Assembly: GCA_964014485.1 (NCBI GenBank)
Contig: CAXHAT010000071.1
Span: 1 to 36,179 of the forward strand
Reading direction: 5' to 3'
Source: an uncultured Deferribacteres bacterium
GTDB taxonomy: Bacteria > Zhuqueibacterota > Zhuqueibacteria > Zhuqueibacterales > Geothermadaptataceae
DNA: 36,179 bases
In this document: one piece after another, positions 1 to 36,179 of the stretch
Layout: each line of letters starts with the position of its first letter
Numbering within the stretch: position 1 is the first letter of the stretch
Made by a program: the position numbers and the translations under genes
Notes under the pieces: model-generated
Seen by the model: only the letters and a program-made list of their open reading frames with translations
What the model was told of the DNA's origin: nothing
Databases searched by the model: none

Positions 1-101
1 TTACTGGATTACTGGATTACTGGATTACTGGATTACTGGATTACTGGATTACTGGATTACTGGGGGTTTTCCATAAATCCACTACTCCAGAAATCCAACA
101 C
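1..101. repeat. Octamer tandem repeat (TTACTGGA x ~8) followed by complementary degenerate TCCANNNN octamers
   Basis: Perfect TTACTGGA units at 1-63. TCCATAAA/TCCACTAC/TCCAGAAA/TCCAACAC at 70-101 can pair with them. Truncated by the window start. Confidence 0.9.
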
Positions 102-110
102 GCCTGGCTT

Positions 111-734
111 TTATACGTCGCTTTGCCGAATCGCCGTGATCGGTTCTGGTGATTTTTCCCAAGATCTGATGAAGTTTTCTTGTTCGATCCCGCAGGCGTC
201 CGCAAAGCGATTGATGTAATTAAAGAAACCAATAATCTGCGTTGCGTCGTGTATCGCCCGTTCGGAAAGGCCGTTTTTTCGCAACGCGTCGAGATTGTCG
301 GGGGTCATTTTCTGCGGGTGCAGAGTGAGTTTTTCGGCGTAGTCGCAAAGTGCAAAATTCGCGGCGGTGAGGCCGGCCAAACGCCAATCCTTTGCAATGT
401 GATGGACAAACAAGTCCGCCTCTGCATCGTCAGTTAATCCACAATCGTTTGCGACCTCGGCACGGAGGTCGTGGGCGTGTGATCGTATTCAGTAGACGCA
501 ATGGTTGGTCGCGGAAACAACGACCGCAAGCATTTCGCGCTGGCTGCGAGAAAGCGGCGAAGCTCCGTAAAGCAGCGTGCTATAAAAATCCATTGAAGCC
601 TTGAGCGCGCGGGGGTTTAGGCTCATGAGTCGAACGACATTCCAAATTCGTCCGGCGCGATCAAGGGCTTCGTCGTACTGTTTTTTCAAGTAGCCTTTTG
701 CGTCTTCGTAGGCGACTGTCTTAATCCATGCCAT
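111..734 (-). CDS. AhpD/carboxymuconolactone decarboxylase-like peroxidase, probable selenoprotein (CxxU), 207 aa
   Basis: ORFs 489..734 and 111..413 are in the same frame and joined by an open stretch after the TGA at 491-489: ...EMLAVVVSATNHCVY-U-IRSHAHDLRAEV...LFVHHIAKDW...YAEKLT...IIGFFNYINR. This matches the AhpD CxxCxxxH motif. Confidence 0.88.
452..471 (-). promoter_or_regulatory. Putative bacterial SECIS element
   Basis: mRNA stem CGACCUC/GAGGUCG with loop CGUGCC (G then U near the loop start). The loop begins 24 nt after the in-frame UGA. Confidence 0.75.
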
Positions 735-1157
735 TTTCTTCAGATTTGAATGGATTTATGATTCTCAATTTTCCATCAATTTCAAATCCATGTTGCATAT
801 CTTCGGAATAGAGTATTTCGCACTCTGCAGCAAGAGCCGAAGAGACAACCAGACTGTCCCAAAATGAAAAACTATGAAATTTTCTCAAATCTGAAGCCGT
901 CAGAAGAGTGTTTTTTTCTACTTCAATTACTGTGAATTTTTGGTAGAACGACAGGATTAAAAATCGTATTTCTTGTTCTGATTTGTCAGTTTTTTCAAGA
1001 GATTGACGCAAGTCTCATTAATAACCTGGTCGCTAATGACAATTTCATTTGATTGAATTGTCTTCTTGGCAAGGCTTCTTTTACGTTTTTCTGACTTATT
1101 CTGCGTTTCGATAAAAGCGTACAGCCAAATATTCGTATCGATGAAGCAAGATGACAT
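721..1157 (-). pseudogene. PIN-domain (VapC-like) toxin, frameshifted
   Basis: N-terminal FIDTNIWLY...QVINE in ORF 957..1157 and C-terminal SFWDSLVVSSAL...LYSEDMQHG...IINPF in ORF 721..1011. The frames join if the A6 run (990-995) were A7. Confidence 0.8.
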
Positions 1158-1161
1158 AAAA

Positions 1162-1374
1162 CTACCGGGTTTCGTAGATTTCGTTTCGAGCTAAAGGTCG
1201 AAAGTCTTTAAGCTTTATAGGGTTCTCGAAAAGCGTTTCGATATAATCAGATTCGGCGGGAGCTTCATCGGTCATAATAATAACTTTTACATGTTCTTGA
1301 AGTTTTTTTCTATGTCGGAGAGGGATTTGAATAGCGCCGTCCTTGACTTTGGTTCGAAACTCAATAGCAAACAT
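1162..1374 (-). CDS. Putative antitoxin, 70 aa
   Basis: MFAIEFRTKVKDGAIQIP... small protein directly upstream of the PIN gene. GGAG RBS 7 nt before ATG 1374. Confidence 0.7.
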   Translation of the reverse strand: MFAIEFRTKVKDGAIQIPLRHRKKLQEHVKVIIMTDEAPAESDYIETLFENPIKLKDFRPLARNEIYETR

Positions 1375-1496
1375 ACTCATACTCCATAAATGAACAAACC
1401 TAAAAGAATACACGTCAAAGCGAGCTCTGCTAAGCAGGAAAAACTGATTCTAAGACAATTTCTTTCAGCATTTCGAATAATATAAGCATATGGATA

Positions 1497-1910
1497 ATGA
1501 ATTCTGAAATAAATCAAATCGAGACGGAAACAAATCTCGCAGTCGGCGAACATTTTATCATGGACGCCTGGGGCGTTTCGCGCGAGCGTTTGAATGATCC
1601 GGAGACAATTCGTGAAGCATTGATGAAAGCAATCGCCGCCGTCAAAGCGACGCTGATCAATTTGACGGTTCATCAGTTTAGCCCGCACGGCGTCACGGCG
1701 ACGGCGACGTTGGCCGAGTCCCACATTGCGCTACATACTTGGCCGGAACATGGCTATTTCGGCATGGACATTTTTCTTTGCAGCGGCGAAAATCCGGAGT
1801 TGGCGTGCCGGGCATTAGAGAAATTTTTTGAGCCGAAACACGTAAAAAAACGGCATTTTTCACGCGGTTTAGCCATTGAAAAAACACAGCCGAATTCTTC
1901 GGAAGCATAG
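1497..1910 (+). CDS. speD: S-adenosylmethionine decarboxylase proenzyme (pyruvoyl-dependent)
   Basis: HQFSPHGVTATATLAESHIALHTWPEHGY, containing the ES self-cleavage motif. Confidence 0.9.
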   Translation: MNSEINQIETETNLAVGEHFIMDAWGVSRERLNDPETIREALMKAIAAVKATLINLTVHQFSPHGVTATATLAESHIALHTWPEHGYFGMDIFLCSGENPELACRALEKFFEPKHVKKRHFSRGLAIEKTQPNSSEA

Positions 1911-1920
1911 GCGTTTTCGC

Positions 1921-1951
1921 TTGACATTCGCTGCAATTGTCGTTATAGAAT
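1921..1951 (+). promoter_or_regulatory. Possible sigma-70 promoter of the AAA ATPase gene
   Basis: Perfect TTGACA at 1921, then TATAGA (17 bp spacer) or TAGAAT (19 bp spacer). Confidence 0.45.
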
Positions 1952-1995
1952 TTTGTTTTTTGATTATCAAAAGGGCCGTTTAAAGGACACAAAAT

Positions 1996-3354
1996 ATGAC
2001 CACAGGAAACGAAAGTTTGAAGGCGTTGCGAGACGCAGTCAGGCTTTCTCCCGATAACATTCCGTTACGGCAGCATTTTGCTGAAACGCTTATCGGAAAA
2101 GGGTTGGTGGAAGAAGCGGAAAGAGAATATCGCGGCGCGTTGTCGCTCGATCCTGACAATGTGCAGTTGAAGGTCGGATTGGCGAACGCGTTCTTTCAGC
2201 AAAATAAAAAATCGCCGGCCTTGGTTGTGCTGGAAGATTTGATTCAAAACAATGACGCGCCGGCGCGCGCTTACATGCTTTACGCTCGGCTTTTGATGAA
2301 ATCGGGTGAAAGAATTCAAGCGCTTGATGAGTATAAAAAGGCATTGAAGATGGACCCTGGCTTAGCGGACCCGACTCTTGCGGAACAGCTCGGCTTTAAT
2401 CCAATGGAATTGGACGAAGACGAAGAGACGTTTGGCGATGACGATGATCTTATTCCGGTGCCGAATGAATATCCTGACGACGACATAAATCTGGAGCTTG
2501 AGCGTCCGGATATTGACTTTCGTAACGTCGGCGGGATGGACAAGCTGAAAGAAGAAATTCGGATGAAAATCATTCATCCCTTGACGCATCCCGAAATTTA
2601 TTCAGCTTACGGCAAGCCGGTCGGCGGCGGCATTTTAATGTATGGCCCGCCCGGTTGCGGTAAAACGCACCTCGCCCGTGCAACCGCCGGAGAAGTCAAG
2701 GCGGGATTTATTTCCGTTGGCATCCACGACGTGCTCGATATGTGGATCGGCAACAGCGAAAGAAATTTGCATGAGCTTTTTGAATACGCGCGCGAACACA
2801 AGCCGTGCGTCCTGTTTTTCGATGAGGTTGACGCGCTAGGCGCTAGTCGGACGGACATGCGTCGTTCTGGCGGCAGGCAATTGATCAATCAGTTTCTGTC
2901 TGAGTTAGACGGTCTCGACGCCTCGAACGACGGCGTTTTGATTTTGGCTGCGACCAATGCGCCCTGGCACCTTGACTCCGCCTTTCGTCGCCCCGGCAGA
3001 TTTGATCGCATTCTGTTCGTCCCGCCTCCTGATGCGCAAGCGCGCGCTGCGATTTTGCGAATTATGCTGAAAGGCAAACCGATCCAGGACATAGACTACG
3101 ATTACATCGGCCAAAAAACGGACGGCTTTTCCGGCGCTGACTTAAAAGCTTTGATTGACGTTGCCATTGAAAGTAAACTCCGCCAGGCAATGAAAGCAGG
3201 AGTGCCGCAACCGATTGAAACCAAAGATTTGAAGAAAGCCGTTAAGCGTCTCAAGCCGACCACAAAGGAATGGTTTTCCACCGCCCGGAATTACACGCTC
3301 TATGCGAACGAAGGGGGGATTTACGACGATATCAAAGACTATTTAAAGCTTTAA
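1996..3354 (+). CDS. AAA+ ATPase with N-terminal TPR domain
   Basis: TPR-like helices, acidic linker, Walker A GPPGCGKT, Walker B LFFDEVD, SRH ATNAPWHLDSAFRRPGRFD. Confidence 0.92.
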   Translation: MTTGNESLKALRDAVRLSPDNIPLRQHFAETLIGKGLVEEAEREYRGALSLDPDNVQLKVGLANAFFQQNKKSPALVVLEDLIQNNDAPARAYMLYARLLMKSGERIQALDEYKKALKMDPGLADPTLAEQLGFNPMELDEDEETFGDDDDLIPVPNEYPDDDINLELERPDIDFRNVGGMDKLKEEIRMKIIHPLTHPEIYSAYGKPVGGGILMYGPPGCGKTHLARATAGEVKAGFISVGIHDVLDMWIGNSERNLHELFEYAREHKPCVLFFDEVDALGASRTDMRRSGGRQLINQFLSELDGLDASNDGVLILAATNAPWHLDSAFRRPGRFDRILFVPPPDAQARAAILRIMLKGKPIQDIDYDYIGQKTDGFSGADLKALIDVAIESKLRQAMKAGVPQPIETKDLKKAVKRLKPTTKEWFSTARNYTLYANEGGIYDDIKDYLKL

Positions 3355-3391
3355 CGGCGCAGGCTGTGCGTCGACCGGGAGGTTTTTCTAG

Positions 3392-4639
3392 ATGGGCGTC
3401 CATCTTAACCGTGCGCAAATGCTTTTGGAGCAGGGACGTTACGAATTGGCTGAAAAAGAGCTAAGAAGCGAGCTGGCATATTCGCCCGAAGACCCAATCG
3501 TTCACTCTGTACTTGCCATTTGTCTTTCCGAACAAAACAGGTTCTCTGAAGCGATTCAAGAAGCGGAACAAGGCGTGGGCATGGGGCCGGACGTGCCCTA
3601 CACGCACTATGTTCGCGGCAATGTTTTCTACTCAAACAAAAATTATGACAAGGCGCTCGATTCAGTCAATGAAGCGATCCGCCTCGACCCCGAAGATGCG
3701 GACTATTTTTCGCTCCTTGCCTGCATCCGGTTCGATCAAAAGAAATGGCAGGGCGCGCTTGACGCGGCGGAACAAGGTTTGGCAATCGATCCGGAAGACG
3801 TGAATTCGGCGAATATTCGCGCCATGTCCCTGGCCAAGCTTGGCAGAGAAAAAGAGGCGGAAACGACGATTGATTCCGCCCTGCGCCGCGATCCTTCCAA
3901 CGCCGTTACTCATGCAAACCAGGGGTGGACGTTGTTGCAACGCGGCAATCATAAGAAAGCGATGGTGCATTTTCGCGAAGCGCTGCGACTGGAACCGACG
4001 CTGGATTGGGCCCGCGAAGGCATTATCGAAGCGTTGAAGGCGCGGCACTTTATCTATCGGATTATGCTCCGATACTTTTTCTGGACGTCGCGCTTAAGCG
4101 ACAGAGCGCAATGGGGGATCCTGATCGGCGGTTATCTGGGATATCGTTTTTTGCTGGGCGTAGCGCAAGACCAACCGCAGCTTGCGCCCTTTCTCTGGCC
4201 GCTTGTCGGCGCGTACATTGGGTTTGCACTCATGACCTGGATCGCCGACCCGGTTTTTAACCTGCTTTTGCGAATCCATCCGTTTGGGAAGCTGGCGCTC
4301 TCCAAAAGACAAACAATGGCGGCGAATTGGGTTGGCGGGTGTATCGCGCTTGCTCTGATTTTTCTGGGGTATTTTCTCTACTCCGGCAATGCGATTGCTT
4401 TGATGGCGGCCTTGAGCAGCGGCTTATTTGTCATTCCCGTGTCCGGGGCTTTTCGCGGCAATACGCAAAGAACCCGGCGAATTTTAACAGCTTTTACAGT
4501 CGTTCTTGGCCTTTTCGGCGCATGCTGGCTTGCCTTCTCATTTTTGGGCGTTTCGGCTGCGTCAGGTCTGGGTTATTATTTTTTCATCGGCATTTTGATC
4601 TATTCGTTTCTGGCGAATTATTTGATTTTCAGGGAATGA
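3392..4639 (+). CDS. TPR-repeat protein with C-terminal multi-pass membrane domain
   Basis: About 6 TPR repeats (e.g. YDKALDSVNEAIRLDPEDADYF) followed by about 6 hydrophobic segments. Confidence 0.88.
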   Translation: MGVHLNRAQMLLEQGRYELAEKELRSELAYSPEDPIVHSVLAICLSEQNRFSEAIQEAEQGVGMGPDVPYTHYVRGNVFYSNKNYDKALDSVNEAIRLDPEDADYFSLLACIRFDQKKWQGALDAAEQGLAIDPEDVNSANIRAMSLAKLGREKEAETTIDSALRRDPSNAVTHANQGWTLLQRGNHKKAMVHFREALRLEPTLDWAREGIIEALKARHFIYRIMLRYFFWTSRLSDRAQWGILIGGYLGYRFLLGVAQDQPQLAPFLWPLVGAYIGFALMTWIADPVFNLLLRIHPFGKLALSKRQTMAANWVGGCIALALIFLGYFLYSGNAIALMAALSSGLFVIPVSGAFRGNTQRTRRILTAFTVVLGLFGACWLAFSFLGVSAASGLGYYFFIGILIYSFLANYLIFRE

Positions 4640-4695
4640 CGCCCGCCTAAATGTGATTCTATCTTTTCAAACTAGTTTTCGCCTTGGCGGCTAAA

Positions 4696-4834
4696 GAAGC
4701 TGTTGAGAAAGTCCCCGTCTGTCATTCTGAAAGAATCTTTGTTATCGCCCGGTTCAGATTACGCTCAAAAGTTAAAGGGTTTAGATCAAAAAAGATGCTT
4801 TCAGCGTGACAGTTTTGGATTTTACGGCAGCCTC
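4696..4834. repeat. Palindromic MITE/REP-like element, copy 1
   Basis: Inner IR TGTCATTCTGAAAGAATCT (4720-4738) / AGATGCTTTCAGCGTGACA (4793-4811) and an imperfect outer IR. A similar copy lies at 16085-16225. Confidence 0.75.
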
Positions 4835-4884
4835 AAAGGCGTTCAGAATAATCCGAAATTTCAGCTCGTCGTAACCTTCAAACC

Positions 4885-5253
4885 ATGCCCGAATCATCAG
4901 CCCTCGTTTTTGTTTATAACGCTGACAGCGATTTTTTTAGCAAACTGACTGATTTTGCCCACAAAGTCATTTCCCCCAAAACCTACGCTTGCCGACTCTG
5001 CGCAATTACGCATTCAAATTTTGGCATGAAACAGGACTGGCGTCAATTTTTGGAAAAACTCGACCTCCCAGTTGAATTTCTTTATCGAGATGAGCTAAAA
5101 CGAGACGTTTTGTTGCCCCAAGTGAAATTGCCTGCGATATTTCTCAGAGAAGATGGAAAAACGTCCCTTCTCATACCCGCCCTGGAGATTAGAGAAGCCG
5201 CGTCCCTGGACGAATTGAAAAACCTCATTCTAACCGCACTGGAACAAGACTAA
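4885..5253 (+). CDS. Hypothetical protein with CxxC (YACRLC)
   Basis: LVFVYNAD...DFAHKVISPKTYACRLCAITH...WRQFL; protein-like composition, fills the gap. Confidence 0.75.
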   Translation: MPESSALVFVYNADSDFFSKLTDFAHKVISPKTYACRLCAITHSNFGMKQDWRQFLEKLDLPVEFLYRDELKRDVLLPQVKLPAIFLREDGKTSLLIPALEIREAASLDELKNLILTALEQD

Positions 5254-5288
5254 ACCACGCTCAAAATTTAAGGAATAAGCTGAAGAGC

Positions 5289-5345
5289 GCGTTTGCGTCT
5301 GAGCAAGTGAGAGCACCCTCGAAAGCTTGCTCAGGTAAACGTTTT
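5289..5345 (+). terminator. Long hairpin, possible terminator
   Basis: CTGAGCAAG/CTTGCTCAG stem with an outer GCGTTTGC/GTAAACGT stem, then a short T run. Confidence 0.4.
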
Positions 5346-5354
5346 GTGCTGTTG

Positions 5355-5422
5355 TGTAACAAAAGATTACATTTACTAGCCCTTGACGGCGCGCCGACCT
5401 TGTCTCGGAATAATTTGTTACG
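5355..5422. promoter_or_regulatory. Paired enhancer (bEBP) boxes, TGT-N11-ACA type
   Basis: TGTAACAAAAGATTACA (5355-5371) and CGGAATAATTTGTTACG (5406-5422), upstream of a sigma-54 motif. Similar boxes recur at 11935-11991. Confidence 0.65.
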
Positions 5423-5531
5423 CCAGGGCGGACGACGGCAAATTCAGTCTGAAAGGAGATTTGGTTTTTTGGTTCGCTAAGATGCTGTTTTTAAAATGGA
5501 TAAATTGCTTCGCGGGTTTGGTCTCCTTGTG

Positions 5532-5546
5532 TGGCACACCGATTGC
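5532..5546 (+). promoter_or_regulatory. Sigma-54 (-24/-12) promoter
   Basis: TGGCAC-ACCGA-TTGC, with exact consensus spacing, upstream of the polysaccharide locus. Confidence 0.8.
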
Positions 5547-5669
5547 CTAATGACTGGGCGAATGTCGTTTTCATGGAAAGGGAGTTCAGAAAACGGAACA
5601 GGGCGATTTGCTGAAAACGCCGACAATTTTCAGCGAATCAAAAACAGCAGGGACAAGGAGACGCCCAAA

Positions 5670-6089
5670 ATGACCACGACAGAATTACGCCCGCGTACGA
5701 CAAAGCGCCGGGCTCAACAAGGCTTCGTTGGGGTTGCCGAAAAAATTAAGTCGAATGACTTTGGCGAACTGGAACTCATTCTCAAAAAAGAGCGCGCTCG
5801 CGCCGACAGAAGCGGCGAGACGTTCTCCCATCTCTTGATTTCATGCGAACAGGGCTCGGCAGCGTTTTTAAATGAGCTCACCAGAATCATCTTCAACCGA
5901 GTCCGCTTCACCGATGAAGTTCGGAATATCCAAAGCGACAGAATTGCCGTTATCCTGCCGAACACTTCCGCCGAAGGGGCGCGGACGTTAGCCAATGCGA
6001 TCTCCGCTGAAATCGGCGGGCAGGCCAAGATTGATTATCAGATTTACGTATATCCGCAAAAGACGCCGCTTCAAATGGGCGGTAATTAG
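5670..6089 (+). CDS. Degenerate GGDEF-like domain protein, 139 aa
   Basis: AAGGAG RBS before ATG 5670. LKKERARADRSGETFS...RVRFTD...IAVILPNTSAEGARTLA follows the GGDEF fold pattern but has no GG(D/E)EF motif. Confidence 0.7.
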   Translation: MTTTELRPRTTKRRAQQGFVGVAEKIKSNDFGELELILKKERARADRSGETFSHLLISCEQGSAAFLNELTRIIFNRVRFTDEVRNIQSDRIAVILPNTSAEGARTLANAISAEIGGQAKIDYQIYVYPQKTPLQMGGN

Positions 6090-6166
6090 AGCGCATTCTT
6101 GTTGAAACGCCGAGACGAATTTGTCGAAGACTGGACGCTTCTTATTCAAACGCAGGGATAACATCA

Positions 6167-7009
6167 ATGAAAACGCCGAACACGACATACAGAGAAAGTA
6201 AGATCACCCCCCGGACTTCTCCGCTTATTTCGCTTCCGAAACTGGATCAGAATATCACGCGCTTGCATCGCACCATTCAAAAGCTGGACGCACAACGAAA
6301 CACAAAATCCGTCGAAGTTCAGGCGCACGAAATGACGCATTTGTTTGCGCCAAAACTTCCTTTTTGGAAGCGCGCTACAGACGTTGCTCTTGCTTCATTG
6401 GCTTGCGTCCTGTTGTCGCCCGTCCTTTTGACGCTCGCCGCTTTTATCAAAATCGTTTCTCCCGGGCCGGTGTTTTTCAAGCAGGAACGCGTTGGGCGGC
6501 TTGGCAAGACGTTCACGATTCTGAAGTTTCGCTCCATGAAAGTCAACGCGAGCACGAACGTGCATCAAGACCACTTTGCCGATTTAATGAAGTCGGACAA
6601 GCCGATGCAGAAGCTGGACAAGGGCAAAGACGCGCGCGTTATTCCATTGGGCGGGCTGATTCGCAAATCCGGCATTGACGAACTCGCACAATTGTTCAAC
6701 GTGATTCGCGGCGACATGAGTCTGGTCGGACCGCGTCCGTGTCTGCCCTATGAAGCGGACGATTATCAGCAGTGGCAACGCGCCCGTTTCGACGTACTGC
6801 CGGGGATCACCGGGCTTTGGCAGGTCAGCGGCAAAAACAGAACGACTTTCAAAGAAATGATTCGTTTCGATATTAATTACGCAAGAACAGCCTCATTCTG
6901 GCTCGATATTAAAATCATGCTCAAAACGGTCCCGGCAATCATCGACCAAATGATCGACACATCCTTACCAAAAACCGAGAATGGAGTTGGAAATGGACAA
7001 ATCGCTTAA
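6167..7009 (+). CDS. Priming sugar transferase (phosphoglycosyl transferase)
   Basis: KRATD, one TM segment, FFKQERVG, KFRSM, IDELAQL, GDMSLVGPRP, PGITGLWQVSG. Confidence 0.93.
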   Translation: MKTPNTTYRESKITPRTSPLISLPKLDQNITRLHRTIQKLDAQRNTKSVEVQAHEMTHLFAPKLPFWKRATDVALASLACVLLSPVLLTLAAFIKIVSPGPVFFKQERVGRLGKTFTILKFRSMKVNASTNVHQDHFADLMKSDKPMQKLDKGKDARVIPLGGLIRKSGIDELAQLFNVIRGDMSLVGPRPCLPYEADDYQQWQRARFDVLPGITGLWQVSGKNRTTFKEMIRFDINYARTASFWLDIKIMLKTVPAIIDQMIDTSLPKTENGVGNGQIA

Positions 7010-8072
7010 TATCGGCGTCGTAGGCTGCGGTTACTGGGGCCCGAACTTGATCCGAAATTTTAATGCTCTTCCTGATTCAAAAATCAGCGCGATTTGTGAC
7101 AAAGACGCTAAGCGTCTTGCGCACATGCAAAAGCTTTATCCCGAAGCGATGATCACGGAACACTTTGTCGATTTCGTTAAAGACGAAAAACTTGATGCTG
7201 TCGCCATTGCAACGCCCGTGCATACGCATTACCGTTTTGCCAAGGCCAGTCTGCTGGCGGGAAAACATACTTACATTGAAAAGCCGATGGCCGCGTCTGT
7301 TGCCGAGTGTGAAGAACTGGTTGAGCTGGCCAAGAAGCTGAATTTGACGCTGTTTATCGGACACACTTTTATTTACTCCGCGCCTGTCCGCATGATCAAA
7401 GAAATGATTTCTTCCGGCTATTTGGGCGACGTGTACTACATCAATTCGCAGCGCCTCAACCTCGGCCTGTTTCAGCAAGACGTTAACGTCGCGTGGGATT
7501 TGGCGCCGCACGATATTTCCATCATTCAATATCTTTTTGATGAACGCCCGACCGCCGTGAATTGCCAGGGCAAGGCGAACGTGAACGCGAAAATCGAAGA
7601 CATTACGACGATGTCGCTTGAATTTTCAAACAATAAATTTGCAATCGTTCAGAGTAGCTGGCTTGACCCCAATAAAGTTCGTAAAATGACCATTGTCGGC
7701 AGCGAGCGCATGCTGGTTTATGATGACAATGAGCCGCTCGAAAAGATCAAAATTTACGACAAACGCGTTGATGCTCCGCAATATTACGATACCTTTGGCG
7801 AATTCCAATACTCGTACCATTACGGCGACGCCAGCATTCCTTATCTTAAACAATCGGAACCGCTGAAAACGCTTTGTCAGCATTTTGTCGAATGTATTAA
7901 CGAGCAAGCCAAGCCGGAATCTAGCGGCGTGGAAGGTCTTCAAGTCGTGCAGGTTTTGGAAGCAGCTTCAAAATCTTTACGAGAAGACGGCGCAAAAGTC
8001 ATGATCGAGCAAGCGAATGCTGTTGACGCGAAACAAAAAACAGCGTCGGATTCGATTGTAACAATTGTGTGA
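6993..8072 (+). CDS. Gfo/Idh/MocA oxidoreductase (WlbA/WbpB-like nucleotide-sugar dehydrogenase)
   Basis: GVVGCGYWG, EKP and DLAPHD motifs. Start may be 6981 or 6993. Confidence 0.88.
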   Translation: MDKSLNIGVVGCGYWGPNLIRNFNALPDSKISAICDKDAKRLAHMQKLYPEAMITEHFVDFVKDEKLDAVAIATPVHTHYRFAKASLLAGKHTYIEKPMAASVAECEELVELAKKLNLTLFIGHTFIYSAPVRMIKEMISSGYLGDVYYINSQRLNLGLFQQDVNVAWDLAPHDISIIQYLFDERPTAVNCQGKANVNAKIEDITTMSLEFSNNKFAIVQSSWLDPNKVRKMTIVGSERMLVYDDNEPLEKIKIYDKRVDAPQYYDTFGEFQYSYHYGDASIPYLKQSEPLKTLCQHFVECINEQAKPESSGVEGLQVVQVLEAASKSLREDGAKVMIEQANAVDAKQKTASDSIVTIV

Positions 8073-8083
8073 AAGGGATAAGG

Positions 8084-8572
8084 ATGAGCGACCGCCAGGA
8101 AAGACCGTATCAAATGATCGCGCCGGACGTGAAGATCGGCGAAAATGCGCAAATCTATAGTTTCGTCAACCTGTATGGCTGCGAAATTGGCGAGAACACG
8201 AAGGTGGGCACTTTCGTGGAAATTCAAAAAGGCGCCAAGATTGGCGGAAACTGTAAGATTTCGAGCCACACTTTCGTTTGTGAAGGCGTGACGATTGAAG
8301 ATAACGTTTTTGTTGGGCACGGGGTTGTTTTCATCAACGACTTAACGCCTCGCGCAACTGCGGCCGATGGCGCTCTTCAAACCGAGGATGACTGGACATG
8401 TACGCCGACCCTCGTTAAGAAGGGCGCTTCCATCGGCTCAGGCGTGACGTTGCTGGCGGGAATCACGATTGGCGAAAACGCCATGGTTGGCGCGGGCAGC
8501 GTGGTGACCAAAGACGTTCCCCCGAATGCAGTTGTTGCCGGCAATCCGGCCAGGATATTGAGGACGCTTTAA
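8084..8572 (+). CDS. Hexapeptide-repeat N-acyltransferase (WlbB/WbpD-like)
   Basis: Left-handed beta-helix repeats, GASIGSG...VGAGSVVTKDVP...AGNPA. Confidence 0.9.
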   Translation: MSDRQERPYQMIAPDVKIGENAQIYSFVNLYGCEIGENTKVGTFVEIQKGAKIGGNCKISSHTFVCEGVTIEDNVFVGHGVVFINDLTPRATAADGALQTEDDWTCTPTLVKKGASIGSGVTLLAGITIGENAMVGAGSVVTKDVPPNAVVAGNPARILRTL

Positions 8573-8594
8573 ATTTCAGGCAGAGGAGACAAAC

Positions 8595-9728
8595 ATGAAA
8601 GTGCCTTTTTTAGACTTGAAGGCGCAATACGCGACCATTCAAGACGATATTGATCAGGCGATCCAAAAAGTGATCGAAAACACGGCCTTCGCTTCCGGGC
8701 CGTTCGTTGAAGCATTTGAAAAGAACTTTGCGGAGGCGTGTCAAACCAAGCACGCGATTGGGCTGGGCAGCGGAACCGAGGCGCTTTGGCTGGCCTTGCT
8801 GGCGAAAGATATTGGCCCCGGCGATGAGGTGATCACAACGCCAAATACGTTTATCGCAACGGCGGAAGCCATCAGCTACGTCGGCGCTAAGCCGGTCTTT
8901 GTTGACGTAGATGAGCAGACTTACAATATTAATCCCGAACTCATCGAAGCGGCGATTACGCCCAAAACGAAGGCGATTGTCCCAGTGCATTTGTTCGGCC
9001 AAATGGCGGATATGGACGCAGTTATGGCTATTGCCGAAAAACACGGCTTGATTGTCATAGAAGACGCTTGCCAGGCTCATGACGCGACCTATAAAGGCCG
9101 TGCAGCCGGTTCAATCGGTCACGTTGGATGTTTCAGTTTTTATCCTGGAAAAAACCTCGGCGCATACGGAGACGCAGGCGGATTGGTGACCAACGACGAC
9201 GCGATTGCACAAAAAGTCAAAATGCTGCGCGATCACGGGCAGGAAAAAAAATATCACCACGGGCTTGTTGGTTGGAATGCACGCATGGACGGCATTCAAG
9301 GCGCCGTTCTCGATGTGAAATTGCGCCATCTTACGAAATGGTCGGACGCGCGCATCGCGAACGCCAAAACTTATGAAACCTTGCTGCAAGACGTCGATGA
9401 AGTTGCTGCGCCGTACACTGCGCCGGACAACCGTCACGTCTTTCACATCTACGCCGTGCGCGTTGCTGACCGGGACGGCATGCTGCAAGCGCTGGCGAGT
9501 CGTGAAGTTTATTGCGGCATTCATTACCCAATTCCATTGCACTTGCAGCCTGCCTACAAGGATTTGAATTTGCCGAAGGGCAGCTTTCCGGTAACGGAGA
9601 AATGCGCGGCGGAATATTTATCCTTGCCCATGTTCCCGGAATTGACCGAAGAGCAAGTCGGCGCAGCCGTTCAAGAGATTAAAAACGTTCTGGCTGAAAG
9701 ATCGACGACGTTCGCAAAAGCGAGCTAA
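8595..9728 (+). CDS. DegT/DnrJ/EryC1/StrS sugar aminotransferase (WlbC/WbpE-like)
   Basis: IEDACQAH and SFYPGKNLGAYGDAG (PLP lysine). Confidence 0.94.
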   Translation: MKVPFLDLKAQYATIQDDIDQAIQKVIENTAFASGPFVEAFEKNFAEACQTKHAIGLGSGTEALWLALLAKDIGPGDEVITTPNTFIATAEAISYVGAKPVFVDVDEQTYNINPELIEAAITPKTKAIVPVHLFGQMADMDAVMAIAEKHGLIVIEDACQAHDATYKGRAAGSIGHVGCFSFYPGKNLGAYGDAGGLVTNDDAIAQKVKMLRDHGQEKKYHHGLVGWNARMDGIQGAVLDVKLRHLTKWSDARIANAKTYETLLQDVDEVAAPYTAPDNRHVFHIYAVRVADRDGMLQALASREVYCGIHYPIPLHLQPAYKDLNLPKGSFPVTEKCAAEYLSLPMFPELTEEQVGAAVQEIKNVLAERSTTFAKAS

Positions 9729-9741
9729 AATACACGTCCTT

Positions 9742-9769
9742 GTAGGGGCGTATTGCAATGCGCCCCTAC
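9742..9769. repeat. GTAG-type REP-like palindrome
   Basis: GTAGGGGCGTATTGCAATGCGCCCCTAC, just after the stop codon. Confidence 0.75.
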
Positions 9770-9847
9770 GATGCGCTCAAAGTTTAAGGGCCATGATTGG
9801 ACGGCCCATGATGATAAAACACAACGCGACGAACAAGAACGACATCA

Positions 9848-10888
9848 ATGAGCACGGCAGCAGGATTCGTCAATCCTCTTGAAGATCCGAACTGGGATCG
9901 ACGACTAAAATCTCACCCGAAGACTACGATTTTTCACACAGCGGTCTGGGCGAAAGTCCTTGCCGAGAGTTATCGCTTTACTCCAAGTTATTTGTCACAT
10001 TTTGAAAGTGATCGCATCGTCACGCTTCTGCCGATGATGGAGATCAACAGCAGGTGGACGGGCCGCCGAGCCGTCTCCCTGCCTTTTTCAGACTATTGCA
10101 CCCCCTTGCTTTCTCATGATCCCCCGCTTCATGAGGTCGTTTCCATGATCAGGAATGATAGCAGAGCGACCTCGTGGAGATTTCTTGAAATTCGAGACGA
10201 CGACGATGCTAAAACGATTTTTCAACCGTCGCACGCGTATTTCGGCCACAAGCTCGATCTTCGGGTTGGAGAAGAAAACTTATACAAAGGCCTCAAGAGC
10301 AACGCGCGGCGCAACATCAAAAAAGCAATCAAGGAAAACATTGTCACGGATCGTCAGACGTCGCTCGGAGCCGTTAAGCGGTTTTTCGAACTCAATTGCA
10401 TGACACGGAAAAAACACGGCTTGCCGCCTCAGCCCTGGCGTTTTTTCAAAAAGCTGCACGAACATGTGATTTTGCCCGGCCAAGGTTTTGTGCAAATGGC
10501 TCATCTTGACAAAAAAGCGATCGCCGGCGCTGTTTTTTTACATTTTAACGGTCGCGCCGTTTACAAATACGGCGCGTCGGATCCGGCCTATCAAACCATG
10601 CGCCCTAACAATCTGATCATGTGGGAAGCCGTCCGCCATTTCGCCCGCGAGGGTTTTGAGAGTTTTTGCTTTGGTAAAACCGACCCGGCGAACGAAGGAT
10701 TGCGACGCTTCAAATTGGGATGGGGAGCGGAAGAATTTCCGATCAAGTACTACAAGTTTGATTTTCGCAAAGAAACGGTCGTGTTGGACGAGCCGCGTCT
10801 CGAAGGCCTGCACACGAAGATTTTCAACCGCACACCGACGCCTGTTTTGAAAGCTATTGGCGCGGTTTTGTATAAACATGTGGCGTAA
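9848..10888 (+). CDS. GNAT/FemAB-like acyltransferase
   Basis: TIFHT, SLPFSDY, ARRNIKKA, RPNNLIMWEA, GLRRFKLGWG. Confidence 0.85.
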   Translation: MSTAAGFVNPLEDPNWDRRLKSHPKTTIFHTAVWAKVLAESYRFTPSYLSHFESDRIVTLLPMMEINSRWTGRRAVSLPFSDYCTPLLSHDPPLHEVVSMIRNDSRATSWRFLEIRDDDDAKTIFQPSHAYFGHKLDLRVGEENLYKGLKSNARRNIKKAIKENIVTDRQTSLGAVKRFFELNCMTRKKHGLPPQPWRFFKKLHEHVILPGQGFVQMAHLDKKAIAGAVFLHFNGRAVYKYGASDPAYQTMRPNNLIMWEAVRHFAREGFESFCFGKTDPANEGLRRFKLGWGAEEFPIKYYKFDFRKETVVLDEPRLEGLHTKIFNRTPTPVLKAIGAVLYKHVA

Positions 10889-10936
10889 TTTCTATCAAAA
10901 AGAAAAACCATAATTAGCGGTGACAGGACAGCGATT

Positions 10937-12028
10937 ATGACGCTAAGGAAAGCTTTTTATGCCATAAAACCGATTATCCCGCGCGGTCTCCAGTTGACCA
11001 TGCGACGAAAATATGTTGCGCTTCAAAAACAACGTTACGGACATATTTGGCCCATCGACCCAAGAGCCGGCGTTGCGCCGGAAGACTGGCAAGGCTGGCC
11101 GGAAGGCAAACGCTTCGCCGTTGTGCTGACGCACGATGTGGAATGGGCTGAAGGACAAGACAAATCGCCTCTTTTGATGAATTTGGAACAAGAACGCGGT
11201 TTCCGTTCTTCATTCAATTTTGTACCGGAGCGCTACGAGGTTTCTGCTGAAATAAGGAAAAGATTGACGCAAAACGGCTTCGAAGTCGGCGTCCACGGCC
11301 TCAGGCACGACGGAAAGTTGTTTCGTTCCAGAATGGAGTTTGAGAGGCGGGCGATCCGCATCAACCAATACATCCAGGCATGGGATGCGGTGGGGTTTCG
11401 CGCCCCGGCCATGCACCATAATCTGGACTGGCTTCATCGCCTCGACATTCTCTACGACGCTTCCACTTTTGACGTTGATCCGTTCGAGCCGCAGGCCGAC
11501 GGCGTGGGCACGATCTTTCCGTTTTGGGTGCCGAACCAAAGCGATGACGGCGGATACGTGGAACTGCCTTACACAGTCGCACAAGATTTCACCCCCTTCG
11601 TTTTGATGCAGGAAAAGAAGATCGATTTTTGGAAAAAGAAGGTCGATTGGATTGTTGAGAAGGGCGGCATGGTGCTCGTCAACACGCATCCGGACTACAT
11701 GAATTTCGGCGATGCGCCGTTGGGCGCGGAGCAATTTCCCGTTGAGCGCTATCTTGAGCTTCTTGACTATATTCAATCCGAATATGCGGGCGAATTTTGG
11801 CACGCCTTGCCGAAGGATGTGGCTGTGTTTATCAAAAAGCAGCACGTGGAAGATGATCATCACGCATCGACGAGCGAGTTTCGTATCGATTCAAGCAAAT
11901 TCGAACTGCCCGAGAGCGATCAGAATAGTGGAAGTGTAACGAAAGATTCCGACGCGACCTTAAAAAATAAGAGCCGTCATAAAACGTTACATCACGTTTC
12001 GAAACATGATGAGACGATCACATGTTGA
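10937..12028 (+). CDS. Polysaccharide deacetylase family protein
   Basis: LTHDVE, EVGVHGLRH, GFRAP and NTHPDY motifs, with a polar C-terminal tail. Confidence 0.85.
   Translation: MTLRKAFYAIKPIIPRGLQLTMRRKYVALQKQRYGHIWPIDPRAGVAPEDWQGWPEGKRFAVVLTHDVEWAEGQDKSPLLMNLEQERGFRSSFNFVPERYEVSAEIRKRLTQNGFEVGVHGLRHDGKLFRSRMEFERRAIRINQYIQAWDAVGFRAPAMHHNLDWLHRLDILYDASTFDVDPFEPQADGVGTIFPFWVPNQSDDGGYVELPYTVAQDFTPFVLMQEKKIDFWKKKVDWIVEKGGMVLVNTHPDYMNFGDAPLGAEQFPVERYLELLDYIQSEYAGEFWHALPKDVAVFIKKQHVEDDHHASTSEFRIDSSKFELPESDQNSGSVTKDSDATLKNKSRHKTLHHVSKHDETITC
11935..11991. promoter_or_regulatory. Second pair of enhancer boxes, inside the 3' end of the deacetylase gene
   Basis: TGTAACGAAAGATTCCG (11935-11951) and CGTCATAAAACGTTACA (11975-11991). 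Confidence 0.6.
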
Positions 12029-12089
12029 GAATGAATCAAAGTTATATAAAACAGAGCTTTAAGGCGCAATGGGAAGTCGACGCTCAATC

Positions 12090-12104
12090 TGGCACACGCC
12101 TTGC
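12090..12104 (+). promoter_or_regulatory. Sigma-54 (-24/-12) promoter, internal
   Basis: TGGCAC-ACGCC-TTGC followed by CTAA, as in the 5532 promoter. Confidence 0.8.
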
Positions 12105-12204
12105 CTAAGAGTAGACTATTCGATGTTTTACTACAAACGGAACTGAATAGCGTCGCATCAACCGACAACGACGATAAAACATTTTTGTGGTGTGAGGACT
12201 GATT

Positions 12205-13419
12205 ATGAGAATTTGTGTTTTAGCACACGCGGTTTTCGATGGCGACGCGAGAATTCAACGAGAAGCCAAAGCGCTGGCCGAAGCCGGTGCGGAAGTGGAC
12301 ATTTACTGCCTTTACCAGCCGAACGAACCTTACATCGAAGTTTCCGAGCGCATTCGGTTGATTCGGGAAGTTCGGTATAAACGACCGGATACTGCCGCGG
12401 CCATGCTCGCGCAGCTTCTGCGGTTTTTCTTCGCCTCGTTTTTCTGGGTGACGAAAAATCATTTAAAGAAAAAATATGACGCCATTCATGTTCACACCGT
12501 GCCTGATTTTCAGGTTTTCGCCGCCGTCATTCCAAAGCTGACCGGCGCGAAAGTCGTTCTCGACATGCATGAAATTCTGCCGGAATTGTATGCACGGAAA
12601 TTCAATTTGGCGACGACGCACTGGATGTTCCGCGTCATTAAATTTGTAGAAAAACTCTCGGTAAAATTCGCCGATCATGTCCTGATTGCTTCGCCGCTTT
12701 TTCGTGAACGCGTCGCAGAACGCACGGGACAGGGCGAGAAAATTAGAACGCTGATCAATATCCCGGACTTGAGCTACTTTGAACAAAGTGAAAGCGTCGT
12801 AAAACGCGAGAGTGAAAAAATCAGAGTGATTTATCCGGGCACGTTGAGCGAATTGCACGGCGTAGACGTGGCGATTGATGCGGTTGGACGGGCATGTCGC
12901 GAGAAAAAATTGGACCTGGAATTTCATATTTACGGTCACGGACCGGAAGAAGAAAACCTCCGGGCGCAGGTGAAGCGCCTGGGGTTGGAAAACGTCGTTC
13001 AGTTTCACAAGCCGTTGAAGCTGGAAGACCTTTACGCTGAAATGCGCCAAATGGACATTGGCCTGATTCCCAAGCGCAGCGGAACCTTCGCCGACGACGC
13101 GATGAGCACGAAGCTTTTCGAATATGTCGCCGCCGATCTGCCTGCGGTTGTTTCATGGACGAAATCTGACGCGCTGTTCTTTGATGAAAGCATGGTCGGT
13201 TTTTTTGAAGCAGGGAACGCTGAAGCAATGGCGGAAAAGATCGCTGAATTTGCTGAAAACCCGGCCATGCGGCGCGCCTACGCCGAAAACGCAAAAGAAG
13301 TTTTTAAGACCGTCAACTGGCGCATTATCAGCCGAACTTTGTTGACGGCGTTCAATATTGAAGTGGAAGAAGAACCTGCCGTTCAACCAGTTGTCCTGGA
13401 AGAATCCGTATTGACCTGA
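12205..13419 (+). CDS. Glycosyltransferase family 4
   Basis: DARIQREAKAL, HVHTVPD, DMHE, STKLFEY; GT-B fold pattern. Confidence 0.9.
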   Translation: MRICVLAHAVFDGDARIQREAKALAEAGAEVDIYCLYQPNEPYIEVSERIRLIREVRYKRPDTAAAMLAQLLRFFFASFFWVTKNHLKKKYDAIHVHTVPDFQVFAAVIPKLTGAKVVLDMHEILPELYARKFNLATTHWMFRVIKFVEKLSVKFADHVLIASPLFRERVAERTGQGEKIRTLINIPDLSYFEQSESVVKRESEKIRVIYPGTLSELHGVDVAIDAVGRACREKKLDLEFHIYGHGPEEENLRAQVKRLGLENVVQFHKPLKLEDLYAEMRQMDIGLIPKRSGTFADDAMSTKLFEYVAADLPAVVSWTKSDALFFDESMVGFFEAGNAEAMAEKIAEFAENPAMRRAYAENAKEVFKTVNWRIISRTLLTAFNIEVEEEPAVQPVVLEESVLT

Positions 13420-13534
13420 AACGCAGCCGGGCAAGAGAGTAGTCGCGCCGGCAGACGCGAAATGCTCTTCCTGCAACACGAATTGAACGACAGCTTCGAG
13501 AAAATCAGAGGGCGCAAACAACGGGAGCAGAACC

Positions 13535-14395
13535 ATGCAGCCAAAATTCGCAATTGTCACGCCGGTTAAAAATGAAGAAGGCTTTTTTGACAAGACGCTG
13601 GAATCAGTCGTTAACCAGACGGTGAAGCCGACCAAATGGGTCGTCGTCAATGACGGTTCGACCGACGGCACGAAAGATTTGATCGAAAGATACGCCGCAC
13701 AGCATGACTGGATTCATCCAGTGCATAACCCGCCGCGCGAAAGACGCGACCCCGGCGGCGAAGGCGTCATCGCGCAGGGCATAAAACATATAAACGTAGA
13801 CGACTACGATTTTTTCACGCGCATGGACGGAGATCTGGAGTTCGAGCCGAATTACTTTGAAGATTTGTTTAAGCGTTTTTCGGAAAACAAGCGGCTTGGC
13901 GTGGCCAGCGGCGTCTGTTTTCTGCGCGAAAATGGTAGAGAAGTCGAAGAATCGCACCAGCGATTTCACACCCGAGGCCCCAACAAGACCTATCGCAAAG
14001 AGTGTTTCAAAGATATTGGCGGCCTGGAGCCGGGGCTTGGCTGGGACACGATCGACGAAGTCAAAGCCAACATGTGCGGCTGGCAGTCCTACAGTTTTCC
14101 TGAACTCAGAATCATCCATTTGCGCCCGACGCAAACCGCCAAAGGCGCGCTCAACGGCATGAAAAATTTTGGCGTCGCGTCTTATTACACGGGCTATCAT
14201 CCGCTTTACCTGATCGCCCGCGCCATGCGGCGAATGTTTGATCGTCCGTACTTTTTCGGCGGTTTAAGCATGTTGCGCGGTTATTTCGGCGAATTGATGC
14301 GCAAAGCGCCGCAAGTAAATGATCCGGACTTGATCGCTTATGTTCGCACGCAGCAAATGAATCGGCTTTTGGGCCGGGAATCGATCTGGAGATAA
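13535..14395 (+). CDS. Glycosyltransferase family 2
   Basis: IVTPVKNEE, VNDGSTDGT, DGD motif, GWDTIDE. Confidence 0.92.
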   Translation: MQPKFAIVTPVKNEEGFFDKTLESVVNQTVKPTKWVVVNDGSTDGTKDLIERYAAQHDWIHPVHNPPRERRDPGGEGVIAQGIKHINVDDYDFFTRMDGDLEFEPNYFEDLFKRFSENKRLGVASGVCFLRENGREVEESHQRFHTRGPNKTYRKECFKDIGGLEPGLGWDTIDEVKANMCGWQSYSFPELRIIHLRPTQTAKGALNGMKNFGVASYYTGYHPLYLIARAMRRMFDRPYFFGGLSMLRGYFGELMRKAPQVNDPDLIAYVRTQQMNRLLGRESIWR

Positions 14396-14397
14396 CA

Positions 14398-15846
14398 GTG
14401 TCGGAACAGACGAGAAAAGGATTTCTCAAAGGCGTTTTTTCAACTTCCTCCGGGACAATCGTGGCAATTTTGTTCAACTTCGTCACGATCACGGCGATTG
14501 TCAAAGCTTTGCCGGAAGCGGAGTTTGGCGTTTACGTCTTAACCCTGGCGGCGGTCAACGCCCTGCGCATAATCGCGGGACTCGGCCTTGATCTCACGCT
14601 GGTTAAATTCATTTCCGGCGATGAAAACCGACGGAAAGGAGAAGCGCTGGCGTCCATCCTGACCGTCCGAATTGCCGCACTGCTTACCGTCGCAGCCGTT
14701 TTGGGCGCTGGGGGCAGCCTGCTCGCGGAGCTGTTCGACGCACGCATTGCCGAGTTTTTACCGCAAGCCTTGATGATTTTCGGGCTGATGAGCCTGACTG
14801 AACTGTTTTATCATTTGCTGCAAGGCATGAAGGCTTTTAGCAAATTTGCATTGCTGCAGGTGGTTTCGGCGCTTGTGAAGTTCAGCGTTATTCTCGCCTT
14901 TGTGCAACAGGATTCGCTGACTTTGTCGCGCGCCCTTCTGATGGAAATTGCGGCGTTGGCAACGCTTTTGGTCGCGCAAATTATTCTGCTGCGCGGCGAA
15001 TTTGCAGGTATGAAATTCTCAAAAGGCGTCACGCGCGACGCTTTCAAATTCGGCGTTCCGCTCTATTTGAACAATATGCTGACCTTTGTCTATCAGCGCG
15101 CCAGCGTATTCATCATGGCCTTCTTGTTGAGTCCGGTCAGCATCGCCTACTACGAAGTCGCCTCGAAAATCCCCGAAGGATTTCAACGCTTGTTCCGCTC
15201 ATTCATAAACGTCTATTTTCCAATGCTCTCCGGGCTTTTCTCGGAAGGAAAAAAGGAGCAGGCGGCGCGCTTCATGAACAACGCGTTATTTTATCTCGCA
15301 ATCATCGGACTGAGCCTGGCGTTTTGGTCAATCGTCTTTCGCGGCGAGATCGTCACGCTGATTTTTTCAGAAAATTATCGCGCATCCACATTGGCTTTCG
15401 CCTTGTTGACGGTTGATTTTTTCCTGATGATTTTAGGCTACACGATGGGCTATTCGCTTGTTTCCGCCGGAGACTCGGCGGCGCCGGTCAAAATCAACAC
15501 GATCACGAGTACCGTGAGCCTGATCGCAAACTTTGTGTTTATTCCGATGTACGGGTTCATCGGTGCGGTCTACGCGATTCTCATCATGCACGGGCTCGGC
15601 GTGATCTTGAATTACCGCTATCTCCTGCGGCTCGAAATCACCGCCAATTTGGGCGCATTGCTCAAACCGTGCCTGCATTTTCTGGCTTTTTGTCTGGTCG
15701 CCGTCTTTCTCAACGACGCAAGCATCCAGACGCGCATCGCACTCGTCGCGACATATTTTCTGACCAACGTTTTATTCTACGCCGAAATTAGGGGCGTGCT
15801 CGGCGCATCAATGACAATGCTAAGACGCAGAGTCGCGAGAGTTTAA
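14398..15846 (+). CDS. wzx: Oligosaccharide flippase (Wzx)
   Basis: About 12-14 hydrophobic segments, EFGVY, YYEVASKI, IPMYGFIGAVYA; polysaccharide locus context. Confidence 0.85.
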   Translation: MSEQTRKGFLKGVFSTSSGTIVAILFNFVTITAIVKALPEAEFGVYVLTLAAVNALRIIAGLGLDLTLVKFISGDENRRKGEALASILTVRIAALLTVAAVLGAGGSLLAELFDARIAEFLPQALMIFGLMSLTELFYHLLQGMKAFSKFALLQVVSALVKFSVILAFVQQDSLTLSRALLMEIAALATLLVAQIILLRGEFAGMKFSKGVTRDAFKFGVPLYLNNMLTFVYQRASVFIMAFLLSPVSIAYYEVASKIPEGFQRLFRSFINVYFPMLSGLFSEGKKEQAARFMNNALFYLAIIGLSLAFWSIVFRGEIVTLIFSENYRASTLAFALLTVDFFLMILGYTMGYSLVSAGDSAAPVKINTITSTVSLIANFVFIPMYGFIGAVYAILIMHGLGVILNYRYLLRLEITANLGALLKPCLHFLAFCLVAVFLNDASIQTRIALVATYFLTNVLFYAEIRGVLGASMTMLRRRVARV

Positions 15847-15960
15847 GAAATGGAGTTTTGGATGAATGGAATCATGGATTATTGGATTGACTTAATGCGA
15901 TTACGCAACTAATCTCGTTAAACCCAATCTTCCAATACTCCAGAAATCCATAACTCCAGC
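15847..15960. repeat. Inverted arrays of degenerate octamers (NNNNTGGA x5 / TCCANNNN x5)
   Basis: 15847-15886 and 15923-15960; same family as 1-101. Confidence 0.8.
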
Positions 15961-15986
15961 AAAGAATTGCCCCTCTGCCCCACACG

Positions 15987-16033
15987 TGCGGCTCCCGGAG
16001 CGCTTCGGCGTGATGATGGGAGCCGCATTTTTT
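15987..16033 (+). terminator. Terminator-like hairpin containing a kink-turn and UUCG tetraloop
   Basis: 10 bp stem TGCGGCTCCC/GGGAGCCGCA, internal loop GGA/GATGAT, GCGC-TTCG-GCGT cap, T6 tail. Confidence 0.6.
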
Positions 16034-16084
16034 AATCAAGGCGGAACAGGGCGCGAGAAACCAAATTTTCAGCACGCATTTCTA

Positions 16085-16225
16085 AGAGATCGCTTAGGAC
16101 GTTCCCGGTTTGTCATTCTGAAAGAATCTGTGGTATCGCCCAGTACGAGTTACGCTCAAAGTTCAAGGGTTGGATCAAAAAAGATGCTTACAGCATGACA
16201 ATTAAGGACTTTCCAAGCGCCATCT
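16085..16225. repeat. Palindromic MITE/REP-like element, copy 2
   Basis: Core 16111-16200 is highly similar to 4720-4811. Imperfect outer IR. Confidence 0.75.
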
Positions 16226-16262
16226 AAACAACATCTTTGAACCAACATCTGTGGAGGCGGAA

Positions 16263-17417
16263 ATGGCGGCGCACACCCAAAAAGTGGTTATGGTCGACGC
16301 ACTGGTCGGCAACGATTATTCTTTCAATCTTTGCAACAGTCTCAAAACTGCGGGCGTTGATATTAATCTTGTGGTCACGGAAGATCGCGATGTGACGAAA
16401 CCCGTTGGATTTTCACTTCTCAAACTCCAGCCTTCCAAAGAGCGCGGAGGCGGCGGGAAGGCTGAAAAAACCGTCAAGTTTTTCAAATACCTTTCTCAGC
16501 TCCGGCGTTTTGTCAGCGAAAATAAGGTGAAAGTTGTTCATTATCAATTCTTCCGTCGCGCTCGCGTCGAAAGCTTGTTCTACGCTTTTATGCGCTTCAC
16601 CGGCGTCGGTATGGTTCACACCGTCCACGACGCAATGCCTCTGGACGAAAAACGCATCGACTACCTGTTCCGACTGCTCACCTACAAAGTTTCCAAAGCG
16701 CTGATCGTGCATTCGGATTACATCAAACAAGTCCTGATGCGAGAATTCGATATTCCCGACGAAAAAATCAAAATCATCCCCCATGGCGATTTTGATGATT
16801 TTTTGCCCGAAAACCCGATCACAAAAGCTGAAGCGCGCAAAAGCATCGGTTTTTCACAGGATGATCAGGTTCTGCTCTTTTTTGGTCACATCAAAAAATA
16901 CAAAGGGCTGGATTTGCTGTTGCAAGCGTTTGAAAAAGCGGCGGTAAAGAATCCAAAACTCAAGCTCATTATCGCAGGGCGACCCGACGGCGACGCACTG
17001 GCGAAACACTACAATGACATGATCGACGCGATGCAGTCGAAATCACAGGTTCTTTTTGACGCCAGCTTCATTCCCGACGAAAAAGTCGCCGAATATTTCA
17101 CGGCTTCGGATATGCTGACTTTGCCTTACACCAACATTTATCATAGCGGCGTTTTGCACCTGGCTTATTCTTTTGCTTTGCCGGTGCTCGCCACCCGCGT
17201 CGGCGATTTCGAAGAATCAATCGAGCATGGAAAAAGCGGCGTTTTACTCGAAGAAAACACGGAGAAAGCATTGACGGCCGCCATCGAAAAAGCCTTCGCA
17301 AATCCTGTGGCTCTCGCTGACATGGGAAAATACGCACGACGTTTGAGTGAAGATAAATATTCATGGTCGAACGTGGCGAACATAACCAAATCGACTTATG
17401 AAGCGCTGGCTGCGTAA
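16263..17417 (+). CDS. Glycosyltransferase family 4
   Basis: GGAGG RBS; HTVHD, IIPHG, FFGHIKKYKGLD, SGVLHLAYSF. Confidence 0.92.
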   Translation: MAAHTQKVVMVDALVGNDYSFNLCNSLKTAGVDINLVVTEDRDVTKPVGFSLLKLQPSKERGGGGKAEKTVKFFKYLSQLRRFVSENKVKVVHYQFFRRARVESLFYAFMRFTGVGMVHTVHDAMPLDEKRIDYLFRLLTYKVSKALIVHSDYIKQVLMREFDIPDEKIKIIPHGDFDDFLPENPITKAEARKSIGFSQDDQVLLFFGHIKKYKGLDLLLQAFEKAAVKNPKLKLIIAGRPDGDALAKHYNDMIDAMQSKSQVLFDASFIPDEKVAEYFTASDMLTLPYTNIYHSGVLHLAYSFALPVLATRVGDFEESIEHGKSGVLLEENTEKALTAAIEKAFANPVALADMGKYARRLSEDKYSWSNVANITKSTYEALAA

Positions 17418-17448
17418 AGTTTGAGGCGAAGAAGCAGATACTTGAGCG

Positions 17449-18534
17449 ATGGGCGAGAAGCGAACCGGGGGTTTCAAAAGGCTGAGTTTTTTTTCAGCAA
17501 TGACGGCGCTTTCTTTGGGCGCCGCTTTTCTACTCACGGAAATATTTCTGCGCATTTTCCTGCCGCAACAGGAAGCCATGGGATGGTTTACGCCCGACCA
17601 GCGCTACGGCTTTGTGATGAAGAAAAATTTTCGTCAGGAGTATCAATACGCAGGGTCGATTTTTACCATGATCGTGGAGACCAATTCGCTGGGTTTGCGC
17701 GATCGCGAGTATGATTTTTCCGAGAGCTTTCAAAAACGAATTCTGCTCATTGGCGATTCTTTTACGTTCGGGTACGCCGTTCAAGCCGAAGACAATTTTG
17801 ACTATAAGTTAGAAAAATTGGCGCTGAAAAAAGCCGGTGAAAACTGGGCCGTCATCAATTCGGGACACGGCGGCTGGGGAACATTGCAGGCAAGCCGATT
17901 TGCACGCGATCATTTCGAGAAATTCAAGCCGGATGCGATTGTCTACACCTTCTGTGGAAACGATCCAAATGATGACGTTCGTTTTTCGAGCATGAGATTA
18001 GATCCAGTGAAAGGCAGGCTCAAGTTTCCCGGGAAAGCTTTTATCCGTGAGCACTCGCATCTTTATCGCCTGATTTACAACTCGTACAAAATTTACGAAA
18101 ACAACCGGCGGCTTGAAAAAAAAATGGCGCAAGTAGACGACTTACAGAATGTCGTTGTCGACACGCAAAGCGCGAGCGTGATTACGCCGGAAATTTGGCG
18201 CGAAACGCTGGCGAAAATTCAGACGCTGCACCAAAGTTTTATGGAATTTAACCCCGACGGCAGACTCCTGATCCAGGCGTCTGCGCCGCTCAATAAAAAC
18301 ATTCGCCGAAACTTGCGCTCCCTCGAGAACGGAAAAAGCCTGATTTACGTCGACCTTGCGGACGAAGTGCAAAAGCTTCCGCCCAAAGATCGCGTGCTGC
18401 CTTATGACGGCCACTGGAGTCCCGCCGTCCACACAATTTCAGCGCAGAAGATTTTTGAAGCATTGCAGCGCTTTTCGACAGAGCCGGATTCGAGCGAAAC
18501 AAAAACCCTTGTGAATCAATCCTGGCCGGAGTGA
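17449..18534 (+). CDS. Membrane-anchored SGNH/GDSL hydrolase (putative polysaccharide O-acyl transferase/esterase)
   Basis: N-terminal TM, NSLGLRD, IGDSFTFG, GND, DGHW. Confidence 0.85.
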   Translation: MGEKRTGGFKRLSFFSAMTALSLGAAFLLTEIFLRIFLPQQEAMGWFTPDQRYGFVMKKNFRQEYQYAGSIFTMIVETNSLGLRDREYDFSESFQKRILLIGDSFTFGYAVQAEDNFDYKLEKLALKKAGENWAVINSGHGGWGTLQASRFARDHFEKFKPDAIVYTFCGNDPNDDVRFSSMRLDPVKGRLKFPGKAFIREHSHLYRLIYNSYKIYENNRRLEKKMAQVDDLQNVVVDTQSASVITPEIWRETLAKIQTLHQSFMEFNPDGRLLIQASAPLNKNIRRNLRSLENGKSLIYVDLADEVQKLPPKDRVLPYDGHWSPAVHTISAQKIFEALQRFSTEPDSSETKTLVNQSWPE

Positions 18535-19943
18535 CCGTCGTTTTGTCCAACCTAACTTCAGAAGAAATGAAAGCCGCGCCGATGCAGCTCCACTGGGTCG
18601 AGAAAATCGCGCGCATCACGTTTGCGGTTTATTTCTTTTTCATCTTTTTCGGCACTTCCATGCCGTTCCAGGAGCGCAGTCAGGACGTCGGCGACATCGG
18701 CACTTCGAACATTCTCAATCAACTTATTTTTACCACGCTTTTTCTGACTTCCTCGCTTTGTCTCGCTTATTCGCACCGAAGGTTGGCCGCTTTTATCAAG
18801 CGCGAGAAGTTTTTGACCATTTTTCTTGCCTGGTGCCTGCTCAGCGTCGTTTGGTCGCAATTTAGTTTTCCTTCCTTCAAACGTCTCTTTCAGATTTTTA
18901 CCACCGTCACGGTTTGCGCCGCTTTTTTGCTCAATACCAAAAATTCAGCGGATTATTTTAAGGTTTTCAAGAACATTCTCACGCTCTACATTTTTGCTTC
19001 CTTTCTGTCGGTTGCCCTCGTCCCCGGAGCCATCGATCCGGATCATGACAACGGCGCGTGGCGTTGTTTGGCGCACAGCAAGAATTTCCTCGGACAGACG
19101 GCGGTGGTCAGCATTCTCATTTGGTTTTTCGCTCTGCAAAATCCGGAAAGCCGCCGTGACAAAAGATTCTCGCTGCTCATGCTTTTTCTCTCGCTGGTTT
19201 TACTTGCCGGAACGCGCAGCATGACCTCTATTCTGACGTTCGGCGTATTAGCGGGCTTCGGCGCTTTGCTTTGGATCGACAAGCAAATGAAACCAATGGG
19301 GGTGGGACATGCTTTCTCCGCGCTGATTTTATTTGCCGCTGTTTCTCTCATTTCCGTCTTCCTGTTTCTCGCTCCCGAGATTCTGGCTTCAGCGCCCGGC
19401 CTGGTCGGCAAAGATCTGACTTTTACAGGCAGAACCGATCTCTGGCTCGATATATTAGACGAGACTGGCCGTCATTGGCTCATCGGCTGCGGTTTTTCGG
19501 GATTTTGGGTGGTGGATAACGAAGCCGTGCTGGCGCTCTACAAACGCTACATTTGGCTGCCCAACGAGGCGCACAACGGTTATCTTGATCTCGTCAACGA
19601 AGTTGGCGTTGTCGGGCTTGCAATGTTACTCATGATGTGCGTTCATTTCTTTCGCAAATTGAGCGCGGCGCCTGATTCCGGCTTTCTAAAATGGATAGTC
19701 ATCATCGTGCTTATCATGAACCTGCAGGAATCCACGCTTTTTCGGCAAAACATCCTGACGGGCGTGATGTTTATTTTTGCGTACGTCGCCGTTTTTGCCA
19801 GAGAGCCGCGCGCACTTCCGGAAACGCAAACGGCAAACGCCGGGGGAGAAGTTTCCGGCAAAAATCGAATTCAAACGAGCCGTCATGAGACCGTACATTT
19901 TAGCCGAAACAAACTGGAAAGCCGTTCAAGAAGCCGAATTTGA
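18531..19943 (+). CDS. O-antigen ligase/Wzy-like polymerase
   Basis: Multi-TM, SKNFLG, TRSMTS, DLTFTGRTDLW, AHNGYLD. Confidence 0.85.
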   Translation: MTVVLSNLTSEEMKAAPMQLHWVEKIARITFAVYFFFIFFGTSMPFQERSQDVGDIGTSNILNQLIFTTLFLTSSLCLAYSHRRLAAFIKREKFLTIFLAWCLLSVVWSQFSFPSFKRLFQIFTTVTVCAAFLLNTKNSADYFKVFKNILTLYIFASFLSVALVPGAIDPDHDNGAWRCLAHSKNFLGQTAVVSILIWFFALQNPESRRDKRFSLLMLFLSLVLLAGTRSMTSILTFGVLAGFGALLWIDKQMKPMGVGHAFSALILFAAVSLISVFLFLAPEILASAPGLVGKDLTFTGRTDLWLDILDETGRHWLIGCGFSGFWVVDNEAVLALYKRYIWLPNEAHNGYLDLVNEVGVVGLAMLLMMCVHFFRKLSAAPDSGFLKWIVIIVLIMNLQESTLFRQNILTGVMFIFAYVAVFAREPRALPETQTANAGGEVSGKNRIQTSRHETVHFSRNKLESRSRSRI

Positions 19944-20646
19944 TCTAGCCGTACTGCAATGGGGGGCGACCGAAGCCCACAACTATCATCTTCCTTACGC
20001 CACCGATAACTACGAAACCGAGCACATCACCGCCGAAGCGGCGCGTTTGGCCTGGGAGCGAGGAACGAAAGCGATCGTCCTGCCGATCATTCCCTTTGGC
20101 GTGAATACCGGTCAGCTCGACATAAAATTTTGCATCAACCTCAATCCCAGCACGCAATTTGAAATTTTAAAAGATGTTCTCGATGCGTTGAGCCGTCACG
20201 GAATCAAGAAATTTGTGCTGATGAACGGACACGGTGGCAACAATTTCCGGCAGATGGTGCGCGAGTGCCAAGCGCTGTTTCCGGAAATGTTTCTCTGCAC
20301 CGTCAACTGGTTCGACGCCGCGCCCTGGAAGGATTTTGTGGAAGATTTGGGCGATCACGCCGGGGAGCTGGAAACCAGCTTGATGCAAGCCATTGCGCCT
20401 GATCTTGTTCTGCCGCTCTCTGAAGCGGGGGACGGCGCCGCGAAACGCCCGAAAATCACCGCCATGCGCGAAGGCTGGGTCTGGGCGCAGCGACCCTGGA
20501 CCAAAGTGACAAAAGACACGGGCGTCGGCGATCCCGCCAAAGCTGCGCCGGAAAAAGGACGCGCTTTCATCAAAGCCGCTTCGGAAAAACTGGCGCAGTT
20601 TTTTGTTGAGTTGGGAGAAAGTGACGTCAATGATTTGTACGAATAG
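19885..20646 (+). CDS. Creatininase family amidohydrolase
   Basis: GATEAH..HLP..TD, NGHGGN, DHAGELETS. Start placed at ATG 19885. Confidence 0.9.
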   Translation: MRPYILAETNWKAVQEAEFDLAVLQWGATEAHNYHLPYATDNYETEHITAEAARLAWERGTKAIVLPIIPFGVNTGQLDIKFCINLNPSTQFEILKDVLDALSRHGIKKFVLMNGHGGNNFRQMVRECQALFPEMFLCTVNWFDAAPWKDFVEDLGDHAGELETSLMQAIAPDLVLPLSEAGDGAAKRPKITAMREGWVWAQRPWTKVTKDTGVGDPAKAAPEKGRAFIKAASEKLAQFFVELGESDVNDLYE

Positions 20647-20802
20647 AAGAATATCAGTTCAGCTACAAAAGATCACATTTTTGACAGAAAAATGTCTGGC
20701 GTAAAAATTTGCATGCTCTTTATCAGGTAAATTTTCTGAAAGCATTTGTTTGCCAACCATCTTTCTGTCAACGACGCCAATTATTCAAGTTTTGGAGGGA
20801 AA

Positions 20803-21963
20803 ATGGATTCAAAAATCACGCGAAGAAAAGCGTTGCAGTCTCTGGTGACGGCAGCCGGAGCGACCTTCGCCGCGCCGATGTTGAATTTTGGCCGCTTTCA
20901 ACTCTTCGGCGGTACGGCGGAGTACTCGACGAGAACCATTGATTTGCTCGGGCGCTCCCTCGTCATCGACATGCTCGCGCCGATTTCGCTGAACATGAAA
21001 ACGTTGCAATCCTGGCTCAACACGCCGGAAACTTACACCGAAAAAGATCACGCCCGTTTTCTCGAATCCAAAATTGACGTCTTCCACGTGGCGTTTGGCA
21101 TTGGCGGACCCGAGGCTTACAATCGCACTTTTCAATTCATTTCCGGGCTGAACAATTTTCTCGCCAATCACGATCAGCTTTACATGCGCATTGACAGCGC
21201 GGCGGATTTTGAGCGTCAACACAGAACCGGCAAGCCCGCATTGCTGTTAGGCGTGCAAAACGCCGAACATTTCCGCAAGCTCGACGACGTCAATTCTTTT
21301 CACAACATGGGACAACGCGTTTCGCAGCTCACCTACAACGCGAGAAACATGATCGGTAACGGCTCGACTGAGCGCATCGACGGTGGAATCAGCGATTTTG
21401 GTGCGAGGATCATAGGCCGGATGGACAAAGTCGGCATGGCGGTAGACGTTTCACACTGCGGAGATCAAACCACGCTTGACGCCTTCGAAATTTCGAAGAA
21501 ACCGGTGCTGATTACGCACTCCAACTGCCGCGCCCTCGCGCCGGGCCATCCGCGGTGCAAAACCGATGAAGCGATCAAAAAAATGGCTGCAACCGGCGGC
21601 GTCATGGGCGTCACCAGCGTGCGCATGTTCGTGAAGAACGATGAACCGACCACCATTGAGCACTATCTCGATCATTTTGACCATGTCGCCAAACTCGTCG
21701 GTGCGGAGCATCTCGGCGTTGGCAGCGACATCGATCTTGACGGCTACGACGATCTTCCGGCTCAGGTGAACCAGCAGCTCCGGGCGAACTACAAGCAGGG
21801 CGATTATCGTTTTCGGGATAAAATCGACATCGAAGGCGTCGATCATCCCAAGCGCATGTTTGACCTCACCGAAGGCTTGATCCGACGTGATTATTCTGAC
21901 GGTGACATTGAAGGGATTCTCGGCGGAAATTTTAAGCGAGCTTTGGTTGAGATTTGGAAATAA
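20803..21963 (+). CDS. Membrane dipeptidase (M19) with Tat signal peptide
   Basis: GGAGG RBS; TRRKAL twin-arginine; QLTYN, DVSHC, ITHSN, GSD motifs. Confidence 0.88.
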   Translation: MDSKITRRKALQSLVTAAGATFAAPMLNFGRFQLFGGTAEYSTRTIDLLGRSLVIDMLAPISLNMKTLQSWLNTPETYTEKDHARFLESKIDVFHVAFGIGGPEAYNRTFQFISGLNNFLANHDQLYMRIDSAADFERQHRTGKPALLLGVQNAEHFRKLDDVNSFHNMGQRVSQLTYNARNMIGNGSTERIDGGISDFGARIIGRMDKVGMAVDVSHCGDQTTLDAFEISKKPVLITHSNCRALAPGHPRCKTDEAIKKMAATGGVMGVTSVRMFVKNDEPTTIEHYLDHFDHVAKLVGAEHLGVGSDIDLDGYDDLPAQVNQQLRANYKQGDYRFRDKIDIEGVDHPKRMFDLTEGLIRRDYSDGDIEGILGGNFKRALVEIWK

Positions 21964-21964
21964 T

Positions 21965-22149
21965 TTAACCCAAGTTGTGACCGAAGATCGTGAGACGAGA
22001 GCGGAGTACAAAGCTTGCTTTGCTTTTAATCCAGCCCGTTGAAAAACGTGTGTAAATACTGGTTGCGAACTGAGAAAGTCTTCAGCGATTTAGCGAAGCA
22101 AGGCAAGCCTGTACTCCGCTTCATAATTCGCGGTCATAACCAGGGTTAA
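21965..22149. mobile_element. MITE-like palindromic element flanked by TTAA
   Basis: TTAA-CCCAAGTTGTGACCG ... CGGTCATAACCAGGG-TTAA, with an inner IR GCGGAGTACAAAGCTTGCTTTGCT / AGCAAGGCAAGCCTGTACTCCGC. Confidence 0.65.
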
Positions 22150-22299
22150 TTTGGGACCAAACGTTTTTGCGTTTGCAAGCAAAGGTCAAGCTCGTTTTGC
22201 TTGACAATTTAATGAAGATTTTCCAGAATAATCATGCGCCCCCGCCTGAGGGCGCATAATTCAAGTTATGAGTGTGAACTTTTTATCGGAGGAAGGAAA

Positions 22300-22470
22300 A
22301 TGACACTCAATGCACCGAAGAAGAACGTCTGGCTGGTTTCCGTGATTGTTGGCGTGCTGGGCCTTGTCGGCTTTTTTGTCGCTATCCCGTTCGTCAGCAC
22401 CTACGCATTTTGGTTTGTTACCGTCGGCTTTGCGCTATTGGCGCTGAGCACAATGCTGAAGGGGATGTAA
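22300..22470 (+). CDS. Small 2-TM membrane protein, 56 aa
   Basis: GGAGG RBS, TTGACA at 22201 upstream, two hydrophobic helices, terminator downstream. Confidence 0.8.
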   Translation: MTLNAPKKNVWLVSVIVGVLGLVGFFVAIPFVSTYAFWFVTVGFALLALSTMLKGM

Positions 22471-22513
22471 CTGCTTCGCATCTTGGAGTTTGACACGTGT
22501 TTGAATAAAACGA

Positions 22514-22547
22514 GCAGCCCCGGATCAACTCGATTCGGGGTTGTTTT
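22514..22547 (+). terminator. Rho-independent terminator
   Basis: GCAGCCCCGGATC/GATTCGGGGTTGT stem plus T run. Confidence 0.6.
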
Positions 22548-22561
22548 ACAAAGGGGGAAAC

Positions 22562-22879
22562 ATGACGCCCAAATGTATCGACCCGCCCGTGGGAAAAAGA
22601 CTTTCCGGTCTAAAATATTCATTTCTAAAAAGTTCAGCCGATCAACAAGCCGTTTACAAAAAGCATTTACAAGAATGCTCTTTTTGCAGGAAAACGGCCT
22701 CAAAAACGAAGATGAGAATCCGAGTCACTGGAATGATAAACATCGTAGCAGGCTTTGGGCTCATGATCCTTGGTCTGTTTTTTCCGCTGCCGATTCCAGC
22801 CGCCGGAATCCTTTGCATATTGGGAGGAATCGTGTGGATCGGCATTGGCGTCCGGCGTATTTTGTCGGGGAGAGATTAG
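22562..22879 (+). CDS. Small membrane protein with HxxxCxxC (zinc anti-sigma-like) motif
   Basis: AAGGGG RBS; HLQECSFC followed by two TM helices. Confidence 0.65.
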   Translation: MTPKCIDPPVGKRLSGLKYSFLKSSADQQAVYKKHLQECSFCRKTASKTKMRIRVTGMINIVAGFGLMILGLFFPLPIPAAGILCILGGIVWIGIGVRRILSGRD

Positions 22880-22898
22880 CTGACATTGAAAGTACCTC

Positions 22899-24188
22899 AT
22901 GAAAAAATACGCACTGATCGGCGCGGGGCCGTCCGGGCTTGCGGGCGCGCGCAATTTGCAGAAATTTGGCATTCCGTTTACCGGCTACGAAGCCCATTCC
23001 GACGTTGGCGGCCTGTGGGATATTAAAAACCCGAACAGCACGGTCTATGAATCGGCGCATCTCATTTCGTCGAAAAAAATGACGGAGTTTCGGGAATTTC
23101 CGATGAAAGAAAGCGTCGCTCCTTTTCCTTCCCACGAAGCGTTGCTGGATTATTTCCAATCCTTCGCTAACCATTTCGGCCTGCGCGAGCATTATCGTTT
23201 CAACACTGCTGTCGAAAAGATTGAAAAAGCAGACGACGGCTGGCAAATCACCGACAGCGCCGGGGGGGACGAAACTTACGGCGGCGTGATTATCGCGAAC
23301 GGCATTCTTTCACACCCAAACATCCCGAATTTCGAGGGCGAATTCAGCGGCGAGATTTTTCATTCGGCAAAATACAAATCGCCCGCCGTTTTTGAAGGCA
23401 AGCGCGTACTCATTGTCGGCGCCGGAAACAGCGGCTGCGACATTGCCGTGGACGCCGTTCATCGCGCCAAAAGCGTGGCGATCAGCATGCGGCGCGGCTA
23501 TCATTTTGTGCCCAAGTTCATCGTCGGAAAACCGGCGGACACGATTGGCGGTTTGATCAAGCTTCCGGCGCGAATCAAGCAGGCGATTGACGGCACGCTG
23601 CTCAAGCTCTTCACCGGCAATCCGCAATCCTTTGGCTTCCCAAAACCGGATCATAAAATCTACGAATCCCACCCTATCGTCAACTCGCTTATTTTACACC
23701 ACGCCGGGCACGGCGACATTGCGGTGAAGCCGGACATCGAGCGCTTCGATGATAAAAACGTGGTTTTCAAGAATAGCGAAACGTGCGAATTTGACCTTGT
23801 TCTGCTTGCGACAGGTTACAAATTACACTATCCGTTTATTGACAAATCTCACCTGAGCTGGAATGGAGCGACGCCGCAACTTTACCTAAATTGCTTTGCA
23901 CCAAAACACGACGATCTTTTTGTGCTGGGCATGATCGAAGCGGCGGGTATCGGCTGGCAGGGAAGGTACGAGCAGGCCGAAATTGTCGCGCGATTCATTC
24001 GCGCCAATGAACGACAGTCCCAGGCTGTGGAAAATCTGAAGCGCGTCAAATCCGGCGATTTGCCAAAGCTAAACGGCGGCTTCGATTATCTCGAAATTGA
24101 TCGCATGGCCTACTACGTTCATAAGGATTCTTACCTGAAAACACTGCGAAAGCATTTGCGAGAGTTCCAGGCGGAAGACGACGCATGA
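22899..24188 (+). CDS. Flavin-containing monooxygenase
   Basis: GAGPSG, FSGEIFHSAKY (FMO motif), GAGNSG, ATGY. Confidence 0.93.
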   Translation: MKKYALIGAGPSGLAGARNLQKFGIPFTGYEAHSDVGGLWDIKNPNSTVYESAHLISSKKMTEFREFPMKESVAPFPSHEALLDYFQSFANHFGLREHYRFNTAVEKIEKADDGWQITDSAGGDETYGGVIIANGILSHPNIPNFEGEFSGEIFHSAKYKSPAVFEGKRVLIVGAGNSGCDIAVDAVHRAKSVAISMRRGYHFVPKFIVGKPADTIGGLIKLPARIKQAIDGTLLKLFTGNPQSFGFPKPDHKIYESHPIVNSLILHHAGHGDIAVKPDIERFDDKNVVFKNSETCEFDLVLLATGYKLHYPFIDKSHLSWNGATPQLYLNCFAPKHDDLFVLGMIEAAGIGWQGRYEQAEIVARFIRANERQSQAVENLKRVKSGDLPKLNGGFDYLEIDRMAYYVHKDSYLKTLRKHLREFQAEDDA

Positions 24189-25108
24189 GCGAAATTGACG
24201 CGGTCGTGCTGAATTTTAGTCCGCAGGGTTTGTTCGTTCTCAACCTTGTGCTCGGCGTTGTTATGTTCGGCGTGGCGCTGGACTTGAAGCTGGCCGATTT
24301 CAAAACGTTGATCGACTTGCCGAAATCTGCTTTTATCGGGCTCCTCTGCCAATTCCTGCTTCTGCCGGCCGTCACATTTGCTTTGATCAGCGTCATCAAT
24401 CCCGTCCCGAGTATCGCCCTCGGCATGTTGCTCGTCGCCGCTTGCCCGGGCGGCAATATTTCGAATTTCTTCACCCACGTCGCGAAAGGCAACACAGCGC
24501 TTTCCGTCGGCATGTCCGCCGCTTCCACAGGCTGCGCGATGTTTTTGACCCCGCTAAATTTTGCCTTCTGGGGCTCGCTTTACGCGCCCGCGACAGCACT
24601 TCTCACCGAGATTGCGCTCGATCCCTTTGATCTGGCTAAAACAATTTTTCTACTCCTGGCGCTGCCGTTGGCGCTTGGTTTAACGATCTCCCACCGTTTC
24701 CCGGATTTTGCCGAAAGAATGAAAAAGCCGATGCGTATTTTTTCGATGGCGGTGTTTGGCATTTACGTTTTCGCGGCCTGGATTCTCAATTTCGATTATT
24801 TTTTGGCCTACGTAGGGTTGGTCGTTATCGGCGTTTTTATCCATAACACCCTGGCGCTTACGCTTGGTTACGGCGGCGCGAAATTGTTGCGCTTGCCCGA
24901 ACGCGACCGACGCGCTGTGGCGATTGAAGTCGGGATTCAAAATTCGGGACTGGGACTCATTCTTATTTTCAATTTTTTCGGCGGCTTGGGGGGCATGGCC
25001 ATTGTCACAGCCTGGTGGGGAATTTGGCACATCATCAGCGGCATGTCGCTCGCACTTTTTTGGTCACGGCGATATGAGGGAATAAAAGACGGGCGTAAGG
25101 ATTTGTAG
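24185..25108 (+). CDS. Bile acid:sodium symporter (BASS) family transporter
   Basis: ACPGGNISN, GNTALSV, IEVGIQNSGL. ATGA overlap with the FMO gene. Confidence 0.93.
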   Translation: MSEIDAVVLNFSPQGLFVLNLVLGVVMFGVALDLKLADFKTLIDLPKSAFIGLLCQFLLLPAVTFALISVINPVPSIALGMLLVAACPGGNISNFFTHVAKGNTALSVGMSAASTGCAMFLTPLNFAFWGSLYAPATALLTEIALDPFDLAKTIFLLLALPLALGLTISHRFPDFAERMKKPMRIFSMAVFGIYVFAAWILNFDYFLAYVGLVVIGVFIHNTLALTLGYGGAKLLRLPERDRRAVAIEVGIQNSGLGLILIFNFFGGLGGMAIVTAWWGIWHIISGMSLALFWSRRYEGIKDGRKDL

Positions 25109-25132
25109 AGACGCGATGCATCGCGTCTCTGC
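25105..25132. repeat. GTAG-type REP-like palindrome
   Basis: GTAGAGACGCGATGCATCGCGTCTCTGC; its TAG is the stop codon of the BASS gene. Confidence 0.7.
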
Positions 25133-25448
25133 CATCGTCGGTAGATTATTGACGTAGGGGGCCGCCGCCGCTACTGTCCGTTTTCAAAACAGACATTGTT
25201 CGTTCCCGGAATCGTTTCAAAAACAAATGACGCCCTTTAAGTTCAATTCTTGCCTGGCATACGATTTGACAAATCTCAAACTGCAGTAACCCTTCCGCTC
25301 GATAAAGCGGCTGTCGCTTCGGACCAATTCGACAGTCGCTTTTTTTTGTCCAACCTGAAATTCCGCCAACAAAAGATTTTTTGTAACCATTCCGAATGGC
25401 TCTGGTCTATTTGTTATACATTCGCGAATAAAGATCAAAAGGAGTATC

Positions 25449-25787
25449 ATGGCGAACGAAAAAATTGGCGAATTTGAAGAACTGGTGCTGTTGGCCGTGT
25501 GCAATTTGCGGGAGAACGCTTACGGCGTAACGATTCAGGAGATGATGCAAAACCACACGCGACGAAGTGCGTCCATTGGCGCGGTGTACGCGGCGCTGGA
25601 TCGATTGGAGCGCAAGAAGTTCGTCGAATCCTGGATCGGCGGAGCAACGGAAGCGCGAGGGGGGAGACGCAAAAGGTTTTTTCGCGTCACGCAATCGGGC
25701 CTGCGAGCGCTGGCGGTTTCCCGCGAAGTGCGTGAACGATTTTATCGCGGCATTTTGGACATTCTTCCAGCGGGCGGCGCGGCATGA
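25449..25787 (+). CDS. PadR family transcriptional regulator
   Basis: IGEFEELVLL, AYGVTI, GAVYAALDRLE, RGGRRKRFF. Confidence 0.92.
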   Translation: MANEKIGEFEELVLLAVCNLRENAYGVTIQEMMQNHTRRSASIGAVYAALDRLERKKFVESWIGGATEARGGRRKRFFRVTQSGLRALAVSREVRERFYRGILDILPAGGAA

Positions 25788-28423
25788 AAGTGAGAACTGA
25801 GAAAAGTCCGCCAAAACTAGCGATTCGCTTGCTGGAAAAAATGTCTCCGCCGGGAATGAAGGAAACTGTCCAGGGAGATTTGCAAGAATTGTATTTAGCC
25901 GTCAAGGAAGAACACGGAGAAAAAGCGGCCAGACGAAGATTATGGCGAGAAACGCTGCTTTTTTGTCTGTGGCATTGGCGAAGAAAACGACAAGATAAAG
26001 CTGAACAAGCAAGAGGGCCTATCATGTTTAAAAACTATTTTAAAATTGCGTTACGAAATATGAAAAAAACGCCGGGCTATAGTGCAATGAACATCGCTGG
26101 ACTGGCCTTAGGTATGGCGTGCTGTCTGCTTATTTTGCTGTTTGTGCAGGACGAATTACGTTTCGATGATTTTCACCAAAAAGGCGACCGAATTTATCGC
26201 ATCAATAAAACCGTGCTGCGCGAAAGCGGCGACATTAATCATACTGCGGAAATGCCGGGCCATTTTGGGCCGACGCTGGTTTCAGATTTTCCTGAGGTGG
26301 AGAGCGCGGTCAGAATCCGTCCTTGGTGGAGCCCCGTGTTGGTGACGCACGGCGAAAAAAGTCTGAAACTCGAAAACTTTGTCATCACAGACTCAACATT
26401 TTTTACTGTTTTTGACTTTGAACTTATTGAAGGCGATCCCGAACGCGCCTTAAATGAACCGCTCAGTGCAGTAATTACTGAAGAAGTGGCGCAGCAATTT
26501 TTTGGCGCTGAAAATCCAATCGGGAAAGTTCTCGAAGGCCTGTTCGACATGCCGCTCAAAATCACCGGCGTCGCGCGAAAGCCGCCGGAGAATTCTCACC
26601 TGCAATTCAATATGTTGATTTCCTGGTCAACCTCCACCAATTCGCAATATGCGAACAATTTGGACTGGATGAATCGTTGGATTACGCAAGCCATTTTCAC
26701 CTACGTTGTTCTTGCTCCAAACGCCGGCCCCGCGGCGCTTGAAGCCAAATTCCCCGATTTTATGCAAAAGTACATGACGCGCTGGGCGGATATTTACCAC
26801 CCGTACCTGCAACCGTTTTCCGACATTCATCTCGGCTCAACGCAAATCCCGGCAACGTTTCAGATGAATCATCGGGCGGGAAATATCACGTTCGTGTACA
26901 CTTTTTCAATCATTGCATTTTTAGTGCTGCTGATTGCCTGTGTGAATTTTACCAACATGGCGACGGCGCGGGCGGCGCGGCGGGCCAAAGAAGTCGGGAT
27001 GCGCAAGGTTTTGGGTGCGTTTCGCAAGCAACTCATCTGGCAATTTATCGGTGAATCGATTCTCATCAGTTCTTTTGCCTTGCTCACCGCTCTGATTTTG
27101 ATCTGGCTGGCGCTTCCTGCATTCAATGATTTTGCGGGGCGTTCTCTGACTTTGAATATTTTCGAAAATACAACTTTGTTGACCGGTTTGATCAGCGTCA
27201 CCCTGTTTGTCGGCTTGGCTGCCGGAATCTACCCGGCGTTTGTGCTTGCAGCTTATCGACCGGCTGCAATTCTGCGCAAATCCGGCGGAAAAAGCGGGGC
27301 TTTGCTGCGAAAAATTCTGGTCGTGTTTCAATTTGTTGTATCGATTGTGCTGATTGTGGCGACAAGCGTCGTTTACAAACAAACGCAATTTATGCAAAAT
27401 CGCGATCTCGGTTTCAACAAGGAGCGTATGCTCAAAGTTGAAGTGCCGAATAGCCCGATACGGCGACAGATGGCGGCTTTTAAGCAAAATATAACGCAGC
27501 ATTCCAGCGTGATCTCGGCTTCATCAGGAAGCGGCGGACCGTCGTCGGGAACGGCGGGATTTGACATGCTGCCGGAAGGCCGGCCGCCAAGTGAAAGGCG
27601 CGCCGTGCCAACTATTGGCGTGGATTTCGATTATTTGGATACGTTTGAGATGAAAATCGTCTCGGGAAGAAATTTCAATACAGCGCTCGGGACGGATTCA
27701 TCGGCGACAATTATCAACGAGACGCTGGCGCGGCAATTGGGCTGGGAAAATCCACTAGGCAAAATGATTGCGCTGGGAACAGATCATCCGACGAATTTAC
27801 AAATTATTGGCGTCGTCAAGGATTTTCACGTTCGCTCTTTGCACGAAAAAGTCCGCCCGGTGCTGATTTATATCACAGGCCGTCGATTTAACGAATTGTT
27901 TATCCGCATTGCGCCGGCCAACATGCCGGAGACGATTGGCTTTCTCCGGGAGTCGTGGCAAAAATTTGAGCAGAAGCACCCGTTCGAGTACACATTTGTA
28001 GATGAGGATTTCAATAGGTATTATCAGTCTGAACAGAAATTGATGCAACTTTTGAGCGTCTTCGCGGCTTTGGCGATCGCGATCGCGTGTCTTGGTTTGT
28101 TTAGTCTCGCAGCGTTTACCGCTGAGCAACGGCGGAAGGAAATCGGCGTGCGAAAAGTGTTAGGCGCAACGGTTCCAAGCATACTAAATTTATTATCGCG
28201 TGATTTTTTACGTCTGGTTATCATCGCCGGGTTGGCTTCTTCTCCATTGGCTTGGTTCCTTATGCGCGAGTGGCTGCAAGATTTTCCCTATCGGACGGAT
28301 ATTGGCCTGACGACGCTTGGGCTTGCAGGAATTGCAGCGCTGTTTATTGCATTCGTGACGGTGAGCTTTCAAGCCCTGCGCGCCGCCGGGACGAATCCGG
28401 TGACTACGTTGCGGGAGGAATGA
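25784..28423 (+). CDS. MacB/FtsX-type duplicated ABC permease with N-terminal prefix domain
   Basis: PPKLA...GDLQE prefix, MFKNYFKIALRN, two FtsX repeats (KEVGMRKVLGA, KEIGVRKVLGA). Confidence 0.92.
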   Translation: MKVRTEKSPPKLAIRLLEKMSPPGMKETVQGDLQELYLAVKEEHGEKAARRRLWRETLLFCLWHWRRKRQDKAEQARGPIMFKNYFKIALRNMKKTPGYSAMNIAGLALGMACCLLILLFVQDELRFDDFHQKGDRIYRINKTVLRESGDINHTAEMPGHFGPTLVSDFPEVESAVRIRPWWSPVLVTHGEKSLKLENFVITDSTFFTVFDFELIEGDPERALNEPLSAVITEEVAQQFFGAENPIGKVLEGLFDMPLKITGVARKPPENSHLQFNMLISWSTSTNSQYANNLDWMNRWITQAIFTYVVLAPNAGPAALEAKFPDFMQKYMTRWADIYHPYLQPFSDIHLGSTQIPATFQMNHRAGNITFVYTFSIIAFLVLLIACVNFTNMATARAARRAKEVGMRKVLGAFRKQLIWQFIGESILISSFALLTALILIWLALPAFNDFAGRSLTLNIFENTTLLTGLISVTLFVGLAAGIYPAFVLAAYRPAAILRKSGGKSGALLRKILVVFQFVVSIVLIVATSVVYKQTQFMQNRDLGFNKERMLKVEVPNSPIRRQMAAFKQNITQHSSVISASSGSGGPSSGTAGFDMLPEGRPPSERRAVPTIGVDFDYLDTFEMKIVSGRNFNTALGTDSSATIINETLARQLGWENPLGKMIALGTDHPTNLQIIGVVKDFHVRSLHEKVRPVLIYITGRRFNELFIRIAPANMPETIGFLRESWQKFEQKHPFEYTFVDEDFNRYYQSEQKLMQLLSVFAALAIAIACLGLFSLAAFTAEQRRKEIGVRKVLGATVPSILNLLSRDFLRLVIIAGLASSPLAWFLMREWLQDFPYRTDIGLTTLGLAGIAALFIAFVTVSFQALRAAGTNPVTTLREE

Positions 28424-28432
28424 GTCTTTTTG

Positions 28433-28460
28433 GTAAGCAGTAAGCAGTAAGCAGTAAGCA
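28433..28460. repeat. Heptamer tandem repeat GTAAGCA x4
   Basis: Read directly between two convergent genes. Confidence 0.85.
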
Positions 28461-28488
28461 GTGAGTTGAGAAGGGTTTGCTTGACTGT

Positions 28489-29883
28489 TTATTCAAAGCT
28501 TAGAAGCGTCAGTTTTGATTCGTCTTTGATGAGAACGTTTTTTCCAATAAACACAGGGTGCGCCCAGGTTGGACTGTCTGCGACCGTGTAATTGGCGATG
28601 GGCTTGAAAGCCGACGCGTCTTTGGCAAAAAGCGCCAACTTTGCTTGATCCGTCAAAGCTGCGAAAGCGTCGCCAAGATTTAATATGGCGGCGCCTGCGG
28701 CTTGTCTGCCCTCGCTGGCCCAAAGGCGCTCACCGCTGCGAACGTCGAGACAAAAATACTGGCCGCGATTGGTGTAAGAAAGACCAAAAAGCTTGTCGCC
28801 GACCAAAACCGGCGTGCTGGTGTACAAAGTCACATCATTCGTACTCCAAATCTGCTCGACAGACCAGGAATCGCCTGATTTTGAAATCTGGATTGCTGTC
28901 GTTGGGCTGCGGTAGGCTGAAAAAATCACGGTGTCTTCGAAGATAATTGGCGTGACTATCTGGGCGTTCGATTCAATGGCAAACGTCCACAACTCTTCGC
29001 CGTTCCGGGCATCGATTCCTGCGAGATTTGTCCGCGTGAGTACAACGATCTGGTCTTTCCCCTGAAAATTTGCAACGACGGGAGATGATGAAGACGGCGG
29101 CGGCCCTTGCCAACGCCATTTTTCCTTTCCGCTTTTGAGATCAAAGGCAATAACTTGCCCGCCTTCCAAATTCCCAACATTCACAACGCCCAAGCTGCCG
29201 GAAATAACAGGTGATGCAGCCGTTCCGTAATAATTTCCCTGCCCTTGTGACGCCGTGGTTTCCATGCCTTTCACACCCAGCGGCATGCGACAGGAAGGGC
29301 ACGCTCCGGGTGCGTCAAAATCTTTGCCGTCGTCGGGACAGCCGCAGGGTTGACAGATGTAGACGAGATTTTCCGGTACTTCCTGTTTTTGGAATTGCCG
29401 TCGCCATTTCAAAGCGCCGGTTTTAACCTCCCAGCACGAAAGAACGCGATCAATCCCCATCGTATAAAGAAAACCTTCGTGAAGAATCGGCGTAGCGAAC
29501 GGGCCCTTGCCTTGAGATTGCGGGAAAAATCGCGGGCTGGTCGCTTGTGAATTTGGAATGAAAGGAGCTGGATATTTATCCTGCCAGAAGCGCTTGCCGG
29601 TGGATAGATCGTAAGAAGAAACTGTTTCGTCGTCTCCGACACGAGCCAAGAGGTAGATGCGTCCGTCTTTGACTAATGGCGATGACAATCCCGAACCTGC
29701 TTCCACACTCCAAATTGTTCTCAACGAATCAGGCCAGGCTTCCGGCTGCTGAAAATCCGCTGCAACGCCGCTACGCCCGGGGCCGCGCCATTGCGTCCAA
29801 TCTTGCGCCCAGACAAAAGACGACGGGAGAAGAATAAAACAAAATGTAATTTGGGAAATGCGTGCCATTTTGCGGGAAAACAT
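28489..29883 (-). CDS. Secreted PQQ-like (BamB-like) beta-propeller protein with Cys-rich insert
   Basis: Signal peptide, DWTQWRGP, repeated SSP/TP...DxxTG..W blades, TWAHPV; insert YICQPCGC...PGACPSCRMPL. Confidence 0.88.
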   Translation of the reverse strand: MFSRKMARISQITFCFILLPSSFVWAQDWTQWRGPGRSGVAADFQQPEAWPDSLRTIWSVEAGSGLSSPLVKDGRIYLLARVGDDETVSSYDLSTGKRFWQDKYPAPFIPNSQATSPRFFPQSQGKGPFATPILHEGFLYTMGIDRVLSCWEVKTGALKWRRQFQKQEVPENLVYICQPCGCPDDGKDFDAPGACPSCRMPLGVKGMETTASQGQGNYYGTAASPVISGSLGVVNVGNLEGGQVIAFDLKSGKEKWRWQGPPPSSSSPVVANFQGKDQIVVLTRTNLAGIDARNGEELWTFAIESNAQIVTPIIFEDTVIFSAYRSPTTAIQISKSGDSWSVEQIWSTNDVTLYTSTPVLVGDKLFGLSYTNRGQYFCLDVRSGERLWASEGRQAAGAAILNLGDAFAALTDQAKLALFAKDASAFKPIANYTVADSPTWAHPVFIGKNVLIKDESKLTLLSFE

Positions 29884-30098
29884 CTGCTTCTCCTTAAAAG
29901 ATTTTGCAAATGGTTGTCGCTAGTAGATGGCAAAAATCGGCGGAAGGTTTAAAGCAAATAGTACTGAAAGCGATTTTACTGTTTAGCCTCGATTTTCTCG
30001 TGAGGCGTCGCAATAGACGGAGCTTGCTTTTGATCAATGATCACATATATTGAAAGCGTTAAAAATTCTGCGTTCATGTTAAAGCAAAGGCGGAAGCC

Positions 30099-30335
30099 AT
30101 GCAAACTGAAAGTATGTGGAAAAAATTTGATGCTTTACCTCCGAAAGCGCAAAAGCAAGTCGGTCAATTCATAGATTTGCTGCAATCGAGATATGTGAAG
30201 CCGAAAAAGAAAAACGGCTTGAGAGCCAACTCGCTTTTTGATGACGAGTTTGTCGGGGTTTGGGAAGATCGTAAAGAAATGGCTGACAGTTCTTTGTGGG
30301 TAAAGAACTTACGTCAGGCTGAATGGGGAAAATGA
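30099..30335 (+). CDS. Putative antitoxin (DUF2281-like)
   Basis: LPPKAQKQVGQFIDLL...FVGVWEDRKEM, immediately upstream of a PIN gene. Confidence 0.75.
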   Translation: MQTESMWKKFDALPPKAQKQVGQFIDLLQSRYVKPKKKNGLRANSLFDDEFVGVWEDRKEMADSSLWVKNLRQAEWGK

Positions 30336-30336
30336 G

Positions 30337-30723
30337 GTGGAATTCATTCTGCTTGATACAGATATTTTGATCGATGTTGGCCGTAATGACGCTAAAACGA
30401 TAGACCGTCTCTCAAAAATTAGCAGTGAAATCATTCTGGCCGTCAGCAGCATCACTCAGATGGAGCTAATCGTAGGCTGCAGGAACAAATCGGAGTTGAA
30501 CAAACTGAATCGATTCCTGGAACGATTTGAGATTTTTCCTCTGACGGAGTCAATAGCTTGGAAAGCCGTGGAATTATTGGAAAAATATCGACTGAGCCAC
30601 ACCCTATCAATCCCGGATAGCCTTATCGCCGCTACTGCACTTGAATATGAGCTTGAGTTTTTGAGCAAGAATCAAAAGGATTATCGTTTTATCAACAGCT
30701 TGCAACTGCTCAGCTATATCTAA
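30337..30723 (+). CDS. vapC: VapC-family PIN toxin
   Basis: LLDTDILID, ITQMEL, PDSLIAATAL, NQKDY. Confidence 0.88.
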   Translation: MEFILLDTDILIDVGRNDAKTIDRLSKISSEIILAVSSITQMELIVGCRNKSELNKLNRFLERFEIFPLTESIAWKAVELLEKYRLSHTLSIPDSLIAATALEYELEFLSKNQKDYRFINSLQLLSYI

Positions 30724-30773
30724 TTGCTCAATTTCGCCTATTCTTGTTCTGAAAGAGTATTCGCACCCTTCTT

Positions 30774-31391
30774 TCAAAGAAGCTTCGTTGATTTATTCCA
30801 CAACAATCGTCTACGTACAGTCTTGAACTCCGGACAGACGTTCCATGGGATGCGTCGCCCGTAAGAGCGGACGGGATGGGAGAAGAATTGGTTGATCGGC
30901 GTTTCGTAGATAAACTCGCCGTTGACGTCAAGTACGCGGGAAATTTCCTTGAGAGCCGCTTCCGGGCGGGCGATGTGGTAGCACGTGCCGAAATCAATCA
31001 CAAGATCAAAAGCGTTGTCCGGAAAAGGCATATCGCGCACGTCGCCGTGAATGATTTCTGCGTCAATCGCAAGGCCTTGCACGCGCTGCCGGGCTTTTTC
31101 GACCAGCGTTTCATCGACGTCGATTCCGGCCAAGCGTTTGGGCTGACAAAGCTCGAATAACGGAGGCAAAGCAATGCCCCGACCGCAGCCGACCTCAAGA
31201 ATGCGCAACCCCTGCCGCACGTCCATGAATTTGACCACCATCGGAATTTCCATGTTCTCCTGCCGAGAATTCCGGCTCTCGATATTGGGGAAAGCGCGAT
31301 ACTCGCCCTTCGCCGGAGATGAGATAGATTTTTCCATTTTTTTTGATTCCCTTGGTTTGGCAGGTTCATGCACCGTAAATGACTGACTCAT
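30774..31391 (-). CDS. Class I SAM-dependent methyltransferase
   Basis: ILEVGCGRG, GIDVD, GDVRDMPFPDNAFDLV. Start uncertain (31391 or 31337). Confidence 0.88.
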   Translation of the reverse strand: MSQSFTVHEPAKPRESKKMEKSISSPAKGEYRAFPNIESRNSRQENMEIPMVVKFMDVRQGLRILEVGCGRGIALPPLFELCQPKRLAGIDVDETLVEKARQRVQGLAIDAEIIHGDVRDMPFPDNAFDLVIDFGTCYHIARPEAALKEISRVLDVNGEFIYETPINQFFSHPVRSYGRRIPWNVCPEFKTVRRRLLWNKSTKLL

Positions 31392-31724
31392 CAAAGTGCC
31401 ATTCAAAACATATGCCTTTGCTATGGCTTGAAATTAACGGTGAGGATCAAAGCGTTGAAAATATTTCCCGCATATTTTCGGCAGTTTCAAGACTCCTGGA
31501 GTGGCATAAACACATCTAAAAAGCCTCGTTTTCCGCAAGATGCAAGGGAAACGTCACACACCTGTCGGAACCGCCGCATCAAGGATGGGCGGTTCTCCTG
31601 CAGTTGAATTTAGATTGGGCGATGGAATAATAAATCGAGGAAAACGAGATAGCGCTCACCCCCATGAAGAGCTGTCAAGTCAAGTTATTGCTGAATTTTT
31701 AGAGAGAATGAAAAGTGCTGAGAA

Positions 31725-33245
31725 TCAATTGCTCCCTTTCAATTCCTGATTGATTTTGTCGATGGCGAAGCGCAATTCGCCGTCGTCGTACTTGTAGGCT
31801 TGTTTGTATTGCGCGAGGGCGAGGTCGATTTGGCCGAGATAGCGATAGCAGTTTCCAAGACGAAAATGCGTCCAGGGGCGCAGCCATTTGCCGCGCATGT
31901 TGCGTTCGGCGAGCACTTTTTTGAAATCATTGATCGCTTCGTTCCAGGCGCGCTGCTCAGAACGCACACGTCCGAGATAATAGTAAATTTCCGGCGCGCG
32001 GCTTCGAGGATATTCGATATTGTTCGCGGAGAGTCTTTGCAGTAAGCGCTCGTAGGTTTGAATCGCCGTATCAAAATTTCTGGTGATAATATAATTCTTG
32101 GCCTGCAGAATCTCGGCGTCGACGCGCCGCAGCCCGTTTTTTAAGCGGAGCTGGGCTTTTTCAAAAGCGTTTTTATTGTGCTCTTTGCGAATCGCCGCGT
32201 AGAATCTTTGCGCCGTTTCCGTGTCGCCCAAAATGTCGAAACACTCGCCTTGTTTATAAAGTCCCCAGGCGTAAACGCTCTCTTTATTACGCGTCACTTG
32301 CTTGGCGCTCTCCACCGCCCTGGCGTAAGATTGAATCGCCCGCTCAAATTCATTCATCTCAAAATAAATATTCCCGAGCAAGTAGTGCGAAGTGTTGACA
32401 AGGCCGGGGTAAAGCGAATAATTGCGATCGCTGGCGGCTTTTTTGTATGTTTCGACGGCTTGCGTATGGCGGCCAAATTTTCGATACGCATCTCCGAGGA
32501 CAATGTGAAAAACGGGGTTTTGCGGATAAGCGGCGGTAAGCTCTTGCAAGAGCGGCAATGCTTTGGCGTGCTCTTTTTCTACGTAGAGAAAAATGTAAGA
32601 TAGAAAAAACGTCGCTTCCGTGCGGGCGAACGCGCCTTTTTCACGCACCAGATTGAGTTCAGCGAGACCTTTTGGACGATCCGCTTCAACGCCGAGCAAA
32701 TAAGAAACGGCTTTGACCAGTTTCGGCATGACGTCGGCGTAGTAATGATAAAGTCCGAGGCCGAGATAAGCGTCGTAGTATTCCGGGTCGCGCTCGATGA
32801 CGGATTTCAGATAATTCAAGCCTTCCTTACCGTACCAATAGGCGCGCAGCCAACTGTTTGTTTCGCCGTGAAATGCGGCCAGGTAGATGTACGAAGTGCC
32901 GAGATAAAACAAGGCGTCAATATCTCCCGGCGCATTGCGGAGCTTCTTCTTGCCGACCTCGATGGCGCGCGACACAGCCTTTTGAAAACGCTTTTCCCGC
33001 ACTTCGTCATCCATGTCAACCAAGTACAGATAATAGTTGCAAACGGCTTTTAGCAGGTACCCGTGAGGATTTTCGGGGTCGGAGGCGATGACGTTGTCAA
33101 ATCGTTGAATGGCAGCGTCGAAGTCCATGTTGTAGGCGAGCTCGACGCCTTCGTAAGACAGCCGGTAGAAATCGGCGGACTGTTGCGGATAAGCGACGGT
33201 GGCGGAAAACAAAACGGCTAGAAGCAGACAATGCGTCCCTTTCAT
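31725..33245 (-). CDS. Secreted TPR-repeat protein
   Basis: Signal peptide and multiple TPRs (DAYLGLGLYHY, HYLLGNIYF, HFRLGNCY). Confidence 0.88.
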   Translation of the reverse strand: MKGTHCLLLAVLFSATVAYPQQSADFYRLSYEGVELAYNMDFDAAIQRFDNVIASDPENPHGYLLKAVCNYYLYLVDMDDEVREKRFQKAVSRAIEVGKKKLRNAPGDIDALFYLGTSYIYLAAFHGETNSWLRAYWYGKEGLNYLKSVIERDPEYYDAYLGLGLYHYYADVMPKLVKAVSYLLGVEADRPKGLAELNLVREKGAFARTEATFFLSYIFLYVEKEHAKALPLLQELTAAYPQNPVFHIVLGDAYRKFGRHTQAVETYKKAASDRNYSLYPGLVNTSHYLLGNIYFEMNEFERAIQSYARAVESAKQVTRNKESVYAWGLYKQGECFDILGDTETAQRFYAAIRKEHNKNAFEKAQLRLKNGLRRVDAEILQAKNYIITRNFDTAIQTYERLLQRLSANNIEYPRSRAPEIYYYLGRVRSEQRAWNEAINDFKKVLAERNMRGKWLRPWTHFRLGNCYRYLGQIDLALAQYKQAYKYDDGELRFAIDKINQELKGSN

Positions 33246-33477
33246 GAATCGTCCTTCCTTAGATGATCAGCGCAGGTGTAATTTCGGACTTCATCCCCCC
33301 ATTATTTCAAAAACTCTTTCTTCCCGTTGCTCACAGCCGTCCTTTGGCTTAACTCCTCGTTCACGAGAGTATAATCGTATAATACGGTCAGTGAAAACGG
33401 TTTGCAGTTTAGCTTGGTTTTGGTTATGGTTTTTTCGGGGTGAAAGCGTGTCATTTTTAGCTGGAGCAGGAGAACCA

Positions 33478-34218
33478 ATGTCTATTTCATCTGAAGAAGA
33501 ATTGGAAGGTCTGAAGCGGATCGGGAAAATCGTGCGCATGGCTTTGGAAGCGATGAAAAAGCACGTACGGGTTGGCGTTTCGACGGCGGACCTGGACAAG
33601 ATTGGCGAAAAAGTTTTGGAAGAAAACAACGCGCGTTCCGCGCCTATGGCCTTGTACGATTATCCGGCGGCGACCTGCATTAGCACCAACGATGAGATCG
33701 TTCACGGCGTCCCGGGCGAAAGAATCGTTCAGGAAGGCGATCTTGTGAAATTGGACGTCACGGCGGAAAAGGACGGCTTTATTGCCGATGCTGCGATCAC
33801 GGTTCCCGTAGGCTTGCTAGACCCTGTTCACCAAAAATTAATGGACTGTACGAAAGTCGCTTTAGAAAAAGCGTTAGAAATTGTCAAGCCGGGAGCGCGC
33901 ATCCGTGAGATCGGTCGGGTGGTTGAGAAAGAAGCGAAAAAATATAAATTCGGCGTTATCAAGGAATTGTGCGGGCACGGCGTTGGGCGGCACATTCATG
34001 AAGACCCGAAAATCCCGAACAATTATAACCCCTGGAATCGAGAGCGGCTGACCGACGGACTCGTGATTACGATTGAGCCGATGATCACGGTCAAAAAGAC
34101 CAAAGCCATCGAAGATGAAGACGGTTGGACCATGCGCACAAAGGACGGCTCCTTTGCCGCCCATTTTGAGCATTCGCTCGTCGTCACCAAAAACGGCCCA
34201 CTGCTCTTGACGGCTTAA
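33478..34218 (+). CDS. map: Methionine aminopeptidase type I
   Basis: AGGAG RBS; CISTNDEIVHGVP, DVT, GHGVG..IHEDP, IEPM, AHFEHS. Confidence 0.95.
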   Translation: MSISSEEELEGLKRIGKIVRMALEAMKKHVRVGVSTADLDKIGEKVLEENNARSAPMALYDYPAATCISTNDEIVHGVPGERIVQEGDLVKLDVTAEKDGFIADAAITVPVGLLDPVHQKLMDCTKVALEKALEIVKPGARIREIGRVVEKEAKKYKFGVIKELCGHGVGRHIHEDPKIPNNYNPWNRERLTDGLVITIEPMITVKKTKAIEDEDGWTMRTKDGSFAAHFEHSLVVTKNGPLLLTA

Positions 34219-34268
34219 TAGCTGATGTTACGCACGCGTTGTTTGGCGGTTTGGAAAGGTAATCGCAA

Positions 34269-35300
34269 ATGCAAAAAAAGAAACAAACAAAACGGCTCAT
34301 CAGAATAGCATTGCTTGTTGGAACCATAGCCTCCATGTTCTTCGTTCCATGGATTTTGGTTTGGGCCTGGATATTACCGCTGCCGGATACGGTTCAAGAA
34401 CAAGTAAATGAAGCCATTGATCATGGGTTTGATGGAATAATTGTTTACGTGGATGAGTCTGGCAAGCCACCAGAATTTTATGCAGCTGGCTGGCATAACC
34501 GAAAAAATAAAATACCCGCCGACCCGAAAGCCTTATTCAAGATTGCAAGTATCAGTAAGTTATATGTCGCTGTTGCTGTCACCAAATTAGTCAATGACAA
34601 ACGATTGTCTTTGGATAAAACGCTCGCTGATTACTTTCCAGAACTTGTGGGAAGAATTGAAAATGCAGACAGAATCACTTTGAGGTTGATGGTGCAACAT
34701 CGGAGCGGCATTCCCAATTATACCGACCATCCTGGTTATTGGGAAAGCCCTCCGAAAAGCAGTCAAGAAACGCTTGAATTAGCGCTTGATTTGCCGGCCA
34801 ACTTTGAACCAGGTGAAGATTATGGATATTCAAACACGAATTATTTGTTGATTCGCGAGCTCATTGATAAGATATTGGGTTATAGCCGCCACCAATATAT
34901 CGATGAAGAAATTTTGATTCCACTTGGACTGAAGAATACGTTTAGTTCGCTGAGTGAAGTGGATATTGACGATGTGATGAGCGGGTATTATGTTGGCTAC
35001 GAAGACGATTTAAAGACTGATGATCGGGGAATGTTAGCTACAGCCGAGGATGTGGGCATATTCTTGAGGGCTTTAAACGATGGTTCTGTGTTTGATGAGG
35101 GTGAACAGGAAATCTATTCATCCATTTACGTGTACGAACATACAGGTCTGATTCCTGGCTACCAGAGTATTGCAAAATACCACGGAGACGTCGACACGAT
35201 TGTCATTCAATTTGTGAATACAACTCATTTTGATGGATACACCTGGAATTTATCGGAAATCGTTTATAACCGTATTGCTCGAATCCTGCGCGAGCAATAA
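34269..35300 (+). CDS. Serine hydrolase, beta-lactamase/PBP family
   Basis: N-terminal TM, SISK (SxxK), YSN, HTG. Confidence 0.88.
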   Translation: MQKKKQTKRLIRIALLVGTIASMFFVPWILVWAWILPLPDTVQEQVNEAIDHGFDGIIVYVDESGKPPEFYAAGWHNRKNKIPADPKALFKIASISKLYVAVAVTKLVNDKRLSLDKTLADYFPELVGRIENADRITLRLMVQHRSGIPNYTDHPGYWESPPKSSQETLELALDLPANFEPGEDYGYSNTNYLLIRELIDKILGYSRHQYIDEEILIPLGLKNTFSSLSEVDIDDVMSGYYVGYEDDLKTDDRGMLATAEDVGIFLRALNDGSVFDEGEQEIYSSIYVYEHTGLIPGYQSIAKYHGDVDTIVIQFVNTTHFDGYTWNLSEIVYNRIARILREQ

Positions 35301-35373
35301 TATCCACGTTTTTCGGACATATGAGAAGTTGCCTAGCAAAAAATGCATCAGATTCAAAAAGATGATAGAGTGA

Positions 35374-35895
35374 ATGAGTTCTATCAAAGAAATGGTTGCA
35401 GACATCGAGAGGGCAAGATCAGCTTTTCTTAATTTGCTGCAATCAATTGACCCGGAAAGCATGGAAGCTCTGATTGCGAAAGATCGATGGTCGCCGGTGC
35501 AATACTTGGAGCATCTTGTTCGCGCCGAGGAAGCGACTCTGTGGCGCATGTTCAAAGCCGTCGATGATTGGCGGCGAGAGAAAAAGGCTCAGCCAAGCCC
35601 GACCCCTGAGGCCACAATTGAAGAAATCGTGGATAGGACATGGGGCGAACGGATTGAAGCGCCCCCGCTCGCTGTGCCGCAGCTCGGAGCGCCGGCAGCC
35701 TATTGGATGGTGAGGATGAAACGCAATGCTGAAATAGTGAAAGCTTTTGCGGCGTTGATTCGCGAAGAAGAATTGGACACACTCTCGTACCCGCACCCGA
35801 TCTCAGGGCCGTTTACCATGCGCCAGGGTTTTCAATTCGTGCGATTCCATATTGATCGCCACAGAGGTCAGTTGGAAGAAGCCGGTTTGAGTTAA
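35374..35895 (+). CDS. DinB family protein
   Basis: WSPVQYLEHL, HPISGP, HIDRH. Confidence 0.85.
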   Translation: MSSIKEMVADIERARSAFLNLLQSIDPESMEALIAKDRWSPVQYLEHLVRAEEATLWRMFKAVDDWRREKKAQPSPTPEATIEEIVDRTWGERIEAPPLAVPQLGAPAAYWMVRMKRNAEIVKAFAALIREEELDTLSYPHPISGPFTMRQGFQFVRFHIDRHRGQLEEAGLS

Positions 35896-35911
35896 GAAAT
35901 ATCACTCTTTC

Positions 35912-36128
35912 GTCATTCCCGCGAAGCAGGCTGTTGCAGAATAGATTTTCCATAAGATCACGCCTAATAAAATTCGCGACAAAGCTACAGCGAGCTTCCA
36001 ACGTGCAGCTATATAGCTCATTCGCTTCACAAATTAAGGCCGCGATTGAGAAATTTTCCATTCTGCAACAGCCTGGAAGGCGGGAATTGAGATGGCTTTG
36101 CACGATTGACTGGATTCCCGCCTTCGCG
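35912..36128. repeat. GTCATTCCCGCGAAGGCGGGAAT-type REP-like palindrome, interrupted
   Basis: Left arm is split by the MITE. Right arm GGATTCCCGCCTTCGCG lies at 36112-36128. Confidence 0.75.
35927..36075. mobile_element. 149 bp MITE with 16 bp perfect TIR and GAAG target duplication
   Basis: CAGGCTGTTGCAGAAT ... ATTCTGCAACAGCCTG, with GAAG at 35923-35926 and 36076-36079. Confidence 0.85.
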
Positions 36129-36179
36129 CACGCGCGATAAAAAGGTTGTGGATAACTTGCACCTTGTCCCGGAGGGACA

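Follow-up and report, generated by a model that had tools for sequence, protein, structure and literature searches.

In AhpD of M. tuberculosis, the second Cys of the active-site motif is the attacking residue. The protein acts as an AhpC reductase in a chain that runs from NADH through Lpd and DlaT to AhpD and on to AhpC (PMC12028322). Weak Cys-dependent peroxidase activity is reported for PA0269 (PMC3141380), and a D. radiodurans DR_1765 mutant is described as sensitive to H2O2 (PMC8945050, PMC6300522) and as poorly complemented by Cys mutants of the gene (PMC8945050). Forms that carry selenocysteine (Sec) in place of a Cys have also been catalogued, as the first-pass annotation of the present locus had stated: an 'AhpD-like protein' of COG2128 with a CXXU motif was listed from the Sargasso Sea in 27 sequences by Zhang, Fomenko and Gladyshev in 2005 (PMC1088965), the family numbers 299 sequences in the GOS survey (PMC2398784), a 2026 review table gives it as the CxxU family 'AhpD-like 1' with TIGR01926 (PMC13188914), and it is a browsable family in BSepDB (PMC13326102). 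Two Cys-to-Sec events have already been tabulated for COG2128 (PMC1794560). The reports on Sec-containing AhpD-like proteins that our targeted searches returned, from a range that took in few subscription journals, were computational only in the parts available, so that a biochemical test of such proteins could be informative. Decoding of UGA by SelB with Sec-tRNA at a SECIS element is an established bacterial mechanism (PMC1794560), and the published bacterial SECIS consensus has a loop of 3-9 nt, a stem of 4-16 bp, a spacing of 16-37 nt and a free energy of −7.5 kcal/mol or lower, with G[G|U] in the loop and the G within its first two positions (PMC13188914).

The locus described here lies near one end of the window, by which we mean the whole 36,179-nucleotide stretch of DNA that was analysed, from a genome (G000) of 8.4 Mb that is 97% complete in 465 contigs. 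Its features are as follows:

111..734, minus strand: AhpD-like (TIGR01926, COG2128-type) selenoprotein gene, predicted 207 aa, from ATG at 734-732 to TAA at 113-111
489..491, minus strand: in-frame TGA, codon 82, putative selenocysteine (CxxU), aligned to Cys of 6K40, 2OYO and 3C1L
477..536, minus strand: codons of the AhpD proton-relay helical hairpin, E67 (536-534), C79 (500-498), Y81 (494-492), U82 (491-489) and H86 (479-477)
452..471, minus strand: candidate bacterial SECIS hairpin with a 7-bp stem, a 6-nt loop and G at loop position 2, from folding, a consensus-model script and comparative pairing

The minus-strand frame from 734 to 111 has 207 codons and a single internal stop, TGA 491-489, in the context NHCVY*IRSH; a plus-strand reading of 111-734 was rejected, having five stops in frame. 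The first-pass annotation had proposed that two 'separate' ORFs share this frame and are interrupted by a TGA alone, that the TGA falls at the second Cys of the AhpD motif (NHCVY-TGA-IRSH) and that standard callers would split the gene. All of this holds, codon 82 occupying the column of the second Cys of CxxC and a standard ORF lister cutting the gene into 489-734 (81 aa) and 111-413 (100 aa, TTG start); the interval 111..734 it gave is the extent of the gene, to which the strand, absent from that annotation, has to be added as minus. The letters themselves appear secure. A contig from run X1, which may be the source sample, has zero differences from the window over 439-1248, and one from run X2 of the same study has zero differences over 477-662, reaching just 12 letters past the TGA; the coverage of run X3 (share 0.18) excludes the UGA. 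None of the runs listed for this DNA is an RNA run, which says nothing about expression. Reads with TGC or TGT would have spoken for an error, and the X1 and X2 contigs carry TGA unchanged, as do 27 of 27 further loci, which makes a sequencing error behind the TGA very unlikely. We conclude that the two apparent short genes are a single gene, for a small enzyme of antioxidant type, whose internal stop almost certainly encodes selenocysteine.

The surroundings of the gene offer little by way of a functional context. Directly upstream, on the same strand, is a PIN-domain gene (VapC-like, of toxin-antitoxin type) that occupies two frames (721-1157); its piece 960-1157 matches Pfam PIN positions 2-48 (E 4e-6) and its piece 724-1011 positions 46-111 (E 0.069), the frame break lies near an A-run at about 990 where the sequencing-run contigs carry identical letters, and the 3' piece extends over the selenoprotein start codon, with an overlap of 14 nt. 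A small minus-strand ORF just upstream of it, at about 1162-1380, is antitoxin-like by position only and has no family match, and a stretch related to the PIN-gene region is also found on contig C123 of G000. Just downstream of the selenoprotein gene, at the contig end, positions 1-63 form a perfect 8-mer tandem repeat of 7.9 copies, and a perfect 7-mer repeat of 4.3 copies lies at 28433-28462 between two convergent genes. A polysaccharide biosynthesis cluster (polyprenyl sugar transferase, sugar aminotransferase, glycosyltransferases, flippase and an O-ligase-like gene) occupies 6167-19943 of the plus strand and has several PEP-CTERM-associated matches below cut-off. The window neighbours on the opposite strand, namely a SAM decarboxylase gene, AAA/TPR genes and this cluster, appear unrelated to the selenoprotein gene. 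When the neighbourhoods of 29 subfamily loci were compared as gene clusters without annotation, only lineage-specific synteny was found and no common partner gene. Rfam at gathering thresholds gave no family within the window, and predicted promoters and terminators in 1-1520 did not clearly outnumber those of shuffled sequence (5 against 2.5 ± 1.5, and 3 against 1.7 ± 1.4).

Read through with Cys at position 82, the protein scores 136.8 bits against TIGR01926 (cut-off 81.8) over profile positions 1-174 of 178, while the separate halves score 58.8 and 63.6 bits, both under the cut-off; the Pfam matches are CMD and PA26. Membership of NF041238 (AhpD_rel_CFYUT) was rejected at 74 bits against a cut-off of 175, with only profile positions 151-338 of 357 covered. 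An AlphaFold2 model, also with Cys at 82 and built on a 34-row alignment, has a mean pLDDT of 92.2 and forms one confident domain from the N- and C-terminal halves, matching 6K40, 3C1L, 2OYO and 2PFX over about 187-196 columns. In Foldseek the match to 6K40 covers both halves (E 1.8e-11, query TM 0.79), and query TM values to the 6K40/2OYO/3C1L/2PFX/2PRR group are 0.76-0.80; in the best PDB matches (6K40, 2OYO, 3C1L and 2PFX) the UGA column is the second Cys of CxxC. The closest solved homologue, 6K40, is from D. radiodurans and, by a title match to a reference in a review, is the DR1765 protein. Sequence identity is 28-35% to the three closest structures (6K40, 2OYO and 3C1L) and 16-17% to the debrominase Bmp8, which, like sestrin, is also matched by the fold. 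The E67, C79, Y81, U82 and H86 columns do not vary in any of the 34 aligned rows when U is counted as C, and their spacing equals that of the proton-relay residues E36/C48/Y50/C51/H55 in PA0269 and E118/C130/H132/C133/H137 in M. tuberculosis AhpD (PMC3141380). The modelled protein thus has both hallmarks of the AhpD superfamily, the Glu-Cys-(His/Tyr)-Cys-His helical hairpin and the all-helical AhpD fold.

Alignment with homologues, which had been suggested as a check, places either Cys or TGA at column 82. Among 60 relatives, 24 have a match, and of 30 loci fetched from the 40 matches (two being G000's own) 28 have TGA at this column and two have Cys codons. A search across the phylum found matches in 32 of 113 genomes, with TGA in 41 of 48 matches; 26 new loci from this search were checked, and TGA stands at column 82 in 23 and a Cys codon in three. 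Collection scans added 27 closer loci of 49-65% identity, 19 of them in genomes (titled Chloroflexota, Latescibacterota, Planctomycetota and Gemmatimonadota) and 8 in metagenomes; all 27 have TGA at column 82, or 29 of 29 rows with the window gene and L029 included; in every one of the 29 the frame is open for 111-125 codons past the TGA. Of 150 representatives listed among database proteins, 92 are near full length, and 71 of these have Cys at the column. At the same column the 59 closer database homologues show Trp in 20, Cys in 3 and other letters in 4. The column is missing from the other 32, of which 31 are downstream (C-terminal) fragments. The gene is routinely split or mis-called; we take the Trp entries to come probably from gene callers that adopted code 4 for short contigs. 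Two database proteins of the LRAEV 24-nt subfamily type (P0015 and P0020) carry Arg in place of Sec; were its codon CGA or AGA, a single base would separate it from TGA. One orthologue (L076) has an apparent frameshift upstream of the CxxU motif, at about 3200-3243. In the distant homologues L050, L051 and L052 (from G028, G014 and G011) and L110 (G126) the first Cys is lost (SNY-TGA, GAP-TGA) and the TGA is kept; neither of the hairpin registers described below fits these loci, and they are possibly single-Sec variants with a third SECIS position. G000 itself carries a second TGA paralogue on C274 (7430-7972; L054/L019), 39% identical and reading CFY-TGA-MTHHGAGL, as well as Cys-type paralogues on C236, on C242 (two, in tandem) and on C157 (two).

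That the host uses Sec, as the first-pass annotation had supposed, is supported by its gene content: selA (566.6 bits), selB (332.3 bits), selD and tRNA-Sec(UCA) are all present in G000, each over its cut-off, and selD carries an in-frame TGA of its own. Across the 19 genomes with close orthologues selB is over its cut-off in all 19, tRNA-Sec is found in all 19, with that of G077 only at 50 bits, a score also reached by second, probably ordinary, tRNAs, and selA is found in 17, the other two having no match. The lineage is broadly Sec-using, with selA in 55 and tRNA-Sec in 52 of the 60 relatives, and co-occurrence of the TGA form with Sec genes therefore has little contrast there. Two relatives with TGA forms, G002 and G059, have no selA match and do have selB, selD and tRNA-Sec, and G001 has no selD match over the cut-off. 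For G053 (96% complete) neither selA nor tRNA-Sec gave a match at the thresholds applied, selB gave nothing over its cut-off and selD nothing at E ≤ 1e-20, and the single homologue of this genome has TGT at the Sec column. We rejected this genome as a control for reversion from Sec to Cys, since its gene groups with Cys homologues on the tree; what it shows is a genome with no detected Sec genes in which the TGA form was likewise not found, and not a reversion. One in-frame TGA also occurs in 2 of 16 AhpC/TSA-family matches of G000 (C217:2833-3219 and C371:2204-2647), each in a U-x-x-C-type motif with a predicted hairpin after it, and these two genes are candidates for further selenoproteins. 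ARAGORN lists two tRNA-Trp(cca) genes in the genome (C342:1277-1350 and C36:45740-45814) and makes long tRNA calls on C6, C16, C251 and C428 (Ile-tat of 95 nt, Cys 88, Phe 96 and Ile 85) that may be false.

The predicted hairpin follows the UGA after 17 nt, with 471-465 paired to 458-452 around the loop CGUGCC (464-459). The 7-bp stem and a loop starting 24 nt past the UGA are as first described, and the further claim that the element fits the bacterial SECIS model is upheld with a 6-nt loop, 7 bp, G at position 2, 24-nt spacing and −10.5 kcal/mol, according to a simplified in-house script of the published consensus that takes perfect stems only. This hairpin appears in the centroid structure of four of five folded stretches, and a 452-471 hairpin in the minimum free energy structure of all five. 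Its stability is not unusual against shuffled sequence (z −0.25 to −1.24 in the five stretches), and chance matches to the model occur: of 3000 random TGA triplets of G000, 76 pass its loose version and 19 its strict version (a stem of at least 7 bp and G[G/U] in the loop), and among 5000 synonymous recodings of the 25 downstream codons the figures are 472 and 46. The hairpin taken alone is thus suggestive, not decisive, and the strong evidence for this predicted element is comparative rather than energetic.

Over 27 distinct sequences (28 close-subfamily rows) 98.4% of 189 cells of the 24-nt hairpin are paired, a level reached by none of 500 shuffles and compared with 20-50% for slid registers, and RNAalifold unaided predicts six of the seven stem pairs. 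Two pairs show compensatory change, C-G to U-A in 4 and 5 rows (9 cells), one of them coupling a silent Asp GAC→GAT with Val→Ile and the other a silent Glu GAG→GAA with Leu→Phe. On the tree each falls in about one clade (the two clades being Caldilinea-type and Planctomycete-type rows), so that these are roughly two events and not nine, and the cell counts overstate independence. The codons beneath the hairpin are restricted as well, although the rows are mutually related and the counts are not independent trials: the loop Arg codon is only CGT or CGG in 27 of 27 rows (37% elsewhere in the same genes, where CGC is commonest at 46%), the stem Leu codon only CTC or CTT in 22 of 22 (35% elsewhere) and the stem Val codon only GTC or GTT in 19 of 19 (53% elsewhere). 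Alignment A1 leaves out L081, which is identical to L082 over this stretch, the codon counts leave out L081 and L076, the latter being frameshifted upstream of the motif, and alignment A2 leaves out L065, L076, L078, L082, L084 and most of the distant loci. The predicted hairpin is therefore conserved with compensatory changes, and codon choice is restricted beneath it, support that lies beyond the reach of a model given a single sequence.

The window subfamily, with the motif HAHD[L/F]R-x-E[V/I] and the loop starting 24 nt after the UGA, is set apart from the other TGA homologues (HGAGL, HAEDL and HAEFL types, including the C274 paralogue), which have a different hairpin with its loop at 16 nt. 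The latter is 90.9% paired over 22 rows, with a G-C↔C-G change in 8 rows. Taken singly, the C274 hairpin is weak at −5.6 kcal/mol and does not pass the simplified loose model. The registers do not exchange: the 24-nt register was rejected for the 22 other TGA homologues (35.1% paired), and the 16-nt register for the window subfamily (52.5% paired, no compensatory change). Among the host-phylum loci checked, the 24-nt form occurs in G000 and G001 only, each of which carries both forms; this patchiness, together with nearest relatives in other phyla, suggests lateral spread of the 24-nt form. A 91-row tree, built without the SECIS-coding columns from 13 of the 29 subfamily rows, 16 of the 23 16-nt rows and 42 Cys database proteins, among others, with three SxxU rows excluded, unites the 24-nt rows and 18 of the 19 'W' proteins in a group free of Cys proteins (support 80/96, not strong, and with the bootstrap not converged) and puts the 16-nt rows in three places among Cys proteins. 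The AU test, chosen after the tree had been seen, marginally rejects a topology in which every TGA/W row belongs to a single clade (p = 0.0395). The tree placement and this test somewhat favour separate Cys-to-Sec origins, each with its own SECIS, over relocation, but do not decide between them, the deep branches being poorly separated. Under relocation, which we regard as doubtful, the SECIS would have moved without loss of Sec, an ancestral 16-nt hairpin having given way, in the HAHDLRAEV subfamily, to a 24-nt hairpin mutually exclusive with it; the new hairpin would take its loop from the former 3' arm (the Arg codon) and would now dictate the Val→Ile and Leu→Phe changes. No description of a within-family SECIS shift was found in targeted literature searches with few subscription journals in scope.

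The locus could conceivably consist of two real genes, translation stopping at the TGA and re-initiating downstream, and the halves assembling as a split AhpD with one Cys. Such a reading would draw on the 31 downstream fragments among the database homologues, whose starts are called at the UGA or two residues past it (a count that is biased, because only proteins of at least 113 aa were candidates), and on an ATG, GTG or TTG at codon +1 in 11 of 55 TGA loci. In the remaining 44, however, the position of the first in-frame start is scattered between +2 and +61, and the start of the window gene, at +26 (position 413), would remove the invariant H86. Moreover, the stop is always TGA in the interrupted loci examined and never TAA or TAG, and the hairpin and the codon restriction sit after the UGA in a host with Sec machinery. 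The first-pass annotation had named homologues that are genuinely two genes as grounds for abandoning its proposal; the 27 closer loci all have TGA and a frame that is open for more than 110 codons after it. We consider the split arrangement highly improbable. Nearly as improbable is full-length synthesis without selenium, the UGA being read as Trp under code 4 or as Cys by a suppressor-type tRNA. The 20 database homologues with Trp at column 82 would agree with it, but code 4 was rejected for the host on both TGA usage and the tRNA list: TGA is an ordinary stop in G000, where 1362 of 3702 long frames end in it, as do 11 of the 30 genes in the window, and the sole tca-anticodon tRNA found by ARAGORN is tRNA-SeC. 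Trp at the catalytic Cys position would also remove the nucleophile, and TGA forms co-occur with selA, selB and selC.

A recent nonsense pseudogene, or an error of sequencing or assembly, might be suspected, given the 465 contigs of the genome, the position of the gene close to the end of one of them and its immediate upstream neighbour, the frameshifted PIN-domain gene. The TGA is nevertheless present in all 27 further loci, from four named phyla and metagenome contigs, the frame is open for 111-125 codons after it in 29 rows, and the run contigs carry no other letters; conservation of the codon across loci refutes this reading, to which we give practically no credence. A separate matter, which concerns function only, is the nature of the reaction, as a selenoprotein of the proposed gene model could serve some purpose other than peroxide reduction, such as reductive dehalogenation or the reduction of a specific partner. 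This is compatible with the fold, which matches the debrominase Bmp8 and sestrin, with the weakness of the peroxidase activity reported for PA0269 (PMC3141380), with the marine metagenome label of the runs holding the window DNA and with the want of a conserved partner gene adjoining. The peroxidase-related structures 6K40, 2OYO and 3C1L are, however, the closest in both structure and sequence, well ahead of Bmp8 in identity, and all relay residues are intact, so that we regard a different reaction as unlikely but worth keeping in mind. A role in peroxide or oxidant detoxification seems reasonably probable by homology, the label 'peroxidase' being carried over to the selenoprotein from its homologues.

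The explanation we prefer, and to which we attach high confidence, is a 207-aa AhpD-like Sec oxidoreductase made from a single gene by SECIS-directed decoding of UGA82; Sec incorporation at this codon we hold to be almost certain. The product would be a cytoplasmic AhpD-like thiol/selenol oxidoreductase with the active site C79-V-Y-U82. By the general bacterial mechanism, host SelB with Sec-tRNA(Sec) would bind the loop 24 nt past the UGA and insert selenocysteine, and in selenium shortage RF2 would be expected to terminate at the UGA, leaving an 81-aa fragment. In the folded protein the E67/H86 relay would activate the U82 selenolate, which most likely attacks peroxide or an oxidised partner and then forms a selenenyl-sulfide with C79; a dithiol, for instance a lipoyl protein, would probably re-reduce it, on the pattern of the chain that serves AhpD.

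How, then, does this gene compare with known systems? With M. tuberculosis AhpD it shares, in sequence, the five-residue relay spacing, but it has Tyr for His132 and Sec for Cys133, its helical hairpin lies in the N-terminal and not the C-terminal half, and no ahpC gene adjoins it in the window. The Cys peroxidase-related proteins (6K40, 2OYO, 3C1L, 2PFX and 2PRR, and PA0269, 2O4D) have the fold and the E-x11-C-x-Y-C-x3-H relay in common with it, and it differs in having Sec for the second Cys and, relative to 6K40, 2OYO and 3C1L, about 8-10 additional residues following the active-site helix. NF041238 (CFYUT) is a related CxxU AhpD-type selenoprotein family (E 1.3e-20). With the AhpD-like selenoproteins of COG2128/TIGR01926 the gene shares the NCBIfam model, CxxU, the in-frame UGA, a consensus-type SECIS and a Sec-encoding host, and there is no family-level difference; it represents the HAHD[L/F]R-x-E[V/I] subfamily with the 24-nt loop. 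By its sequence, the window gene is an ordinary member of a selenoprotein family known since 2005. The sole addition, of possible specialist interest, is a subfamily-specific SECIS position with both forms in one genome, where two paralogous selenoproteins served by one SelB at spacings of 24 and 16 nt form a natural pair for the study of SelB spacing tolerance.
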